Translations under genes and position numbers: made by a program
Part shown: positions 1 to 64,000 of the stretch, piece by piece
Layout of the letters: every line of letters starts with the position of its first letter
Position numbering within the stretch: position 1 is the stretch's first letter
The notes under the pieces: generated by a model
Databases searched by the model: none
Told to the model about the DNA's origin: nothing
What the model saw: the letters and a program-made list of their open reading frames with translations, nothing else
Origin: a virus
DNA: 64,000 nucleotides
Strand: one strand, 5' to 3'
IMG/VR virus record: IMGVR_UViG_3300014720_000031
Location: 2,881-66,880 of that record

Positions 1-2976
1 ATTAAAGTAAGAAATGATGATATTTATATTGCTGGAAGAACACCTAATTTAAATAATACAACAGATTATTCTAAAATATTTAAAATAAATAAAAAGGATA
101 TTGTAGATCCAAATTTTTATCCTTTTATCGAAAGAATAAATAACACTAGTACTGCGGCTCCTGCAGGAGGATCAAGTTCAGATGTTTTTGATTTTGATTT
201 TGACAACGAGGGCATATATATCGGTGGAAATTTTCTAACTGTTGGAGGAGAGCAAAGAATAGGCGTTGCTAAGATAGATTATTCTGGAAACTTGATTAGC
301 GGTTTTAACGCAAACTTTCCATATAGTAACAATAGTAATATCTGCAGAGCAGTACTAACGACTGGTAGCGGATTGTTTATATGCGCCGCACCAACAGGAA
401 TTAATGGCGTATCTTTTAATCAAAAAGTATTTAAACTTCATAATGATGGGTCAAGAAATGTTGCTTTTAGCGGAAGACAAACAATAAATTATGCAAGTGC
501 TATGGCAATTTCTGGAAATTCATTATATGTAGGAAATGCGCTTAATAGTGCTTTTGCTGGCGTTACTTATGGGTTGGGCAAAATGAATACAGAAGATGGC
601 GTTATTGATACTAATTTTAGCGTACAAGTTGGAACTAATTCTCCAATTAATAAAATATTAGTGAGTGGCGATAGTTTATATATATGTTCAGATTTTTTTA
701 ATCCTTATGAAAATTTTAATAATGGATTACAGCATTTTGCTACTGGAGTAATTAAGCTTAGAGCTTCTGATGGTAATCCAGATACAGGATTTAAAATAAA
801 TTTTAATACTCATCTTACACCTCCCACAATTCAAGGTATGTTTATAAAAGGTAATGAATTACATATTGTTGGCAATTTTACAGGAATAGAAGGAAAAACT
901 ATAAATAGTTATGCAGTAGTAGATACTACTAGTGGTAGATTATTAGATAATAAAAGCTATTTTGGCGCACAAAATACTAATAGAGCTATAGCTTATGATA
1001 CAAGTAAAGATAGAATAATTATATGCGGAGCATCATTATCACCATATTTTAGCGGATATAATTTTAATTATGACTCAAAAATTAATGTTTTTGATAATAA
1101 TTTTAATCTTTTAAGTGGAATACAATTTACAGGAGCAGGAGTAGGTGTTGGAAACGTAAAGGGATCAGCTTCTCTTAATATAGGTGTAGACGCACTTCAT
1201 GATAACCAAATATTATTTAATAATACAACTGGCTATATAACTTCTGGTGATACGACTACAGTTCAAACATTTATTAGATCCTTTAATATGGAAAATGGCA
1301 ACATGTTAGATACAAGTAATTTTTATCTTTCTGGAAATAACAGATTCACATCAGCTGTAAAATATAATAATGATTATTATTTTGGCGGAGGCTTCGATAG
1401 AGTATCGTCAGTTGGATTTACTGGGACAAGAGCAGGAGTTGTTAAAACAAATATTAGTGGGATTATTGATCAATCGTTTAATCTAAATCTAACAGGCACA
1501 AGCACAGCTGTTGTTCGTAATCTAAAAATAATAGATAATAATTTATATATACTTGGCAATAGCGCTTTAACAGGCGTTAGTGGCATAAGAACCAATAACT
1601 TTGTAAAATATAATCTTTTAAATCAAACTATAGATACGGGATTTAATAGTTTTTTAAATCGTTTTAGTAGAGAAATAAACAATGTTCACAATGATAACCA
1701 AAATAATCTTTATTTTGTCATAACTACAACAAGTGCTACTAGTGCTCTAGAATATACAGGGGTAAATATTTTTGAACATTCTGGACATCTTTTTAAATTT
1801 AATAGCGGCTCATATGAGCCAAATATGAATTTTAGTAGCAAATATTTTATTCTATCTAATGATATATTAATAGATAATAATAAAATCTATGCGCCACTAA
1901 GAAATATGAATAAAGTTAGTGGCTCTACTATATATAAGATAAATAAAAAAACCAGAGAAATTTCTAATGCAAAAGTTTCTCTAATTAGCAGCGGGTCTCA
2001 ACCAGTATATGGTATGTATGGTAATAGCACTTCTCTTTATGTGTGTGGAGCTTTTACTGGGGTAAATGGAATACCCAAAACAGGAGTATGTAAATTAAAT
2101 AAGAGTGACCTTTCATTAGACACTAGTTTTAATTTAAATTTTTATAATACAGGAATTCCTGGTGCAACTACCGTAGAATTGCTAGAGAAAGATAATTATT
2201 TATATATTAGAGGACAATTTAATAGGATTAACAATGACGCATATACAGGTATATGTAGAATAGATAAAACAAATGACACTCTTGACTCATCTTTTAAAAT
2301 AAATTTTAGCGGTATAGAGTTCACAAGTCCATTGCAAAGCGTAATTAGCGGCAAAAATATGTATATAATTTCAAGCGCATCTCCTAATTTTAGAATATTA
2401 GATCTTGATCAGAAAAGTTTTATATTTACAGGACAAGCAGAAGCCTTGAGTTCTGCGAGCATGTTTAGTGTGGTTAATGCAAATAATAATTTATTTATCG
2501 GTGGCATTGCTAACTCAACGAAAACAGATTCAAGATTAGTAGGAAGTAGAGGCAGAGGAGTTTTTATAGCGGGTTATAATAGTGGAGAATTGTTGCCTCC
2601 ATATAGCGTATGGAATAGTAATGCTTTTGCTACCTATGCATTTGGAAGTTATTTGCCTATTAATAATACAGTCGCAATGAACTCTACTACTCCAACGACA
2701 TTAAATAATACCACAAATAAAGGCACAAATAATACTGTATTTTTTGATGCAAATAAAATGTATATCAAAAATAAAAGAACCACAAACTGGGCAGTCTCGC
2801 TCCCAAATAATGTTAATACTTTTGTTTATGTTAAAAATAGTGAATATTATATGACGTATAGTAACTACCTTTTTGCTAATCCAGAAGATAATATAAATTA
2901 TATAACTAATTCTGCTTATACTTTGGGCGTAGTTAAATATGATCCTATCAAGGAAAGGTATGATATTATAGTGTAA
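1..2976 (+). CDS. 5'-truncated beta-propeller repeat protein (delta-60/DUF5122-like), probable virion surface/adhesion protein
   Basis: Frame +1 is open from base 1, so the TTG at 292 is not the true start. Repeated 'xDTxF/DPNF' and 'YxGGxF...R.GV.K' blade motifs; many SG/TG dipeptides. Confidence 0.65.
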   Translation: MKVRNDDIYIAGRTPNLNNTTDYSKIFKINKKDIVDPNFYPFIERINNTSTAAPAGGSSSDVFDFDFDNEGIYIGGNFLTVGGEQRIGVAKIDYSGNLISGFNANFPYSNNSNICRAVLTTGSGLFICAAPTGINGVSFNQKVFKLHNDGSRNVAFSGRQTINYASAMAISGNSLYVGNALNSAFAGVTYGLGKMNTEDGVIDTNFSVQVGTNSPINKILVSGDSLYICSDFFNPYENFNNGLQHFATGVIKLRASDGNPDTGFKINFNTHLTPPTIQGMFIKGNELHIVGNFTGIEGKTINSYAVVDTTSGRLLDNKSYFGAQNTNRAIAYDTSKDRIIICGASLSPYFSGYNFNYDSKINVFDNNFNLLSGIQFTGAGVGVGNVKGSASLNIGVDALHDNQILFNNTTGYITSGDTTTVQTFIRSFNMENGNMLDTSNFYLSGNNRFTSAVKYNNDYYFGGGFDRVSSVGFTGTRAGVVKTNISGIIDQSFNLNLTGTSTAVVRNLKIIDNNLYILGNSALTGVSGIRTNNFVKYNLLNQTIDTGFNSFLNRFSREINNVHNDNQNNLYFVITTTSATSALEYTGVNIFEHSGHLFKFNSGSYEPNMNFSSKYFILSNDILIDNNKIYAPLRNMNKVSGSTIYKINKKTREISNAKVSLISSGSQPVYGMYGNSTSLYVCGAFTGVNGIPKTGVCKLNKSDLSLDTSFNLNFYNTGIPGATTVELLEKDNYLYIRGQFNRINNDAYTGICRIDKTNDTLDSSFKINFSGIEFTSPLQSVISGKNMYIISSASPNFRILDLDQKSFIFTGQAEALSSASMFSVVNANNNLFIGGIANSTKTDSRLVGSRGRGVFIAGYNSGELLPPYSVWNSNAFATYAFGSYLPINNTVAMNSTTPTTLNNTTNKGTNNTVFFDANKMYIKNKRTTNWAVSLPNNVNTFVYVKNSEYYMTYSNYLFANPEDNINYITNSAYTLGVVKYDPIKERYDIIV
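2971..2976 (+). promoter_or_regulatory. GTGTAA putative late-promoter motif
   Basis: AGTGTAATATAATA 11 nt before ATG 2988; the same 14-mer lies upstream of the 25672 start; overlaps the upstream TAA stop. Confidence 0.6.
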
Positions 2977-2987
2977 TATAATATACT

Positions 2988-3497
2988 ATGACTACTAAAA
3001 TCGTTGATATTGCAGATGAACTTTACAGAGAAATGGGCGAACCCTCTGACTTAAGCATAGCTTCAGTGGCTTATTGGCTAAGAACAAATATTGGAGATTT
3101 AAATATTACCATTAATAAAGAATATACCATAAATGAAACTACATTAGAAATAGAAGTTCCTGAAGATGATATTTTTGGCGTAACAGAAAAAAGTATTTTT
3201 AAAATGTTATTTGGCATTCATTACTATGAAAGATTATTAAGAAATGCCCTTGGCGCAGCTAGCACAGACAGCACAATAGAAATTGATCAAAATGGTTTTC
3301 GCGCTAAAAGAGTTAATAAAAATGAATTGGCTAAAACATACGCAGAATTAAGAAAACAAATTTCTCAAGAGTTAGATATTCTTACTAAAAATTATAACTT
3401 AAATGAGGCTCGTCCTTTACAAGTGGCTGGAGACGATACAATAGAGTCCTCTTCTAGATCTTATAATTATTCTATAAGAAATACAGAAAGCATATGA
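2988..3497 (+). CDS. putative head-tail adaptor/neck protein
   Basis: 169-aa helical ORF, first of four small genes preceding the tail tube (synteny only). Confidence 0.4.
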   Translation: MTTKIVDIADELYREMGEPSDLSIASVAYWLRTNIGDLNITINKEYTINETTLEIEVPEDDIFGVTEKSIFKMLFGIHYYERLLRNALGAASTDSTIEIDQNGFRAKRVNKNELAKTYAELRKQISQELDILTKNYNLNEARPLQVAGDDTIESSSRSYNYSIRNTESI

Positions 3498-3501
3498 TTT
3501 T

Positions 3502-3951
3502 ATGGGAGACTTTTTATCAGAAGCGGACAAAAAATGGTTTTCAGACGCAGCCACAAGTTGGTTCGATACATTTAAAAGACAAATAACCATACATAAAGAG
3601 CCTTTAAAGACAATAAAAAATAATATAAATACTCAGCTTTTTGGGTATGGTCAAAACGGACAAACAACAAATAAAGAAATTGAATATACTCCAAGAAGTC
3701 AGAGCTTTTATGCGGTTATTAAATATAATAACAATCAAGATTTAAATTTAATCTCCGATATTAATGCTTATGTTACTTCTCAAAATTATGTAACTATAAT
3801 TGTTAATTCTACAGCAAAAGATTATATAAATAAAGATAAGACAGAAAAAATATCTTTTGATCAAAAATCTTTTAATGTAATTTCTAAAGGTACAACGAAA
3901 TATTATTTTTCTACAGAATATTATGAATTTATTTTACAGGAGATAACATAA
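3502..3951 (+). CDS. putative head-closure/stopper protein
   Basis: 149-aa beta-rich ORF in the neck gene position. Confidence 0.35.
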   Translation: MGDFLSEADKKWFSDAATSWFDTFKRQITIHKEPLKTIKNNINTQLFGYGQNGQTTNKEIEYTPRSQSFYAVIKYNNNQDLNLISDINAYVTSQNYVTIIVNSTAKDYINKDKTEKISFDQKSFNVISKGTTKYYFSTEYYEFILQEIT

Positions 3952-4547
3952 TGCCAGTCACAATAAACAGAAATATTCTTTTAAAAAAATTTAAAAAATT
4001 TGATCTGTCATCTTTAGAAGATGAAGCAGAAAAAATTGCAGAAAGTAAAATCAATAAAATTAGAGAAGAACTTATTAATGATTTTGAAAATCATCCTGTA
4101 ACTAAAGAAATACAAGCTGGTCCAGATGCAGAAAATTCTTCTTCCACTTTGAATGGAGTTGGTAATCTTAGTTCTTACATTGGATTTTCACCAGCCGATA
4201 ATCCAATAGAACCAGTTAAAAATATTTTAAAAACAGTAAGAATCACTAGTAAACCTAAAAAAATTAATAATCAAGAAGGTGTATCTTTCGAGTTTGATGT
4301 AATATCTCCTACAATCGAAGAAATAGAATCTGTTGGAAAACTTCCATTTGAACAAGGTCAAAGCTGGGTGAAAGGAATAGAAAGTGGAATATCTGGTTTT
4401 GGAGCTTATATATATGGAAAAATGTTTAAAAATAGTAGATCTGGTAAAGGATTACAATCTAAAAATTCTTTTAGACAAGGAGCTTTTAGACCTGTAAGAT
4501 ATTTATCTGAAATTATGGGAAAATTTTATTTAAAAATTAAAAAATGA
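3951..4547 (+). CDS. putative tail completion/neck protein
   Basis: 198-aa ORF with basic C-terminus (RPVRYL), translationally coupled; synteny. Confidence 0.35.
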   Translation: MPVTINRNILLKKFKKFDLSSLEDEAEKIAESKINKIREELINDFENHPVTKEIQAGPDAENSSSTLNGVGNLSSYIGFSPADNPIEPVKNILKTVRITSKPKKINNQEGVSFEFDVISPTIEEIESVGKLPFEQGQSWVKGIESGISGFGAYIYGKMFKNSRSGKGLQSKNSFRQGAFRPVRYLSEIMGKFYLKIKK

Positions 4548-5395
4548 AACCTCAATTAGATAATTTATTAATGTCAAATATGTTATTATGGATAGATCAT
4601 GAAATATGTTCCAAAGGAGAAGCTTTTACTAATTATTCTGGAGATTTTTATCCAGTTGATAGTTTAATAAATGGTTTTTTTGCTTATGGATTACCATTTA
4701 AGCAGATCGTTTCTGATAGATCAATTACTGGAGCCTCGATAATTTCTGGAGTATATTTAAATGGATCTTTTGTAGCTCCTGGAATTTCTGGATTTTCTGG
4801 AATAAATCCAAATGTTGGTTATTCATTTTTCTCTTCTGATCCATCTACAACTGGAATAAGCGGTAATTATTCTGTAAAAGATTTTAATATTTATTTAACA
4901 AGCCTTGCAGAAGAACAGCTTATTTTTGAAACAAAATTTGAAATTAATCCTAAAGTTCAACAAAATCCTACAGGAATAGCTAGTACAGCTTTAACTTATC
5001 CAGCAATATTTTTAAAGAATAATGGCGGTCAAAATAAACCATTTGCTTTGGGTGGTGAAGACGAAACAATATTTCAAGTAAGATCTATAGTTATGGCTGA
5101 TAATCTATTTTCTTTGGATGCGGTTTGCGCTATATTAAGAGATACGGCAAGAAAACACATACCATTAATATCACAAGATAATATGCCTTTTGATAATTAT
5201 GGCATGATAAAGAATAACTATTATAATTATAAAGAATTAATATCTGGTATAGGATATCCTAATCTAATTTACGTTAAATCTGTTAATGTTAGCAAAATTA
5301 TACCATTTAGATATGAATATAATAATGTTAATCCAGAGATATTTAGCGCTTTTGTTGATTTTGAAATATCTGATATAAGATACCCTCATTTATAA
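4544..5395 (+). CDS. putative tail terminator protein
   Basis: 283 aa, 'YPAIFL' motif, directly upstream of the tube gene; SG/TG rich. Confidence 0.45.
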   Translation: MKPQLDNLLMSNMLLWIDHEICSKGEAFTNYSGDFYPVDSLINGFFAYGLPFKQIVSDRSITGASIISGVYLNGSFVAPGISGFSGINPNVGYSFFSSDPSTTGISGNYSVKDFNIYLTSLAEEQLIFETKFEINPKVQQNPTGIASTALTYPAIFLKNNGGQNKPFALGGEDETIFQVRSIVMADNLFSLDAVCAILRDTARKHIPLISQDNMPFDNYGMIKNNYYNYKELISGIGYPNLIYVKSVNVSKIIPFRYEYNNVNPEIFSAFVDFEISDIRYPHL

Positions 5396-5459
5396 TATAA
5401 TTTTCTTCTCTTTGGGTTAAAAACAATGTAATAATGTATATATTTAAGGAGATTTTAAT

Positions 5460-6536
5460 ATGGCTAATAGAAATAGAGTAATTTATCAATCAGAGGCACT
5501 TTTCGTAGGACCAACAGGAAGTGCTACAGGAGACATCAAACAATTAACTCGTGTCCAAAGTTGTAATTATAGTTTTAACGTTACCCGTCAAGACGTTAAT
5601 CAATTTGGACAACTTGCTGCAATTGATCGTGTAATTTTAGAGCAACCAACAGTAAGTCTAGATTTTAGTTACTATACTAATACAGGAAATAACGAATCTA
5701 ATTTGGGATTATATGTAAATCCTACTGGTGCAGCTTCAATTACTGGCGCACTAGCTCAAATCATGCAAAACGTAGGCGATATTAAAAATTATTACATCCT
5801 TGTTTCTCCAGAAGGCACTGACATCAACAATAACACTGGCGTTATCGACCTAGCAAATACTAGATCAATTGGAATTGGAAATGCTTATCTTTCTTCATAC
5901 TCTTTTGAAGCAGCCGTAGGAAGTTTCCCAACAAATACAGTTAATGTTCAAGCATATAACATGCGTTTTTATGGCGCTTCTACAGGTGAAATTCCAACAA
6001 TAAGTCAAGTAGACGGTTCTAACTTAACCGGTCAATTTGCTATCACTGGAGTAACTACTGGTGGCGGATATTCAGCTCTAAAACCAGGAGACATTAATCT
6101 AACCGTTAGCGGAGCAATTGGTGCTGTAATTGAAGATTTAAAACCTCAAAACGTTTCAATCTCTTTTGATATCGGTAGAGAAGATCTTCAAAAATTGGGA
6201 ACAAAATTTGCATTCGCAAAAGTAATTACTTTCCCATTAACAGCTACAATGACTGTAGATGCTGTACTTGGAGATATCGAAGCAGCAAATCTTGCAACAC
6301 TAGTAAATGGAGATTGCGACAAATATAATTTACAAGTCGCTATCAATGGAGCAGCTTGCGGATCAACTGCAAAGCAAGCTATTAAATACATATTCAAGGG
6401 CGCAAAATTAGATTCACAAGAATTTACAAGCTCAGTAGGCGCCAATAAATCCGTATCATTATCATTCACAACTCAAATTGGTGGACCAACCGATAATGAA
6501 AACGGAGTATTTATCGAAGGGCCAGCAACAACCTAA
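5460..6536 (+). CDS. major tail tube protein (two internally duplicated tube domains)
   Basis: Strong SD (AAGGAG at 5446), beta-strand pattern of tube proteins, followed by a strong terminator and upstream of chaperones and tape measure. Confidence 0.75.
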   Translation: MANRNRVIYQSEALFVGPTGSATGDIKQLTRVQSCNYSFNVTRQDVNQFGQLAAIDRVILEQPTVSLDFSYYTNTGNNESNLGLYVNPTGAASITGALAQIMQNVGDIKNYYILVSPEGTDINNNTGVIDLANTRSIGIGNAYLSSYSFEAAVGSFPTNTVNVQAYNMRFYGASTGEIPTISQVDGSNLTGQFAITGVTTGGGYSALKPGDINLTVSGAIGAVIEDLKPQNVSISFDIGREDLQKLGTKFAFAKVITFPLTATMTVDAVLGDIEAANLATLVNGDCDKYNLQVAINGAACGSTAKQAIKYIFKGAKLDSQEFTSSVGANKSVSLSFTTQIGGPTDNENGVFIEGPATT

Positions 6537-6557
6537 AGATTATATAAAATTATATAA

Positions 6558-6590
6558 CTAGAAAACCCTGCTTTGAGCAGGGTTTTTTAG
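6558..6590 (+). terminator. intrinsic terminator
   Basis: AAAACCCTGCT-TTG-AGCAGGGTTTT hairpin ending in a T run, right after the tube gene. Confidence 0.85.
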
Positions 6591-6632
6591 TGTAATTATT
6601 TGTAGGTTAAAGGTTCAAAAAGGTTAAAGGTT
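6590..6632 (+). promoter_or_regulatory. GTGTAA motif plus leader with tandem AGGTT repeats
   Basis: GTGTAA at 6590 directly after the terminator; AGGTTAAAGGTT twice (6604-6615, 6621-6632) before ATG 6633. Confidence 0.55.
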
Positions 6633-6935
6633 ATGGATAATAACGAAAAAGTTAAGGAATACGTATTATTTCAAATACATAAAAATCTTGTTAATTTATA
6701 TAAAAGATATTTAAATTTAATAGAAGACCTACAAGAAGATCATCACTCTATGATGTATAAACTTTCGAATGAAATTAATCAAAATATGTTAAAAAATATA
6801 GATTATTTTAATCAAACTAAATATAATTATTTAAGGAAAAAGATATTAGACCTAGGAAATGAATCTATAAGAGAAATAGAAAAGAATTTTGATTTTATAA
6901 AAATGGAATTTAAAGATGATGAAAATAAAGAATAA
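6633..6935 (+). CDS. hypothetical protein
   Basis: 100-aa helical ORF with leader motifs. Confidence 0.6.
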   Translation: MDNNEKVKEYVLFQIHKNLVNLYKRYLNLIEDLQEDHHSMMYKLSNEINQNMLKNIDYFNQTKYNYLRKKILDLGNESIREIEKNFDFIKMEFKDDENKE

Positions 6936-7188
6936 ATACATTAAATTTTCTATAGATAAAATTATAGAAATGAATTTAAGCATGCAAACAATTCAAAGAG
7001 AATTAAATAAACTAGGATTTCGAAATCTATCTATTAATACATTTAAAAATAAAAACTTTTTGAACTTGTATAATAGTTGGGGGGAAGAAAAAAAGAATGG
7101 CTTTATAAAACTTATTGGAGGAAATGCAAATTTCAAAAAAACAAAAGCCTATTTAGAAACTTTAGAAACAGGAGAAAATTATGAATAA
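6916..7188 (+). CDS. hypothetical protein
   Basis: 90-aa ORF overlapping both neighbours. Confidence 0.5.
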   Translation: MMKIKNKYIKFSIDKIIEMNLSMQTIQRELNKLGFRNLSINTFKNKNFLNLYNSWGEEKKNGFIKLIGGNANFKKTKAYLETLETGENYE

Positions 7189-7921
7189 AAAAATCTATGA
7201 ATTTATAGTAAGAAAAGAAGAAGAAGTCGATCAGGTCAACACAAAGATCGAAGATGGAAAAGAAATAACAATCACTTCTAAAGCTAAAGAATTAGTTAAT
7301 AGAAAATTTTTTATTAAAAAACCTACGCGAGGATTATTCGAAGAAGCAGAACTCTTTTATGCTGTAAAATTATCAGAAGGTATTAAAGCTGGTCTTCTTA
7401 CGAGATCGCTATTAGCAAAAAGATATGCTAATGATGGTGGAGCTTTAAGCGATATTGAGAAAGAAAAGTATGCAGAATATTATGTAAAACTTTTTGATAA
7501 ACAAAATGAATTTCAAAAACTTTCAATTAAAGATAAACTTGAAAGAACAAAAGAAGAGCAAGAGCATTTCGACAAACTAACTTCCGACATTATAAATATA
7601 AGAAATGAAATACAGGATTTTGAAATTGCTCAAGCTAGTCTATTTGATCAGACTGCAGAAAATAGAGCAAGAAATAAAACCATCCTATGGTGGATTTTAC
7701 ATCTATCATATATGATTGATAAAGAAGGTAAAGAAACATGTATATTTGGAGATGGACCTTTTGAGGAAAGGCTTGCAATCTATGATGGCTTGGAAGAAAG
7801 TCAAGATGAATGGTTAAAGACTGTTGTTAAAAAATTTGCTTTCTATGTTAGCTTTTGGTACATGGGTAGAGCAAGCACTCAAGAAGAATTTGAAAAACTG
7901 GTTACATTTGAAAATGTTTAA
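7181..7921 (+). CDS. putative tail assembly chaperone
   Basis: SD GGAG at 7171; charged coiled-coil protein between tube and tape measure genes. Confidence 0.5.
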   Translation: MNKKIYEFIVRKEEEVDQVNTKIEDGKEITITSKAKELVNRKFFIKKPTRGLFEEAELFYAVKLSEGIKAGLLTRSLLAKRYANDGGALSDIEKEKYAEYYVKLFDKQNEFQKLSIKDKLERTKEEQEHFDKLTSDIINIRNEIQDFEIAQASLFDQTAENRARNKTILWWILHLSYMIDKEGKETCIFGDGPFEERLAIYDGLEESQDEWLKTVVKKFAFYVSFWYMGRASTQEEFEKLVTFENV

Positions 7922-7923
7922 TC

Positions 7924-8916
7924 TTGAACCAAGAAGACTACAAGTTAATATATCATGATATTATAAATGGCTATTCGTTTTATACGGATGAAGTAGATTC
8001 TTTTTATATTAAACATTTTAAATTAGAAGATCTTAACGAAGTAAATAAAAGAAAATCTCAGATAGAAAATAAAGCCAGAAAACTTGGGCTTCTTGACGAA
8101 GAAACTCAAATTAAAAACCTTATTGATAAAGATAATTGGTCTAACGAAAGAGAAGAAGAAATATCTAAATTAAAATCTTTTATAAAAGATTTAAGGTACA
8201 CAAAATCTAAATTAATAATCACAAGAGATATAGACCATATAAATAGTCAGATTAAGGAAAATGAGGATAAATTAAATAAGATACTTAAAGAAAGGGAAGA
8301 GCTACTAGGTACTACCCTTGAGTCTTATTCAAATAAGAAAATTAGCGAATACTATATATTTTTATCTATATTTAAAGATGAACGATTAAAAGAAAGGCTT
8401 TTTACTAAAGAGCAATTTGAAGAACTTGAATATAAAGAACTTTTTCAATATTATTCAAAATATAATAAAGGTTTATCATTTTTAACAGAAAAGAATATTA
8501 AGAAAGTAGCATTATCGTCTTTCTTTCTAAATAGTTTCTATTTATGTGAGGATAGTCCTTTGATATTCTTTGGTAAACCAGTAATTGAATTAACTTTCAG
8601 TCAAGTAGAGTTATTTGCCTATGGTAAATATTTTAAGAATATATTGACTAATGCAACCACAAAGCCACCAGATAACGTAATGGATGACCCAGAAGCTCTT
8701 GTAGACTGGTATGAAGGGTCAAAGAACGCAAATAAAGCTATCAATAAAAACTCATCAAATAAAGAGGTTTTAGGTGCATCAATCGTAGGAGCATCTAAGC
8801 AAGATCTTAAAAAGTTGGGAATAGATAAACAGGGAGGAATTGACTTAGTAAAAGAGGCAGAGAAAAAAGGCGGATCGCTCTCTTTCCAAGATCTTATAAA
8901 ATTACATAATGCTTAA
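7924..8916 (+). CDS. putative tail assembly chaperone 2 (pre-tape-measure)
   Basis: 330 aa, coiled-coil, 'PPDNVMDDPEALVDWY'; directly upstream of the tape measure gene. Confidence 0.45.
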   Translation: MNQEDYKLIYHDIINGYSFYTDEVDSFYIKHFKLEDLNEVNKRKSQIENKARKLGLLDEETQIKNLIDKDNWSNEREEEISKLKSFIKDLRYTKSKLIITRDIDHINSQIKENEDKLNKILKEREELLGTTLESYSNKKISEYYIFLSIFKDERLKERLFTKEQFEELEYKELFQYYSKYNKGLSFLTEKNIKKVALSSFFLNSFYLCEDSPLIFFGKPVIELTFSQVELFAYGKYFKNILTNATTKPPDNVMDDPEALVDWYEGSKNANKAINKNSSNKEVLGASIVGASKQDLKKLGIDKQGGIDLVKEAEKKGGSLSFQDLIKLHNA

Positions 8917-8922
8917 TATTTA

Positions 8923-8928
8923 GTGTAA
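8923..8928 (+). promoter_or_regulatory. GTGTAA putative late-promoter motif
   Basis: AGTGTAAT in the gap before the tape measure gene. Confidence 0.55.
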
Positions 8929-8955
8929 TTTTATGATAGGAAAGAGGTACAAGGC

Positions 8956-11900
8956 ATGGCTAATGTAGTCGGTAGAATACCAGTAGGTGCAGATACAAGA
9001 CCTTTAGAAAAGGATATCTCAACGGCTTTAGGTAAAAATTATCAATTTAAAGGTTTAAATGAAAAAGCTTTCACTCAACCTCTTGGTAGAATTACTGGAT
9101 CTGTAGATGAATTTAGAAAATCATTAGACGCATCTAATGCTCGCGTGCTAGCTTTCGGTGCTTCTGCGGGAGCTATATTTGCAGTAGAAAGAGGATTCCA
9201 AGCTTTAATTGGAACTACTTTAAAAGTACAGAAAAATTTAACAGATATTAATTCGATTTTAGGTTTAAGTGGAAAAAATTTACAATTATTTGGGGACCAA
9301 TTATTTAAAATAGCAAGTCAAACTGGCCAAACTTTTGATACAGTATCTCAAGCAGCCGTAGAATTTTCTAGACAAGGTTTAGGCGTTGAAGAAACTTTAA
9401 AAAGAACAAAAGATGCTCTAATTCTAACAAGATTAAGTGGTTTAGATGTTGTTTCTAGTACAGAAGCCTTAACTGCAACAATTAATAGTTTTAATAAAGT
9501 AGCACTAGATTCTGTAACTATAGTAAATAAATTAGCGACAGTTGACGCGGCTTTTGCAGTTAGTAGCGCAGACCTTGCCGAAGCAATTCAAAGAGTAGGC
9601 TCTTCAGCAGAAAGTGTTAATATAAATTTTGATCAACTGCTGGCTTTAGTTACTAGCGTGCAACAAACTACAGCTCGTGGAGGTGCTGTTATTGGAAATT
9701 CTTTAAAGACTATTTTTACAAGACTAGAAAGAACTGAAGTATTAGATCAGTTAGAGCAATTAGGTTTGCAAGTTAGAAATCTAGATGGAAGTTTTAGACC
9801 AGCAATTGATACGCTTAGTCAACTAGCTCAAAGATTTGATGAATTATCTGACGCACAAAAAGCAAATGTTGCTGAATTAGTCGGCGGCGTGTTCCAAATC
9901 AATATTTTAAAAGCAGCTTTAGGAGATTTAGGTAAACAATATTCAATTTATAATAGCGCTTTAAATACAAGTTTAGGTGCAAGCGATGCGGCTATACAAA
10001 GAAATGAAAAATTAAATGAGACATTATCTGCTTTAGTTAATAGAACTCTAGCTAATTTTACAAAACTTGGAGCAGAAGTTGGAGGGTTGACTCTAGCTCC
10101 AGCTATAGAAAATTTATTAAGTAATGTAAATTCTGCTTTAGAATCTTTCAGTTTAAGTGATGCAAAAGGTCCTGGAGAAAAATTAGCCAAAGGATTTTTA
10201 GAAGGATTAGGCAATTATATTAGTGGACCAGGATTAGCTTTAATTGGCGCAGTAATAGGTAAATTATTTATAAACTTAGCTAAATTTAGTACTCAAGCTG
10301 TTGGACAAATATTACAAATCAATAAAGGGTCTCAACAACAAGCAGAAATTCAGCAAAGAATTAACGCTCTTCTTTCTCAAAATCCAAATTTAATACAAGG
10401 AATTCTAAGCAAACAAATAAGTTTATTAGATGTAGAAAATCAAATTTTATCTACTATTCGCGCTCAAACTGTAGCTAGAGAACAATCAGCAAAAATTGCA
10501 TTAACAATGGCTGGTAATCTAGCTGCTCGCGGAGTAACTTCAAGAGGAGGGCAAATTTCTGCAAGAAGTTTTGGATTTATACCAAATTTTACATCCTCGG
10601 AACAAGTTGAAATATTTGGAGCTTATTTAGGCGGTTATAAACCTGGAAAAGTTTCTAGTATGTCTATTCCTGGAGAAGGAAAAGTAGTATATAATCAAGC
10701 AGAGGATGTTAAAAAATTTCCAGGATTCGATCAGCCAGCTATAATGCCACCAGTATCAAGTCAGGCTGGAAAAAGATATAAAGAAGCATTTGAAAAAAAA
10801 TTAGGATTCAATCCTTATGCTTCATCTGGTTTTATACCAAATTTTCAATATAATGCGGCAGCAATTCGTGAAGCTTATGAAAGTGGTACATTAAAAAAGA
10901 TAAGCGAAAAAGCTTATGAATATGGAGTAGATGCAAAAGGAAAAAAACTTATAGTATATGAAGCTCAAATAAAAGATATTTTAAGTTCAACACCAAAAGG
11001 ATTAGCCCCAGATAGAATAAAAGATGTTGCTAAATTAGCTACAATACTTATACCAGAATTTGGAGGAAGCACAATAATTCCTGGACCAGTATCTCCAAAA
11101 GGAAAAAGCTCAGAATTTGCAATAACTAATATACCCGTACATAGAATGGATCCAACTAGACTAAAAGGAGATATTCAAGATGATAAGGCTCAGTTGGCTA
11201 GAAACATAAAAGAAAATATATTAACTGATACATCTAGTTTTATTAATACTTTAAAACCTTTAGGAAAAAGTGTTGATAGGGCAGATCTTGCTTCTGCGTT
11301 TTCAAGTTCTGGAGAAAAAGGCGCATACGGTGCAGTTAATGCAGCAATTGGATCAGCCTTTGAAATAGGAATTAAGACAGCTTTAAATTATACCGCTGGA
11401 GAATCTACAATAAAAGATGCTGGAGATTTTGACGTAAGAGGAGGAAAAAATCTTAGTAATCTTCAAAAATTATTTGGTTTTACTACGGGTCTTGCAGATT
11501 TTAAAGCTACTATTTCTGAAGGAAATTTAAAAAGTTTTGCAAAAAAAATATATAGAGAATTAGGCGCGGAAGCTAGGTTTAAAAAACAAGCCGCTAAAGC
11601 TATGCGAGCTTTTTCTGGATTTATACCAAATTATTCGCCTTTAATAGAATCTATGGGCAGAGAAATATCTGCTGGAGTCTCCCCAGACAATATTAGAATC
11701 GGTCAAGATAGAAGATTACAAAATTCAGCTAATCCATTAGGGCTTGGAGTTTATAATACTAAAGATGAACCTTTAGGATTATCTCAGGGTATAGCAAGGT
11801 ATGGAGATTTAAAATCAGCAAGAACTGCCGGTGCTTCAAAAGGTTTTGTGCCAAATTATGTTGTTTCTAGAAGAGAACAACTATTAGCTCAACTTAATCA

Positions 11901-14900
11901 ATATAGGTCAAATAGAAATACTGGAACTGGTTTTAGCTCAAATGCTATCTTAGCTGGATCAATAGGTATACCTATTGTTGGAGGCGTTGCAGAACAATTT
12001 TTAAGCGAAGAGAATTTATCTGGAAGAGCATTTACTCGTGGGGCAGCAAATCTTGCAAGTTTCACTGCTACAGGCGCAGCTTTAGGTGGTCCAGTAGGCG
12101 GTGGAGTTGGATTTCTAGTTGGATTAGTTACTACGTTAAATGATATTGATAAAGCCGCAAATCAAGAAGGAATAGATAAATTTAAGAAAAGATTAGAAGC
12201 CTCTCAAGAGCAATTAAATAAATTAAATGATGCTTTTAGTCAATTTAATTCAATAACTGATAAATTAAGAGGAGCAGCAAATCTAAGTGCAAATGATATA
12301 GAGAAATTACAAAAAAGGCTAGGCTCAGTTCTAGCTGATGTTCCAGAAAATATTAGAAAAGACTTAATTAAAGCTTATGGAGAAGGAGATCAATTAAAAG
12401 TACAAAGCATACAGACAGATGTACTTGAAGCTAAACAATCAGAACAAAGAAGATTAGAATATCAGACAGCTTATTCAGAAGCTTATGCGCCAGAAACTTT
12501 TGGAGAAGCAGTTTCTTCAATGTTTGGATTTGGAGGCGCAGAGGAGAGAAGAAATAAAGCAATACAAAAATCTCTAAGATTATCACCTAGCACTGCAACA
12601 GCAGCAGATATAGAAGGAAAAGCAACAGATTTAGGTAACTTATTATCGGATGAATTTGAAAAGTTTCTAATAATAGAGCAAAGAGCTGGAGAGTCTTTAG
12701 ATGAATATTCTAAAAGATATGAAAAACTTGTAGAAGAAGCTTTAGAACAGCCTAAAACTTTAGTTTATATTTCAGAACTTGCAGCTAAAAAATTAAGAGA
12801 TGAAGCGGCTAATCAATTTGGTTTTGATTCTCCAGAATATGCTGCAGCTTCACAACAAGCCTTGCAAATTGTTGAAGATTCTCAAAAGCAAGCAGATGTA
12901 ATTAGAAAAGCGATAAAAGCTAGAAAAGATAGCTTATTGGCTTCAGCTGCTGGTGGTAAGGCCGGAATAGAAGCAGAAAACTTTAAAAATACAATTTTAA
13001 ATTATTTAAATAATATTACAAAATCAACAACAGATTTAACTATTAGTTATTCTCGCGCAGAAACAGAGATAGATATAAACTCAAGAAAATTACAATCTCA
13101 GAAAAATACATTATTAGAAAATGCTAGATTATTTTTAGGCGAATTTTCTCAAATTAATATAGAAGCACAATTTGAAGAAGCTAATGCCAATTTAGAATAC
13201 CAAAAAAACGCATTAGCTGCACAAAGAAAACTTTTAGAAAAAGTTGGGCCAGGTTTGTTTGCTGATACATTATCTAATTTAAGTGGAAGTGCAGATTTAA
13301 ACTCTAGAAATTTCGCTCAGTTTATAGAATCCAGATCAAGAAGTTTGACTAATATTCCATTAGATGAATTACCAACTAAGATAAGAGAATTAATATCTAA
13401 TATAGAGAACCAATATTCTAATCAAGTTGGAATAAGTTCTGAATTAAAAAATTCCGCTAAGAGCTTAATTACTATACTTAATAATGTATTAGTCAGGGAT
13501 ATACCAGAAGCTAAAGCTGACACAGATAGATTAAGACAGCTATTCCAAGCTGAAAATGAAATCAGAAAACAGGAACTAGCCGCAAGATTAGAAAATTTAA
13601 AAAATAGACAAATTATTGGTTTTGGTGGTGGTATAGAATCATTAAGAAGAAATGATTTTAATGAAAGAGTTACTGAATTTACTAGAAATAGATATTTATT
13701 AGGCTCACAAAATACATTAACTCAAGGACGAGGAGCTTTAGGAATATTAGAAGAATTGAAAAAATTTGGAATTGGTCCTCAAAGCGTTAACAAAGATTTA
13801 AAAGACGCTATAGTTTCTGCACAGACATCTAATATACAAAGGTTTAGTCAGGCATATGGTTTAAATATTAGTCAAGATAAAGCAAGAGAAATTGCCAATA
13901 AACAATTTGACGCTTTAAATTCTACAGAAATGACAGTAGAGAATATTTATAAAGCACTACAAAGTGGAATAAAATTAGATAATCAGACAATAACTGCAAT
14001 TAATCCTGAAGCAAGAATTCCAAATGGAAATGGAGGATTTAGTCCAGCCGGTGGAAGATTAGGGGGAAATTTACCTCTATCTCCAGAAGCAGAAGCATAT
14101 TTTTATAACGAAGTCGCTGGACCAATAGAAGCAGAGAAAAGAATAAAAGCTCAAGAAGCCGCTATGGAAAAAATTAAAGAAAGAAGTGTTGACGCAGGAA
14201 ACGTACAAGTAAAATCTAGTCAAACTGTATCAAAACTTCTTGATAAAATAATAGAACAAACTAAAGAAAGATATACAGGGGAAGAAAGTTTAGCTAGTTT
14301 AATTACCCAGAGCGCAGAAGCATACTCAAGACTAAGAGACGATACTATTAATATAAATGATGGATTAAGAATTAGTGAAACTTATTTAAGTGGAATTAAA
14401 ACTATTGGAGAAGAGGTAGAAAAAGGAACTTTAAGTCAAGAAGAAGCGAGAAGAAGAATAAATTTATTACTTAATGAAAGCATTGAGCAGCAAGAAAGAT
14501 CAAATGAATTAGAAAAAATTAGAGTAGATCAGATGAAAGATCTTAAAGATCTTGCTGATGGCTACTTAACTTCTACAGAATATGCTAATAGAGAATTAGA
14601 AAGACAACAAGCTTTAGCTCGCAGACCTGGATATGACTCAATGCAGGGTATCGCTGTTAATTTCACAAATCAAATGGCATACAATGGAAGTCAATTTTTC
14701 CAAGATTTAAATAATTCAGCAGTTGATGTTGCGAGAAATATTCAAGATGCATTCTCTAATGCATTTCAAAGTTTTACGAGTGGAACGCAAACTGCTGGAG
14801 ATGCATTTAAAAGTTTTGCTATACAAATATTACAACAAATACAACAAATTTCAACTCAAATTGCTACTAAATTATTTTTTGGAGCATTATTTAATCCTTT

Positions 14901-16692
14901 ACAAGGAGCTTTAAGTGGTGGTGGGGGTGGGTTTGGTGGATTATTTGGATTTGCTAAAGGAGGATTTGTTAAAGGTTATGCTTCTGGTGGATATGTTTCA
15001 GAAGGCTCTGGAATGATGGATGATGTTCCAGCTATGTTATCTAAAGGAGAATATGTATTAAATCGTAGAGCAGTAAAAAGTATCCAACAAGCGTATGGCA
15101 CAGGATTCTTAGAGTCATTAAATGCAGGGGCAACAAAAGGCATGGAAGATGGCGGAGGTTTTAGCAGAAGTTTTGATAATAAATATCTTGTAAGTGGATG
15201 GGAAAATACCCAAGGACTAAATACAAAAGACATGGCAGGTGGAATTGCAGCTCTTGAAAGATATTTAGGTCAATTAAAGGGTGAAGAAGTAATTTCTCCA
15301 GAATTATCTAATTTTGCTTTAGCTGATACAACTCAAAGGCAAAATACAGAAAGAATGCAAACTGAACAAGATTTTTATGAATATGTTGCCTATTTACAAG
15401 ATAATTTAATGTCTAATAAAATGTCTTATGTTCAGGCTCAAGCAGCCTATACTCAACAATTAGAAGCATATAACAGACAAAAACAGCAAAGTTTGATTGG
15501 AGGTTTAATTAGTGCAGCGATGACTATCGGTGGAGGTTTACTACTTGGAGGCGGTGGGCTTGGTGGATTATTTGGCGGAGGAGGAGGTGGACTTAGTGGC
15601 CTATTTGGTGGCGGTCCAAATGCATCCGCTTTTGCTATGCCTGGTGGTATGGGTGGAACATATAGTGCTTTAGGTTCTAATTATAATTTAGTTACCGGTG
15701 GAGCCGGAATAACAAGCGCTGCCGCAATGAGAGCTGCAAATACTGGAGGTTTAGGATCAATGTTTGGTGGAAGTAATATGGGTACTATGGCTCTACTAGG
15801 AGCAGGTGCAATTGGAGCTCCTTTAGCTATAAACTTTCTTCAAGGCAATCAAAATCAAAGAAATACCGTATCTCCTACCAGATCTTCTTCTGGATTGCAA
15901 GTTAGTAATAGATTTAGATTTGCAGAAGGAGGCATGAGTCCAGATGACGTTCCAGCTTTACTTATGCAAGGAGAATATGTAGTTAGTAAGGATGCAGTTA
16001 AAAAATATGGCGCAAGATTCTTTGATAAATTGAATAGAGGTCAAGTCAGTAAATTCGCAAAGGGTGGTCAAGTTGGTCAGCAACCAAATCTAAATATGGG
16101 TGCAATGCCATTAGAAGATCCAAATATTAATTTAATAGAAGCAATAAATAATTTAGCTTATATAATAACTGAAAGTTCAAGCCCAGCTAATCAAAATAGA
16201 AGCATGGACAATATACCAAATATTGTACAAAGAGATACTCCAACTGAAACTCCGCAAATCGAAGCCACTCAAAGATCTAATAATTATATAGATATATTCA
16301 GAAATAATAACAATCAACAAGAACGACCATATAATCCAGTGGTAGAAAATAGAACTTCGGTTAATCAAAGTCAAGTAGATCAAACATTTTTAGTAAGTTT
16401 AATATCATCTTTAAATAATTTGACAGAGAATTTGGGACAAGTTAGCGCTTCCGAAGGCATCACAAATAATATTAACATATCTGTTAATGTAGAAGGTGAT
16501 AATAAAACTACAGAACAAGGAAATGATCAATCTTCTGGGAATGGAGAAGACGATACTACGGATAGTTCTTCCGCAAAAGATTCCTCTCAAAAATATAAAG
16601 CTTTAACTGATTTAATTAAACAAAATGTTATAAAAACAATAATTGAGCAGAAACGTCCTGGCGGATTATTAAATAAAAATAGTCCATCTTAA
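8956..16692 (+). CDS. tail tape measure protein
   Basis: 2578 aa, Ala/Gln/Leu-rich helical. N-terminal TP901-like core ('EFSRQG', 'GNSLKTIFTR'); C-terminal 'FAKGG..V' and 'DDVPAML..GEYV' motifs typical of tape measure C-termini. Confidence 0.9.
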   Translation: MANVVGRIPVGADTRPLEKDISTALGKNYQFKGLNEKAFTQPLGRITGSVDEFRKSLDASNARVLAFGASAGAIFAVERGFQALIGTTLKVQKNLTDINSILGLSGKNLQLFGDQLFKIASQTGQTFDTVSQAAVEFSRQGLGVEETLKRTKDALILTRLSGLDVVSSTEALTATINSFNKVALDSVTIVNKLATVDAAFAVSSADLAEAIQRVGSSAESVNINFDQLLALVTSVQQTTARGGAVIGNSLKTIFTRLERTEVLDQLEQLGLQVRNLDGSFRPAIDTLSQLAQRFDELSDAQKANVAELVGGVFQINILKAALGDLGKQYSIYNSALNTSLGASDAAIQRNEKLNETLSALVNRTLANFTKLGAEVGGLTLAPAIENLLSNVNSALESFSLSDAKGPGEKLAKGFLEGLGNYISGPGLALIGAVIGKLFINLAKFSTQAVGQILQINKGSQQQAEIQQRINALLSQNPNLIQGILSKQISLLDVENQILSTIRAQTVAREQSAKIALTMAGNLAARGVTSRGGQISARSFGFIPNFTSSEQVEIFGAYLGGYKPGKVSSMSIPGEGKVVYNQAEDVKKFPGFDQPAIMPPVSSQAGKRYKEAFEKKLGFNPYASSGFIPNFQYNAAAIREAYESGTLKKISEKAYEYGVDAKGKKLIVYEAQIKDILSSTPKGLAPDRIKDVAKLATILIPEFGGSTIIPGPVSPKGKSSEFAITNIPVHRMDPTRLKGDIQDDKAQLARNIKENILTDTSSFINTLKPLGKSVDRADLASAFSSSGEKGAYGAVNAAIGSAFEIGIKTALNYTAGESTIKDAGDFDVRGGKNLSNLQKLFGFTTGLADFKATISEGNLKSFAKKIYRELGAEARFKKQAAKAMRAFSGFIPNYSPLIESMGREISAGVSPDNIRIGQDRRLQNSANPLGLGVYNTKDEPLGLSQGIARYGDLKSARTAGASKGFVPNYVVSRREQLLAQLNQYRSNRNTGTGFSSNAILAGSIGIPIVGGVAEQFLSEENLSGRAFTRGAANLASFTATGAALGGPVGGGVGFLVGLVTTLNDIDKAANQEGIDKFKKRLEASQEQLNKLNDAFSQFNSITDKLRGAANLSANDIEKLQKRLGSVLADVPENIRKDLIKAYGEGDQLKVQSIQTDVLEAKQSEQRRLEYQTAYSEAYAPETFGEAVSSMFGFGGAEERRNKAIQKSLRLSPSTATAADIEGKATDLGNLLSDEFEKFLIIEQRAGESLDEYSKRYEKLVEEALEQPKTLVYISELAAKKLRDEAANQFGFDSPEYAAASQQALQIVEDSQKQADVIRKAIKARKDSLLASAAGGKAGIEAENFKNTILNYLNNITKSTTDLTISYSRAETEIDINSRKLQSQKNTLLENARLFLGEFSQINIEAQFEEANANLEYQKNALAAQRKLLEKVGPGLFADTLSNLSGSADLNSRNFAQFIESRSRSLTNIPLDELPTKIRELISNIENQYSNQVGISSELKNSAKSLITILNNVLVRDIPEAKADTDRLRQLFQAENEIRKQELAARLENLKNRQIIGFGGGIESLRRNDFNERVTEFTRNRYLLGSQNTLTQGRGALGILEELKKFGIGPQSVNKDLKDAIVSAQTSNIQRFSQAYGLNISQDKAREIANKQFDALNSTEMTVENIYKALQSGIKLDNQTITAINPEARIPNGNGGFSPAGGRLGGNLPLSPEAEAYFYNEVAGPIEAEKRIKAQEAAMEKIKERSVDAGNVQVKSSQTVSKLLDKIIEQTKERYTGEESLASLITQSAEAYSRLRDDTININDGLRISETYLSGIKTIGEEVEKGTLSQEEARRRINLLLNESIEQQERSNELEKIRVDQMKDLKDLADGYLTSTEYANRELERQQALARRPGYDSMQGIAVNFTNQMAYNGSQFFQDLNNSAVDVARNIQDAFSNAFQSFTSGTQTAGDAFKSFAIQILQQIQQISTQIATKLFFGALFNPLQGALSGGGGGFGGLFGFAKGGFVKGYASGGYVSEGSGMMDDVPAMLSKGEYVLNRRAVKSIQQAYGTGFLESLNAGATKGMEDGGGFSRSFDNKYLVSGWENTQGLNTKDMAGGIAALERYLGQLKGEEVISPELSNFALADTTQRQNTERMQTEQDFYEYVAYLQDNLMSNKMSYVQAQAAYTQQLEAYNRQKQQSLIGGLISAAMTIGGGLLLGGGGLGGLFGGGGGGLSGLFGGGPNASAFAMPGGMGGTYSALGSNYNLVTGGAGITSAAAMRAANTGGLGSMFGGSNMGTMALLGAGAIGAPLAINFLQGNQNQRNTVSPTRSSSGLQVSNRFRFAEGGMSPDDVPALLMQGEYVVSKDAVKKYGARFFDKLNRGQVSKFAKGGQVGQQPNLNMGAMPLEDPNINLIEAINNLAYIITESSSPANQNRSMDNIPNIVQRDTPTETPQIEATQRSNNYIDIFRNNNNQQERPYNPVVENRTSVNQSQVDQTFLVSLISSLNNLTENLGQVSASEGITNNINISVNVEGDNKTTEQGNDQSSGNGEDDTTDSSSAKDSSQKYKALTDLIKQNVIKTIIEQKRPGGLLNKNSPS

Positions 16693-16694
16693 TT

Positions 16695-19600
16695 ATGAAA
16701 TTAAATCGTCATGAGACAATTAAGTATAAGAATTATGAATATTCTTGTTTAGAAAATCAATACTTAGATTTTTTAAAATTGTCAGGATATCTTTGCAGTG
16801 GTGAGCCATTAACCTCTGGTTTAAATAATTTATACAATCAATTTACTACATTTTCTCAACCATTAGTAAGTTATAATTATATAAAATATGGATTGTTTTC
16901 AAATCATAATAATTTAACTTTATATCAAAATACCGACTCTTCTTTCAATAAAGTAACTATCACCAACTCTGAAAGCGAAGATATAAATGGTTTATATTTA
17001 GGAACGACTTCTCCAAATACTAATGGTAAATTTGAATATAATAAATCAAACAAAAGAATATTTTGGAGTGGAGATAGATGGGTTTTGACTAGTGGTGGTA
17101 GATTAGTTTACGAATCTGTTTCTAATGTCGAATATCCTTGGCTGGCAAGTTGGAGCGGCTCTGGTTCGCATTGCTGTTTTAATGATGGTATATTTAGTTC
17201 GACATCTGTATTTACGCCAAATAAATTCTTGAATTTACAGATATATAGCGGAAAAGGATTTTTTAATTTAAAAATTCCTCCAACAGGAATTACTACTGGT
17301 ATTTTTTTAAGTGGTCAATTAAAAACATTAAACTATGGATTTTCTCCTTGTATACAAAATAAAATTCCACTAATTATAAATTATTCTGGTAGAGCTGGTG
17401 CAGGATGGTTTCATACCGGAAAGGTTGATCAACCAATTTTATATACACAAAATTGCCCTTTAGGTCCAGGAAACGAAATAGTAAAAACTCAATTAAATTC
17501 AAATACTGACTATAATTTTATACTAAGCGGAATGATAAATCTTAAAAATGGAATTAATTTTACTATTTCAAATCCTAATATTTTACCTATAGATATATTG
17601 ACAGGAAATCCAAATAGTTCTTTTTATTTTACCCCAACATCAATATATGATGCAAATTGCTATTTTACAGGACAAGTTAGCGGTAGTGGAGAAAGTTTCG
17701 TTAATTTAATAAAGTCTCAATGCATCGCAGAAGATCAAGCCGAAAACTTAAAATTATCTGGAATTAATGCTATTTCTTGTGATAATTGCGATTATACTTT
17801 TAGCATGAGCTTGCCATGCCCTCATAATTCTATAAATCATTTTGATGTAGATTCTTTATCTTATTTTCAAAGAGCGAGTATCATAGATTTTAGAATAAAA
17901 GAAGATATAAATACTTTTATTATAAATTTAAAAAATCTTAAAATGTGGGATAAGTTTAAAAATATTTTCATATTAAGATCTGACTATAATAATAATGGCA
18001 GCTTTTTTTATGACTTAAAAAATCCTAATTTTACTGGTACATCTGTATCAACAGAAAAGACCATTTCAGGATATAAGTTTTTGTTTCAGTCTTCTAGATT
18101 AAATTTTCCAAATCATCCTATAAATCTTACAGGAGCTAATTTTACTATATTTTCCATATTAGAAAATTATACTAGTCCTCCGCCAAATACTCCATATAGA
18201 GTTTTACTATCTTCAGAGGTTTATCAAACTAATGGTTTTAGATTTGGCACACAAGGAAGTTTAGGGAATATAAAACAATTTAACATATGGAGTACGGAAA
18301 GCGTTAGTACTTCTGGGCCAGTAGGTTTTAATGTAAGTACTTCAGATATAAATATTCCTAATAAGTATTCGTTTCTAACTGCTGGTGTGTTAAACAGCGG
18401 TAGCGGATTTATTCAAATAAATAATAATTTACCCTTAATCTCTGGAGGAGAATATATAGAAAATTCTTTATCGATTACATCTATTCCAAAAATTGCTGGA
18501 GGTACGACGCCACTTAATAATCGAATATCATTTTTTGCTATATCAAATGAAGACTTAACTAGATATCATAAAGATCTTCATCATCTTGCCAGCTCAACTA
18601 TTGCTAGAAATATAGATATTCAAACAGGAATTGATCTTGGACCAGTCTCTTCGGGATTAACAAATGTATTTAAGCCAATTATATTCCAAACAGGGTTTTC
18701 AGAAAAACAAAACTTTATAAATGCGTATGAAAATTCTTTATCTAAAGCTTTAAACGATGCATGCAATAATTGTTATTATTTAATAACTGGAGAATTTTAT
18801 ACAGGTGATCAAAAGAGAAATTTATATAATTGGTCAAATGAATATTGCAATGTAACAGGTAGTGCAATATACAAATATGGAGAAGATCAATTAGGGATTG
18901 AAAGGCTCAAAGGAAATTTATTAAATAATGTAATTAATAAATCAAATCTAGTAAAATGTCTTGAGGATGATCCTGGATGTTGCGAAGACGTCGGATGTGA
19001 AACTGCTTATATTGGTTTTGGTGGATCTACTGGATCTGGAAAAGAAAAACATGAAATTTTAGCTTTTAGTTTTCAAAATATATATGAAATAAGATCCTAT
19101 AATAAAGATTTTTATTTAAGAGATTTAATTTTAATTGGAAGTTCTTATATTTCTGGCGATAATAACGCAGATGAAAATTCTATAGTTCTCACGGATGATC
19201 TTTTTAATCAAGGTGGTAATTTCTATTTTAGGCAACCATTTAAATTAAGAAGTTGTGATGATAAATTACCTGCACCATTTAAAATTTATTTTCAAATGAG
19301 AATGACTCCAGGACAAGATGTGGGTATAGGTCGTGCGGATGGAATTAGCCTAATAATTCAATCAAAATCAGATACAGCCGGAGGAATTGGTGGAGGAATT
19401 GGATATTTTGGTATAGATAAAAGCATAGCAGTGTCATTTGATACATATAAAAATGATTTTGATATAAATAATAATCATATAGAATTAAATTTAAATGGAA
19501 TAGTAGATAATCCAAGAAGAGTTGGTATCCCCTCTTTAGATCTAGCTGATGGACAAATAAAACATGTATGGGTAGATTATCTAGAAGGATATTTGAAAGT

Positions 19601-19703
19601 ATATATTAGCAATAATAATATCAAACCATCAAATCCAGTTTTAGAGAGAGATGGAATGAACTTCTGCGAGATATTTGATGGACGTTGTTCTGGTTTCTTA
19701 TGA
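16695..19703 (+). CDS. Cys-rich virion-associated protein with ConA/LamG-like middle region and C-terminal legume (L-type) lectin domain
   Basis: C-terminal 'ADGISLIIQ...GGGIGYFG...VSFDTYKN...NHIEL...HVWVDY' is the legume-lectin pattern. Confidence 0.65.
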   Translation: MKLNRHETIKYKNYEYSCLENQYLDFLKLSGYLCSGEPLTSGLNNLYNQFTTFSQPLVSYNYIKYGLFSNHNNLTLYQNTDSSFNKVTITNSESEDINGLYLGTTSPNTNGKFEYNKSNKRIFWSGDRWVLTSGGRLVYESVSNVEYPWLASWSGSGSHCCFNDGIFSSTSVFTPNKFLNLQIYSGKGFFNLKIPPTGITTGIFLSGQLKTLNYGFSPCIQNKIPLIINYSGRAGAGWFHTGKVDQPILYTQNCPLGPGNEIVKTQLNSNTDYNFILSGMINLKNGINFTISNPNILPIDILTGNPNSSFYFTPTSIYDANCYFTGQVSGSGESFVNLIKSQCIAEDQAENLKLSGINAISCDNCDYTFSMSLPCPHNSINHFDVDSLSYFQRASIIDFRIKEDINTFIINLKNLKMWDKFKNIFILRSDYNNNGSFFYDLKNPNFTGTSVSTEKTISGYKFLFQSSRLNFPNHPINLTGANFTIFSILENYTSPPPNTPYRVLLSSEVYQTNGFRFGTQGSLGNIKQFNIWSTESVSTSGPVGFNVSTSDINIPNKYSFLTAGVLNSGSGFIQINNNLPLISGGEYIENSLSITSIPKIAGGTTPLNNRISFFAISNEDLTRYHKDLHHLASSTIARNIDIQTGIDLGPVSSGLTNVFKPIIFQTGFSEKQNFINAYENSLSKALNDACNNCYYLITGEFYTGDQKRNLYNWSNEYCNVTGSAIYKYGEDQLGIERLKGNLLNNVINKSNLVKCLEDDPGCCEDVGCETAYIGFGGSTGSGKEKHEILAFSFQNIYEIRSYNKDFYLRDLILIGSSYISGDNNADENSIVLTDDLFNQGGNFYFRQPFKLRSCDDKLPAPFKIYFQMRMTPGQDVGIGRADGISLIIQSKSDTAGGIGGGIGYFGIDKSIAVSFDTYKNDFDINNNHIELNLNGIVDNPRRVGIPSLDLADGQIKHVWVDYLEGYLKVYISNNNIKPSNPVLERDGMNFCEIFDGRCSGFL

Positions 19704-19732
19704 TAAGAAAGTATCCAATATCTATTATTTCT

Positions 19733-19761
19733 TTGAATATTTTAAAGATTATTAATATAAT
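19733..19761 (+). promoter_or_regulatory. sigma70-type promoter
   Basis: TTGAAT-17 nt-TATAAT upstream of ATG 19779. Confidence 0.55.
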
Positions 19762-19778
19762 ATAATGCATAATTTAAA

Positions 19779-20786
19779 ATGAGTATAAATAGATGTGAAG
19801 ATTTGCAAAATACGACAGGAGATTGCCCTTGCTCCTCTTATCAAGGCTTATATAATCCTAATTTAGTATCTAATCCTTCTGATTGTATTTCTATTGGAAA
19901 ATATGCAGAACCGTTTAATGTTGGCACGGCCACATATAATTATATTAAAAACTGTTTTGATAATATAAAGATTTGTTATGAATGTTATGAAATTGCAAAT
20001 TGTATAGATTACAGTTACCATCCAACTGGATATTGTTATACTCCAATTACTACAACAACAAATAGTCCTACGACAACAACTACAACAACAACTCCAGAAC
20101 CATTTTTATGTGACCCAATTATTCCTATATATAGCGAAACTTCTTTAGAAGAAATCGAAAGCACTAGTGTTAGCATACCTACTACCACTACTACTACCAC
20201 TACGACAACTAGCACCACAACTACAACTCGCCCACCCCAGCAGACAACTACTACACCATCCCCTCTTCCGCCACCACCTCCTCCACCACCACTAACTCTT
20301 GCTCCACCTCCTCCACCTCCTCCACCTCCTCCACCTCCTCCACCACCACCTCCACCTCCTCCACCTCCTCCACCACCACCACCTCCACCTCCTCCACCTC
20401 CTCCACCTCCGCCACCACCACCAACTACTCGTCCACCTACAACTACAGAACCACCACCACCTCCGCCACCACCACCTCCGCCACCACCACCTCCACCACC
20501 TCCACCACCACCTCCTCCGCCACCTCCACCTCCGCCACCACCTCCTCCGCCACCTCCACCTCCGCCACCACCATGTTACAATTGCGGGGGCTGTCAATTT
20601 ACATGTGGTAACGGCTTCTACGCTGCAGACGGCGGCTGTTGTCATGGTTGGGGATTCTGCTCAGACGGAACTTATTTTAACGATGGACCTGGAGGATTTA
20701 ATCCAGCAGGGCTAGATCCAACAAAAGAATATAAAGGATTGGCTGGTCCAGATCTTAGAGATATTGAAAAGCTTTTTAATGAATGA
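19779..20786 (+). CDS. Cys-rich protein with poly-Thr and two ~40-residue poly-Pro tracts
   Basis: Cys-rich N- and C-terminal domains flank Thr runs and Pro runs encoded by mixed CCA/CCT/CCG codons. Confidence 0.7.
   Translation: MSINRCEDLQNTTGDCPCSSYQGLYNPNLVSNPSDCISIGKYAEPFNVGTATYNYIKNCFDNIKICYECYEIANCIDYSYHPTGYCYTPITTTTNSPTTTTTTTTPEPFLCDPIIPIYSETSLEEIESTSVSIPTTTTTTTTTTSTTTTTRPPQQTTTTPSPLPPPPPPPPLTLAPPPPPPPPPPPPPPPPPPPPPPPPPPPPPPPPPPPPPPPPTTRPPTTTEPPPPPPPPPPPPPPPPPPPPPPPPPPPPPPPPPPPPPPPPPCYNCGGCQFTCGNGFYAADGGCCHGWGFCSDGTYFNDGPGGFNPAGLDPTKEYKGLAGPDLRDIEKLFNE
20304..20573 (+). repeat. CCN trinucleotide repeat (40 and 41 consecutive Pro codons)
   Basis: 20304-20423 and 20451-20573 are uninterrupted Pro codons in the 19779 frame. 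Confidence 0.9.
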
Positions 20787-21816
20787 CCTCTACGATACAG
20801 AATTATTAAGTTTTGTTGATGAAGGAGGCTACATACTTAGTATACAAAATAATATATTTATTGCAGATATAGATAATGTCTATTACAAAAAAAAGATTAA
20901 TTTAATAGTATTTGAAGAAGATGGAAGACATCTATTCTCTGTAAAAAATAAACCATTTAAAATAAGTCATAACCAAAAATTTTTTGATGTAAAGATAATA
21001 AATAAAGAAAAAATAGAATATTTTTTAAATCTCAAAACTTATTTAATTGATACAAGAAATGATTCTTTTATTAAAGAGTTACATTTAAATAAAAAGATAT
21101 ATAAAAATTTTATACGTTTTTATATAAATAAAGATGAATTACAAAATGGAAATATGATAATATTTTTAGATTCATCTAAATACGGATTCGACCCTAGATA
21201 TGATTTAAAATGTCATATTAGCAAAGAAGCTTCTGAAGATTTTATATTAAAATATGGCGAAAATAAATTAATAGAAGAAATAGAAAAAAAAATAAAAGAA
21301 TATAAGGCTTCTGGACATTTATATAAAACACAAAATGGATTAAGGTTAATATTAACAGATAAATTTAGAAAAAACGAAGATTACGCGCAATTAGCGAAAG
21401 ATTTATATTCAGATTCAAAATACATTAATACATGTTTACTCGCAGGAAGATACGGATGTAGACTTACTCCAAAATTAAAAAATTATAAATTATTCGACAA
21501 ATCTTATAATAAACTAATTTCAAATCTATCTAATAATGATATTGCCACAAGTATAATAGAAAATGATGGAGGAACACCAATAAAATTTGATCTTAAAAAT
21601 ATTTACTTTAAAGACGATAAACAGAATAAAAAAATAGAAAAATATTTTATAATTTTTAAGGATTTAGTAACTGGTTATATAAAAAGAGAAGGGTACGCTA
21701 TTTGTAGAAAAATTAAAAAATTTAAGTTTTCTGAAGAGAATCCTGAAATTTTACAATTTTTAGATTATCATGATAAATGGACAAAGGCTAATAAAGAGAA
21801 CACAATACTTATATGA
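20779..21816 (+). CDS. hypothetical protein, paralog of the next gene
   Basis: Probable start ATG 20779. Shares YKTQNGLRLIL, RLTPK and HDKWTKANK.NTIL with 21813-22769. Confidence 0.65.
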   Translation: MNDLYDTELLSFVDEGGYILSIQNNIFIADIDNVYYKKKINLIVFEEDGRHLFSVKNKPFKISHNQKFFDVKIINKEKIEYFLNLKTYLIDTRNDSFIKELHLNKKIYKNFIRFYINKDELQNGNMIIFLDSSKYGFDPRYDLKCHISKEASEDFILKYGENKLIEEIEKKIKEYKASGHLYKTQNGLRLILTDKFRKNEDYAQLAKDLYSDSKYINTCLLAGRYGCRLTPKLKNYKLFDKSYNKLISNLSNNDIATSIIENDGGTPIKFDLKNIYFKDDKQNKKIEKYFIIFKDLVTGYIKREGYAICRKIKKFKFSEENPEILQFLDYHDKWTKANKENTILI

Positions 21817-22769
21817 TAGATTTATATAGCTCTGAATACAATCATCGCGGGTATATAAACAGCATCCAAAAATATATAGGATTAATTGATGTAGACTTTA
21901 TTTCTTCAGATAATAATTTTACAATAGATTTTACTAATAATTTAACTTTATATCCATTAGACGTTTATCAATTAAACATTTGCCCATATCAAAAATCATT
22001 CGATATAAATTTTATAAACATGGATAAAAAGTCCATATCAGAGATTTCTATTTATGATAGAAACAATAATGATCTAAATTTTAAAAAGGAAATAGATAAT
22101 AATTCTAAAGTAAAATTTAATATACCAAAAGATATAAGATGCCGAAAAGACGAATTCTATATTCTCAAAGATAAAAAAAATGATTTAATGTTTAAAATTT
22201 TTGTAAATTATAATGCGTCTAAAAGAATTTACGCTGAAAATGGAGAAGAAAAAATTATAAATGACATAGAAAAATACTTAACTCAAAACAAAATAACTTC
22301 AAATATATATAGGACGCAAAATGGTTTAAGAGTGATATTACTTGATAAATTAAGAGGCCTATTTGATAAAGATTCATATCAAGATTATAAAAGCATAAGT
22401 AATTCTATATATGGCGATGATTTGTATTTAAAATACGTAATAGCAAGGGGAGCTTATTCTTTAAGATTAACGCCAAAATTTAGGAGTTACAAGCTTATAG
22501 ATCAAAATAATTATAAAGAATATGAAGAAAAATTTAAAGAAAGCCTTGGATTAAAGTACCTTCATGGTCTTATCAGAGCCGTTGGAAACCCCTTGAATGG
22601 AAAGAAAATAATTGATTCTTTATCAAGAATATATTTAAAATCTGATAAATATTCTGTCGCAAAAATAATAAATAGAATTGGTGATATAAAAGATAAAGAT
22701 ATATCTAATTTTATAGAATTTCACGATAAATGGACAAAAGCAAACAAAATTAATACAATATTAGTATAA
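21813..22769 (+). CDS. hypothetical protein, paralog of the previous gene
   Basis: YRTQNGLRVIL, LRLTPK, HDKWTKANKINTIL. Confidence 0.65.
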   Translation: MIDLYSSEYNHRGYINSIQKYIGLIDVDFISSDNNFTIDFTNNLTLYPLDVYQLNICPYQKSFDINFINMDKKSISEISIYDRNNNDLNFKKEIDNNSKVKFNIPKDIRCRKDEFYILKDKKNDLMFKIFVNYNASKRIYAENGEEKIINDIEKYLTQNKITSNIYRTQNGLRVILLDKLRGLFDKDSYQDYKSISNSIYGDDLYLKYVIARGAYSLRLTPKFRSYKLIDQNNYKEYEEKFKESLGLKYLHGLIRAVGNPLNGKKIIDSLSRIYLKSDKYSVAKIINRIGDIKDKDISNFIEFHDKWTKANKINTILV

Positions 22770-22770
22770 C

Positions 22771-23187
22771 ATGGTCTTTCTCTCTTATAACTTATTTCTA
22801 TATAGATACAATAAAGGATATGATGCTAAATTAAATATTTTTAAAAAGCATTTTCCTGGTAAAGACTATTTGCTACCATATAGTCAATTAAGTAAAGATG
22901 AAATTGCTACAAAGATAAAATGTGATGAAAATGAACTAACTGGGCTATTTGTAAAAGATTTAGACTTTATAATGAAAAAATGTAGTGGACTAGCCGTTTT
23001 TCCAACAAAAAACAATTACATTGGACTTGGTACATATTGGGAAATTATCTCGGCAGAGAAATATGGTTTAGAAAAGTTAGTATATAATTCTGAAAAAGAT
23101 ATATTTTATAATAAATTTAAAATTAAAGAAGTTCCAAAGAAAATCAAAAATGCGACATTTTACAAAAAAATTATTTTTTTAGATTAA
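22771..23187 (+). CDS. nucleoside 2-deoxyribosyltransferase-like protein
   Basis: 'DL.FI...C..L.VF......GT.WEI..A...G' pattern of the NDT fold. Confidence 0.45.
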   Translation: MVFLSYNLFLYRYNKGYDAKLNIFKKHFPGKDYLLPYSQLSKDEIATKIKCDENELTGLFVKDLDFIMKKCSGLAVFPTKNNYIGLGTYWEIISAEKYGLEKLVYNSEKDIFYNKFKIKEVPKKIKNATFYKKIIFLD

Positions 23188-24010
23188 TAATTTCTTCTAC
23201 TTTTTTTTCTAGCAAAGCTAATTTATGATCTATTTTAAAAAGAATATCTTCAAACATTTTATTTGCGACTTCATCTTCGATCTCTGGATATGGTAAATCT
23301 AAATAAGGTATCTTTTTATCTATAATATAAAATACTTCATTATCTTTATTTTTCTTAGCAAATTGGCTTTTTGTTTTTATTAATATTTTATTCGTAACGA
23401 CTTTACCAGTTTTAATTTCATATGGAAGATTATTAAGGAGATGAAGGACCATAAATCCATCCCCATGAGTTACGTCTTTGATAAAGTTAGATTGAAAATT
23501 TTTTACATTAGTTTTTTTATAAAAGAAATCTAATAAAATTTTAGCACCATTTTCACTAATAAAATAAGCATTTTCTTCTGGAGGTTCAAAATAAGCTCCC
23601 TTTTGTAATATTTCGAACTCGATTTGATCGTCTTTTATATCAGTTATTATGATTGATGTTTTTCTCAAAGGATCATTTATCTCTTTATCTAAAACAAATT
23701 TTTGATTTTTGAATATATTACCACTTTTTTCTATCACTTTAGTATGCCCAAAGAATTCATATTCATCGTAATATATATCTATATATTCATTATTTACTAT
23801 ATCACTAGAAGTCTCAAAAATATGTATTTTATCTATAGACTCTAAATTTTTAAAATTCTTTTCTATTCTTATAGTTTCAAAGTCTTCAATTTTAATAGAA
23901 GTAAAATCTGAATCGAATACCATAAACATATTCTTTCTAATTGGTATATCAGAAATATTTGCATGAATTAATATTCTACCGTCTTTTATAGAAGATGTAT
24001 ATCTTTGCAT
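23171..24010 (-). CDS. hypothetical protein
   Basis: 279-aa ORF with C-terminal coiled coil; TATAAT 6 nt before the ATG. Confidence 0.6.
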   Translation of the reverse strand: MQRYTSSIKDGRILIHANISDIPIRKNMFMVFDSDFTSIKIEDFETIRIEKNFKNLESIDKIHIFETSSDIVNNEYIDIYYDEYEFFGHTKVIEKSGNIFKNQKFVLDKEINDPLRKTSIIITDIKDDQIEFEILQKGAYFEPPEENAYFISENGAKILLDFFYKKTNVKNFQSNFIKDVTHGDGFMVLHLLNNLPYEIKTGKVVTNKILIKTKSQFAKKNKDNEVFYIIDKKIPYLDLPYPEIEDEVANKMFEDILFKIDHKLALLEKKVEEIINLKK

Positions 24011-24017
24011 TATAATA

Positions 24018-24860
24018 TTATATGTGATATTTTAGACTTATTCTAGAATTTATTATATCATTTGTTCTTAGTGAAAAATTCTTACCAACAAGATATCCAC
24101 TTTTTAAATTCATAGATATTTTGGCATCTCCAGACCATGGACTCGCGTAATTAATATTAGTATTGTTAATTAAGCTATTTATATTCCTTATATTCATATC
24201 GTATGTATTTAACTCGACAAAAAGATCGATTTGTTCTTCATTATAAACTACTCTGTGTGGATATGTCTTTTCTAATGTATATATTGGTTGAACATCAGCC
24301 TTATAGGATAGGTCAATTTTTCTAATATCATGACTAGAAAATTCATTTGAATTATCTTGAAATATTAAAGTTGTAGAAGATCCATGAGAATAGAAATTTT
24401 GCTGATTGACACCGACATCGTAAGAATCTACTCCAAGTGTTCCATTGAATTGACTATTTGTAACACTATAAAATACAAACTCTGCCTGAGACGATATCAT
24501 ATTGTCTGGATCTGCTGAAATATTATATGATCTTAAGTAGCCACTATTAAATATAGCATTCCCACATGTTATTTTAAAATTATCTTTATCTCCTCCAGTT
24601 TTTAATATATTATTAATAAAAATATAATCCTTTGGAGCTTGAGATAGGAATGATACATTTATAACTGCCGCCAAACCATCTGCATTGTTTCCTCTAAAAG
24701 GATGTTTTTGATTGACTATATAAGCAAAGCCAGCATTTGGATTTATTTCTAAAGATATATTTTGAGCGGTAAAATTATACTGATTGTACAAAGCTGGAGC
24801 AATTCCATATTTATTGAAGCTCTGAATTGAAATTGGAAAATTTTTATAAGAATAAAACAT
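24018..24860 (-). CDS. tail-tube-like paralog
   Basis: 'AQNISLEI', 'SGYLRSYNISA' and 'IDLSYKADVQPIYTL' mirror the two-domain pattern of 5460-6536. Confidence 0.5.
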   Translation of the reverse strand: MFYSYKNFPISIQSFNKYGIAPALYNQYNFTAQNISLEINPNAGFAYIVNQKHPFRGNNADGLAAVINVSFLSQAPKDYIFINNILKTGGDKDNFKITCGNAIFNSGYLRSYNISADPDNMISSQAEFVFYSVTNSQFNGTLGVDSYDVGVNQQNFYSHGSSTTLIFQDNSNEFSSHDIRKIDLSYKADVQPIYTLEKTYPHRVVYNEEQIDLFVELNTYDMNIRNINSLINNTNINYASPWSGDAKISMNLKSGYLVGKNFSLRTNDIINSRISLKYHI

Positions 24861-25672
24861 TAATAGAATTTAGTGAATCTTCTTCTTGTAGAAGTAATTC
24901 CATCAACAGAGCTTGTACCCTCTATTGTAACGCTTTGCGCTCCGCTCATAACTACTGTATAGGTTACTCCTGGGCAACAAATTGCTTCTAAAGCAAATGT
25001 AAGAATTCTTGAATCACCTGTATATATTACTCTTCTATATAATGCTTCTGACATTTCAAACTCTTCTGATGCGCCATTAAATTTTATTAGTCTTGGATCA
25101 ATTCTATTTAATATTTTTACTGGTAAATATTCTGCTCTAAAACTATATGACATATTAAATAGATTAGAATAGTCTTCTATATTTCCTAAATAAGAATTTG
25201 GAAATGCAGTCATTGCGGCTTTTGATCCATGTAGAAAGTCTGCGTCTAAATTTTGACCAACTGTATACATTCCAATTTGTCCAGTAGGAGTATTAAACGT
25301 GAAGAAAGAGGCTTGAGCATTAACTATTCTATCTGGCTCAACTGTAAAAGAAAAACTATCTAATAAGCAATTTGTATATCTAAGACCACCGATATCTATA
25401 TCACCACTTGGAGCAATATCTGTTAGGTTATTCTTCATGTTATCTATTAAAGTTTTAATAGGATCATCATTTTGAATATTATATTGAAATGATACATTAT
25501 GAGTAACTACATCATTAGGAACTTGGCTATAATAAGCTTGTCTTTTGCCGAGAGACTTGACTGGTGTTATATTATTAGTTGTTGAAAAAGTAATATTTGT
25601 TACAGGCATTGCTCCAGTTATACCATTACATATAAATCTAACTGGGGTATATTTAAAAGAATATATGCTCAT
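24860..25672 (-). CDS. tail-tube-like paralog
   Basis: 'NITPVKSLGK', 'CLLDSFSFTV' and 'SGAQ...TSSVDG' match tube motifs (GAKLDSQEFTSSVG). Confidence 0.55.
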   Translation of the reverse strand: MSIYSFKYTPVRFICNGITGAMPVTNITFSTTNNITPVKSLGKRQAYYSQVPNDVVTHNVSFQYNIQNDDPIKTLIDNMKNNLTDIAPSGDIDIGGLRYTNCLLDSFSFTVEPDRIVNAQASFFTFNTPTGQIGMYTVGQNLDADFLHGSKAAMTAFPNSYLGNIEDYSNLFNMSYSFRAEYLPVKILNRIDPRLIKFNGASEEFEMSEALYRRVIYTGDSRILTFALEAICCPGVTYTVVMSGAQSVTIEGTSSVDGITSTRRRFTKFY

Positions 25673-25681
25673 TTTATTATA

Positions 25682-25687
25682 TTACAC
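25682..25687 (-). promoter_or_regulatory. GTGTAA putative late-promoter motif
   Basis: AGTGTAATATAATAAA-ATG; 9 nt to the start at 25672. Confidence 0.6.
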
Positions 25688-25720
25688 TGTTATTTTTTCT
25701 AAAAGAAGATTAAATTGATT

Positions 25721-25967
25721 AGCCACTTTCCTCTGCTCATACGGCTTAGTCCGGTGTTCATTTTTATTTATAAATAAATTAGATATTTAGCCAATCTATC
25801 GCCGATTGCTCGGTGTCCTCCCAATTCTAAAAGTCCTAAGACTACATAGAAAAATTAAGTCTAATAGATCGTTTATCAGCTTAGGGCCTTGGTTAGGCTT
25901 TTTGGGCCTTTTTGAATGTATTTCGGAGATATTCCCTCTGTCCACTCGTTCCTCGGCTTGTCACCTT
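25721..25967 (-). ncRNA. putative structured non-coding RNA (exon of the group I ribozyme, possibly circular)
   Basis: Locally GC-richer with no credible ORF. Hairpins CCGA-GCAA-UCGG, CCUAAG/CUUAGG and UAGAU/AUCUA; bounded by predicted splice sites. Confidence 0.5.
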
Positions 25968-26234
25968 CAATTTATTTAATATCTTTAATTTTAAATAAAG
26001 ATTTTCTTATTGTTACCAATAAGATTGGACTATGTCTTATTTATATTTTATATAAATTTGGGCGCTCGTGTCCTTGTTATTCCTGCGGAAGGTCAAAGAT
26101 TAGTCTCTACACCTTCTTATATCATTTTTAAACCGCGATATAAGCTTGGCTCGGCGTTACCCTATATTATATGTCAAAGAACTTTTATTTTATATAGGAC
26201 TTTCACCGAATTCACCCAATACGGCCATAAGGTG
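25968..26234 (-). ncRNA. group I intron/ribozyme core (IA-like)
   Basis: P3 UUGGGUG/CGCCCAA, P4 UUCGGUG/CGCCGAG, P5 CCUAUAU/AUAUAGG, P6a CUUAUAUC/GAUAUAAG, R GGUGUAGAGACUA, S AAGACAUAGUCC, P8, P9 CUUAUUG-GUAA-CAAUAAG, P9.1, terminal G at 25968. Confidence 0.88.
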
Positions 26235-26240
26235 TTACAC
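26235..26240 (-). promoter_or_regulatory. GTGTAA motif immediately upstream of the ribozyme
   Basis: AGTGTAAC on the minus strand, 14 nt after the stop of the large mucin-like gene. Confidence 0.45.
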
Positions 26241-26254
26241 TTGTATAGTCCCGA

Positions 26255-29200
26255 TTAGATTGTTATTGCGTATTTATTTGCTAAATATGTATTTACTGCT
26301 GATATTTGCGATGGGCTTAATTCTTTATTATATATTAATACTTCAGCTAAATTACCCTGCCAGTAATATTGTCCTCCCCAATTTTGAACCCCTAAGAATG
26401 GTCCACCATTTGGGAAAGAATTAGTATATGTGCTGCTACTATATGATGGAGCAAGAAAATCTGGATAAAAAGATATGAAGCCTGTATTATTTATAGCTAT
26501 ATATCTATTTTGATTACTCGACATAGTTGTTAATATATGCCATCCAGTTATCGCATTTGGGGCAGCAAAATAATCTCTATAGGTATAAGCGAATCCATCA
26601 TAAATTTGACCATCTTCCCAAGCGTAGTGACTACCTCCGTCAATATTATTACCAAAATCTCCAAATACAGATCCAAGTTGTTTATTCAAGTAATCTGAGA
26701 CTGTTCTTGCGACTGCAAATGCTGTAGCTCCTGTTGTTGAACCCGTGCTTAGTATCGCTGGCAAATCTATGAAATTCGATCCATCAAAAATAACCGAACC
26801 ATAGCCATTAATCAAATGATTAGAAGCTTGGGAAAAACTTGCGCCAAATATTTCTGGAGAATTTTGAGCATTACTTGAATCAACAAATGGATTCTCTGGT
26901 TTTAACCAATAAACTAAATTATTTAAGATATTAAATCCAGGTAATGGGGTTGTTGTAGTGGTGCTTGTTGTAGTGGTGCTTGTTGTAGTAGTACTTGTAG
27001 TGGCTGCAGGAGTTGCACAACTTAAATAATAAGTATATATTGGAGATGTACCTTGACACAATTGACTTTGGGTAGTTACTATGACTTTGACTATAGAATT
27101 ATTTAAATTATTTAAATTTGATACAGTTCCGCCCCCATTGAAACCTATTGGACCAGAATTAAAAATTAAATTAGTCCCAGCGTAATCATATAATGAAAAT
27201 ACTAAAATTTCATCAGAATTATCAACTGTAAATGTAAAATCAAATGTTCCTAATGCGTTTGTGTCAACATATCTTGTATGTATGCATGTATTATTTATTG
27301 TCCAGTTCGAATCATTATAATCATAATATGTAATTGCACAATTTCCTGCCAAAGCACTAACTGGAGTAGTTGAAGTTGTGGTTGTTGTAGTGGTTGTCGT
27401 ACTAGTGGTCGTCGTAGTAGTACTTGTAGGACCAACAGTGCCAATTATTTTGAATGCTTTTGAATTATTTTCATTATTATAATAGTTTGATAATCTATAA
27501 GTACCATCCGAAGTTATATTAGTATTATCGACTGAAGTGTTTGAAGTAGTTTTAATTCTAAATTGAATTTGACCCATTAGACCGCCCCAACTTAATTCAA
27601 TGTTTTCATTAGAGAAATTATCAGAATTCAAAGACCATTCATATAATGGACCACCTTCAAAATTATTTAAACTAGAATATAATCCTAAGTTCTTTGGTCC
27701 TTTATTTGAAGAACGATTTCCAACCAATATTCTTTTTAATGTAGCTTCATATCCATTTTCAATATTAAAACCAAAAGAAACATAATCATTTGTGTCCTGA
27801 CTCCAAGCTTTAGAGCAAAATGAGTTTGATCCAGATGCCGCCAAAAGGCCTGGGCCTCTTTGTAAATCTAGAGCAGTAATATGATTTGAACCAATTCCAG
27901 TGACTAGATTTTCATCTCCATTTCTACCATCGAGCTCCCAAGCAACTAATGCTGGACAACTTAATTGATAATTATAATAAACAAAAGGCGCACAATCATC
28001 TGAATTTTGTACTTTTATATAAACTAAAGCATTATTCGCTTCTGATGTTTTTACAAATCCTACAGATGCAGAGGTTGATGTTGGTCCAAAAGGATAAAGT
28101 ATATTATTATAATTAACATAACCACTAATTTGGTAACCTTCTGAATAAAATGCCAAAGAAGCAAGTCCTTGAGAATCTCCATCAAGACTAATATTTCTTT
28201 TATGTTGACAACCATAAGATACCCAATCTAAATCATTTGTTTCATTGTATATAACATCGCATTCACCTTCTGTTACAGGAACAGGAGGAGGAGTCGTTGT
28301 CGTTGTAGTCGTTGTTGTTGTAGTAGTTGTGGTTGTTGTTGTCGTTGTAGTAGTGGTTGTAGTCGTTGTGAATCTTTCGCAAAATATAGAATAAAAGTAC
28401 CAAGCATTAATTGAGCAATCTATTGTCGAATCTATTAGTACATATACTGTAGCATATTCTGGATCTCCAGCTATTCTTTCGAAAAGAACATTTCCATAAT
28501 ATCCTGAGCTTTCTGTTCCTAAAGCGACAACAAGTCTATTACCAAGATATACATAGAAATTTAAATTAATATTATTTTCTGCTCCCCAATTGAAGCGTAA
28601 ATTGCCCAAATCGCTTCCTATAAATATTCTTCTTCCATCTAAGCATCCTCCACTAACCCAATTTGGATTATCTACTTCATAATAATTATTACCACAAGTT
28701 CCATCTGGTAATAATGGAAATGGGGTAGTTGTAGTAGTCGTAGTGGTGGTAGTAGTCGTGGTAGTCGTGGTCGTAGTTGTAGTAGACGAAGTCAAATCAT
28801 AAAAATATATATATTTTTGTCCTACAAATAGAATTTTTGATCCAAGATACTCAGCGGTTACAGATATCCAATTATCTAGATATGGTAATGTGGCAATTGA
28901 ATAATTAGGTAAATTATAAGATGGTAACGGAACAAAATTTGTTTTAGAAATTAAAAATACATTTGTTTTTAAATCATTGGTCCTAGATTTTTTAACTGCT
29001 ATGACCCAAGTACCTCCTCCTGGATTAATATCAAAATTTGTCCACGCTACTTCTGTCAATTCGTAATCTAATTCAAATCCAGCTGATGCCCAATTTTCTC
29101 CAAATCCTGAGAAATAAAATTTACCATTATTATTTCCAAAAGCATTTATTGTTGGAGTATCATTAAATAAACGCATTTCTGTTTCGCCCACGTTATTCTC

Positions 29201-30439
29201 CCATTCTGAAGGGGGATAATTTAGACTTTGCTGCCAATTTATACCATCAGAAGAATATGTGGTTCCAGTACCTTTAGCATGGGCGACAAAATTATATCTA
29301 GTATAATCTCTAACTATTTGAATCCAATTTCCTTCAAAAGGAAACTGTCTTATTGTATACGTTATAAACTCATTTTCAGAAGTAATATATTCATTTGTAT
29401 ATAATTCTCCATTTGATATTTTATGAGAGAATATCGCTATATATAATGGGGGCTGGCCGCCTCTCGTAATCCAATTTGACCCAGTATATCTAGAAGATGG
29501 CACCGAGCGAGCATAAAATTCATTTTCATTAGAGTCAAAAACATAAATATAATTTGAGTTTACTCCTCCTCCAGCTGTAATTATAAAACTTCCTCCAGAG
29601 CCAGCGCTAATAGAAGTAGGAACAAGTCCTTGCGAAATTTTTGAGGCTTCATCTTGCGGGATTGGGATATTAAATGATGCCCAATTAACTCTATCAGAAG
29701 TAATATATAATTTCCAATCTTTTGCTAAAATTGCCCATTTATAATTTCCTTGAGAATAAGCAGAGTCTATTGCAGTATTTTCTGGTATTGGTTGTATTGG
29801 CTCTGGAGTAGTGGTTGTTGTTGTTGTTGTTGTCGAAGTAGTGCTTGTAGTAGTAGTTGTTAATTCAGTGCATGGGTTGAAAGAAAAAGAATTTAACGAC
29901 GGACAACTATTAAAAATAATTTGCTCAGTGCTTGCTTTATAAATTTTTATCCAATTTAAATAATTATCGCACTCTCCTAAACCATAGCCTCGATCTTGAT
30001 TTCCTGGGATTGCACAAGAAATTTCTAGATTAATAAGTCCGCCTATTGAATTACTAGATATTTCGCTGATTTGTTGTTCTGTTAAAATAAATTGAGCAGT
30101 TCTATCTGCCCCGTCATCTGCATTATTTAAATTTGCTACGCCTAGATTTATTCCATTTGCTTGTACAAAAAATTCTGCTGCATTTGATGCCGTTGCAGTT
30201 GGACATGGTCCAAAGATATTTGAACGTTTTACTTCTATTATTAAATCTACAAAACATGGATTAGGACTTGTTGTTGTAGAGCTAGTCGTTGTTGTGGTAG
30301 TACTTGTAGTAGTAGTGGTAGTAGTCGTAGTAGTTTCTGGAGGAATAGTATCGCAACATATTAAGAAATTATTTCCATTAATATCAACAGTTCCTGGAGG
30401 TAATGATATTTGGGTACTTGGTCCGTTAATACATGACAT
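26255..30439 (-). CDS. modular mucin-like virion/adhesion protein with six poly-Thr linkers and a C-terminal ConA/LamG-like domain
   Basis: Probable start ATG 30439, because a GTGTAA motif lies within the annotated 5' extension. Three copies of a 'G.C...Y...D..W...C...R' module; C-terminal 'LVYWL...FDG...GNLAEVLIYNKELS'. Confidence 0.75.
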   Translation of the reverse strand: MSCINGPSTQISLPPGTVDINGNNFLICCDTIPPETTTTTTTTTTSTTTTTTSSTTTSPNPCFVDLIIEVKRSNIFGPCPTATASNAAEFFVQANGINLGVANLNNADDGADRTAQFILTEQQISEISSNSIGGLINLEISCAIPGNQDRGYGLGECDNYLNWIKIYKASTEQIIFNSCPSLNSFSFNPCTELTTTTTSTTSTTTTTTTTTPEPIQPIPENTAIDSAYSQGNYKWAILAKDWKLYITSDRVNWASFNIPIPQDEASKISQGLVPTSISAGSGGSFIITAGGGVNSNYIYVFDSNENEFYARSVPSSRYTGSNWITRGGQPPLYIAIFSHKISNGELYTNEYITSENEFITYTIRQFPFEGNWIQIVRDYTRYNFVAHAKGTGTTYSSDGINWQQSLNYPPSEWENNVGETEMRLFNDTPTINAFGNNNGKFYFSGFGENWASAGFELDYELTEVAWTNFDINPGGGTWVIAVKKSRTNDLKTNVFLISKTNFVPLPSYNLPNYSIATLPYLDNWISVTAEYLGSKILFVGQKYIYFYDLTSSTTTTTTTTTTTTTTTTTTTTPFPLLPDGTCGNNYYEVDNPNWVSGGCLDGRRIFIGSDLGNLRFNWGAENNINLNFYVYLGNRLVVALGTESSGYYGNVLFERIAGDPEYATVYVLIDSTIDCSINAWYFYSIFCERFTTTTTTTTTTTTTTTTTTTTTTTTTTPPPVPVTEGECDVIYNETNDLDWVSYGCQHKRNISLDGDSQGLASLAFYSEGYQISGYVNYNNILYPFGPTSTSASVGFVKTSEANNALVYIKVQNSDDCAPFVYYNYQLSCPALVAWELDGRNGDENLVTGIGSNHITALDLQRGPGLLAASGSNSFCSKAWSQDTNDYVSFGFNIENGYEATLKRILVGNRSSNKGPKNLGLYSSLNNFEGGPLYEWSLNSDNFSNENIELSWGGLMGQIQFRIKTTSNTSVDNTNITSDGTYRLSNYYNNENNSKAFKIIGTVGPTSTTTTTTSTTTTTTTTTSTTPVSALAGNCAITYYDYNDSNWTINNTCIHTRYVDTNALGTFDFTFTVDNSDEILVFSLYDYAGTNLIFNSGPIGFNGGGTVSNLNNLNNSIVKVIVTTQSQLCQGTSPIYTYYLSCATPAATTSTTTTSTTTTSTTTTTPLPGFNILNNLVYWLKPENPFVDSSNAQNSPEIFGASFSQASNHLINGYGSVIFDGSNFIDLPAILSTGSTTGATAFAVARTVSDYLNKQLGSVFGDFGNNIDGGSHYAWEDGQIYDGFAYTYRDYFAAPNAITGWHILTTMSSNQNRYIAINNTGFISFYPDFLAPSYSSSTYTNSFPNGGPFLGVQNWGGQYYWQGNLAEVLIYNKELSPSQISAVNTYLANKYAITI

Positions 30440-30449
30440 ATAAGGTAAA

Positions 30450-30455
30450 TTACAC
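30450..30455 (-). promoter_or_regulatory. GTGTAA putative late-promoter motif
   Basis: 10 nt upstream of ATG 30439. Confidence 0.55.
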
Positions 30456-30505
30456 AACTATTCTTTTTTTTTAGAATAATCTTAAACTTATATATATTAT
30501 AATAT

Positions 30506-30922
30506 ATGCTAAATATAGACAAAACTTATCAATATTTCTCTAAGGTATTCTTAGAATTAATTAATATTCAACAATTTAAGACTGAATTTCAAGCTTTGGC
30601 ACCTGAGATATACGCAGATATAGAATCATTTTCTCATAATCAGAATTGTTCTTGCAAATTTAAAATAGAGAATTATGTTAATATGTATAGAGATAAGTGC
30701 TCTACATTTTTAAATGATTTTATATCTAATCATAATATAGATGTAGATTTAAATAAAATAGAAACAAAATATAAAATTGTTAATATGTCTGGTGCAATAG
30801 AAAGAGTAAAAAAAGTAGATTGGCAAAATTTTAGAGATAGACTAATAAGAGAAAGGGCCATGTACAAGGCTTTTTCTGTGGTTCAAATAGACGATAATAC
30901 AATTGACGTATATTTTCTATGA
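30506..30922 (+). CDS. hypothetical protein (CxC motif)
   Basis: 138-aa ORF coupled to the next gene (ATGA overlap). Confidence 0.6.
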   Translation: MLNIDKTYQYFSKVFLELINIQQFKTEFQALAPEIYADIESFSHNQNCSCKFKIENYVNMYRDKCSTFLNDFISNHNIDVDLNKIETKYKIVNMSGAIERVKKVDWQNFRDRLIRERAMYKAFSVVQIDDNTIDVYFL

Positions 30923-31206
30923 TATTTTTTGAATTCTTATTATACTTAATTTTAAGTTTAAGCGTTTCATTCATGTGGAGTTTTGCAGACATATTCTTGC
31001 CTTTAAGAAACATAATAGCTAGAATACCATATATCAGAAGGCCAATGCTATGTCCCGAATGTAGTAGTTTTTGGATGGGATTTTTTGTGTCTTTTATTTA
31101 CAATCCATTAAAATATGACTTACAGTTATTTTCATTCTTTTTTTGTGGATTAGCCACGCATCTTTTCGCGGCTTTTTTATATAAAATTTATTTTAAAATA
31201 AAATAG
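30919..31206 (+). CDS. small membrane protein, DUF1360-like
   Basis: Hydrophobic helices around 'LCPECSSFW'. Confidence 0.55.
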   Translation: MIFFEFLLYLILSLSVSFMWSFADIFLPLRNIIARIPYIRRPMLCPECSSFWMGFFVSFIYNPLKYDLQLFSFFFCGLATHLFAAFLYKIYFKIK

Positions 31207-32760
31207 TTATAGATAATTAACTAAAACTGGAAAGCTTTTTGGGTTTTCATAAGATGTATCAGATGTAAAAATATATATATCTCCAGAATACAATCCAGCA
31301 CTAATCTGACCAGTATCTTTAATAGAAAATAATATATCGCTTTGAAATGCTCCTGAACTTGATTGATAATTTATATAATTATTTGAAGGAAGTGATCCAG
31401 AAATTCCTGTCCTAAACTGTACCATCCCATTTTTCGTATTCATTTTTATCATGCTAGAATCAAATAATTGATTTCTAGTATTTGCATTCCAATACATTTT
31501 TGATTCTAAGCATGGTTTAAAAAATCCGCTAGATATCTTATCTAAAGATTTTGCTCCAGAAACTCCTGTGCCAGTGTTGTAGACTGTTAATCCTAAATTT
31601 AATTTTGGATATTTATTGTTAGATAATTTACTTATTTGTATTGGTGTTCCAATAGGATAAGTTTCAAAAGCATTAATATTTTCATGAAAATCTCCTGTAT
31701 ATTTAAAATAAAAATTATCAAAATACGCTCTTGATCCATGATCGTTTATCTTGTAGTAAATTGGTATATTAAACCCAGTAGTATTATATATTGTATCTGG
31801 TTTGTATATACCGCTAAATTGAATATACCCAGTATACTCGTGGTTTAAATTTAAACCAATTGTAGATATCTTATAAGATATGGTCCTTTTATTTTGAAGT
31901 CTTTTTCTTTTAGTTTCTCTATTTATAATTCCTCCTCTGACATGCCATGCCTTTGGAGACATTCTACTTATTGTAATTCTTGGATCTAATCCAGTAAAAA
32001 TATATCTAAGCGTATGATTACCAGAATTAGATATATTAAATGTTCCATATAAAAATTCACCAGATATTCCCGAGTGTCGAATAAAAAAGTTTTCATTATT
32101 TCCGGTGATATTTAAATAATTTTCTGTATTAACTGCTGAACCAATAGATACGTAAGCTTTCTTTTGAGTCTCAGTACTCTCTTGAAAATTAAATTCTCCA
32201 GTAGATAGAAAGAATTGATATCTTACTGTACCAGGACCAGTTTTTTGATTTTTAATTTTGTAACCAAAAGCATTATTAAATGGAACAATTCCGCTATCAC
32301 TAAAATGAGAAACCATAACGCAATCTATTGTTTTTCCTAAAAGATCTTGTAGCGTAGTTCCAGTTCCTTCAATATATATTTCATTATATCCAATTGGCGC
32401 ACCAGAAAGAGTATATTTATAACCATATTTTTTAGATAGTGTTTCATCAAATCCGGCGCCAATAAGATCACCACTTGTAGCAAAAAATTGTTCTCCTGAC
32501 CCACTTAGTTTTTGTGTTCCTGAATGAAGTATAAGATCAAAAATATTTTGATATGGGAATGTTATTTCTGACTCATCTCTTTTGGGTTCCCAGTATCCAA
32601 GAACAGTATTTACTAATTTCTTATTATTATTTAAACATTTAAAATTTTTAAGCTGAGTATAATATCCAGAATATGGAAGAATTCCGCTTGACCAAAATGG
32701 ATTTGATTTAGTAGAGAATGTTTCTAAAACCTCTATATTTAATATATCACCAGATGCCAT
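31207..32760 (-). CDS. putative virion structural protein, SG/TG-rich
   Basis: 517 aa beta-rich; about 30 S/T-G dipeptides; GTGTAA motif 7 nt before the ATG. Confidence 0.6.
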   Translation of the reverse strand: MASGDILNIEVLETFSTKSNPFWSSGILPYSGYYTQLKNFKCLNNNKKLVNTVLGYWEPKRDESEITFPYQNIFDLILHSGTQKLSGSGEQFFATSGDLIGAGFDETLSKKYGYKYTLSGAPIGYNEIYIEGTGTTLQDLLGKTIDCVMVSHFSDSGIVPFNNAFGYKIKNQKTGPGTVRYQFFLSTGEFNFQESTETQKKAYVSIGSAVNTENYLNITGNNENFFIRHSGISGEFLYGTFNISNSGNHTLRYIFTGLDPRITISRMSPKAWHVRGGIINRETKRKRLQNKRTISYKISTIGLNLNHEYTGYIQFSGIYKPDTIYNTTGFNIPIYYKINDHGSRAYFDNFYFKYTGDFHENINAFETYPIGTPIQISKLSNNKYPKLNLGLTVYNTGTGVSGAKSLDKISSGFFKPCLESKMYWNANTRNQLFDSSMIKMNTKNGMVQFRTGISGSLPSNNYINYQSSSGAFQSDILFSIKDTGQISAGLYSGDIYIFTSDTSYENPKSFPVLVNYL

Positions 32761-32767
32761 AAAAATA

Positions 32768-32773
32768 TTACAC
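32768..32773 (-). promoter_or_regulatory. GTGTAA putative late-promoter motif
   Basis: AGTGTAATATTTTT-ATG. Confidence 0.6.
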
Positions 32774-32780
32774 TCCTATA

Positions 32781-34079
32781 TTAACCATCTATAGTAAGTC
32801 TAATCCTCTTTGCTTTTGTACATTTTGGAGTAGTGGTTGTTGTTGTTGTTGTTGTCGAAGTAGTGCTAGTTGTTGTTGTCGAAGTAGTGCTAGTTGTTGT
32901 TGTAGTCCGAGGAGTAGTAGTTGAAGTTGTTGTTGTTGTTGTTGTTGTTGAAGCAGGAGGTGGTATTGTAGTTGTTGAAGTCGTAGTTGTTGTTGGAGGT
33001 GGTATTGTAGTTGTTGAAGTAGGAGTAGTTGTTCTAGTTGTTGTTGTCGTAGTAGTTGAAGTTGTTGTTGTTGTTGTTGTTGAAACAGGAGGTGGAAGTG
33101 GAGGCGGAGTTGTAGTTGAAGTTGTCGTTGATGTTGTTGTTGGAGGTGGTGTTGTAGTTGTTGAAGTAGGAGTAGTTGTAGTTAAAATTATTGGTGGATA
33201 TACATAAGGAGCAAGTGGGGGTTGTGGAGATGGTACTCTTGGAATATTTGGCCCGCATAAAAAACTTCCTATATTATCATAAAGAAACGCTTGATATCTT
33301 AAGTTAACTAAAGAAGATCCATCAACAGAGGCTTGGTACGTTTCTCCAAGAAATATAGCTTCTTTAATGCAAAATCTTATAAGTTGTTCATTTGGATTTT
33401 TAAATTTATTAAATATAATATTAAATTCGTCTACTTTGAATTTGCATATTGCATCTCTTACGTTTTTAACTTGATAATCATTTAATTTTATACTAAACTC
33501 TATATCAACAACTAAAGGTGGTATAATTTTTATGTCTATTGGATAAGAACTTCCTATTTTATAGATTATATTTTTTTCAGAAGATATGTTTATGCTGAAA
33601 TTCTGCAATCTATTAAAGGAAAAATCATCAAGAGATATATCTATATTTGAATAATCTGTTAAGTCTATTTGAGGTTGAATTAATGAATTTTGAGATGCCT
33701 TTGCTATTCCACTACCAAAATCACCAAGCGCATCAATTTGAACATTTAGTTGAGGTATTTGCCCAATTTGACAAGATAAGTTATAACTCGAAACCACGCC
33801 AGAATTAAAAGCAAAATATTTATCTTTATATTGAACATGTCCATTAAAAGTATAATCATAATCCATCAAGTAAATAAATGGATCATTGTCAATAAATAAT
33901 TTATTTATGGATATTTGACTTATTATATTATTATTATTTTGATATGTAACTGAGTCCATTCCAAGGCTTTTGACGATTTCTACTGGAACTTCATAAGAGG
34001 CTTCGAAGTTTTGAATACCTACAATACCAGTATTGTTTATATATAATTTTTGATTTTGTTTTACAATTCTAGAACTCAT
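32781..34079 (-). CDS. tail-tube-like paralog with a C-terminal Thr/Pro mucin-like extension
   Basis: 'SSYNLSCQIGQIP' vs tube 'SSYSFEAAVGSFP'; 'LQNFSINI...IYKIG...PLVV' vs 'PQNVSISF...LQKLG...PLTA'; followed by ~120 aa of T/P/S. Confidence 0.65.
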   Translation of the reverse strand: MSSRIVKQNQKLYINNTGIVGIQNFEASYEVPVEIVKSLGMDSVTYQNNNNIISQISINKLFIDNDPFIYLMDYDYTFNGHVQYKDKYFAFNSGVVSSYNLSCQIGQIPQLNVQIDALGDFGSGIAKASQNSLIQPQIDLTDYSNIDISLDDFSFNRLQNFSINISSEKNIIYKIGSSYPIDIKIIPPLVVDIEFSIKLNDYQVKNVRDAICKFKVDEFNIIFNKFKNPNEQLIRFCIKEAIFLGETYQASVDGSSLVNLRYQAFLYDNIGSFLCGPNIPRVPSPQPPLAPYVYPPIILTTTTPTSTTTTPPPTTTSTTTSTTTPPPLPPPVSTTTTTTTSTTTTTTTRTTTPTSTTTIPPPTTTTTSTTTIPPPASTTTTTTTTSTTTPRTTTTTSTTSTTTTSTTSTTTTTTTTTPKCTKAKRIRLTIDG

Positions 34080-34124
34080 GTCAATTATATTTTATAAGAA
34101 AATAGATTATATTTCAAAATTAAA

Positions 34125-34355
34125 TTAGGGCCCATTATTAATTATAATAGGATTTGACCCTTGTGATGCTAGCGGTGATGGCGTAGTAGTTGTTGTGGTA
34201 GTTGTTGTTGGAATAGGTATTACGCCGGGAGTCGTTTGTGGGGCAGGTGTTGTTGTAGATAAAGGTAGTGATTGATAAATTGGTATATCTAGACTATTTA
34301 TTATAGTTAAATTTTCTGCTTCTACACAATATTCATTATTCTCTGCAGGATGCAT
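34125..34355 (-). CDS. small Thr/Pro-rich protein
   Basis: 76 aa with a poly-Thr run; own GTGTAA motif 10 nt upstream. Confidence 0.55.
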   Translation of the reverse strand: MHPAENNEYCVEAENLTIINSLDIPIYQSLPLSTTTPAPQTTPGVIPIPTTTTTTTTTPSPLASQGSNPIIINNGP

Positions 34356-34365
34356 TATTAATAAG

Positions 34366-34416
34366 TTACACTATAAATAACTTGTGTAATATTACTATAC
34401 AAGGTAAAAGGTTAAA
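34366..34416. promoter_or_regulatory. back-to-back divergent GTGTAA motifs
   Basis: TTACAC at 34366-34371 (minus) and GTGTAA at 34384-34389 (plus), followed by the AAGGTAAAAGGTT leader. Confidence 0.6.
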
Positions 34417-34418
34417 AT

Positions 34419-34961
34419 ATGAGTGATTTATCGTTATATAATGTACCTGCTTATAATCCCTCTTCAACGTATTATAAAAATGATGTTATATTATTAGGAA
34501 ATATTTACTATTACAGTCTACTTGATAACAATACGTCGAATACTCCATCAGTAAACTCTGTGGCTTGGGGTGGTTATAGATCTTATGGATCATTAGTAAA
34601 ACCTGATTTTTTTTGGGCAGCAAGTTATGCTAATACAGACTTAAGATTAAAACCCAATATAGAGGTTATAAAATTTGGAGATGGATATGAGCAGAGAATG
34701 GAGAACGGAATAAATAGTAATGCTTTAAAATTCAATTTAAATTTTGAAGGTAGAGATAAGGCTGAAACGCGTGCGATAGCACATTTTCTGCATAAAAGAA
34801 AATCAAAGCAAGGATTTTTTTATAATCCTCCATTTCCATATAATTTCGATGCTTCTCAGGCTTATCCTAAAAGATTTGTATGCGAAGAGTGGACAATAAC
34901 TTATAATTTTTATAATAACTACAGCGTTAGTGCTGTATTTTTAGAGACAGCTAATTTATGA
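34419..34961 (+). CDS. lambda gpM-like minor (distal) tail protein
   Basis: 'FGDGYEQR...GIN' and 'F.C..W' motifs; extra N-terminal 'YNP..TY...D.I' module. Confidence 0.8.
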   Translation: MSDLSLYNVPAYNPSSTYYKNDVILLGNIYYYSLLDNNTSNTPSVNSVAWGGYRSYGSLVKPDFFWAASYANTDLRLKPNIEVIKFGDGYEQRMENGINSNALKFNLNFEGRDKAETRAIAHFLHKRKSKQGFFYNPPFPYNFDASQAYPKRFVCEEWTITYNFYNNYSVSAVFLETANL

Positions 34962-36031
34962 GTGTAAACCCAAATTTAGCCGCAGGATCAAAAAAAATAT
35001 TTTCTGAGTCAAGTAAATTAGAACCATCTACATTAATTAATCTATTCGAATTAGACTTTACTCAATTTGGTATTAATAGAGATAACTATGCTTTATCACA
35101 AATAACATTTGCTAATATACCTCCTCCTTATGCTGGATTGTCAAATGTTGATACAAATGGAATTTTAAGATTTCATAATTTAAATATAAATTTAGAAAAT
35201 ATTAGCACAAACCTTATAAATCCAGAATTATATGGACAGATTATTTGGAAAGGTAAAAGATACATACCATTTCCAATAACTATGGAAGGTTTTGAAATTG
35301 CATCTCGTGGTACATTGCCAAAACCTAGATTATTATTTAGTAACCATGCTCAGATTGATTCTTATAATACATTTTTTACTATTATTAAAAATTCAATTAG
35401 AAGCATAGGAGATTTAATTGGACTAAATGTAACTAGAAGAAGAACTTTCATAAAATATTTAGATGCTGTTAATTTTAAAAGCTCTGGAGGGATTATTAAT
35501 AATGATGACTTTCAAATAGATCCAGATCCAAATGCAGAACTAGCTCCAGATATTTATTATATTGATAGAAAATTAAGGGAAAATAGAACTGTTTTAGAAT
35601 ATGAACTTAGTTCTATTTTAGATTTAGAAAATATAAGATTGCCCTTAAGAACGCTTTACAGTGAATCCTGCTCTTTTGATTACAGAGGAGAAGGTTGTGG
35701 ATATGGCTTGGGAATATATGGCAACCAATTAAATCAAGGAAATCCAATAGCTAATGATAAAGATCAATTAATCACTTCTTTAATAAATAGCTCTTTAGTA
35801 AATCGCGGAGCATGGCAACAAAATACAACATATACTGCGGGAAATTATGTTTTTGTTAATATTGATGGAATTAAGAATTTTTTTGTAGCAAAAGCAACTA
35901 CAACAACTTCTCCATTTGATACCAATTATTGGGTTGCAGACCAATGCTCAAAAAGACTATCTGGATGTAGAAAAAGATTTGGTTCTCCATTACCATTCGG
36001 TGGATTTCCAGCAACAAATAAGGATTTATAA
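34958..36031 (+). CDS. lambda gpL-like tail tip protein
   Basis: 'LFELD', 'G.LPKP', 'C..DYRGEGCGY' and 'DQCSKRLSGCRKRF...LPFGGFP' (four conserved Cys). Confidence 0.85.
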   Translation: MSVNPNLAAGSKKIFSESSKLEPSTLINLFELDFTQFGINRDNYALSQITFANIPPPYAGLSNVDTNGILRFHNLNINLENISTNLINPELYGQIIWKGKRYIPFPITMEGFEIASRGTLPKPRLLFSNHAQIDSYNTFFTIIKNSIRSIGDLIGLNVTRRRTFIKYLDAVNFKSSGGIINNDDFQIDPDPNAELAPDIYYIDRKLRENRTVLEYELSSILDLENIRLPLRTLYSESCSFDYRGEGCGYGLGIYGNQLNQGNPIANDKDQLITSLINSSLVNRGAWQQNTTYTAGNYVFVNIDGIKNFFVAKATTTTSPFDTNYWVADQCSKRLSGCRKRFGSPLPFGGFPATNKDL

Positions 36032-36032
36032 T

Positions 36033-36734
36033 ATGGTTGATATAGAGCTACACGGAATCTTAGCTGAAAAAATTAAAAAAAGCAAATGGAGCTTGGATGT
36101 AAAAAGTGTGAGCGAAGCAATTCGAGCAATAGAAATCAATTCTTCTTCATTGTATAAAACTTTATACGAATTAGATAAAGAAAATATTAAATACCGAGTT
36201 CTAATTAATAAAAAAGATTTTAAAGTTTTTAAGAATGAAAATGAAATAAGAAATGACTTTGATAAGGTTTTAAATTCAAATTTATTTACAAATTTTAATG
36301 AAGAAGATTTACATAGTATTGATATCGTCCCTGTATTAGAAGGTTCATTTGGAGGTGGTGGATTCTTCCAAATTATACCAATTATTCTTGGTGTAGCACT
36401 TATTTTTACAGGAGTTGGAATAGCGGCTTCAGCGGGAGCATTTGGACTTTTAGCGACAACGCTTGTCATTGCTGGAATAGGACTTGCTGCAGTTGGCTTT
36501 CTATCGCTACTATCTTCTCCTCCTCCGTTTATAGCTCCAGAATTTAATGCACCAGACGTAGCTGGACCAAAGGGTGGAGGAGGAAAATCATATTTATTTG
36601 ATGGTCCAGTTAATACTGCTGGAGAGGGTGGACCAATTCCAATTGGATATGGAAGATTAATTGTCGGATCGAAAACTATTAGCGCATCATACATTACTAC
36701 TCATGTTCCAGCTGGATCTCCAAGGACTACTTAA
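36033..36734 (+). CDS. lambda gpI-like tail assembly protein
   Basis: Probable start ATG 36033. 'IELHG.L', 'EAIRAI', 'IVPVLEGS', hydrophobic segment, 'SYLFDGPVNT..EG.PIPIGYGRL.VGS'. Confidence 0.85.
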   Translation: MVDIELHGILAEKIKKSKWSLDVKSVSEAIRAIEINSSSLYKTLYELDKENIKYRVLINKKDFKVFKNENEIRNDFDKVLNSNLFTNFNEEDLHSIDIVPVLEGSFGGGGFFQIIPIILGVALIFTGVGIAASAGAFGLLATTLVIAGIGLAAVGFLSLLSSPPPFIAPEFNAPDVAGPKGGGGKSYLFDGPVNTAGEGGPIPIGYGRLIVGSKTISASYITTHVPAGSPRTT

Positions 36735-39700
36735 TGAAAGAAAAAAATAAAAAATATTTTAAAATTTTAAAGGGTTCTGGAGGAGGAGGTGGGGGTCCAC
36801 CACCATGTTATCCCGCTCCACCACCAGATCCACACACGCCAAAAGAAGCTGAAGAAGGAATTATAAAAGATGGAAAGAAACTATCAAGAACTGAAACAGA
36901 AGTAACGGATTTAATATGCGAAGGCCCAATTGATGGTTTAGTAGAAGGATCATATAGATACGTTGGAAGAAATGGTAGAGTAGGATGGGATTCAGTTACT
37001 TTTACTCCTTATGAAGGTGGAGCAAGAAAATTTTTACGCTCTGTATATTGGAGGAACGTTCCTCTATTAGATGAAGGAGGAAATTTTAATTACAGTGACA
37101 TAAACTTTAGGTATGATAAAGGCGATCAAACTACAGCAACGAGCCTTGTAAGTGATCTAAGTGGTAATCCAACTCCTCAAGCTTCAAGAACATTATCTAT
37201 AGGAGATATACTAAGATATAACCCGCCTGGTACAGAAGATTTTGCAAAAAATTATGATTTTAAAAGTACAAATATTAGCTCTTTAATAATATCAATAAAA
37301 ATTGACGGATTATTCGATCAGCAGAATGATCCAAATAAAGATAGACAAACTTTTAATTTAGGCTGCGGACAATCGGTAAAAATTTCACAAACTTTGGGAG
37401 ATATAAGAGATCGATCAATAAGTTTTACTTTTCAAATTTATAAACTAACTACTACTGGAAATGTTTTAGTAAGAAATATCAGTGCTTCTTCCTCGGGTAA
37501 AATTACATCTGGTTTTATAGATACATGGGAAGTTAATTTAAGTGGTTACTTTCAACCAGACGAAGAAAATCATTTAGGATGGAGAGTAAAAATAAGAAGA
37601 ACATCAAAAGAAAGCACTACTCTTAATTTGAGAGATGCTTGCAGCGTACATGCTATAACAGAAATTTTTAGAGAACAATATATATATCCAAAAACAGCAA
37701 TTTTTAAAAGTCTATTTACAACTGAATATTTTGATGAAGTCCCACCAAGATCTTATGACGTAAAATTATTAAAAGTAAAAGTTCCTAGTAACTATGATCC
37801 TATTAAAAAAACTTATACAGGAGATTGGAATGGAACATTTAAATCTAATTTAGAATGGACAGATAATCCTGCTTGGTGTTATTATGATTTATTAACTAAT
37901 AAACGATATGGTTTAGGAAAATATATTAAAGATGCAAATGTCGATAAATGGAATCTATATAGAATTGCTCAGTATTGTGATACAATAATATCAGATGGAT
38001 ACGGAGGATTAGAACCAAGATTTACTTGCAATGCACTTATAAGTGATTTTGCAGATGCATTTAGCTTATTAAATGATATGGCTAGTATTTTTAGAGGGAT
38101 GTCGTACTATGCAAATGGCTCAATTTTTGCAATAGCAGATATACCAAATGAGCCAATAGTATTATTTACAAATGCAAATGTAGAAAATGGAGATTTTAAT
38201 TATTCTAGCAGTAGTAGAAAAGTAAGAAATACGGTTGCTGTCATTAGATATAATGACATGTCAAATTTTGCAAAACCTGTTGTAGAATATGTAGAAGATC
38301 CAGATGGAGTTAGAAAGCATGGAATTAGAAAATTAGAAATAACAGCTTTTGGTTGTACTAGTCAAGGTCAAGCATATCGTTTAGGAAGATGGGCTTTAGC
38401 TAGCGAACAGTTAGAGACAGAAACTGTAGATTTTACTGCTGGTCTAGAAGCTTTATATATAAAGCCTGGAGATATAATAAAAATTCAAGATCATAATCGT
38501 ATTTTACATAGACTAGCTGGCAGAATATTGAATATATCAATAGAAAATGGTCAACATACTTTTATTTTAGACGAAGAATTTTCAAAATTAAGTAGTTATT
38601 TCTCTAGTAACTATCCTGGAAATGCATATAAATTAGAAATTTTAACTCCAACTTTTAGAACTACTGGAAATATGTATTCTGACTTTGTTAGTAGCTATAA
38701 TAGAACAGAAATACAATCTGGTGTATTTAATTTATCAAACCTATCTCCAATTACAGGGTATGACCCAGATAGAGTATTAACAAAAATTAATACCAATAAA
38801 TTATTTGATACTAGCAATTATGTTTTACAGACAGGAACAATTTGGTCTATGCAAACTGCTGGAGGTAATTTTAATTTAAATGCTCAAACAGAATTATATA
38901 GAGTTATTGGTTTAAATGAAGTGGAGCCAAACAAATATAGCATAAACGCTATTGAGCATAATCCTAGTAAATATTTATTTGCTGAATCTGGTATTAGTTT
39001 TAGTGATGCGCCTATAACTAATCCAATCGAAAATACAATATTAGAAGCTAGTTATCCAATAAGTTTATCTTTTTCTACATTTAATAATTTATATTTAAGA
39101 TATACTATTAACAGAGCAACAACTACTACTAATTACTCTACTAAATTTTGGAAAGTATATGCAAAAGCTGGATCTAATTTTACAACAACTGAACTTAGTA
39201 GGCAATTAGTGAATCAACAAGGCGTAACAGTTTTTGTTCCAAATGATTCTTTTCTTGTAGCTACTATAAGCGTAAGTAATGCAAATCAAAGTATTACTGA
39301 AGAATTTGTCCCAAGAGTAAATAACACAACATATTATTTTAGAGTATATGGGCTAAATGATAATGGATTCTATTCAAGAACATTTGCTCAAGGAACATAT
39401 AGTTACAGTTCTCATTTACTAAATGATTTTACAAATTTAATAGAATTAAATAGCTTTTCATATTCTACGACAGAACAAAGAACATCAACGGCTGTAAATT
39501 TAAATGGTCCGAATCTTTTTCAAGGAAAATCTATTAATTATAGTTGGAGAATTAATAATTTAGCTTCTGCATTAAAAATTTGGACGTCGGATGATCTAGA
39601 ATATAGGTTAAGATTTGGAACAGGAACTTTTAATCAAAATACTGCTATTAGTAATACTTTAGGAATAAAAACTTTTAGTCAAAATGGTACTGAGTTTGAA

Positions 39701-41230
39701 AATTATACTGGTATAGATTCAGCAGTGTTTAATGACGTATTAACTCATAAAAGTTTAAGTGGATTTTGGCTGGCAATAGATGCGAAAGAAAGAACAGGTA
39801 ATAAATATACTTCTCAAGAATCATTATCTGCTTTACCATATAGTCAAAGTCATGGTTATCTAAAAGGTGATTTTTATAATTTACCACTGAATACGAGGGT
39901 TAATCTTAATAACGCACAAGCTATAATTACAAGTTCAAACAACGTACAAATAAGTATTCCAGAGCAAGGAGGTGTCCCAGCAGATGTAGGAAGCACATTT
40001 ATATTCTTTACAGATAAAGCAAATAGCACGGGTTTTCTAAAAGATGTAGAAATAAATAAATTTTTATTTAAACAAACTCGATTCGATGGATATAATTTTG
40101 TAAATGACATGTATAATAGTGGCATACAAATTAGAGAAGCATTTTATGATGGTTCTAGAGGATTTGCTACAAATGATGGTTTTACAAATACTAGCGCATC
40201 CGGAGCAATAATCAAAACAGGTTGGTTAGCGTTTAAAATGGCTACAAATTTTGAATCTATGTTGATTGATAGATATACTAAAGATTTTAGCGCTCCAAAT
40301 AATACTACTTATTCATCTGGACCAGTAAATACTCCTACTGGAATTAACTTTGGAAGATATCCAGCTGGCGTAACTGAAACATATATATGGGATAATAGTG
40401 GCGATATGAGAAATATTGCTAATAATTTATTATTCCTTTATCACCCATTCGCAAATCCTGTGCAAATCGGAAATGTTTTAGGAGGAGTTATAGACACTGG
40501 AGATTTAGACCGAGCAATAAAACAGACATTTAGAAGTTATAGTAATGGAGGATTTACTAATACTGGAGAATGGAGATTACAAGACGGAACGCTTAGATTA
40601 CAAAATACGCAACTTATTCTAAATAATGCCTCATATATGAATTTACGAGATACTGCTTACCTTAATGTAGGTGCAACAAATCAATCAGATACTAGTAGAA
40701 TTTATTTAAACAAAACTTCAATTGAAGCACTTTTCCATACACATATTTCTTTTACTGATGGGATTTCCGGATTTAATCTAACTTTTCCAAATTATACTAG
40801 TGGGGGATTAGGTAACGGTTCAGTTAATGCGAATTCTTTTGCTCCAAGAATAAATATTACAAGTGGAACATTAGAAATGCGAAGTGGATTTATTGGTGTA
40901 GATGACATTAATATTTTATTTTATAAAAAAAGCGGATTAACAATTCAAGGCGGAGTCGCTGGCGGATTAAGCGGAAAGACTTATGCTATGATTCGCGCAT
41001 CTACTGGAAGTGGATTACATATTTCTGGCAACTTAACAATAACTGGTGGAACAGGAGCATCTATAATTGCTCCAAGCGGATACTTGCACATGACTGGAAA
41101 TTTAGGAATTTCTGGAACTACAGTAATTTCTGCTACTGCTGGAACTGCGACTTTGCCAACGAATCCTAGGGGATTTTTAAATGTTAATATAAATAACTCT
41201 GGATTTAAAGTTCCATATTATAATATATAA
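36734..41230 (+). CDS. lambda gpJ-like central tail tip/host-specificity protein
   Basis: 'DLICEGPIDGL', 'W.GTFK...WTDNPAWC.YDLLTN.RYGLG', 'EPRFTCN', 'AFGCTS.GQA.R.GRW.L'. Confidence 0.9.
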   Translation: MKEKNKKYFKILKGSGGGGGGPPPCYPAPPPDPHTPKEAEEGIIKDGKKLSRTETEVTDLICEGPIDGLVEGSYRYVGRNGRVGWDSVTFTPYEGGARKFLRSVYWRNVPLLDEGGNFNYSDINFRYDKGDQTTATSLVSDLSGNPTPQASRTLSIGDILRYNPPGTEDFAKNYDFKSTNISSLIISIKIDGLFDQQNDPNKDRQTFNLGCGQSVKISQTLGDIRDRSISFTFQIYKLTTTGNVLVRNISASSSGKITSGFIDTWEVNLSGYFQPDEENHLGWRVKIRRTSKESTTLNLRDACSVHAITEIFREQYIYPKTAIFKSLFTTEYFDEVPPRSYDVKLLKVKVPSNYDPIKKTYTGDWNGTFKSNLEWTDNPAWCYYDLLTNKRYGLGKYIKDANVDKWNLYRIAQYCDTIISDGYGGLEPRFTCNALISDFADAFSLLNDMASIFRGMSYYANGSIFAIADIPNEPIVLFTNANVENGDFNYSSSSRKVRNTVAVIRYNDMSNFAKPVVEYVEDPDGVRKHGIRKLEITAFGCTSQGQAYRLGRWALASEQLETETVDFTAGLEALYIKPGDIIKIQDHNRILHRLAGRILNISIENGQHTFILDEEFSKLSSYFSSNYPGNAYKLEILTPTFRTTGNMYSDFVSSYNRTEIQSGVFNLSNLSPITGYDPDRVLTKINTNKLFDTSNYVLQTGTIWSMQTAGGNFNLNAQTELYRVIGLNEVEPNKYSINAIEHNPSKYLFAESGISFSDAPITNPIENTILEASYPISLSFSTFNNLYLRYTINRATTTTNYSTKFWKVYAKAGSNFTTTELSRQLVNQQGVTVFVPNDSFLVATISVSNANQSITEEFVPRVNNTTYYFRVYGLNDNGFYSRTFAQGTYSYSSHLLNDFTNLIELNSFSYSTTEQRTSTAVNLNGPNLFQGKSINYSWRINNLASALKIWTSDDLEYRLRFGTGTFNQNTAISNTLGIKTFSQNGTEFENYTGIDSAVFNDVLTHKSLSGFWLAIDAKERTGNKYTSQESLSALPYSQSHGYLKGDFYNLPLNTRVNLNNAQAIITSSNNVQISIPEQGGVPADVGSTFIFFTDKANSTGFLKDVEINKFLFKQTRFDGYNFVNDMYNSGIQIREAFYDGSRGFATNDGFTNTSASGAIIKTGWLAFKMATNFESMLIDRYTKDFSAPNNTTYSSGPVNTPTGINFGRYPAGVTETYIWDNSGDMRNIANNLLFLYHPFANPVQIGNVLGGVIDTGDLDRAIKQTFRSYSNGGFTNTGEWRLQDGTLRLQNTQLILNNASYMNLRDTAYLNVGATNQSDTSRIYLNKTSIEALFHTHISFTDGISGFNLTFPNYTSGGLGNGSVNANSFAPRINITSGTLEMRSGFIGVDDINILFYKKSGLTIQGGVAGGLSGKTYAMIRASTGSGLHISGNLTITGGTGASIIAPSGYLHMTGNLGISGTTVISATAGTATLPTNPRGFLNVNINNSGFKVPYYNI

Positions 41231-42034
41231 TTATTTTTTAATCTTTTTAATTCTTTCTATTAGCTCAAATATTTTTGATTTTGGAATATCTTGAATACAA
41301 TTTAAACTTTCTGCATTTTCAAATTTCTCTTTCAAAAGTTTTTCTTTTAAAAGATCAAAAGAGATATTTTTATCTTTCATTACTTTCTCCAGAAGATTCT
41401 GTGGAGATGTTGGATTTTCTTGTTGGATATTTTCATCAATAAGTTTAGCGTCTCCAAGTTCTTCTTGTGATACAATATTGATTTTCAAAAAATTTCTTAC
41501 GCATCTAACAAAAGCTCTATTTTCAGCAATTGCAGCTAAAAAGAATCTGGCAAAAGATTTTGTATTATTATGAGTAGCGTCTGCTAGTGCTTCAAAAATT
41601 ATCTCTTGCCCATTAGTTTCATAATTTGGTAACCATGTTATTCTGCAACTCGTGGCAAAATAAGTTTCTGATGCTGCTACAACTTTATATTCAACCTTAG
41701 CATAACCTCTGATTTGAGCAAGCTCTTTAATTCCACCAAGCAGTATTAAAAGATCTTTATCTTCTAGCTTTGTAACGTCAGTCTCTTGCGTCTTTTGACG
41801 ATTTGGAACAAGATATTCTGTTTTAACCATTTTACGCCAGTTTATGGTACCATCTTCATTATATACATAATTTATATTTTTATTTTCGACTAGACCATAT
41901 TTATTTCTAGTTATAAGAGATGGAGGTATTTGCATGGTATTTATATCAAAATTTAAAGTATTATCTTCAATTATTGATTTTAATTCGGAACTGCCTATCG
42001 AAACCGTATCGTTTTTATCTATTTTTAATGCCAT
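41231..42034 (-). CDS. putative Rad52/Redbeta-like single-strand annealing protein
   Basis: 'GIKELA', 'AIAENRAFVRCVR..L.I...SQEEL' pattern; located in the replication module. Confidence 0.5.
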   Translation of the reverse strand: MALKIDKNDTVSIGSSELKSIIEDNTLNFDINTMQIPPSLITRNKYGLVENKNINYVYNEDGTINWRKMVKTEYLVPNRQKTQETDVTKLEDKDLLILLGGIKELAQIRGYAKVEYKVVAASETYFATSCRITWLPNYETNGQEIIFEALADATHNNTKSFARFFLAAIAENRAFVRCVRNFLKINIVSQEELGDAKLIDENIQQENPTSPQNLLEKVMKDKNISFDLLKEKLLKEKFENAESLNCIQDIPKSKIFELIERIKKIKK

Positions 42035-42040
42035 TCTATA

Positions 42041-42069
42041 ATCGTACTATAAATAATTAGTTTAGTCAA
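42041..42069 (-). promoter_or_regulatory. sigma70-type promoter (leaderless)
   Basis: TTGACT-17-TACGAT, 6 nt before ATG 42034. Confidence 0.6.
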
Positions 42070-43216
42070 TCAAAAAAGCATAGCTATCTGCATGCCTCCA
42101 AAATATTTCGTCATCAATAACTTGTTGTATATTTTCATTAAAATCTTTAATAGGTTTTTTATCTTTTAAGGCCGCTTCACTTATGTATATTTTATTATTA
42201 CTTAATATATATCTATTACTTTTATAATATTTACTTTCTGGTATATCGCTCTTCGTCTTAAATGATAATCTTGTAATTAATCCTAAATCCATATAGTCCA
42301 TTTTTAATTTATTAATTTTTTCTTCAGATAAATATGAGGCCATAATAAAATTTATATTCTGTAATTTTAAATAAGTAGGAAATGCGGGATCATTGTCATC
42401 TTCTATTTTATAAAAGACTTGAATTATATTTTTTCTATATTTAGATAATATTTCTTCAGAAATGCTTCTATTTGTTACTATAATACATTTACCAAGTTGT
42501 AATTGTCTTTCTAGGGTTTGTTCATTAAATTCAATATCCATTCTAACTATCATATTATCTAAATTTAAAGATGCTGGATTAACTACGCTATTTGGAACAA
42601 TTTCTATAGTTTTTTGATTAAAGTTGGAACCAATCCATGTATATTTATATTTAAGATTTGATTTGATATTTAATTTATTTAAAATTTCTTGAGCAATTTT
42701 ATCTGGTTTAATATCATTAACTGTCTTAGGGTTTTCTACTGGAAAATAAGAAGGCTTGTCATTTTCATTAAATGCTTGAATTAAACTTACATCTTTTTTA
42801 TCACTCCAATATGGATTACCTTGAGAAGGATATATTGTGCTGTATAAACCTACTATTTTTTTATTTAAATGAGAAGCCATCTGAAGATTAAGTCCAGGAT
42901 AACCTATATATAATAAACTGTTATTAATAATATAAGCCTTTTGATTAAAATTTAATCCAATTATAGAATAAGCATTTATAATCTTATAATCATTTTGATT
43001 GCAAAATTGTAATACTTTAATATTCTTTTCTAGTAGTTGTTCGCTAATTAGATTGACTACTTCTTGCCAGTAATCATAGTTCTTGGCTTGGCATTTATTA
43101 TCGTGTGAATCTATTATAATATAATTATCAATATCTGTAGGATAATATTTTTGATATATATAGGGCTTTGATATTTTAAGACCGCAAGACAAAGCGAATG
43201 ATTCTAGCGTATGCAT
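42062..43216 (-). CDS. GT9-like glycosyltransferase C-terminal lobe plus unknown domain
   Basis: 'AKNYDYWQEVV', 'AYIINNSLLYIG...QMASHLNKKIVGLYS'. Confidence 0.55.
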   Translation of the reverse strand: MHTLESFALSCGLKISKPYIYQKYYPTDIDNYIIIDSHDNKCQAKNYDYWQEVVNLISEQLLEKNIKVLQFCNQNDYKIINAYSIIGLNFNQKAYIINNSLLYIGYPGLNLQMASHLNKKIVGLYSTIYPSQGNPYWSDKKDVSLIQAFNENDKPSYFPVENPKTVNDIKPDKIAQEILNKLNIKSNLKYKYTWIGSNFNQKTIEIVPNSVVNPASLNLDNMIVRMDIEFNEQTLERQLQLGKCIIVTNRSISEEILSKYRKNIIQVFYKIEDDNDPAFPTYLKLQNINFIMASYLSEEKINKLKMDYMDLGLITRLSFKTKSDIPESKYYKSNRYILSNNKIYISEAALKDKKPIKDFNENIQQVIDDEIFWRHADSYAFLID

Positions 43217-43222
43217 TTAATT

Positions 43223-43251
43223 ATTCTAAAAGTTTTTAATGTCAAATTCAA
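43223..43251 (-). promoter_or_regulatory. sigma70-type promoter (leaderless)
   Basis: TTGAAT-17-TAGAAT, 6 nt before ATG 43216. Confidence 0.5.
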
Positions 43252-45148
43252 TTTTATCTTTTCCATTATGGAGATATGTAAGTACTTTCTGTGTTCCTAC
43301 ATATGGTATAAAGGCTATATCAAAATATCCTGGACTATATTTATTTCCCTCGCACCATATTTGATTTTCCATTTGAGGCATAAATGGTATTACTTTATCA
43401 ACGTAAGGATTTCCATCTAGAACTTCAAAATATTCTGGTTTTGTAGCTACATATAACACATGGTTTGGATAATTCTTTTTTATAGAACTAAAAAGGCTTG
43501 TACTTAAAAATACATCATTTTCATCTTCTGGTATTACATATAATATTCTTCTGCCAGAATCATCTTTATTCAAGAAATCTTCAAATTTAATTTTTTTATT
43601 TTTTTGATTTTCTTGCCAAGCCACCTGTTTAAAATAGTTTTCTATGTCCTGTCTTTTCATCCCTTTAGATAATTCTTGCATCCAATATTTATGCCCATCA
43701 TCATTTTCATCTACATCTGGTCTTTTTAATATATTTGCATATAAACATTTTATCCACTCTGAGTTATCGTCTATATTTGGCACTTTAAAGAAAGGGTCTT
43801 GCTCTTCTGGTTCTATAGAAAAATTTTTATAATCTATAAATTCTGCATTATCTATAAACTCTTCAAATTTTTTTCCTATGATTTCTGAAGAATAATTATC
43901 TATAGTCCATTGTCTGGCGTTTTTACCCATTTCAATTCTTTTTTGAATTGGCATTTTCCATACTTTTTGTAATTGTTTTGCTATTGAATTTGGAGAGGTC
44001 GAAGCTTTTCTAAACTCTGTTCCGTGTTCTCTATATTCTGCCCACTCCAATGGGAGCGAGAAAGCTTCTTCTTCGCACATTTCTTCGCCACATGAATAGT
44101 TCGTCACAAGAGTTATAAGCTCGGTTAACTTTGCTTCTTGAATTGGTATTTCTTGGCCACCACTAGTAAATGGATGACAATATACATCCATTATATTATA
44201 TACTTCATTTAATTGTTTTTCTGATACGCCTAAGCCAACGTTAGTTGTTATTTGGCCTTTTTCATTTTCACAAAATTTACATTTTATATCTTGGCCGATA
44301 AAATTTTTAACTTCATAATTTCCACAGGATTTACAAACGTAGGTCGTCAATATTTCATTCTTAGGGATGCCATATTCTTCGGCTAGTTTATAAATATTCC
44401 ATCCTTCTCCCCAGTGAGTATGCAAAAGCAAAAATGTGTTTTTTACTTCTGGATTTCTATTCTTCCATAATGCATATCCTTCTAATAAATTAGGCACGCT
44501 TTTTCTCAATTGATTTCTAAATACAAATCCAACAATAAATGCATTTAAAGGTATATTAAAATTTATTCTTAAATTTTTTCTTTTTTCAATATCTAATTTA
44601 AAAAAATTAGTAACATCTAGTGGGCCGTGCATAGTTTTTACGTTCGAATGCCCAATGTCATTTAAAGCTTTTGTAGCAAAGTTACTCCATATCCAATAAT
44701 TTTTCAACTTTGGAGCGCATTTAATTGCAGATGGTAATATTGGAAGTGAATCTAAAGTCGTCCATATACAGGAAGTTATTTTCTTAAACCATGGCTTATC
44801 TATGCTGTAATCTACACCCCAAATATCTTGAACAGCTATATAAACATCTGGCTTTTCCTCTTGAATAACTTTATCAATGTTATATGCTCCATAACTAGCC
44901 ATTCTAGATTGATTAGGATCTTTATTGAGCTGCTCTATCTCCTGTGGTGAGGAAGGAAGTGACCCTATAGATTTCCAAGGGGTTTTTTGAAGTTCTGGAT
45001 TATTTTCCTGCATCCCACAACAATAGTGGGATATATCGTATTTATTAGTTTTATATAAATAAGTTAGAAGTGCCTTAGATACCCTACCAAAACCTGTTTT
45101 GGCTAAAGCAAAATCAGAATGATATAATAATTTTTTTTTTCTAGACAT
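43226..45148 (-). CDS. GT4 glycosyltransferase fused to a DUF4214-like domain and a GT9 N-terminal lobe
   Basis: 'TGFGRV', 'RNQLRK', 'YNIMDVYCHP..SGG.EIPIQEA', CxxC...CxxC insert, 'R..D..G.KYW', 'DVFLSTSLF..IKKNYP...GNPYVDKVI'. Confidence 0.75.
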   Translation of the reverse strand: MSRKKKLLYHSDFALAKTGFGRVSKALLTYLYKTNKYDISHYCCGMQENNPELQKTPWKSIGSLPSSPQEIEQLNKDPNQSRMASYGAYNIDKVIQEEKPDVYIAVQDIWGVDYSIDKPWFKKITSCIWTTLDSLPILPSAIKCAPKLKNYWIWSNFATKALNDIGHSNVKTMHGPLDVTNFFKLDIEKRKNLRINFNIPLNAFIVGFVFRNQLRKSVPNLLEGYALWKNRNPEVKNTFLLLHTHWGEGWNIYKLAEEYGIPKNEILTTYVCKSCGNYEVKNFIGQDIKCKFCENEKGQITTNVGLGVSEKQLNEVYNIMDVYCHPFTSGGQEIPIQEAKLTELITLVTNYSCGEEMCEEEAFSLPLEWAEYREHGTEFRKASTSPNSIAKQLQKVWKMPIQKRIEMGKNARQWTIDNYSSEIIGKKFEEFIDNAEFIDYKNFSIEPEEQDPFFKVPNIDDNSEWIKCLYANILKRPDVDENDDGHKYWMQELSKGMKRQDIENYFKQVAWQENQKNKKIKFEDFLNKDDSGRRILYVIPEDENDVFLSTSLFSSIKKNYPNHVLYVATKPEYFEVLDGNPYVDKVIPFMPQMENQIWCEGNKYSPGYFDIAFIPYVGTQKVLTYLHNGKDKIEFDIKNF

Positions 45149-45690
45149 TACCAGAGTTCGCCATCATTGTCTTTATCATCAGTTTCTACTTCAACTTCTT
45201 TTTTATTATTTTTAATTTTTTTTATAGCCTCTATTCTTTGCGCTTCAAAAACAGAGTTAAGTGCATAAGATAGAAATTCTTTTATTAATCTTGCCTCACT
45301 AAAATAAAAGCCTATTAAATATCCTTGTTTGTTTTCACTATTTTCCTTGCTTTCTTTATTAACTGTATAAGAAAAACCTACTTGATTATTATCTTTAATA
45401 TATGGAGAAAGCTTTATCCTTGTGATCTGCTTATCGGAAGTATGATAAGCTGTAAATTCAGAATTTCTTTCTAATGCGTCTAGTATACCAGCGGTTTCTG
45501 TTAAAGAGAATTTAATTTTAACGCTTTTTGTTGGATTATTTTGATTTTCAGAGAAAGAACCAATTTTTTTAGATTCATTCCAAGAATGCTGTTTAATTAA
45601 TGAGCTCCATATCGAGCCATCTTTAGTATTTACTGTAAAGCTACATGCCGTACCTGAATTTTTGCTATTTGGTTTATAAAATGATATCAT
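45148..45690 (-). CDS. putative Whirly/PC4-fold single-stranded DNA-binding protein
   Basis: Duplicated beta4-alpha pattern ('FSLTE..GI', 'F..SEA.LI'); acidic tail ending in W. Confidence 0.5.
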   Translation of the reverse strand: MISFYKPNSKNSGTACSFTVNTKDGSIWSSLIKQHSWNESKKIGSFSENQNNPTKSVKIKFSLTETAGILDALERNSEFTAYHTSDKQITRIKLSPYIKDNNQVGFSYTVNKESKENSENKQGYLIGFYFSEARLIKEFLSYALNSVFEAQRIEAIKKIKNNKKEVEVETDDKDNDGELW

Positions 45691-45697
45691 AATATTG

Positions 45698-45726
45698 ATA
45701 TTAACTTATTTTTATAGAAATGTCAA
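45698..45726 (-). promoter_or_regulatory. sigma70-type promoter (leaderless)
   Basis: TTGACA-17-TAATAT, 7 nt before ATG 45690. Confidence 0.6.
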
Positions 45727-48290
45727 ATGTTTTTAATTTCGCTTAATTTCATATAAATATCTTGGTCTTGTACAGCTATAAGATCAGCAAATATACAATC
45801 TTCTTTTTTAATACCTTTAACTATCACTATATTTTCTATGTCTGGCATTTTATTGCCATTTAAAACCTTACAATTATCAATTTTATCATTAAATAAAAGT
45901 ACTGTGGCTTCTCCAGTTTCGTCTGCTATTTTTAATCTAAAATACTTAGTCTTCTTTTCGCTCTTTGATATTCCGGAATAAGTATCGACTATTTCTCCAA
46001 CAAAGGATATTTTTGTATTTATTTCTAATTCAGATATTTCTCTTAAAGATCTTAAATCTGATTTTTTTTCTCTAAAAATATCTATAAGTGTTTTTTCATA
46101 AGTATATCCTAAAAGCCTCTTTTCATAGAACCAATTTGCAAAGCTTTCGCTTTTGCTATTTTGATTATATATTTTTAAATATGGTTCATATTTATTTTTT
46201 ATTGTTTCAAGCCTAGATTGCTTTATTATAACTTTGCTTTTTTCATCTTTGAATTCATTTAAATGTTTTATAATTTTAATTAAATCAAAATCAAATTTTT
46301 CTCCGAATGATATAGCGTATTTTTTTTCTTTAATGTTTAATATATTCCATAGCTGGGCTTCTAATACGACTTTGCTTCTAGACTGTTTAAAGCCTGTAAG
46401 GGCTCCTGCTTGTATAAGCGAACATAAAACTCCAATATTTAATCCAGATTCTTCTGCTGCTTGAAAGATTTCAAATTTATTAGAATATTTGTTTCTAAAA
46501 CTATTTAATTTTTCTATAGATTTATCTGAGATGCCTTTAACAGAAAGTAGTCCAAATCTAATGTCTTGATTTTCTATTGAAAAATCCATATCAGACTTTA
46601 TAATATGTGGTCTTAGTAATTTTATATTAAATTCTGACATTTCTTTTTGTATTTTAGATATTTCGCCTATAGGGTTTGGCTCATTCCTAGTCATTTTTAA
46701 AAGCGAAAGAAAGAATTGTTGAGGATAATTAAATTTAAGATAAACAGTAATTGCAGCAAGCGCAGCATAAGCTATAGAATGGGATTTATTAAAAGAATAA
46801 TTTGCAGAATCTTCTAAAATTTTCCATAAGATCTCTCCTACTTCTTTTGGTATTTTACTCTCTTGACATTTTTCTTTAATTTTATTTTGCCATTCTTTAA
46901 TCTCTTCGACCTTCTTTTTCCCTACGATTCTTCTTAGAATTTCTGCTTCATCAAGAGTAAATCCTATTTTATTCGCCATTTGCATGAGCTGTTCTTGATA
47001 TAAAGCTACGCCACCCGTCTCCTTTAAAATATTATCAAAAAATGGATGAATTGTTTCGTATTCATTATAGTTTGTGTGTTTAGCGTATTTGTCAACAAAT
47101 TGTAATGCTCCTGGCCTTGCCAAGGCTAATACTCCACTAAGCTCTTCTAGATTTTTAGGTTTTACTTTTTGACAAACTTTAAAATTTGTTTCTGCTTCAA
47201 TTTGAAAAAGCCCATGAGGATTTTTTAAATCTTGTAAATTTCTATATATAGATTCATCATTTAGATTTATATCATTAATTTTTATGCCTATGTTTTTACA
47301 AACATCATCTACTACTGATACGCTTCTTAAGCCTAAGATGTCTAGTTTAATATTAAATAAACTTATCCAACTCATATCAAAACTTGACACAGATTCTTTA
47401 TCTGAAGATAGTTCTGTTGGACATGAATTAATTAACTGTTCATGAGATAGTAATACTCCAGATGGGTGTACGCCTTTGTTTTTTACTAAATTTCTTAATT
47501 TCAAAGCCGTTTCATAAATCTCTTTATTGGCGTCACACCAATCTTTAAATCTAGAAACTTCATTATAAGTCTCTTCTATGTCTTTCACCTGGCCAAAGAT
47601 TTTAGGTATCAATGAAGATATTTCGGTCATTTCTTGCTCGGTCTTTTCTCCTATAATTTTACCACATTCTTTTATTAAAAGTTTGCCACTCAAAGTATTT
47701 AAAGTAAGAATTTTACTAGTCTTACCTTTAAATTCTTCTTCCAAATATTGTAAGACTTTGTGTCTATTATAATAACATATATCTAAATCAACATCGCACA
47801 TTAATGTTCCGTCTAGGTAAATATTTCCATCAATAATTTGTTTTTTGGCTCTAATCTTCGATATAAACCTTTCAAAGTATAAGTTGTATTTTACTGGGTC
47901 TATCTGCGTTACTCCTATTAGAAATAATATTAAAGATCCTGCCGCAGAACCTCTTCCAAGACCAACTGGTATATTATTTTTATTACAAAAATTTATTACG
48001 CTCCAAACCAGTATAATATAATCTATAAAAGCTAACTCTTTTAAAGTTTCTAATTCATGTTTAGCGCGATCTATATATCTTTTGTATTCTTGAGAATCTT
48101 TTTTTAAATTAAGTTTCTTAAACCCTTGCAGAGATAATGCCCTTAAGAATTCGTAATTTGATACATCTTCACTTATGCCTAATTCATGCTTATAAGAATT
48201 ATCAATTTTAAACTCTGGTAGTCTTACCCCGTGCAGAGGCAAATCTATGTTTTTAAAATTTTTGCCAAAATCTTTAATTTCCAAAGTCAC
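45723..48290 (-). CDS. dnaE: DNA polymerase III alpha core lacking the PHP domain
   Basis: 'GRGSAAGSL', 'FERF', 'DVDLD', 'HPSGV', 'KLDILGL', 'LFQ.E', 'YQEQ.M', 'YSFNKSH..AY', C-terminal OB fold. Confidence 0.92.
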   Translation of the reverse strand: MTLEIKDFGKNFKNIDLPLHGVRLPEFKIDNSYKHELGISEDVSNYEFLRALSLQGFKKLNLKKDSQEYKRYIDRAKHELETLKELAFIDYIILVWSVINFCNKNNIPVGLGRGSAAGSLILFLIGVTQIDPVKYNLYFERFISKIRAKKQIIDGNIYLDGTLMCDVDLDICYYNRHKVLQYLEEEFKGKTSKILTLNTLSGKLLIKECGKIIGEKTEQEMTEISSLIPKIFGQVKDIEETYNEVSRFKDWCDANKEIYETALKLRNLVKNKGVHPSGVLLSHEQLINSCPTELSSDKESVSSFDMSWISLFNIKLDILGLRSVSVVDDVCKNIGIKINDINLNDESIYRNLQDLKNPHGLFQIEAETNFKVCQKVKPKNLEELSGVLALARPGALQFVDKYAKHTNYNEYETIHPFFDNILKETGGVALYQEQLMQMANKIGFTLDEAEILRRIVGKKKVEEIKEWQNKIKEKCQESKIPKEVGEILWKILEDSANYSFNKSHSIAYAALAAITVYLKFNYPQQFFLSLLKMTRNEPNPIGEISKIQKEMSEFNIKLLRPHIIKSDMDFSIENQDIRFGLLSVKGISDKSIEKLNSFRNKYSNKFEIFQAAEESGLNIGVLCSLIQAGALTGFKQSRSKVVLEAQLWNILNIKEKKYAISFGEKFDFDLIKIIKHLNEFKDEKSKVIIKQSRLETIKNKYEPYLKIYNQNSKSESFANWFYEKRLLGYTYEKTLIDIFREKKSDLRSLREISELEINTKISFVGEIVDTYSGISKSEKKTKYFRLKIADETGEATVLLFNDKIDNCKVLNGNKMPDIENIVIVKGIKKEDCIFADLIAVQDQDIYMKLSEIKNI

Positions 48291-48492
48291 CGTTGTCCTC
48301 CATTTTGTCTACTTCTTTATTAAAGACATCTAATCCTTTAGCTAAAATTCTCATGGAATTTCTGTCTTTTAAGGAATAAAAGACATCCGCTTTACCATTC
48401 TTTTTGCCTTTTTGTATCGTAATTAAAAGATATTCTATATTAGAATCTTCTAATTTTTGCGTCATATCATAAATATCATCTAAAGATGCCAT
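48274..48492 (-). CDS. hypothetical protein
   Basis: 72 aa between the exonuclease and DnaE core genes. Confidence 0.55.
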   Translation of the reverse strand: MASLDDIYDMTQKLEDSNIEYLLITIQKGKKNGKADVFYSLKDRNSMRILAKGLDVFNKEVDKMEDNGDFGN

Positions 48493-48493
48493 A

Positions 48494-49132
48494 TTAAATT
48501 TCTACCTGCCATTTCAATTTATTCCACACTTTTAAGTTTAAGTCAAGATCATTTAAAGCGTCATGGAGCTTTTCATAATCATGTTCAATTTCAAATTCTT
48601 TTCCAAGAGTCGATAGACTGCTTTTAACATCTCTTCTTTTAGTGTGATAAATTTTATATTGATATTCTAGTAGATTTTCGTTTGGTTTATATGGCGTTCC
48701 GTATTTAATACCTCTTGCAATACAATTTGTGTCAATAATTTTATTCATCAAATGATCCCAATGACAACCCATGTGTTCATATAATTCTTTAATTAAGAAA
48801 ATATCAAAGCCTAGAATATTGTGGCCAACTATATAATCAGCATGATCTAGCCAGTCTTTAACAGTCGGAAAAGAGTCTTTTATATTAAGACCTTCCTTTT
48901 CAACCTTCTTGTGATCATATCTTGTTATTCTTGCTGCCTCCTGGCTTATTTTTAAATCTGTATCCCATTTTATATAATAATTTTTACTATCAGTTTTGAT
49001 ATCTCCATTAGCTTTTACTAAACCAATCTGCCAAGGTAAGTTATGACAAAAGTTTAAACAAAGATTGAAACTTTCCATATCAATAAATACAAATTTGTTT
49101 TGTTTATTAAATCTTAAAAGATGTTCTTGCAT
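48494..49132 (-). CDS. DEDDh 3'-5' exonuclease (Pol III epsilon-like)
   Basis: 'FIDMES', 'VGHNILGFD', 'IIDT', 'LHDALND'. Confidence 0.85.
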   Translation of the reverse strand: MQEHLLRFNKQNKFVFIDMESFNLCLNFCHNLPWQIGLVKANGDIKTDSKNYYIKWDTDLKISQEAARITRYDHKKVEKEGLNIKDSFPTVKDWLDHADYIVGHNILGFDIFLIKELYEHMGCHWDHLMNKIIDTNCIARGIKYGTPYKPNENLLEYQYKIYHTKRRDVKSSLSTLGKEFEIEHDYEKLHDALNDLDLNLKVWNKLKWQVEI

Positions 49133-49134
49133 AA

Positions 49135-49884
49135 TTAAGCCTTTATGCTTTCATAACAAAATGAATTGCTTGTCATATGAGCCAATTCTGGCTTATTCAA
49201 GTTTGTTCTGTTGTTAATACATCTGAAAGTTAGATATGCTTTAAAATCTTTTCTGTTTTTATAAAATACGCTTTTCACATTAATAGTATTAAAGCTGTTT
49301 GCTTTCGCAAAATTATTTACTTTGGATTTTATTAGATTATCAAATGGTAAAGAGTTATTTTCTATAAAAAAGAGCGGATTTGTAAAACTAAAATCTGGAA
49401 CACATATGGAGCCCATTAATGTATTATTAAATATGAAAGAGTCGTAGAAAGGAATACATAAAAGAAGATCGTCTTCTTTCCATAAAGATCTTAATGTTTT
49501 ATAATCTATTCTTGGTTCATAATAAAAACCCTGTTTACAAGCTATAGTAAAGATATTTATTAAACTTTTATATCCATTATTATTCTTAAAAAAGATTATA
49601 GCCTTTGAGGTCTTTTTTCTAGACTCTTCGCTTTTTTCATTTAAATCATCGTTGACAGATATCCTAACTCCATATCTTAAAGATATATTATACTTTTTTG
49701 TATTTGTATATGCTTCTAAAAATGAAGTCATATTATCCTCAACTAAATATACTTCTTTTAGTTTATTTTCTTTCGCTATATTTATAATTGAATTTGGGTA
49801 AAATTCTTCAGCTTTCTCATCTTCTAGAGTTAATATAGATCTTCCTATGCTATAATGAGATTTAAATATAGGTAAAACTTCCAT
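49135..49884 (-). CDS. stand-alone PHP domain (N-terminal part of Pol III alpha)
   Basis: 'KSHYSIG.S', 'LVEDNM..F', 'KNNNGYKSL', 'FYYEPRID'. Confidence 0.8.
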   Translation of the reverse strand: MEVLPIFKSHYSIGRSILTLEDEKAEEFYPNSIINIAKENKLKEVYLVEDNMTSFLEAYTNTKKYNISLRYGVRISVNDDLNEKSEESRKKTSKAIIFFKNNNGYKSLINIFTIACKQGFYYEPRIDYKTLRSLWKEDDLLLCIPFYDSFIFNNTLMGSICVPDFSFTNPLFFIENNSLPFDNLIKSKVNNFAKANSFNTINVKSVFYKNRKDFKAYLTFRCINNRTNLNKPELAHMTSNSFCYESIKA

Positions 49885-49890
49885 GGTGTT

Positions 49891-49919
49891 ATTATATTAA
49901 ATATATATAATATTGTCAA
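49891..49919 (-). promoter_or_regulatory. consensus sigma70 promoter (leaderless)
   Basis: Perfect TTGACA-17-TATAAT, 6 nt before ATG 49884. Confidence 0.8.
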
Positions 49920-50875
49920 TCTAGATCTGAAAAAGCATCTTTTGGATTACTTGTATTGTTATTTTTTATATTCCATTTTGGACACCCTTGGTATTCCCTT
50001 GTCTCTACTGAGTAACCATTTACATTTTTAAAATCGTTTTTTAAGCTTGTCTCAACAATCTGGCCATCTTTATTAACTTTAACATAATATTCATACGGAT
50101 CTTTATATGGGCATCTCCAGCCTCCTATTTGGCACATCCATTTATTCTTATCGCTATCTGCTGCAAAATTTGCTTTTGCAGACTTCTCGTCAAATCTATT
50201 TATATAATCATTTATGTGTTCTAAATAATGCTCAAAACCTTTTATTTGATCTTCTGTGAACGTCAATTCTTGTATTGGTTGTTTTGGAAATCTTAAAAAT
50301 AGAAACTTAACGATAGGCTTTAATTTTGGCCAAATTTTTAAACTCGCAAGGCTATACATCATGGCTTGAATATTGGCTTCAAGGTCATCTCCTCTAAATT
50401 TATATTTGGAGCTTTTGTAGTCGATTATATGCATTTCTTTCTTCTTTTTAATAGGCTTATCTATAAAACCCTTAATGTGATATTTGGGGGAATCATTTTT
50501 AATATCAAATGGGTATTCTGGTTGAATAATTTTTCCTTCTTTACCAAAGAAATCATGTTTTAATCCGACCATAATCATTTGATCTAAAATTTCAAAATTT
50601 GATTCATTTAGGCCAACTTTTGCTTTTAATTTTTTTATTAATTTAGTTACGCTTTTACTTCCAGTGACAGAGTTACTTTTAATTATTTTATTATAATTAT
50701 GTTTATGTCTTGGATTTAATAATAATTCAAATATCGTATGACAAATTGTTCCTCTTAAAGCTCCATCGTTAGTACTTTGTGGAATCTTTAAATGATAGTT
50801 GTTCCAATAAACCCAAGAGCATGTCTCTAAGGTTTTAATTCTTGAAGCAGAAAGCGTTCTTAGTTCTTTGTCCAT
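49916..50875 (-). CDS. PD-(D/E)XK RecB/Cas4-like nuclease
   Basis: 'LSASRI...C', 'GT..H', 'GFID', 'IIDYKS', 'Q...Y', C-terminal cysteines. Confidence 0.8.
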   Translation of the reverse strand: MDKELRTLSASRIKTLETCSWVYWNNYHLKIPQSTNDGALRGTICHTIFELLLNPRHKHNYNKIIKSNSVTGSKSVTKLIKKLKAKVGLNESNFEILDQMIMVGLKHDFFGKEGKIIQPEYPFDIKNDSPKYHIKGFIDKPIKKKKEMHIIDYKSSKYKFRGDDLEANIQAMMYSLASLKIWPKLKPIVKFLFLRFPKQPIQELTFTEDQIKGFEHYLEHINDYINRFDEKSAKANFAADSDKNKWMCQIGGWRCPYKDPYEYYVKVNKDGQIVETSLKNDFKNVNGYSVETREYQGCPKWNIKNNNTSNPKDAFSDLD

Positions 50876-51768
50876 TTTGCAATCTCTTCTGAGGACATCT
50901 CCCCAAAATCTTTTTTCGTAGGTAATTTAATTTTAATTTGATTTACATCAAAATATCTAGAAAGTTTATTTTGAGCTTTTTGAGCAGCTAAATTGCCAGC
51001 GCTGTTTTTATTGGAGTCATTATTAAAAGATATAAATATTTTATTTGGATCAATCTTTAATAATAGATTTAAGATTGAAATGCTTATCTCTAAACCAAAT
51101 GTAACGATCACATTTTTTACATTTGAATCCCACATGGCCAAGCAATCGCCTATACTTTCTACTAGATAAACTTCTTTCTTATTTTTTATATCTTCAATGT
51201 TCAAAAATAATGGATAACACCATGCAGATTTATCTCCTAAATGTTTCCATTTTATTTTACTTAAATTTGTAATATCTCTTCCAGAAAATCCAACTATATC
51301 CATCTTGCTGTTAAAAATTGGAAAAACATAGCGATTCTTCATTTTTCCGCTTTTGATAACTCCACCTAAAAAAGCACTGAGGGTATCTTCTTTTACTCCT
51401 CTGTTAATCCAATATGTATGATCCTTATCTATATTTGATAATAAGCTTTTATCAAAAGTTTTCGTATCTTTAATTTGTGGCCTAGTATATTCGCTTTTTA
51501 TGTTAGTATATGTAAATTTTTTTTCTTTTAGCCATTCTTTGGCTGTCTCATCATTATTTAATTTTAATGTTTTTTTAATTAAAGACGTGAAATCACCGCT
51601 AATGTTTTCTTTAAAATCAATCCAGTTGCCACTATCTTTATAGATCCTTAAAACTGTATCATTATCGCTATCTCTGTATATAGGTTTTGTTCTATATTCT
51701 TTTCCGTAATCTTTTAAAGAATATCCTATGCTGGTAAGTATTTGATGGATATCTACATTATTTTCCAT
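50860..51768 (-). CDS. DnaG-type DNA primase (Toprim)
   Basis: 'RYVFPI......VGFSGR', 'K.K', 'LVES..D', 'KDFGEM'. Confidence 0.8.
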   Translation of the reverse strand: MENNVDIHQILTSIGYSLKDYGKEYRTKPIYRDSDNDTVLRIYKDSGNWIDFKENISGDFTSLIKKTLKLNNDETAKEWLKEKKFTYTNIKSEYTRPQIKDTKTFDKSLLSNIDKDHTYWINRGVKEDTLSAFLGGVIKSGKMKNRYVFPIFNSKMDIVGFSGRDITNLSKIKWKHLGDKSAWCYPLFLNIEDIKNKKEVYLVESIGDCLAMWDSNVKNVIVTFGLEISISILNLLLKIDPNKIFISFNNDSNKNSAGNLAAQKAQNKLSRYFDVNQIKIKLPTKKDFGEMSSEEIAKWTKN

Positions 51769-52412
51769 TGTAGGGCCTCGCTGGTTATTGGAAATTTTTT
51801 TATAAAAATATTTTTACATTTCTCAGCAATAACCCTATGTTCTTTCTGAGTATTTTTTTCTGTCCTTAATTCAATATAATGTATCCAGCTTCTTAATGAT
51901 CCTTTCATATACATTGTGGTTTGCGTTGTTAATGGCAATATCATTCTTGCTACTTCCTTAGCCACTCCATTTTCTATCATGGATTCATAGCAATGTTGAC
52001 TTATGGATATGGCTTCGGCAATCAAATGGTTTATATTCTCATAACCTTTTGTATCTATTGGCATTAATCTTTCTCCGACTTGTCGATTTTTTTCTCCCTG
52101 TAATCTAAGTTCTATATCTTCATAATCATTCGCTACACTATATCTTTGACTAAATTCTTGAAACGAAAATGATCTATGCCTTAAAATTTGAGCTGCAATT
52201 GCTCTACTTGTTTTGATTTCCAAAGTCATATCTACCATTTCAAATGGCGACCAATGTCTGTGCTTAATTAAAAATTCTAAAAGTTTTGGGGCAGTTTCTA
52301 GATTCATTTGATTTGATGGATTGCTGACTCTAGCACAATATGATATTAAATCTTCTGCGTTTTTTATGCCTTCAATATAAGGATGAGTTACAGAAATTAA
52401 TTCTACGTTCAT
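51753..52412 (-). CDS. thyX: flavin-dependent thymidylate synthase
   Basis: 'HWSPFE', 'QILRHRSFSFQEFSQRY', 'EVARMILP'. Confidence 0.95.
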   Translation of the reverse strand: MNVELISVTHPYIEGIKNAEDLISYCARVSNPSNQMNLETAPKLLEFLIKHRHWSPFEMVDMTLEIKTSRAIAAQILRHRSFSFQEFSQRYSVANDYEDIELRLQGEKNRQVGERLMPIDTKGYENINHLIAEAISISQHCYESMIENGVAKEVARMILPLTTQTTMYMKGSLRSWIHYIELRTEKNTQKEHRVIAEKCKNIFIKKFPITSEALQWKIM

Positions 52413-53893
52413 AATAGCTCTCCATCATTTTGATTTGTATCATTAAGCTCATATTGCTCTCTTTGTCTTGTGGCAATATCTTGCAGAGATCCTCTTTCTT
52501 CTATCTTAAAGTTTTGGACATTGTAATTCAAATAGTTTTGCGCCCAAACTTCTTTGCCAGCGGAGTCTAACCTTCTGACTAAATCTTGATGACCTGCCGC
52601 TTCTTTTCCTTGAAATCTTGTTTTAGTCGGAATTAATTTATGAGTACCGAACTGTTGACCATCTAAAGCTAGTTCGTCCAGAGTTTTTCTTCTAAATATT
52701 GCGACGAAGGAAGCGAACCATTGTAGTCTATCCGACAATGCGATTACGGAACTATCGTCTACAACGGTATTTGAATTTCTATTAAAATTTTCTCCAGAAC
52801 GATTTAATTGCATTGCGGTGACTATTGGACAATTAATTTCTTCAGATATTCTTTTTAATTTATCTATTTTTTCTCCTATGGCTTGATGCTCTGCCCAATT
52901 ATTGCCAACTTTTTCTCCAGTCAATTTTATATAATCATATGCTATCAATGCTTGATTTCCTCTTCCTACTTTTGATAGATACCAGCGCCTAATTATTGAG
53001 CAGATTTGATCTATATTTTTACTTCCTACATGATAATGATAGTATTCATAATTTTTAACTAATTGCCAAGCGGCTCTAACTTTTTTTGTCATCTCCTCAT
53101 TTTTTCTCCAATTACCTGTCTCTAAATACCACATAGGTACATCTGCCAAAGAAGAAACCATTCTTAATTGAATATCAAAGGTCTGCATTTCTGTGTCTAA
53201 AATCAATGTTTTTACTTTATTTTTTGGATTAATACTTGCATTAAAACATATATCATTTATCCATGTAGATTTTCCCTGACCTGGACGACTAACTATAGCG
53301 TAAATATTTCCATTTTTAAGACCACCATAAAGTCTATTAAATTCTGGATAAGATGTAGTAAGCCCTACTTCCTCTTTTGGATTATTTCCGATCTCTTCAA
53401 TAACGTCTTCGACATTGTTAAATAAATTAATTGGCTCGTCATTAATTTCATAAGATGATATTTTCTTATTATAAATAGAATCGCACTCAGCAATTATTTT
53501 ATCTATTGGTTCTTCAGGGCTCTTTACAAGAAAATCTTTTAGCTTTTCTGCGGTCTGAGAAATCTCTCTTCTGATTCTCAATTTTAAGAGCTCTTTACAT
53601 GCATTAATAGTAGCTTCCTCGGTTATTTGAGAGAAGCTAAGGTTATCTATATAGTCATAAATATTAATATCATCTTTAAAAGATATGCCCAAGTTTTTAA
53701 TTTTTTCAGCTAAAAGCACCTTATCAATCTTTTCTCCTTTTTGAGCTATGCTTTTATATACAGAATATATTGAAGAGTGGACTTCATTAAAAAAGTCATT
53801 TTCATTTAGAAAAACATCAATATCTGGAAATAGATTTTGATATTTAATTAACCCGCTCAGTACGTGTCTTTCTACCTGTATTGAATAAATCAT
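52409..53893 (-). CDS. dnaB: replicative DNA helicase
   Basis: Walker A 'RPGQGKST', 'DTEM', 'DYIKL', 'QLNR'. Confidence 0.9.
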   Translation of the reverse strand: MIYSIQVERHVLSGLIKYQNLFPDIDVFLNENDFFNEVHSSIYSVYKSIAQKGEKIDKVLLAEKIKNLGISFKDDINIYDYIDNLSFSQITEEATINACKELLKLRIRREISQTAEKLKDFLVKSPEEPIDKIIAECDSIYNKKISSYEINDEPINLFNNVEDVIEEIGNNPKEEVGLTTSYPEFNRLYGGLKNGNIYAIVSRPGQGKSTWINDICFNASINPKNKVKTLILDTEMQTFDIQLRMVSSLADVPMWYLETGNWRKNEEMTKKVRAAWQLVKNYEYYHYHVGSKNIDQICSIIRRWYLSKVGRGNQALIAYDYIKLTGEKVGNNWAEHQAIGEKIDKLKRISEEINCPIVTAMQLNRSGENFNRNSNTVVDDSSVIALSDRLQWFASFVAIFRRKTLDELALDGQQFGTHKLIPTKTRFQGKEAAGHQDLVRRLDSAGKEVWAQNYLNYNVQNFKIEERGSLQDIATRQREQYELNDTNQNDGELL

Positions 53894-53901
53894 TAACCAT
53901 T

Positions 53902-53930
53902 ATGATACTAGATTAAAAAATAAAAGTCAA
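53902..53930 (-). promoter_or_regulatory. sigma70-type promoter (near-leaderless)
   Basis: TTGACT-17-TATCAT, 8 nt before ATG 53893. Confidence 0.6.
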
Positions 53931-53937
53931 GAGCCTT

Positions 53938-54219
53938 TTAATTTTTATCTTCTAAGTCATCAAAATCATCATCTTCTCTATTTGTTTTGGCAATTTGATC
54001 TGTTGTGGCTTCTAAATTTAATTGGTCTATACTTTGACTCCAAGTATTAACATAATACAATAATGCCATAGCATTTATTTGATTATCAAATTTTGTAAAT
54101 ACTTGGGGCTCCCCTTTACTTGAAAAGTTGAACATTATATATCCTCCGAAACTGCATTCATCAAGTTGCTTTAATAGTGAATCTGGTATTTTAAAACTTT
54201 TCTTTTTATTTGTCACCAA
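53938..54219 (-). CDS. hypothetical protein with acidic tail
   Basis: 93 aa; start may be GTG 54216, 9 nt after the GTGTAA motif at 54226-54231. Confidence 0.6.
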   Translation of the reverse strand: MVTNKKKSFKIPDSLLKQLDECSFGGYIMFNFSSKGEPQVFTKFDNQINAMALLYYVNTWSQSIDQLNLEATTDQIAKTNREDDDFDDLEDKN

Positions 54220-54231
54220 ATAATTTTACAC

Positions 54232-54651
54232 TTAAATAATAAAAATTTGGAACTTTTCTTGTATATAGTCTAAAGAGACTTTTTTTAAATCATTTTCATA
54301 TAATTGCAAGAATTTAAAATTATTCATTTCAAGCCATTTTTCTTTTTTTACATCTCTTTTTATACTATTTAAATATTTTAATCTTGAGTCTCCGTGAAAA
54401 AATTTATTAAAGGATTCATGTTGATCGCCTTGTATCTCAACTGCAATTCTTTTTGTTGCATTTAATATATCAACTTTAAGCATTGTTCCATACACGGGGA
54501 ACTCTTCATATACAATATGGTTTTTCCAGAATGGATAAAAAAACTGTTTAAAATTAAATTGAAGCTTACTTCTACTTTTACCTTCCCAATTTATAAGATT
54601 TTTTCTTACATTTTTATTAACGAGTTTACCGTTAATATTTAATAGTCTCAT
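54232..54651 (-). CDS. Vsr/DUF559-like endonuclease
   Basis: 'EEFPV', 'VDI', 'AVEIQG.QH', 'RD..K..WL'. Confidence 0.7.
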   Translation of the reverse strand: MRLLNINGKLVNKNVRKNLINWEGKSRSKLQFNFKQFFYPFWKNHIVYEEFPVYGTMLKVDILNATKRIAVEIQGDQHESFNKFFHGDSRLKYLNSIKRDVKKEKWLEMNNFKFLQLYENDLKKVSLDYIQEKFQIFII

Positions 54652-55793
54652 GTTGCCAATGTAGAGATGAATTTATTATAAAAGTAATTTGTAATATCTT
54701 TATTATCTTCAAGATAAAGCCTTAAGTTATCTATACCTTGATGCTGTTTTTTAAGTTCAATATTAGACTTTTTAAGTTCTTCTATAATTTCATCTGAAAA
54801 AGTTACCCATGCTCCTTTTGCAGTGGCGAATTCCCAGCTCAAAATCTGATCGATTACTTCGTACTCTTTCCAAACTGATGCGCCGTCTTTTCTTCCATAT
54901 TTTATTGGATATTGAACTTTAGAGTTAGTGGACTCATTTGTTGATTTTTTGATAGCGATCTTTACATTATGTCCAATAATTTTATTTTTAATTGGGTCAT
55001 ATTTTTCATTTGGTTTTTCAAGAATAAGATCTTTATTATAACGTGGTTCAAATTCAAGAATCCAATTAGCAAAATGAAGAAGAGCATTGCCTCCTGTTGC
55101 GCTAGTTTGTCTTATATCTTTATTTGCAGCGTATGGATCTAGTTTGATATCCGAGCGTACTTGACTAATAAAAATCGCCATATGGCCGCGCTTAGATAAG
55201 GCTAAAGATATTTTTTTCATTAACATTGATGATATCACTGCTCCACCAGCAACTTTCGTAGCTTCACTTAAAGTTTTTTCTTTATCATTTTTTGTAATCA
55301 ATCCATCAACTGAATCTAATATAAAAATATATCTTTTGTTTTCTTCATTATTCTGGATAAGTTCTTTCATCAATTCGGAAACAGTTTCAAAGACATTCGA
55401 CTCAAAAACAAAGCAAGTTCCATCTTCCCATTCATCTGGATTTGTAACAAACTTAATTCCAGATCTTTCTTGGACTTCTTTACTCAATCTTCCTTCCGCT
55501 TTAAATAGCAAGGCCTTAGAGTCTTTTAAGGAAGTGAGAAAATTTTTTGAGACCTCTAAAGCTTCGCTAGTTTTACCGCCCTCATTCATTCCAATGAATC
55601 TATGTAAGCCTGGGCATAGTCCTCCTCCAGTGGCAATATCTAAATTTAGGCTTCCAGTTGAAACTTTATAATAGATTTCTTCTTCAAAATTATAATGATC
55701 ATCTTTATTTTGTTTTAAAAATGCGGATAATCTAGTTTTTGCTGATGGTAGATTGCTTGTTTCTACTACTTCTTCTTTAGGTTTTCTTCCCAT
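54648..55793 (-). CDS. recA: RecA/UvsX-like recombinase
   Basis: 'STGSL.LDIATGGG', 'G.NEGGKTS', 'LDSV', 'IFISQVR', 'GGNAL.H'. Confidence 0.85.
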   Translation of the reverse strand: MGRKPKEEVVETSNLPSAKTRLSAFLKQNKDDHYNFEEEIYYKVSTGSLNLDIATGGGLCPGLHRFIGMNEGGKTSEALEVSKNFLTSLKDSKALLFKAEGRLSKEVQERSGIKFVTNPDEWEDGTCFVFESNVFETVSELMKELIQNNEENKRYIFILDSVDGLITKNDKEKTLSEATKVAGGAVISSMLMKKISLALSKRGHMAIFISQVRSDIKLDPYAANKDIRQTSATGGNALLHFANWILEFEPRYNKDLILEKPNEKYDPIKNKIIGHNVKIAIKKSTNESTNSKVQYPIKYGRKDGASVWKEYEVIDQILSWEFATAKGAWVTFSDEIIEELKKSNIELKKQHQGIDNLRLYLEDNKDITNYFYNKFISTLAT

Positions 55794-56115
55794 ATCTTAT
55801 AAATTCTAGCAGGGTTTTAGGTTTTTGGCAAACATTTTTATCTTCACCAATTTTATTTTCTTTGATATTATATGTATTTTTATTTATTATTAATCTATTT
55901 TTTTTGTCTTCTATATTTAAAAAAGCCTTGCCATCTTCTGTTAAAAACCAAGCTAAGCTAGGCAAATTTAAATCTTTTAAGGATTTCCAGTAAGTTAAAG
56001 TCTTATATTTTTTTATTAACTTTTGAGCTATTTTTATTTCTCTTGGCCAATTTGGTTTTGTTTTTATAAACTTTTTTACGATTAATTGGCATAATTTATG
56101 GTTTGTAATTTTCAA
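55777..56115 (-). CDS. hypothetical basic protein
   Basis: 112-aa ORF overlapping both neighbours. Confidence 0.55.
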   Translation of the reverse strand: MKITNHKLCQLIVKKFIKTKPNWPREIKIAQKLIKKYKTLTYWKSLKDLNLPSLAWFLTEDGKAFLNIEDKKNRLIINKNTYNIKENKIGEDKNVCQKPKTLLEFIRYGKKT

Positions 56116-57154
56116 TATCCCATTTTACCATTCTTTCAACCAGATTGTCAAAGGAATTTTCAGGTTTCCATCCTAATTCGACTCTAGCTTTTGACGAATC
56201 TCCTAGTAGAAGATCTACTTCTGCTGGCCTATAAAAATTTGGATCGGTTTGTACTAATATTTTTGTTGCAATATTTCCATCTTTTAGTAAGTAATCTGGT
56301 AGAACATATAAAGTATTAACGCCTTCTCCCGTCCATATTCCGTCTTTTATATTAGCATATGAAAATGATTTTTCTACAAATTCTTTTATAGAGTGAGTTT
56401 CTTCGGAAGATAAAATATATTCCTTTGGCTTTTCTTGATTTAGCATAGTCCATATGCCTTTAACAAAATCTTCCGCGTGACTCCAATCTCTTTTAGATTC
56501 TAAATTTCCTAGTTTTATTGGTTCAAATGGTATTTTATTATCTATGGCATATTTAATTCTGGCTACTCCTTTTGTGATTTTTCTTGTGACAAATTCCTCT
56601 CCTCGCCTTTCGCTTTCATGGTTATAGAGTATACAGTGAATAGCATATAAATTATAAGACTCTCTAAATACTTTTGTTATATGTCTTGCTGACGCTTTCG
56701 CTGCTCCATATGGAGATCTTGGCTTTAATGGATGTTTTAAATCTTGCGGAGAATATTCTACATTGCCCATTTCCTCGCTAGAGCCAGCTGAATAAAATCT
56801 GCAAGATGGACAATTTTTTCTTATAGCTTCCAAACATCTAAGAACGCCTAAAGCTGTTACATCAAAAGTCTGCTCTGGCATAATCCAGCTTGCTCCAACA
56901 AAAGATTGTGCGGCGAAATTAATGAAATAATCTGGTTGTATGTTTTTTACCATATTCTCTAAAGAAGATCCATCAGATAAATCTCCATAAATTAATTTAA
57001 AATTTGGATGATTTATTATTTTAATTAAATTTGAATAATTTGGATTAGACGATCTTCTTATCATCCCATATACTATATGACCCAAAGATAGGCAGTACTC
57101 CGCCATATAAGATCCATCTTGACCGCTAACTCCTGTTATTATAATCTTTTTCAT
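56096..57154 (-). CDS. gmd: GDP-mannose 4,6-dehydratase
   Basis: 'ITGVSGQDGSY', 'AAQSFV', 'PRSPYGAAK', 'NHESERRGEEFVTRKI', 'RDW.HA.D', 'YRPAEVDLLLGD'. Confidence 0.95.
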   Translation of the reverse strand: MKKIIITGVSGQDGSYMAEYCLSLGHIVYGMIRRSSNPNYSNLIKIINHPNFKLIYGDLSDGSSLENMVKNIQPDYFINFAAQSFVGASWIMPEQTFDVTALGVLRCLEAIRKNCPSCRFYSAGSSEEMGNVEYSPQDLKHPLKPRSPYGAAKASARHITKVFRESYNLYAIHCILYNHESERRGEEFVTRKITKGVARIKYAIDNKIPFEPIKLGNLESKRDWSHAEDFVKGIWTMLNQEKPKEYILSSEETHSIKEFVEKSFSYANIKDGIWTGEGVNTLYVLPDYLLKDGNIATKILVQTDPNFYRPAEVDLLLGDSSKARVELGWKPENSFDNLVERMVKWDIENYKP

Positions 57155-57155
57155 C

Positions 57156-58310
57156 TTAAAGATTATTGATATAATTCAACAATTTATCTAAATTATTTGA
57201 AGAGACTTTACTATGTAGTCCAACATAAAAACCATTATTATTTAATACTTCACTATTTTTATAATGTTTATAGTTAGCGTATTTTTTAAAACAAGTTTGT
57301 CTTAAAAGATTACCAGAGATAATTGGCCGTGTTTCGATGCCATTCTTTTTGCAAAAGTCTAAAGCTTTTATTTTATCTTTTTTGTTTTTACATATAACAG
57401 GAATGCAAAATGGAACATGAATTCTATTATCAAAATTTTTTGGTAAGGAGGCTCTTTGGGTATATTTATGTATATAATTATTATAAATATTAATTCTTTT
57501 ATCTATATAAAATTTTATTCTTTTAAAATCTAATAATCCTATCAACGCATTGATATTAGTATTCCTAAAGTTATTACCTAATAAATAGAAATCAAATCTT
57601 GAATCTACATTTTTATTTAAATACTTTTGATTATCTTTTACGCTTCTTGTCATTCCGTGGTTTCTTGCCATTAGAAAATAATCGTATTCTTTATCTGAAT
57701 TAGTGAATATAAATCCACCTTCTACGCTTTGCAGTTGGTGGCCAAAATAAGTACTTGTCGTGGAAGTAAAGAAAGAGCTCACGTTTTTATTTTTGAAAGA
57801 ACCAAATGTATTTTCACAATTATCTAACATAAATTTTACTTTATATTTTTTTTCTAGATATATAATTTTGCCTATATCAGGAGTATAACCCAATAGACTT
57901 GTAATAAAAACACATGATATATTTTTAGATTTTTTAATTAATAAATCTTCTAATTTGTTCAAATCCATTGACCAATCCTCAAGATTAATATCAACAAAAT
58001 TAGGAGTAAAGCCTTCTCTTATAAAAGGCGAAACGGAGGTAACCCATGTCGTAGATGGAAATACTATAATATTTTTGTTCTTCGAATATTGATTATCTTT
58101 AAGATACATAGCTAACAATGTATTTGCAAGAGAACCATTTGCGACAAATACTGCGTATTTTACTCCAACATATTCGGCCATTGTTTTTTCAAAAAGCGAA
58201 ACCTGATCGCCCATAGTCCACATATCTTTTTTCTTTAAGAAAAACTTACATATATTAAATTTATCTTTTAATGTAAAATTAGATTCGTTTAGATTCCACA
58301 TGTTTTTCAT
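57156..58310 (-). CDS. PLP-dependent GDP-4-keto-6-deoxymannose 3-dehydratase (ColD-like, DegT family)
   Basis: DegT fold; 'STYFGHQLQSVEGG' has His at the position of the usual Schiff-base Lys; 'ETRPIISGN'. Confidence 0.75.
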   Translation of the reverse strand: MKNMWNLNESNFTLKDKFNICKFFLKKKDMWTMGDQVSLFEKTMAEYVGVKYAVFVANGSLANTLLAMYLKDNQYSKNKNIIVFPSTTWVTSVSPFIREGFTPNFVDINLEDWSMDLNKLEDLLIKKSKNISCVFITSLLGYTPDIGKIIYLEKKYKVKFMLDNCENTFGSFKNKNVSSFFTSTTSTYFGHQLQSVEGGFIFTNSDKEYDYFLMARNHGMTRSVKDNQKYLNKNVDSRFDFYLLGNNFRNTNINALIGLLDFKRIKFYIDKRINIYNNYIHKYTQRASLPKNFDNRIHVPFCIPVICKNKKDKIKALDFCKKNGIETRPIISGNLLRQTCFKKYANYKHYKNSEVLNNNGFYVGLHSKVSSNNLDKLLNYINNL

Positions 58311-59193
58311 AAGTTCTTTTTATTCCTTCATAGAGCGGGGTAAATTTAAATCCATTTAAAATACTAATTAATTTGGCTGACGAGGCATCTTTTCTATATT
58401 GACCATCTGGCTTTAATATATCCCATTGTATACTAATATTGTTTGCATTGCAAGCTCTTAGTGCTATTTCTGCTATTTCTTTTATGCTTTTAACTTCATC
58501 GGTGCATACATTGCAACTTTCGTTTATATTATTTTCAACAAAATTAAAAATAACTTTTGCTAAATCGTCTGCATACATAAATTGTCTTAAAGGCTTCCCT
58601 GTGCCCATTAGTTGTATATTTGTGTTATTATTTTTTGCATTATAAATTTTATTTAATAAACTAGATAAAAAATGAGCCTTATCGCCTTCAAAATGATCAT
58701 ATTCGGAATATAGATTGCACGGAGTTAGATATGTATAATTTTTATTATATTGTTTATTATAAGCTTCAATTTGAACAGCCATACATCTTTTAGCATATCC
58801 ATAAGCAAAATTTGTTTCCGTTGGTGGTCCTTTGTGTAAGAGGCTCTCGATCATTGGGTACTCATTGTCATCTACTTTATCTGGATAAATACATGTACTT
58901 AATATACCTATAAATTGATTAACACTTACTTCATGTGCATATTTTAATACATTTGTATTAATCATAATATTTTCTTCAAAAAATTGAACGGGGTTTTTGA
59001 TATTGTCCATAATCCCACCAACTTTTGCTGCCAAATGAATTACTTTCTGTGGTCTAATATCATGCATTAATTCTAAGACTTCTTTTGGATTTTTTAAATT
59101 ACAATCTTTACTAGATATAAAAATTCCATTTGGTAAATATTTGATTAGATGCTTGCCAACCATACTAGATCCGCCTGTTATTAAAATTTTCAT
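58279..59193 (-). CDS. GDP-L-fucose/colitose synthase (epimerase-reductase, Fcl/ColC family)
   Basis: 'ITG..SMVG', 'HLAAKVGGI..N', 'STCIYP', 'YGYAKR', 'GTGKPLRQFMY..DLA', 'KPDGQ'. Confidence 0.88.
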   Translation of the reverse strand: MKILITGGSSMVGKHLIKYLPNGIFISSKDCNLKNPKEVLELMHDIRPQKVIHLAAKVGGIMDNIKNPVQFFEENIMINTNVLKYAHEVSVNQFIGILSTCIYPDKVDDNEYPMIESLLHKGPPTETNFAYGYAKRCMAVQIEAYNKQYNKNYTYLTPCNLYSEYDHFEGDKAHFLSSLLNKIYNAKNNNTNIQLMGTGKPLRQFMYADDLAKVIFNFVENNINESCNVCTDEVKSIKEIAEIALRACNANNISIQWDILKPDGQYRKDASSAKLISILNGFKFTPLYEGIKRTYEKHVESKRI

Positions 59194-60002
59194 ATGTTAT
59201 TATATATAGTATTTTCTGCTAATAGATATTGCTTGGCTCTTGTAAAGTTTTCTATTATAGCTGGAATCCTTTTGGAATATTCATGATCACTTATATTATT
59301 TAATATTTCATCTAATTTATCTAAAGAATCAAATTGGATTATCCCATTGATATCAAAGAAATTGCCTATACTTGAGCATCCATAGTAAATCGGTATTGTG
59401 CCAGTCACGAAGCAGTCAATAAGTTTTTCTGTAAACCAAAAATTTTTTATACTATTTTCTATTACGATCTGAAACTTAAAATCTTTTAAAACTTCTATTT
59501 TTGATATTATTTGTTTATAACCATTTCCAAATAGTTCAAATTTATTTTTAAATCTTTCTATGCATTTCATTCTTAGGTTATGTCCAGTTAAAAAATTTTT
59601 ATTAGAAGTTATCATGCATATCATTCTGCTTTTTTCATAAATATTAAAATCTTTTTTATCAATCCAACAGCCTCCGTAAGGTATAAAAACAGAATTTGGT
59701 AATTTTAGAATATCTTCATCGTGAGAATATATTTTATAGAATAGATTATAATTATTTTTCACATATGAATATTTTTCTGGACAAAGCTCTTGGGGTTCTA
59801 TTAGCCATGCAATATCTTTTTTATTGTTTCTTCTGGATGCAGTTATAAAATTATCTGTATATATGATTATATCTTCATCAGTATAGTTATTTGATCGATC
59901 CCATTCGATCTTATCACTAAATTGAATTGGGGGCATTGGGTTGTTGCTAAATATGCAATGAGAAAAGCTAGAATCTTTTATAAAAATTTTTTTCGGTATC
60001 AT
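59190..60002 (-). CDS. GT10-like (alpha-1,3-fucosyltransferase family) glycosyltransferase
   Basis: 'KF.IVIENS...FTEKL.DCF..GTIPIYYG'. Confidence 0.75.
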   Translation of the reverse strand: MIPKKIFIKDSSFSHCIFSNNPMPPIQFSDKIEWDRSNNYTDEDIIIYTDNFITASRRNNKKDIAWLIEPQELCPEKYSYVKNNYNLFYKIYSHDEDILKLPNSVFIPYGGCWIDKKDFNIYEKSRMICMITSNKNFLTGHNLRMKCIERFKNKFELFGNGYKQIISKIEVLKDFKFQIVIENSIKNFWFTEKLIDCFVTGTIPIYYGCSSIGNFFDINGIIQFDSLDKLDEILNNISDHEYSKRIPAIIENFTRAKQYLLAENTIYNNI

Positions 60003-61576
60003 TTTGAAAATAGATATCCTTTGACATAGACATGATCTAACTCTGTATTTTTTAGGACATATAAAGCGTCTTCTATTGAAGATAATATTGGCAATCCTTT
60101 AATATTAAAGGACGTATTTAATATGATTGGTATTCCACCAAGATTTTGCATTGAATTTAAAATATTATAAAATATTTCATGATCTTTTTCTTTTACAGTT
60201 TGAAGCCTTGCCGTCCCATCAAAATGAGTTATGGAGGAAAGAGTTTTTCTATAATTTTCTTTGACGCTTGGGGCATAACTCATATATTTTGAATAGAATG
60301 CATTTTCAAAATATATACTTTTATCTTTATCTCTACATACTGGCGCGAATGGTCTAAACCATTCTCTAAACTTTACTTTATGATTAAGAATATCTTTCAT
60401 GTTATCTACGCATGGATTACATATAATACTTCTATTGCCAAGGGCTCTTGGGCCTACTTCTGAACAATCATTAATTATACCTACAATTTTACCATCCAAT
60501 ATAATTTTAGCTAAATCATTAATTGACACTTCTTTGGCGTCAAATTCTTTTATATAATAATTTATTTTATTTGCATCTAAAATTTCTATTCCATTGTATG
60601 TAAGATCTTTTTCTATTTTTAATTCTGTAAAATATAAAAATTGGCCGAGGGCAAGCCCGCAATCATTTGGATTCGCAGGAACGAAAAGGTCTCGGTTGAT
60701 TTCATTTAGTCTTTGTTTTAATTTTTGATTTAAGAGAACATTTAGCGCACATCCACCGACTAAGACTACATTCAAATTCGAAGAAAATATCTCCTCCCAA
60801 AATGTATTAAAAAATATTTTTTCAAAAACATACTGGGATGTTGCTGCAAGATCATAACTTTGCTGTCCTTTTAAAAAATTGAAAGTTAGATCTAAATTTA
60901 AATCTCTCGATAGTTTATTTAAATCTTTGTGAAAGTAAAAATTTTCGATAGGTCTTACCCACTCATTAATGACTTTGCCGTATGCACATAAACCCATCAC
61001 TTTTCCTGCATATGCTAAAGATTGCAATTCGCTATCTGGCCCAGGTTTTATTTCAGCAATTGGACATCCTATCATCGCGTAAGGTGTTCCAAAATCTAAG
61101 TTGTAATTCTTGTGATTAAAAATTTTATTATTTTTACCAATAAAGGTTTTTGTAGATGTAGTATATTCAATTTCATTGCCCCCTCCATCAATAGATATTA
61201 TCAATGCTTCGTCAAAGTTTGATGTATAGTATCCGCTGGCTGCATGGGCAGTATGATGCCCTACTTTAACTAAGGTAGCATTTTCAAATATGGTTTTTAA
61301 AAATAATAGATCTGTTTCTGATAGCTCATTATATATTAATGTATTTATTGAGTTCTTATCTATAAAAGTGCATATGTATTCTATAAATTTTTTTCTTAAA
61401 GTTTCATCCGTGCCTACGCCTTTTCTATGATCAAATCTGTCCGAATACATTGCATATCTTTGTTTTACAAATCTTTCGTATTCTAATATTTTAATATTAT
61501 CATTTCGATCAATAAAGACGGCTGATGCGTCATGAGATCCGTAAATGCTTAATATATTTTTTAAATTTTTATCCAT
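59999..61576 (-). CDS. O-carbamoyltransferase (NodU/CmcH family)
   Basis: 'HD.S', 'HH.AHA', 'DGGG', 'GKVMGL', 'GG.ALN', 'E.GPRALGNRS', 'RE.FRPFAP', 'TAR.QTV', 'LNTSFN'. Confidence 0.92.
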   Translation of the reverse strand: MDKNLKNILSIYGSHDASAVFIDRNDNIKILEYERFVKQRYAMYSDRFDHRKGVGTDETLRKKFIEYICTFIDKNSINTLIYNELSETDLLFLKTIFENATLVKVGHHTAHAASGYYTSNFDEALIISIDGGGNEIEYTTSTKTFIGKNNKIFNHKNYNLDFGTPYAMIGCPIAEIKPGPDSELQSLAYAGKVMGLCAYGKVINEWVRPIENFYFHKDLNKLSRDLNLDLTFNFLKGQQSYDLAATSQYVFEKIFFNTFWEEIFSSNLNVVLVGGCALNVLLNQKLKQRLNEINRDLFVPANPNDCGLALGQFLYFTELKIEKDLTYNGIEILDANKINYYIKEFDAKEVSINDLAKIILDGKIVGIINDCSEVGPRALGNRSIICNPCVDNMKDILNHKVKFREWFRPFAPVCRDKDKSIYFENAFYSKYMSYAPSVKENYRKTLSSITHFDGTARLQTVKEKDHEIFYNILNSMQNLGGIPIILNTSFNIKGLPILSSIEDALYVLKNTELDHVYVKGYLFSK

Positions 61577-62340
61577 GACTGAGGTATTAAATCTCTTATT
61601 ATAAAATCATTCCTATCTTTAAACCAATGATTGGGGGCTATAATTTTTTTATTATGATTTTGATTTAACCATGCTCCCCACCAGCTATAAGAACTATTTG
61701 CTATAATATTATTTTTGCACAAAGCCATTAAATATAGATCTTCTAGATCCGTATTTCCTTGTATTATGTTAAATTTTTTATCAGTAAAATTATTATAACA
61801 ATAATTAAGATCATCGCTAAAAACGAAAACTTTTTTTGAATCTAACAATTCAATTGCATCCATGTAGTATTTTATATCTAAATTATTATAAACATTGCTA
61901 AGAGATAGGTAATTGCCTCTTCTCAGATGTATGCTGGTGATTTCTTCTTCAAATACTTCTGGATACCTTTTTTTAAGATTATCAAATATTCTACTATTAG
62001 AAAAAAAGCTATCTACTATTAGTTTCCTATTTTTTATAAAATATTTTTCACTTTGAAAATATCCATTAATAAAAATATTAGTATCTTTTGGTAAATCTAT
62101 TTCACTAAAAGAAAAGTCTTTTTCTGTAAATTGAAAGAATCCATCTATGTTTGTTATTTCTTCATATTGCTTAAATATACTCTGTTTATATATTTTTGGA
62201 TCAGTATGTAAATAACCTATGTGATAATATCTTAAGCAGACTTTTAAATCGTATATAACAGATAAATTTATTGCATTTGCTAAAGAAAATAAAATGTTAC
62301 CTAACCCGCCTTGCATTTGAAATGAGATTATTTTCTTCAT
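61561..62340 (-). CDS. GT11 (alpha-1,2-fucosyl/colitosyltransferase family) glycosyltransferase
   Basis: 'GGLGN', 'GYFQSEKYF', 'HLRRG.Y', 'FSDD', 'ANSSYSWWGAWL'. Confidence 0.9.
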   Translation of the reverse strand: MKKIISFQMQGGLGNILFSLANAINLSVIYDLKVCLRYYHIGYLHTDPKIYKQSIFKQYEEITNIDGFFQFTEKDFSFSEIDLPKDTNIFINGYFQSEKYFIKNRKLIVDSFFSNSRIFDNLKKRYPEVFEEEITSIHLRRGNYLSLSNVYNNLDIKYYMDAIELLDSKKVFVFSDDLNYCYNNFTDKKFNIIQGNTDLEDLYLMALCKNNIIANSSYSWWGAWLNQNHNKKIIAPNHWFKDRNDFIIRDLIPQSWIKI

Positions 62341-63053
62341 GCTGAGAATTTGAATCTTTCAAAATTGCCTTTTATCCAATCTCTATAATCATAGAAATTA
62401 TGTTCTATATCAGAAAAAGACGCGCTTTGTAAAAATAGCATTGGATTAGATATAAAACTGTTATAATTTCTTAATATTCTCTTGCTTAAAAAGACATCTA
62501 TGGCTTCATTCTCGTTTATCCAATCGAATATTGAATTTGTGTCTGGTGCATTTTCTAAGAGAGTGTTGTATATTTTACAGTTAAACGCCAGAGCGTGCGT
62601 AGTATGGGACGAATTTAATTTAAAAAGATTTTCTGAATATTTGGAGATAGGATTTATACCATAGCTATTATCTAAATTGCCTCCAAGATATAAAATATCC
62701 CAATCTTTTGGTAATTCTTGTAAAGATTTGTTTAGGTTATTAACTGTTATTTTTTCATCAAAAAGTAGTTCAAAATCATCTTCTAGAACTAAATAATTAG
62801 ATATATTTTTCTCTTTTGCATTTTTTAAAATTTTAAAATGAGACATGCAACAACCAGCTCTGCCTAAAAATTTTTTATATTTCTCATCGCTGTGATTAAA
62901 TTTCACTGCTGGAAATCTTTCTATTTTATGTAGAATATTTAATTTATTAAAATTCTCTAAGCATTTTTCCCATCTATCTTTTCTTTCATCTAAATTTATA
63001 CAAAAAATTTTTTCGAAGAAATCGAATGCATTCACTTTAATGCTTTTTCCCAA
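62337..63053 (-). CDS. GT25 glycosyltransferase
   Basis: 'INLDER.DR', 'GC..SH', 'LVLEDD', 'WDILYLG'. Confidence 0.85.
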   Translation of the reverse strand: MGKSIKVNAFDFFEKIFCINLDERKDRWEKCLENFNKLNILHKIERFPAVKFNHSDEKYKKFLGRAGCCMSHFKILKNAKEKNISNYLVLEDDFELLFDEKITVNNLNKSLQELPKDWDILYLGGNLDNSYGINPISKYSENLFKLNSSHTTHALAFNCKIYNTLLENAPDTNSIFDWINENEAIDVFLSKRILRNYNSFISNPMLFLQSASFSDIEHNFYDYRDWIKGNFERFKFSA

Positions 63054-63892
63054 AATACTTCAGAAGCTTTGGAACAAGATTCTTTAAATGAATCTAGCCC
63101 ATGTTTGTCCATATCATGGATACATCCTACAATATTTGGATTAAAGCAAATCAACTTTGTTCCACAAATACACGCTTCCGCAACAGACCTACAAAATGGT
63201 TCTGGTAAAACTGGAGTATAATATAATGTTTCATATTTATTGTATAAATCTGGCATGGATTCATAAGTCACTGGTCCGAGAAATTCTACATTTTTACATG
63301 TAGAAGCTAAATGATCAAATACTCTTGCGCCCCAACCAGCTATTACAAAATTAATATTAGGATTTGCTAATACAAATTCAAAAAAAGCCAAGGTACCCTT
63401 AAGTTCATGCATAAACCCAACATATAATATTTTATCTTCTCTTTCCAGCTGTTTATTATAAAAAGTTTTTGAATCTATAGGGTCTGGTACAATTTCAACA
63501 TTTTTAAATATATCTCCGTAATAATTTTTAAAAATTTCATAATGGAAATCTGTCAAAAAGAAAGTTTTTTTACAAGAATTAAATAGTAGTTGCCTGTCTT
63601 CTTTTGATAAATATCTATTTAAATCATGCTCAAGTCTTACGTGATTTTTATGCTCACTTATCTTTTTTATAACTTCTTTATCAGATCTGTATATGGCTTC
63701 TAGATTAGAAGACACAAGAACGTCATAATCATTAAAATCTGTTACTTTAAAATTATAATTATAATTTGCTTCAAAAATAGAATGCCCTAACTCTCTACCT
63801 TTATTTATCAAAAGTTCATTGCTTCTTTGAGCCCCACCTATTGTATGATTTAGGTTAAAATCAGATATCCAAAGTATTTTTTTATTTTCCAT
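63032..63892 (-). CDS. GT4/GT-B glycosyltransferase
   Basis: 'GGAQ', 'ILYVG....KG', 'EPFCRSVAEA'. Confidence 0.8.
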   Translation of the reverse strand: MENKKILWISDFNLNHTIGGAQRSNELLINKGRELGHSIFEANYNYNFKVTDFNDYDVLVSSNLEAIYRSDKEVIKKISEHKNHVRLEHDLNRYLSKEDRQLLFNSCKKTFFLTDFHYEIFKNYYGDIFKNVEIVPDPIDSKTFYNKQLEREDKILYVGFMHELKGTLAFFEFVLANPNINFVIAGWGARVFDHLASTCKNVEFLGPVTYESMPDLYNKYETLYYTPVLPEPFCRSVAEACICGTKLICFNPNIVGCIHDMDKHGLDSFKESCSKASEVFWEKALK

Positions 63893-63897
63893 ACTAA

Positions 63898-63926
63898 ATT
63901 GTATGGTTTTTTTATTATAAAGTCAA
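63898..63926 (-). promoter_or_regulatory. sigma70-type promoter (leaderless) for the glycosylation operon
   Basis: TTGACT-17-TACAAT, 5 nt before ATG 63892. Confidence 0.65.
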
Positions 63927-64000
63927 TTAAAATTAAGCTAAATTAACACCGATTTAATATATTTACATTATTTTTTTTATTGACAAAAACACTTTATTTA

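What the first reader, a model, noticed from the sequence alone, without database searches (positions are those of the whole stretch)
25700..26254. Free-standing, apparently permuted group I ribozyme that could back-splice a ~247-nt circular RNA
Seen (minus strand): a full group I core with P3 (26219-26213/26064-26058), P4 (26210-26204/26156-26150), P5, P6a, R (26113-26101), P7.1/7.2-like extras, P8, S (26038-26027), P9 with a GUAA tetraloop (26023-26006), P9.1, and a P9.0-compatible AAU/AUU before a terminal G at 25968. It sits after a stop codon, interrupts no ORF or tRNA, and carries no homing endonuclease. The 5' segment CACCUU-AU-GGCCGU looks like an internal guide sequence (IGS). CACCUU (26234-26229) is exactly complementary to the first six nt after the terminal G (AAGGUG, a P10 pairing). 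GGCCGU pairs with GUGGCU at 25726-25721, with the U.G wobble in the right place, and this lies DOWNSTREAM of the 3' splice site. Further support: the exon ends can pair (GGCU/AGCC), and an 8-bp inverted repeat (25711-25718 vs 25967-25974) juxtaposes the two splice sites. Established: the order intron 3' part, exon, 5' splice site is the permuted intron-exon layout used in engineered circRNA production, and phage group I introns normally sit inside genes. Inference: a phage-encoded self-circularising ncRNA system (circle 25967->25721). Alternatives: a weaker conventional P1 with a 5' splice site at GGGACU| (after 26248), giving a linear spliced ncRNA; or trans-splicing onto another RNA.
Basis: partly seen in the sequence, partly recalled or inferred. 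Interest (0 to 1): 0.93.

Follow-up and report, generated by a model that had tools for sequence, protein, structure and literature searches.

The report
Ribozyme-first (permuted) group I element in phage
A lake-water phage carries a complete self-splicing-type RNA enzyme that interrupts no gene and whose cutting site lies behind it instead of in front, so it should cut its own transcript ahead of the next gene and probably close the piece in between into a small RNA ring.

Summary

The permuted reading is supported by comparison. I collected about 25 homologues from freshwater viral and metagenome contigs. All start 14-36 nt after a GTGTAA gene-start motif, and none has a P1 5' strand or a P2.

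The 6-nt guide next to P3 pairs with a downstream ...U|AA site in 20 of 20 complete units. The first four pairs are always kept, through six different guide/site versions and at least 4-5 independent switches (permutation p = 5e-5).

The ribozyme is more conserved than the neighbouring coding sequence. The 86-247-nt spacer is the least conserved part.

Three points did not hold. The P10 pairing and the 8-bp inverted repeat are real in the window but are not supported across the family. A second candidate site, U25789, would give a 179-nt ring.

Circle formation is inferred, because no RNA data exist for this phage. I found this layout in print only for engineered PIE/STS constructs and one coral mitochondrial intron. 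Earlier notes of this scan describe the same layout on other DNA.

The parts
26235..26240 (-). GTGTAA motif, a candidate phage promoter or transcript-start signal for the ribozyme unit.
   Evidence: GTGTA[AT] lies upstream of 23 of 23 subfamily members and 0 of 47 more distant group I hits. The spacing from the motif to the guide's first G is exactly 14 nt in 12 of 20 loci. In the window, 8 of 14 GTGTAA copies lie 36 nt or less upstream of an ORF start in the right orientation. The promoter role is inferred.
26229..26234 (-).
   Evidence: It forms a 6-bp perfect complement in the window. The family-wide own-versus-cross test is not significant. It may lie upstream of the transcript start.
26221..26226 (-). 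Internal guide sequence GGCCGU. It is joined to P3 by a single A and there is no P2.
   Evidence: The position is fixed in all 20 loci, and the first G is invariant. It co-varies with the downstream site.
25981..26219 (-). Group I catalytic core: P3, P4-P6a, P7 with the G-binding site, P7.1/7.2, P8, P9 (GUAA loop) and P9.1.
   Evidence: RF00028 scores 73.3 bits. RNAalifold recovered the helices, with 22 of 46 pairs compensatory. The P7 strands are invariant in 19 of 19 sequences.
25968..25980 (-). A/U-only tail ending in the terminal G (omega-G, 25968), which marks the 3' splice site.
   Evidence: Similarity to L002 ends exactly at this G. A G-free run of 11-17 nt precedes the candidate G in 17 of 20 loci, and the context is mostly AUG| or UUG|.
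25721..25967 (-). Spacer, or 'exon', of 247 nt and the candidate circular RNA. It is non-coding and GC-richer (0.40) than the window (0.30).
   Evidence: Its bounds are omega-G and the P1 site. It has no detectable similarity to the 98-nt spacer of L002. No stop-free frame exists on the circle. The linear fold z-score is -0.96.
25721..25726 (-). GUGGCU, the P1 5' strand. The predicted 5' splice (cleavage) site lies between U25721 and A25720.
   Evidence: It forms 6 contiguous pairs with GGCCGU, with U.G at the cut. It is the positional homologue of the L002 and L121 sites, which lie 43-48 nt before the ATG and are followed by AAU.
25789..25794 (-). UUGGCU, an alternative P1 site. Cutting after U25789 would give a 179-nt spacer.
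   Evidence: It forms 5 contiguous pairs with the guide and is followed by AAAU, the commonest context in relatives. Which site is used cannot be told from sequence.
25711..25718 (-). UCAAUUUA, exact reverse complement of UAAAUUGA (25974-25967), which spans the 3' splice site.
   Evidence: Read. The equivalent pairing is not better than cross-locus controls in the family.
25681..25687 (-). A second GTGTAAT motif, 8 nt before the ATG (25672) of the 270-aa gene.
   Evidence: Ribozyme-free relatives L003-L005 have only stop, 2 nt, GTGTAAT, 8 nt, ATG at this place.

Best explanation
This is a stand-alone group I ribozyme unit in 'ribozyme-first' order, meaning it is circularly permuted at the P1 loop.

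Layout (minus strand). A GTGTAA gene-start motif comes first. It is followed by the guide sequence GGCCGU, joined directly to P3, with no P1 5' strand and no P2. Next come the complete catalytic core and the terminal G at 25968, then a 247-nt non-coding spacer. Only after the spacer comes the sequence that the guide recognises, GUGGCU|AAUC (cut after U25721). An alternative site is UUGGCU|AAAU (cut after U25789).

Proposed mechanism:
1. The guide pairs with the downstream site to form P1, with the usual U.G wobble at the cut.
2. Free guanosine or GTP, bound in P7, attacks there. This detaches the downstream RNA, which runs towards the 270-aa gene, and leaves a 3'-OH on the U.
3. That 3'-OH attacks the bond after the terminal G. 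This closes the spacer into a 247-nt (or 179-nt) circle and frees the linear ribozyme.

Status of each step. The layout and the P1 pairing are shown by comparative covariation. Chemistry, the transcript start and the circle are inferred.

Role in most relatives. The cut falls 4-12 nt before the start codon of a large gene, so one selected role is probably to trim the message to a very short leader. In the window the gene has its own GTGTAAT after the cut, so here the unit looks like an independent cassette.
For: - Group I identity. RF00028 scores 73.3 bits. The core helices show 22 of 46 compensatory pairs, and P7 is invariant in 19 sequences.
- P1 with the downstream site. In 20 of 20 complete units, positions 1-4 pair (15 of 15 distinct combinations). 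Pair 2 is G-C in 10 combinations and C-G in 5. Pair 3 is C-G or U-A, and pair 4 is C-G, A-U or U-A. Permutation gives p 5e-5 for contiguous pairs and 7e-4 for total pairs.
- A sixth version, GGGC/GCCU, occurs in a second unit of the same 132-kb contig as L200.
- A tree of the core built without the guide needs 5 changes of P1 type, where the minimum possible is 4.
- There is no upstream partner. Only 4 of 20 loci have an upstream site with 4 or more pairs, and none is at a conserved place. L023, L159, L066, L215, L196 and L198 lie in divergent intergenic regions.
- GTGTA[AT] lies upstream of 23 of 23 members and 0 of 47 distant group I hits, which instead show P2-type hairpins.
- Selection acts on the ribozyme. 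It is more conserved than the adjacent CDS in 15 of 15 pairs compared, for example L066/L215 at 0.92 against 0.78.
- The terminal G is preserved. Similarity to L002 ends at G25968, and G-free tails precede it in relatives.
- Engineered constructs of the same order (ribozyme, insert, target site) circularise with P1 alone and no P10 (PMC10457212, sections 7 and 10 read).
- Within two spacer classes of five sequences each, a closing stem pairs the spacer's two ends, with 13 of 19 and 11 of 31 pairs compensatory.
- L202 and L195 have a terminator-like hairpin right after the site, so those units are self-contained.
- Ribozyme-free relatives L003-L005 show that the cassette is optional.
Against: - There is no RNA evidence. 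No RNA run holds this DNA, so the cut, the circle and the transcript start are all unobserved.
- P10 is not supported family-wide, and neither is the window's 8-bp repeat.
- P1 is short. Only 4 pairs are conserved, and a 4-pair match is expected about once per locus by chance. The case therefore rests on the conserved context and on covariation, not on a single match.
- The window has two candidate sites.
- The spacer evolves faster than both the ribozyme and the CDS (0.32-0.62 identity in diverged pairs). In the window it does not fold better than shuffles (z -0.96). This argues against a sequence-specific function for the circle.
- In the window the cut lies 48 nt before the ATG and upstream of the gene's own GTGTAAT, so leader trimming does not explain this copy.
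- L202 has C instead of U at the cut.
- Rfam's filters failed to report several relatives.
- The exon-end pairing statistic (p 0.007) counts related sequences as independent.
Confidence: 0.55

Rival explanations
1. Self-cleaving leader only. The ribozyme forms the same downstream P1 and carries out the guanosine attack, cutting the transcript. The second step is inefficient or irrelevant in vivo, so no meaningful amount of circle forms. The selected function is then RNA 5'-end formation, or separation of the ribozyme from the message.
For: - The cut lies 4-12 nt before the start codon in 13 loci (and L197 by eye).
- P10 is not supported.
- The spacer is the least conserved part.
- No coding frame exists on any of the 20 circles.
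Against: - The terminal G and its G-free tail are kept in all lineages.
- Similarity between the window and L002 ends exactly at that G.
- P1 alone suffices for circularisation in engineered constructs of this order (PMC10457212).
- Spacer ends pair in two classes, with compensatory changes.
- L202, L195 and the window-type loci have no message that needs trimming.
Confidence: 0.25
2. Conventional intron in an untranslated region. The 5' splice site is upstream at GGGACU| (after 26247), the 3' splice site is after G25968, and the product is a linear spliced RNA.
For: - The geometry resembles a P1 hairpin: GGGACU, AU, the AAGUG-UAA-CACCUU hairpin, AU, then GGCCGU.
- Rfam aligns a P1/P2 there with low confidence.
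- L066 has an upstream AGGGU| candidate 29 nt before P3.
Against: - Only 4 of 6 positions pair, and the pairs are not contiguous.
- 16 of 20 relatives have no upstream candidate within 120 nt, and none is at a conserved place.
- Relatives in divergent promoter regions have no same-strand upstream transcript.
- The guide co-varies with the downstream site, not with upstream sequence.
Confidence: 0.04
3. Trans-acting ribozyme. Because the RNA begins at or near its guide, it cuts or trans-splices other RNAs that carry ..GGCU|AA.
For: - A guide at the 5' end is the design of trans-cleaving and trans-splicing group I ribozymes (described in PMC10457212, section 7).
- ATGGCTAA occurs at the start codons of two window genes, at 5460 and 8956.
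Against: - Every complete unit carries its own matching site in cis at a conserved place, and the site changes together with the guide.
- Met-Ala-Lys/Asn starts are common, so the two matches may be chance. This was not tested further.
Confidence: 0.05
4. Decaying relic of a former intron that lost its 5' exon context and is no longer active.
For: - It interrupts nothing and has no homing endonuclease.
- The cassette is absent from L003-L005.
- L202 has lost the U at the site.
Against: - The ribozyme is more conserved than neighbouring coding sequence in 15 of 15 pairs.
- Compensatory changes maintain P3, P6a, P8, P9 and P1.
- The catalytic P7 is invariant.
Confidence: 0.06

Closest known systems
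[quoted passage not shown] 2023, PMC10457212; abstract and sections 7 and 10 read)
   Same: The order on one transcript is the same: guide, ribozyme, terminal G, insert, then a target site ending in U. P1 forms with a site at the far end of the insert. Two transesterifications release a circle without intron scars. P1 alone, without P10, is enough.
   Different: STS is man-made, uses a subgroup IC1 ribozyme with P2/P2.1, and carries inserts of kilobase size. This element is natural, phage-encoded and lacks P2. It has P7.1/7.2, a 86-247-nt non-coding insert and a downstream gene, and its activity is untested.
Permuted intron-exon (PIE) constructs from T4 td and Anabaena pre-tRNA introns (PMC6035260 and PMC4344496 seen only as search listings; original design recalled)
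   Same: The 3' splice site precedes the 5' splice site, and back-splicing gives a circular exon. Pairing of the exon ends helps, as homology arms do in PIE. The spacer closing stems seen here are comparable.
   Different: PIE splits the intron inside a peripheral loop, so ribozyme halves flank the exon. Here the ribozyme is in one piece and only the P1 5' strand has moved.
ND5-717 group I intron of corallimorpharian mitochondria (Chi et al. 2019, PMC6545197; abstract read)
   Same: It is a natural permuted intron-exon precursor with a circular exon-containing RNA made by back-splicing. The authors state it is the first natural case.
   Different: It is a giant 18-19 kb mitochondrial intron inside a protein gene, and back-splicing restores an mRNA. 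The element here is free-standing, about 260 nt, in a phage, and joins no coding exons.
c-di-GMP-dependent allosteric group I ribozyme in a Clostridium difficile 5' UTR (passage in PMC3984707, section 10, read; primary paper recalled)
   Same: A group I ribozyme in an untranslated leader whose choice of cleavage site decides what leader the message keeps.
   Different: That ribozyme has an upstream aptamer and an upstream 5' splice site. No riboswitch family matched here at E<=10, and the only conserved site here is downstream.
Lariat-capping (GIR1) ribozyme and circularly permuted group II introns (passages in PMC8637638 read)
   Same: GIR1 is a group I-derived ribozyme upstream of a gene that creates the message's 5' end. 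Circularly permuted group II introns are stand-alone bacterial ribozymes that make RNA circles.
   Different: GIR1 branches instead of using free G, and has no guide or P1 of this kind. Circularly permuted group II introns use different chemistry and a different fold. No Rfam family other than RF00028 matched here.

Membership tests
Group I catalytic RNA (Rfam RF00028) | The covariance model scores above the curated threshold. | tested here: met
   73.3 bits against 50, over model positions 1-253 of 253. Relatives: L023 74.4 bits and L002 66 bits.
Group I catalytic RNA (Rfam RF00028) | Core helices P3-P9 are maintained by covariation. | tested here: met
   RNAalifold on 19 sequences recovered P3, P4, P5, P6, P6a, P7.1, P8 and P9, and 22 of 46 pairs are compensatory. 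P7 crosses P3, so the tool could not predict it. Its strands are invariant, which says nothing about covariation.
Group I catalytic RNA (Rfam RF00028) | P1 forms between an internal guide and the 5' splice site, with a U.G wobble at the cut. | tested here: met
   G.U at position 1 in 19 of 20 loci (L202 has G-C). Pairs 2-4 are kept in 20 of 20, with compensatory swaps. The partner lies downstream rather than upstream.
Group I catalytic RNA (Rfam RF00028) | GTP-dependent transesterification. | not testable with these tools
   This needs in vitro transcription and assay.
Group I intron in the usual sense (an intervening sequence) | It interrupts a gene, with the 5' exon upstream and the 3' exon downstream ligated into a functional RNA. 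| tested here: not met
   It lies after the stop codon at 26257-26255 and interrupts no ORF or tRNA. No upstream P1 partner is conserved. Relatives occur in divergent promoter regions.
Group I intron in the usual sense (an intervening sequence) | A homing endonuclease gene or another sign of homing. | tested here: not met
   No ORF lies within the ribozyme. Presence/absence polymorphism exists (L003-L005), but its mechanism is unknown.
Permuted intron-exon / STS-type self-circularising RNA | On one transcript, the 3' splice site (terminal G) precedes the 5' splice site. | tested here: met
   G25968 precedes U25721 by 247 nt. The same order holds in 20 of 20 units, with spacers of 86-149 nt in the relatives. 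That both sit on one transcript is inferred.
Permuted intron-exon / STS-type self-circularising RNA | P10, or another pairing, that aligns the 3' exon start. | tested here: inconclusive
   The window has a 6-bp pairing, CACCUU/AAGGUG. Across the family, own mean is 3.95 pairs against 3.81 for cross-locus controls, p 0.30. P10 is dispensable in STS.
Permuted intron-exon / STS-type self-circularising RNA | A covalently closed circular product. | not testable with these tools
   No RNA run holds the sequence. The DNA contigs show no joint.
Riboswitch-controlled (allosteric) group I ribozyme | A ligand aptamer adjacent to the ribozyme. | tested here: not met
   No Rfam family other than RF00028 matched in 25400-26400 at E<=10.
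Lariat-capping ribozyme (GIR1) or circularly permuted group II intron | A match to the family's covariance model. | tested here: not met
   No such match in the window at gathering score, nor in 25400-26400 at E<=10.

The most novel reading that the evidence does not exclude
Freshwater phages carry a family of natural, promoter-driven, ribozyme-first group I modules. These modules really do make small circular RNAs in infected cells. They come in mutually orthogonal guide/site versions, with two different versions in one 132-kb genome. The circle, or the act of circularising, is itself the selected product, for example as a stable decoy or a timing device for late gene expression, and not only a by-product of trimming the message.
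Probability: 0.25. Interest if true: 0.95.

Novelty: new variant of a known kind. Interest (0 to 1): 0.85.

Why it matters
Group I ribozymes in bacteria and phages are known as introns inside genes. A back-to-front arrangement that yields circles has been treated as a laboratory invention (PIE, STS), with one odd natural case in coral mitochondria.

A conserved phage family that uses this layout would matter for several reasons:
- It would show that nature arrived at the same design.
- It would give a self-processing route to phage messages with very short leaders.
- It would provide a natural source of small bacterial-virus circular RNAs.
- It would offer compact P2-less ribozymes with interchangeable 4-6-nt specificities for RNA engineering.
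- It would explain 'orphan' group I hits that annotation pipelines call introns without a host gene.

Tried and rejected
- RNA evidence. The look-up of sequencing runs listed no RNA holder, only eight DNA runs from lake or freshwater metagenomes. Laying four of them gave DNA contigs only and no joints. X1 spans the stretch with 0 differences and may be the source. X2 covers most of it in pieces with 0 differences.
- P10. Own mean 3.95 pairs against 3.81 for cross-locus controls, p 0.30. Rejected as a family feature.
Own 5.05 against cross 5.00, p 0.44. Rejected as a family feature.
- Pairing of the conserved AGUUCUUUGA motif with the spacer. Observed sum 135 against a shuffled mean of 137. Rejected, and the motif's partner remains unknown.
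- Coding circles. 0 of 20 spacers have a stop-free frame round the circle.
- Spacer structure in the window. The linear fold z-score is -0.96. As circles, z ranges from -4.1 to +1.6 across the 20 spacers.
- Spacer homology. The window's spacer matches no other spacer.
- Cultured relatives. blastn of 25600-26400 against 50,697 GenBank phage records gave no match. Two pattern scans of 185,579 prokaryote genomes gave 0 matches.
- The first protein-based locus search, with the C-terminus of the 1400-aa protein, found no relative.
- PHROGs gave nothing for 8 neighbouring proteins. Pfam gave nothing for the 270-aa family or for the L066 1050-aa gene. The 1400-aa protein and the L066 gene are unrelated.
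- Literature. Searches found no paper describing a natural permuted or ribozyme-first group I element in phages or bacteria. Supplements were not opened.
- Rows left out of the P1 count of 20. L194, L201, L206 and L051 are cut at the contig end before the spacer. L195 is cut before the guide. Exact duplicates were collapsed: L192=L066, L208=L159, L203=L196, L211=L119, L207=L151, L214=L204.
- L219, L223, L226, L217 and L225 were read by eye and were not added to the permutation test.
- The omega-G offsets were set by eye. L200 and L204 have an earlier G in the tail.
Full report
**What is at the locus.** On the minus strand, Rfam's group I model matches 26006-26266 over its full length at 73.3 bits, against a gathering score of 50. 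It is the only family matching 25400-26400 even at E<=10.
- P3 26219-26213 / 26064-26058.
- P7 26107-26101 / 26032-26027.
- P9 with a GUAA loop, 26023-26006.
- P9.1 26002-25981.
- An A/U-only tail and G25968.

The 1400-aa ORF upstream stops at 26257-26255, and the next gene (270 aa) starts at 25672. There is no tRNA in the window, and the own genome record holds one group I hit only. The P1/P2 part of the Rfam alignment has low posterior probability and non-standard pairs, the first hint that a normal P1/P2 is missing.

**The host genome.** The window is part of a 66.9-kb IMG/VR virus record, estimated 43% complete. It is a tailed phage with a gpJ-like tail tip protein, DnaE-type polymerase and DnaB helicase. 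It has 30% G+C and is under 32% identical in its polymerase to any GenBank phage. The DNA occurs in lake-water metagenomes.

**Relatives and the empty site.** The 270-aa gene has homologues in four viral contigs.
- In L003-L005, the gene follows the upstream gene after only 17 nt (stop, TG, GTGTAAT, 8 nt, ATG), with no ribozyme.
- In L002, the same gap holds a ribozyme about 83% identical to the window's. Similarity starts at the guide and stops exactly at the terminal G, and the sequences on either side are unrelated.

Pattern scans of viral and metagenome contigs and an nhmmer profile then gave about 25 distinct members of this subfamily. Nothing was found in 185,579 prokaryote genomes or in GenBank phages.

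**The ribozyme is under selection.** A 19-sequence alignment from GTGTAA to the terminal G gave these results:
- RNAalifold recovered P3, P4, P5, P6, P6a, P7.1, P8 and P9.
- 22 of 46 predicted pairs are kept through changes on both sides.
- The P7 strands and the J8/7 region are invariant.

In 15 of 15 pairs of loci compared, the ribozyme is more conserved than the first 240 nt of the downstream coding sequence.

**No upstream exon; a gene-start motif instead.** GTGTA[AT] lies upstream of the guide in 23 of 23 subfamily members. It is absent in all 47 more distant group I hits, whose upstream sequence shows ordinary P2-type hairpins. The distance from the motif to the guide's first G is exactly 14 nt in 12 of 20 loci. 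In the rest it is 16 or 19 nt, or 28-36 nt in a second clade that carries a leader hairpin.

In the window, 8 of 14 GTGTAA copies lie within 36 nt upstream of an ORF start in the right orientation, and a ninth precedes the ribozyme. About 1.6% of strand-specific positions qualify, so by my arithmetic this placement is far from random. I read the motif as a phage promoter or transcript-start signal, which is an inference. If it acts like a -10 element, the RNA would begin at or just before the guide, as in laboratory L-21-type ribozymes.

Several relatives (L023, L159, L066, L215, L196, L198) sit in divergent intergenic regions where no same-strand gene lies upstream.

**P1 is formed with a downstream site.** In every locus the guide is the 6-mer directly 5' of the single A that precedes P3. 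I defined the candidate site without reference to the guide. It is the last GG(N0-2)[U/C] followed by AA[A/C/U] between the ribozyme and the downstream start codon, with a hand-set limit for L197 and L202.

In 20 of 20 complete units, guide positions 1-4 pair with the site. This covers 15 of 15 distinct combinations:
- Position 1 is G.U in 14 combinations and G-C in 1.
- Position 2 is G-C in 10 and C-G in 5.
- Position 3 is C-G in 14 and U-A in 1.
- Position 4 is C-G in 12, U-A in 2 and A-U in 1.
- Positions 5-6 pair only sometimes.

Shuffling sites among guides reached the observed contiguous pairing in 1 of 20,000 trials (p 5e-5; total pairs p 7e-4).

The guide/site versions found are:
- GGCC/GGCU
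- GCCC/GGGU
- GCCU/AGGU
- GCCA/UGGU
- GGUCC/GGACU
- GGGC/GCCU, seen later in L226. L226 is a second unit on the same 132-kb contig as the GGCC-type L200.

A maximum-likelihood tree of the core, built without the guide columns, needs 5 changes of version where 4 is the minimum possible. Upstream sites with 4 or more contiguous pairs occur in only 4 of 20 loci, at no conserved place. A 4-pair match alone is expected about once per locus by chance. The evidence therefore lies in the conserved context and the coordinated changes.

**The window's own sites.** GUGGCU|AAUC (U25721) gives six contiguous pairs with GGCCGU, three of them wobbles. It is the positional homologue of the L002 and L121 sites, which lie 43-48 nt before the ATG and are followed by AAU. 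UUGGCU|AAAU (U25789) gives five pairs and has the commonest downstream context. I take U25721 as primary and U25789 as a real alternative. The spacer would be 247 or 179 nt.

**The second step.** Points in favour:
- The terminal G is preceded by a G-free run of 11-17 nt in 17 of 20 loci, 33 nt in L023, and 5 and 8 nt in L200 and L204. G makes up 17-24% of the ribozyme.
- The context is mostly AUG| or UUG|.
- Engineered constructs of the same order circularise with P1 alone (PMC10457212, sections 7 and 10).
- In two spacer classes of five sequences each, RNAalifold predicts a closing stem that pairs the two ends of the spacer a few nucleotides from each splice site. 13 of 19 and 11 of 31 pairs are compensatory.

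Points against or neutral:
- P10 is no better in own than in cross-locus comparisons.
- The window's 8-bp repeat is not a family feature.
- The exon-end statistic (p 0.007) treats related loci as independent.

Circle formation is therefore plausible but inferred.

**What the spacer is.** Spacers are 86-149 nt in relatives. They are G+C-richer than the genome (0.32-0.46 against 0.30). They are non-coding, with 0 of 20 having a stop-free frame on the circle. They are the fastest-evolving part of the unit. The window's spacer resembles no other and does not fold better than shuffles. This speaks against a sequence-specific role for the circle and for constraints on length and end-pairing only. 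Conserved stems within classes keep a structural role open.

**Three genomic settings.**
- (i) In at least 13 loci, the cut lies 4-12 nt before the start codon of a large gene of unknown family. There the ribozyme would trim the message to a leader as short as those after ordinary GTGTAA motifs.
- (ii) In the window, L002, L121, the L119 group, L219 and L223, the unit lies between a large gene and the 270-aa gene. That gene keeps its own GTGTAA after the cut.
- (iii) In L202 and L195, a terminator-like hairpin follows the site.

Settings (ii) and (iii) look like self-contained cassettes. L202 has C instead of U at the cut and may be impaired.

**Comparison with what is known.** The element is a group I ribozyme by every sequence test available. 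It fails the definition of an intron because it interrupts nothing.
- Its layout equals the engineered STS design and is a special case of the permuted intron-exon idea.
- The only natural permuted group I precursor I found in print is the coral mitochondrial ND5-717 intron (PMC6545197, abstract).
- Natural circularly permuted group II introns are known (PMC8637638).
- The C. difficile leader ribozyme (PMC3984707, passage) and the lariat-capping ribozyme are functional analogues for shaping the 5' end of a message.
- Six literature searches found no phage or bacterial case.

Earlier notes of this scan report the same layout in other genomes. Some have the same GTGTAA motif, and one appears to be the L002 contig. 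They gave me the lead to the STS paper and were otherwise not used as evidence.

**Verdict.**
- The permuted layout is supported by covariation, at about 0.8 for the downstream cut.
- Circle formation is likely but untested, at about 0.55 for the full two-step model.
- The biological purpose is open.

Noticed in passing
window 2971, 6590, 8923, 34384 (+); 54231, 32773, 30455, 25687 (-): GTGTAA(T/A) lies 6-36 nt upstream of ORF starts in the gene's orientation, with no Shine-Dalgarno-like sequence. It is probably a phage-specific promoter or start signal for virion-type genes. The total count of GTGTAAT (8) equals the chance expectation (8.0), so the signal is in the placement, not the number.
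   Followed up: partly
window 26182-26173 (L5 loop); leaders of L199, L200, L202, L204, L210, L216, L197: The motif AGUUCUUUGA is invariant in the P5 loop of one clade. In the other clade P5 is short, and AGUUCUUUAA sits instead in a hairpin or loop of the 5' leader. A test for pairing with the spacer was negative, so its partner is unknown.
   Followed up: partly
L222/L200 and L226 (one 132,273-base contig): One phage genome carries two ribozyme-first units with different guide/site versions (GGCC/GGCU and GGGC/GCCU). They sit in front of two different genes and have different spacer classes.
   Followed up: partly
L142, L088, L094, L126; L011/L048: Several viral contigs hold 4-7 group I-like hits spaced a few hundred bases apart. 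L011/L048 have two units about 400 nt apart with repeated flanks. These could be heavily intron-invaded genes or arrays of ribozymes.
   Followed up: no
window 5460 and 8956 (+): Two genes begin ATGGCTAA, which is complementary to the ribozyme's guide with U.G at the would-be cut. They could be trans targets, or this could be a chance result of Met-Ala starts.
   Followed up: no
window 26006-26240, runs X1 and X2: Other contigs in the same lake samples match only 26006-26240, with 17-22 differences and 8 gaps, and then run on unlike the window. A related ribozyme in another genome therefore shares exactly the span from GTGTAA to P9.
   Followed up: no
window 25768-25706 (-): A 20-codon ORF (ATG at 25768) spans the second half of the spacer and the U25721 site. 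L002 and L121 also have short open frames starting at the NUG of their sites, but the start codons differ (GUG, AUG, CUG) and the peptides are not alike. This is probably chance.
   Followed up: partly
window 23171-25672 (-): Three consecutive genes of 270, 280 and 279 aa follow the ribozyme unit. They have no Pfam or PHROG match, and the same trio is conserved in L002 and L003.
   Followed up: no
L198 3181-3233 (-): A partial tRNA at the contig end, 36.3 bits.
   Followed up: no

What the first reader, a model, noticed from the sequence alone, without database searches (positions are those of the whole stretch)
25721..25967. Unidentified structured RNA carried as the ribozyme's exon, with an internal decoy of the guide sequence
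Seen: this 247-nt segment is GC-richer than its flanks, has no credible ORF, and contains nested stems (CCUAAG 25885-25880/CUUAGG 25840-25835, AGACU/AGUCU, CCGA-GCAA-UCGG GNRA hairpin 25813-25802, UAGAU/AUCUA). AGCCGUAU (25746-25739) repeats the IGS GGCCGUAU (26226-26219) except at the wobble G, so it could sequester the 5' splice site, acting as a switch or a lock against reverse splicing. Inference: a functional ncRNA of unknown class, expressed from the late tail region.
Basis: partly seen in the sequence, partly recalled or inferred. Interest (0 to 1): 0.75.

Follow-up and report, generated by a model that had tools for sequence, protein, structure and literature searches.

The report
Exon of permuted group I ribozyme
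This 247-base stretch is most likely the piece that a rearranged (circularly permuted) self-splicing RNA of a lake-water phage cuts out and closes into a ring; it does not look like a conserved RNA family of its own.

Summary
The segment as a whole folds no better than shuffles (z -0.96), matches no Rfam family, and has only a partial counterpart in the nearest relative.

It lies directly 3' of a group I ribozyme (RF00028, 73 bits, 26266-26006, minus strand). That ribozyme has no convincing upstream P1/P2. Its guide sequence (wobble G26226) sits 7 nt 5' of P3, and the matching 5' splice site GGCU|A lies downstream at 25724-25721, exactly at the segment's end. The segment starts after a conserved G (25968), the predicted omega-G.

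I found the same layout in 18 curated viral elements from at least six gene contexts. P1, the first P10 pair and a helix clamping the two splice sites all covary.

This is the topology of engineered "ribozyme upstream, target downstream" circular-RNA constructs. The segment is therefore the predicted circular exon (247 nt, or 179 nt if the inner GGCU at 25792-25789 is used).

Exons in the family range from 15 to 247 nt and are poorly conserved, so a new ncRNA class is not supported. The "decoy" AGCCGUAU is real but has about a 3% chance expectation, and L002 has no guide-like sequence at the aligned position.

No RNA data were available. Seven literature searches found no natural permuted group I ribozyme.

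The parts
26255..30457 (-). Upstream 1400-aa ORF (Thr-rich linkers, Laminin_G_3-like C-terminus); stop TAA at 26257-26255
   Evidence: PF13385, 26 bits, just under the 27.6-bit cut-off
26229..26234 (-). CACCUU, complementary to the first six exon bases AAGGUG (candidate extended P10)
   Evidence: duplex -8.0 kcal/mol
26219..26227 (-). Internal guide sequence: U26227 (pairs with +1 A and with exon base 1), wobble G26226, GCC 26225-26223, GUAU; lies 7 nt 5' of P3
   Evidence: the family HMM alignment starts at 26227
26006..26219 (-). Group I catalytic core, P3 to P9 (P9 hairpin 26023-26006 with GUAA loop)
   Evidence: RF00028 73.3 bits over 26266-26006; family HMM 26227-26008, E 1.7e-19; core helices covary in relatives
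25981..26002 (-). Extra hairpin P9.1, AUCUUUA / UAAAGAU; L002 has AUUUUCA / UGAAAAU, i.e. two compensatory changes
25967..25980 (-). AU-rich tail ending in predicted omega-G (G25968); 25974-25967 is the 5' strand of the helix that clamps the two splice sites
   Evidence: conserved in L002 up to this G; helix found; omega-G rule
25721..25967 (-). The finding: predicted exon between the 3' splice site and the 5' splice site; 247 nt, predicted to be released as a circle
25802..25813 (-). GNRA hairpin CCGA-GCAA-UCGG inside the exon; a recurrent feature of exons in this family
   Evidence: 9 of 18 exons carry a GNRA hairpin of 3 bp or more, against 2.1 in shuffled exons
25789..25792 (-). Inner GGCU|AA (site A): a second candidate 5' splice site. 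25780-25771 (AAUUUAUUUA) is complementary to 25978-25969
25739..25746 (-).
25721..25724 (-). GGCU| (site B): predicted 5' splice site. Six pairs with the guide plus A25720-U26227. This is the orthologue of the single site in L002
25711..25718 (-). UCAAUUUA: 3' strand of the clamping helix, starting 2 nt after the cleavage site
24860..25687 (-). GTGTAAT motif (25687-25681) and downstream 270-aa ORF (25672-24860), no family assigned

Best explanation
The segment is the intervening 'exon' of a natural circularly permuted group I (IC3-like) ribozyme. The ribozyme core (26227-25968) comes first, with its guide sequence at its 5' edge and no P1 loop or P2. The strand that normally forms the 5' exon side of P1 (GUGGCU, 25726-25721) lies 247 nt downstream of omega-G. 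A short helix (25974-25967 with 25718-25711) holds the two splice sites together.

Inferred reaction: guanosine or GTP attacks after U25721 and releases the downstream RNA, which carries the 270-aa gene and gains an added G. The freed 3'-OH of U25721 then attacks after G25968 and closes 25967-25721 into a 247-nt circle. If the inner GGCU at 25792-25789 is used, the circle is 179 nt.

The exon is largely variable filler, plus ribozyme-serving parts: the P1 strand, a GNRA hairpin and P10 bases. It is not an independent conserved ncRNA.

Shown: the anatomy, and covariation in relatives. Inferred: catalysis, circle formation and any biological role.
For: (1) The core is a genuine group I fold: RF00028 at 73.3 bits. 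In 17 relatives RNAalifold recovers helices that I read as P3, P4, P5, P6, P8 and a helix between P7 and P3', with 24 of 38 pairs showing compensatory changes.

(2) Upstream P1/P2 is unconvincing. In the cmscan alignment that part has posterior probabilities of about 0.3-0.6 and flagged non-pairs. The family HMM aligns only from 26227.

(3) Conservation with L002 continues past the Rfam end (26006), through P9.1 with two compensatory changes, up to G25968, and then stops.

(4) P1 with the downstream site, in 18 curated members. The wobble G always lies 7-8 nt 5' of P3. Position +1 pairs in 17 of 18 (10 C-G, 6 A-U, 1 G-C). Position -2 pairs in 18 of 18 (16 G-C; C-G in the window and L002). Position -4 pairs in 17 of 18, including one A-U. 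Own partners give 93 bp against 72.4 +/- 5.1 for deranged partners, with 2 of 5000 reaching 93. On MAFFT alignment A2, 86.7% of cells pair against 24-54% when slid, and the covariation score is 0.126 against 0.057, reached by 0 of 500 shuffles.

(5) Clamping helix: 94 bp own against 64.7 +/- 4.6 deranged, reached by 0 of 5000, in 15 members. There are 15 different 5'-strand sequences at the same place, about 8 nt after P9.

(6) The base after the predicted omega-G pairs with the guide base 5' of the wobble G in 16 of 17 members (11 Watson-Crick). At slid positions the figure is 6-11 of 17.

(7) Site B is the orthologue of L002's site: score 12.5 against -3.5 +/- 3.4, reached by 0 of 1000 shuffles.

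(8) Feasibility: engineered Tetrahymena constructs with the target RNA downstream of the ribozyme do circularise it (PMC10415121, abstract read). [quoted passage not shown]
Against: No RNA evidence of any kind: no RNA run holds the sequence, so cleavage, circle formation and even transcription are untested.

I chose the cleavage sites of the 18 members by motif (GG[GC]U, AGGU or UGGU followed by xA). Pairing at -1 to -4 is therefore partly built in. The independent signals are +1, -5/-6, the fixed spacing, the clamping helix and the P10 pair. Many members are orthologues at one site, so the counts are not independent events.

In the window alone, P1 is short (5-6 pairs, three of them G.U), and 4-bp candidates also exist upstream in the ORF at 26479 and 26387. 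P10 in the window is either 1 bp in register or 6 bp displaced by 2 nt.

Exons of 15-21 nt in six members are very small circles. They may mean that only the first step (cleavage) matters.

The window and L002 are the most divergent members (HMM scores 65-72 against 106-191 for the other members). The window has two candidate 5' sites.
Confidence: 0.6

Rival explanations
1. Conventional group I intron sitting in the stop codon or 3' UTR of the tail-fibre-like gene. The 5' splice site would be after U26257 and the 3' splice site after G26006. The 247 nt would then be ordinary untranslated spacer.
For: cmscan aligns the full model over 26266-26006. Joining U26257 to A26005 would regenerate UAA, so the protein would be unchanged (read).
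Against: The P1/P2 part of that alignment is weak: low posteriors and only about 3 real pairs. In L002 the ORF stop lies about 40 nt further upstream and the leader sequence differs. Conservation and covariation run on past 26006 to 25968. In 18 members the guide pairs with a downstream site, with covariation. The family HMM starts at the guide, whereas conventional introns fetched here align only from HMM position 12 or later (mostly 16 or later).
Confidence: 0.1
2. A group I-derived, one-step self-cleaving ribozyme. The segment would stay attached as the ribozyme's 3' domain, presenting the P1 strand. Only the cut after GGCU matters: it frees or unmasks the downstream late mRNA and adds a G to it. 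No circle is formed, or only as a by-product.
For: Exons are as short as 15-21 nt in six members. In 10 of 18 curated members (L007, L019, L032, L054, L055, L056, L058, L059, L061, L052) the downstream AUG lies 1-10 nt after the cleavage site, inside or next to the clamping helix. GNRA hairpins in the exon look like structural accessories.
Against: A G is retained at or near the end of the 5' strand of the clamp even where its partner changes (C or U), and the next base covaries with the guide in 16 of 17 members. Those are features needed only for the second step. In the window the AUG is 48 nt from site B.
Confidence: 0.2
3. One reading: the segment is an independent structured ncRNA of a new class, delivered by the ribozyme, with AGCCGUAU acting as a decoy or lock on the 5' splice site.
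For: Local hairpins exist. The guide-like 8-mer has about a 0.03 chance expectation and can pair with GGCU (-6.7 kcal/mol). This exon is the longest in the family, so it may carry cargo. L010 and L012 also repeat 7 bases of their guide inside the exon (read).
Against: z -0.96. No Rfam match at E<=10. The 5' ~90 nt have no counterpart in L002, and the decoy position aligns to a non-guide-like hairpin arm there. In L010 and L012 the repeated bases form a hairpin of their own, with compensatory changes between the two. The family HMM finds nothing in the exon at E<=100.
Confidence: 0.1
4. The 3' part of the segment is debris of a tandem duplication of the 5'-splice-site module, or of a whole second element whose core was lost. 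The decoy would be a vestige.
For: Two GGCUAA copies lie 68 nt apart. Modules A and B align weakly with each other (26 of 1000 shuffles reach the score) and both align to L002's single module (11 and 0 of 1000). The 7-mers AUCUAAU and GCCGUAU are shared in the same order with the ribozyme leader.
Against: The leader-versus-tail local alignment is not significant: 206 of 1000 shuffles reach it. No ribozyme remnant is detectable in the exon. This explains the origin of the sequence, not whether it is used. It is compatible with the best explanation.
Confidence: 0.3

Closest known systems
Group I self-splicing introns, IC3-like (Rfam RF00028); conventional examples fetched here are L025 (tRNA-Arg UCU anticodon loop), L041-L049 (tRNA genes) and L021 (psbA)
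   Same: Same catalytic core motifs and helices, a U.G wobble in P1, a G before the 3' splice site, and P9 followed by a short tail ending in G.
   Different: The order of the splice sites is reversed. The guide sits at the 5' edge with no P1 loop and no P2. The 5'-exon strand lies 3' of omega-G. The element sits between genes, not inside a gene. The label 'IC3' and the resemblance to Azoarcus or cyanobacterial tRNA introns are recalled, not tested.
Natural circularly permuted group II ribozymes (Roth et al. 2021, PMC8637638; passages read)
   Same: [quoted passage not shown] That paper predicts circles of 15-86 nt; here they are 15-247 nt. The biological role is unknown in both cases.
   Different: A different ribozyme class and chemistry: exogenous G rather than a branch adenosine, so no branched product. 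Found in phage structural-gene regions rather than bacterial chromosomes or plasmids. Activity is not shown here.
Engineered circular-RNA constructs: permuted intron-exon designs, and 'target downstream of the ribozyme' designs (Cui et al. 2023, PMC10415121, abstract; Qi et al. 2024, PMC11417360, abstract and section 20)
   Same: The whole ribozyme core is on one side of the sequence to be circularised. Added complementary arms bring the ends together, as the natural clamping helix would. P1 and P10 define the junction.
   Different: Those are man-made and based on Tetrahymena or other introns. In Qi et al. the core is at the 3' end and the break is in P9.0. Here the break is in the P1 loop and the core is at the 5' end.

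Membership tests
Group I intron (RF00028) | Conserved catalytic core, scored by the curated covariance model | tested here: met
   73.3 bits against a gathering score of 50, over 26266-26006. This applies to the neighbouring ribozyme, not to the 247-nt segment itself.
Group I intron (RF00028) | P1 helix between the guide sequence and the 5' splice site, with a U.G wobble | tested here: met
   G26226.U25721 plus 5 further pairs and A25720-U26227. Covariation in 18 members. The site lies downstream of the core.
Group I intron (RF00028) | Canonical order: 5' exon, then P1-P2, then core, then omega-G, then 3' exon | tested here: not met
   No credible upstream P1/P2. The splice sites are in reverse order, so this is not a conventional intron.
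Group I intron (RF00028) | Omega-G at the 3' splice site, and P10 with the following bases | tested here: inconclusive
   G25968 is conserved in L002. The next base pairs with the guide in 16 of 17 members. However, the choice of G rests on a rule of mine, and no activity data exist.
Group I intron (RF00028) | Self-splicing or guanosine-dependent cleavage activity | not testable with these tools
   No RNA run was listed.
Circularly permuted self-splicing ribozymes (CP group II type) | Splice sites in reverse order with a short intervening sequence released as a circle | tested here: inconclusive
   The reverse order is supported by covariation. The circle is not observed.
Circularly permuted self-splicing ribozymes (CP group II type) | Group II domains D1-D6 | tested here: not met
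   The only Rfam match is group I. It works like this family but is not a member.
Any described ncRNA family (for the segment itself) | Match to an Rfam covariance model | tested here: not met
   No match in 25400-26500 at E<=10 other than the ribozyme.
Small protein gene (for the segment itself) | ORF with homologues or a family match | tested here: not met
   The 49-aa GTG frame has no Pfam match and no tblastn match in phages. The large protein databases were not searched.

The most novel reading that the evidence does not exclude
Phages carry a family of natural circularly permuted group I ribozymes that back-splice. In this phage the ribozyme releases an unusually long exon as a stable 247-nt circular RNA that acts in trans as cargo. 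The same cut gives the downstream late mRNA a new G-initiated 5' end.
Probability: 0.15. Interest if true: 0.9.

Novelty: new variant of a known kind. Interest (0 to 1): 0.75.

Why it matters
Circular permutation that reverses the splice sites has been described in nature for group II ribozymes. In seven full-text searches I found no report of it for group I.

If the prediction holds, phages already use the topology that RNA engineers designed for making circular RNA. These compact ribozymes (about 200-260 nt) lack P2, carry a built-in clamping helix, and would be ready-made natural scaffolds.

It would also open a question about phage late-gene expression. In 10 of 18 curated members the start codon of a virion structural gene sits within 10 nt of the predicted cut and inside the clamp. 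Ribozyme cleavage could therefore unmask or create the translated 5' end.

For annotation: the Rfam model, even with lax filters, reported only 3 of 7 such loci, and it forces a false upstream P1/P2 onto the window.

For the finding itself, the lesson is negative. The exon is the least conserved part and should not be filed as a new ncRNA family on present evidence.

Tried and rejected
The segment as a thermodynamically unusual structure: rejected (z -0.96 and -0.38).

Rfam, including a lax search of 25400-26500: only the ribozyme matched. tRNA genes in the window: none found by ARAGORN. I considered a tRNA-embedded intron because the bases after 26006 resemble the 3' exon of tRNA introns fetched later, but no tRNA halves are present.

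blastn of 25600-26400 against phage records: no match.

The segment as a decayed second ribozyme: the best local match to a relative's guide-P3 region (19 of 23 bases) did not exceed the shuffle maximum, and the family HMM found nothing in the exon at E<=100.

The leader-plus-guide duplicated in the 3' part of the segment: not significant (206 of 1000 shuffles).

Orthology of L002's exon end is ambiguous. A semi-global alignment placed it at site A (2 of 500 shuffles). MAFFT placed it at site B. Module-by-module scoring favoured B.

RNAduplex with wide search regions for the clamping helix was too noisy: the member's own partner was best in only 1 of 19. The first helix search gave weak separation. 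I replaced these with a position-restricted test.

Metagenome scan with a ribozyme pattern gave 12 loci. As I read them, 9 lie in tRNA genes, 2 in a coding context, and 1 is the L002 contig again. There were no new members and no homologue of the segment.

Genome scan gave 41 loci, of which only L086 (a copy of the L052 type on a 1.6-kb MAG contig) holds a ribozyme. The others are chance matches in coding DNA.

Exact patterns from P9 and from the GNRA hairpin of the segment in viral contigs: only L002's contig and nothing, respectively.

No RNA holder was listed. Laying contigs of four DNA runs showed the same phage in X2 and other contigs that match only the ribozyme core, with no joints. A part without cover proves nothing.

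An nhmmer profile was used instead.

L016/L029 (a 13-bp leader-trailer helix and no GCCC guide) and L023/L028/L037 (shortened cores) were left out of the curated set as unclear. L062 is cut by the locus end. L053, L057 and L045 duplicate L051, L055 and L002.

Rows dropped before counts. One search left out L001, L002 and L052 (extra hairpin after P9) and L060 (near-duplicate of L051), leaving 15 of 19. Searches left out L060 (18 of 19). additionally lost L052 (no G within the rule), leaving 17. In one search, 3 of 17 rows (L010, L012, L027) had gaps at the 3' columns because MAFFT misplaced their ends, and L054 is shifted by one column.

Supplementary files of papers were not consulted.

Full report
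**What is at the coordinates.**

On the minus strand the order of features is as follows:
- a 1400-aa ORF, 30457-26255, with Thr-rich linkers and a Laminin_G_3-like end;
- a group I ribozyme: RF00028, 73.3 bits, 26266-26006;
- a small AU-rich hairpin and tail, 26002-25968;
- the 247-nt segment, 25967-25721;
- 48 nt of spacer carrying a GTGTAAT motif;
- a 270-aa ORF, 25672-24860.

The two 3' arms of the CCUAAG/AGACU helices overlap by 2 nt.

GC content is 0.35-0.42 against 0.23-0.29 in the immediate spacers.

The segment as a whole is not more stable than shuffles. The MFE is -53.8 against -49.2 +/- 4.7, z -0.96, and 32 of 200 shuffles fold as well. The other strand gives z -0.38.

A lax Rfam search of 25400-26500 finds nothing but the ribozyme.

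The one 49-aa frame has no Pfam family and no tblastn match in phage records.

**The nearest relatives.**

The 270-aa protein retrieves four viral loci.

L003 has a 17-nt intergenic gap. The family profile finds no ribozyme in L003, L004 or L005.

L002 (76% protein identity) has a 442-nt gap holding the same ribozyme (66 bits with lax filters).

Identity between the window and L002 runs through the core and beyond the Rfam end. It continues across the hairpin 26002-25981, which carries two compensatory changes, up to G25968. There it stops.

L002's following stretch is 98 nt, not 247 nt. Only its last ~55 nt and its 3' flank align with the window.

So the ribozyme is conserved and the segment largely is not.

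**Why the ribozyme is read as permuted.**

The upstream part of the cmscan alignment (P1, P2) has low posteriors and flagged non-pairs.

The sequence GGCCGUAU sits directly 5' of P3. Its complement with a terminal U.G, GUGGCU, is found downstream, exactly at the end of the segment (25726-25721). The next base, A25720, can pair with U26227.

The first exon base, A25967, can pair with the same U. AAGGUG (25967-25962) is complementary to CACCUU (26234-26229) at -8.0 kcal/mol.

The bases before G25968 pair with the bases 2 nt after the cut (25974-25967 with 25718-25711).

Within the window alone this is thin. Four-base-pair candidates also exist upstream in the ORF.

**The family.**

Two pattern scans of viral contigs (giving 31 and 18 loci) returned two kinds of element.

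- Conventional introns, as I read them: in nrdD-like ORFs, in a tRNA-Arg(UCU) gene (L025), and in psbA (L021).
- A set of intergenic elements built like the window.

I curated 19 of the second kind, of which 17 are distinct. By their flanking genes they come from at least six contexts, all in virion structural regions. Nine lie upstream of a phrog_5838 virion structural protein, and two of those are on one 148.8-kb contig.

A profile built from 17 members, without the window or L002, aligns all of these from the guide sequence onward (profile positions 3-10). It aligns conventional introns only from position 12 or later (mostly 16 or later), i.e. about P3. It hits the window at 26227-26008 with E 1.7e-19.

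The core helices covary strongly: 24 of 38 RNAalifold pairs show compensatory changes.

**Covariation of the permuted contacts.**

*P1* (18 members):
- The wobble G always lies 7-8 nt 5' of P3.
- Position -1 is U.G in 18 of 18.
- Position -2 pairs in 18 of 18. It is G-C in 16, and C-G in the window and L002.
- Position -4 pairs in 17 of 18, including one A-U.
- Position -5 pairs in 11 of 18, with several pair types.
- Position +1 pairs in 17 of 18: 10 C-G, 6 A-U and 1 G-C.
- Own partners total 93 bp against 72.4 +/- 5.1 for deranged partners, and 2 of 5000 derangements reach 93.

On the MAFFT alignment A2, 86.7% of cells pair, against 80.5 +/- 2.2 in shuffles (3 of 500 reach it) and 24-54% when slid. 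The covariation score is 0.126 against 0.057, reached by 0 of 500 shuffles.

Caveat: I picked each cleavage site by motif, so pairing at -1 to -4 is partly built in. The independent signals are +1, -5/-6 and the spacing.

*Clamping helix.* In 15 members the helix lies at the same place, about 8 nt after P9 and 2-5 nt after the cut. It has 15 different 5'-strand sequences. Own partners total 94 bp against 64.7 +/- 4.6 for deranged partners, reached by 0 of 5000.

*Omega-G and P10.* A G ends or adjoins the 5' strand of the clamp. The base after it pairs with the guide base 5' of the wobble G in 16 of 17 members (11 Watson-Crick). At slid positions the figure is 6-11 of 17. That is the first P10 pair, and it is needed only for exon ligation.

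*Exons.* Lengths are 15, 16, 17, 20, 20, 21, 46, 48, 50, 56, 58, 67, 71, 73, 77, 98 and 247 nt. Nine of 18 exons carry a GNRA hairpin, against 2.1 in shuffled exons (maximum 7 in 500).

**Mechanism.**

The layout is a group I intron opened in the P1 loop, with its two exons fused. It is the same topology as engineered constructs that place the target RNA downstream of a Tetrahymena ribozyme (PMC10415121, abstract). [quoted passage not shown]

The inferred steps are:
1. G or GTP attacks after U25721.
2. The downstream RNA leaves with an added G.
3. U25721 attacks after G25968.
4. The exon closes into a circle.

Natural permuted group II ribozymes do the analogous thing. Their circles are likewise short and poorly conserved (PMC8637638, passages read).

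The role is unknown. In 10 of 18 curated members the downstream AUG lies 1-10 nt after the cut, within or next to the clamp. This suggests processing or unmasking of a late mRNA. In the window the AUG is 48 nt away.

**The segment itself.**

It has three parts:
- a 5' ~90 nt (25967-25878) with no counterpart in L002;
- a module ending in an inner GGCU|AA (25792-25789), with the GNRA hairpin 25813-25802;
- a 68-nt module ending in the outer GGCU|AA (25724-21).

Both modules resemble L002's single module: A is reached by 11 of 1000 shuffles and B by 0 of 1000. They also resemble each other, weakly (26 of 1000). B, with its flank, is the orthologue.

Two GGCUAA copies 68 nt apart are unusual.

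The guide pairs equally well with either site (-7.5 kcal/mol). Site A has a 10-bp AU helix to 25978-25969, but it starts 8 nt from the cut, outside the family's usual spacing.

The 'decoy' lies in module B:
- Its chance expectation is about 0.03.
- It pairs with GGCU over 4 bp (-6.7 kcal/mol).
- It is not in the local MFE fold.
- It aligns to a hairpin arm in L002 that does not resemble L002's guide.

I therefore regard it as lineage-specific, possibly a vestige of duplication. It is not a conserved switch on present evidence, though this is not excluded.

**Distribution and limits.**

The guide-P3-P4 pattern found a ribozyme in only 1 of 41 hits among genomes of 185,579 prokaryote species, and that one is a phage-like 1.6-kb MAG contig.

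The metagenome scan added no member.

No RNA run holds the sequence. DNA contigs of four lake or freshwater runs show the same phage in one further sample, plus other contigs that share only the core.

Seven full-text searches found no natural permuted group I ribozyme. The library lacks most subscription journals, so this is not proof that none is in print.

**Verdict.**

Observation: partly confirmed. Interpretation: partly supported. The segment is the ribozyme's exon, but it is not shown to be an ncRNA class or to hold a working decoy.

What is really there is a member, with the longest exon, of an apparently undescribed family of circularly permuted group I ribozymes in phages.

Confidence in the anatomy is about 0.65-0.7. 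Confidence in circle formation in vivo is about 0.5. Confidence in an independent function of the exon is about 0.1-0.15.

Noticed in passing
window 2971, 6590, 8923, 34384 (+) and 25687, 30455, 32773 (-): Seven of the 8 GTGTAAT copies in the window lie 9-43 nt upstream of ORF starts (the total count is at chance level). The same motif, GTGTAATATAT, precedes the guide sequence of the ribozymes in L010 and L012, and variants (GTGTAAC, GTGTAAA) precede those of the window and L002. It is probably a phage promoter or initiation signal. If it is a promoter, the ribozyme RNA could start at its guide sequence.
   Followed up: partly
L055:2179-2478 and L056:11801-12039 (one 148.8-kb IMG/VR contig): Two permuted ribozymes lie in one phage genome. 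Each sits directly upstream of a paralogous virion structural gene (phrog_5838 type), with the AUG 2-3 nt after the predicted cut.
   Followed up: partly
L016:8822-8990 (= L029): A related core without the GCCC guide. A 13-bp perfect helix joins its 5' leader to a site about 95 nt after P9, with no U.G wobble. This may be a different solution or a product-like state. It was left out of the counts.
   Followed up: no
L018:1094-1502: Two group I-like cores lie in tandem on one strand (two profile hits about 250 nt apart).
   Followed up: no
L010, L031, L051, L056: Rfam's group I model, even with lax filters at E<=0.01, reported only 3 of 7 loci that hold these ribozymes. L002 was also missed at the gathering setting when searched together with other loci. 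Such elements are therefore likely to be under-annotated.
   Followed up: partly
window 26255-30457 (-): The 1400-aa ORF is built of repeated modules separated by runs of 10-30 Thr/Ser, and its listed TTG start is probably too early. An ATG at 30439 follows a GTGTAAT motif at 30455-30449.
   Followed up: no
window 25895-25909 (+): A terminator-like hairpin with a T-run lies on the plus strand, inside the segment's complement. No plus-strand gene runs into it.
   Followed up: no
L019, L032, L055, L061 exons: Exons at the orthologous phrog_5838 site share a UUUAUUGAAAG motif (alignment A2, columns about 228-240). Within one insertion-site lineage the exon is therefore not entirely free to vary.
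   Followed up: no
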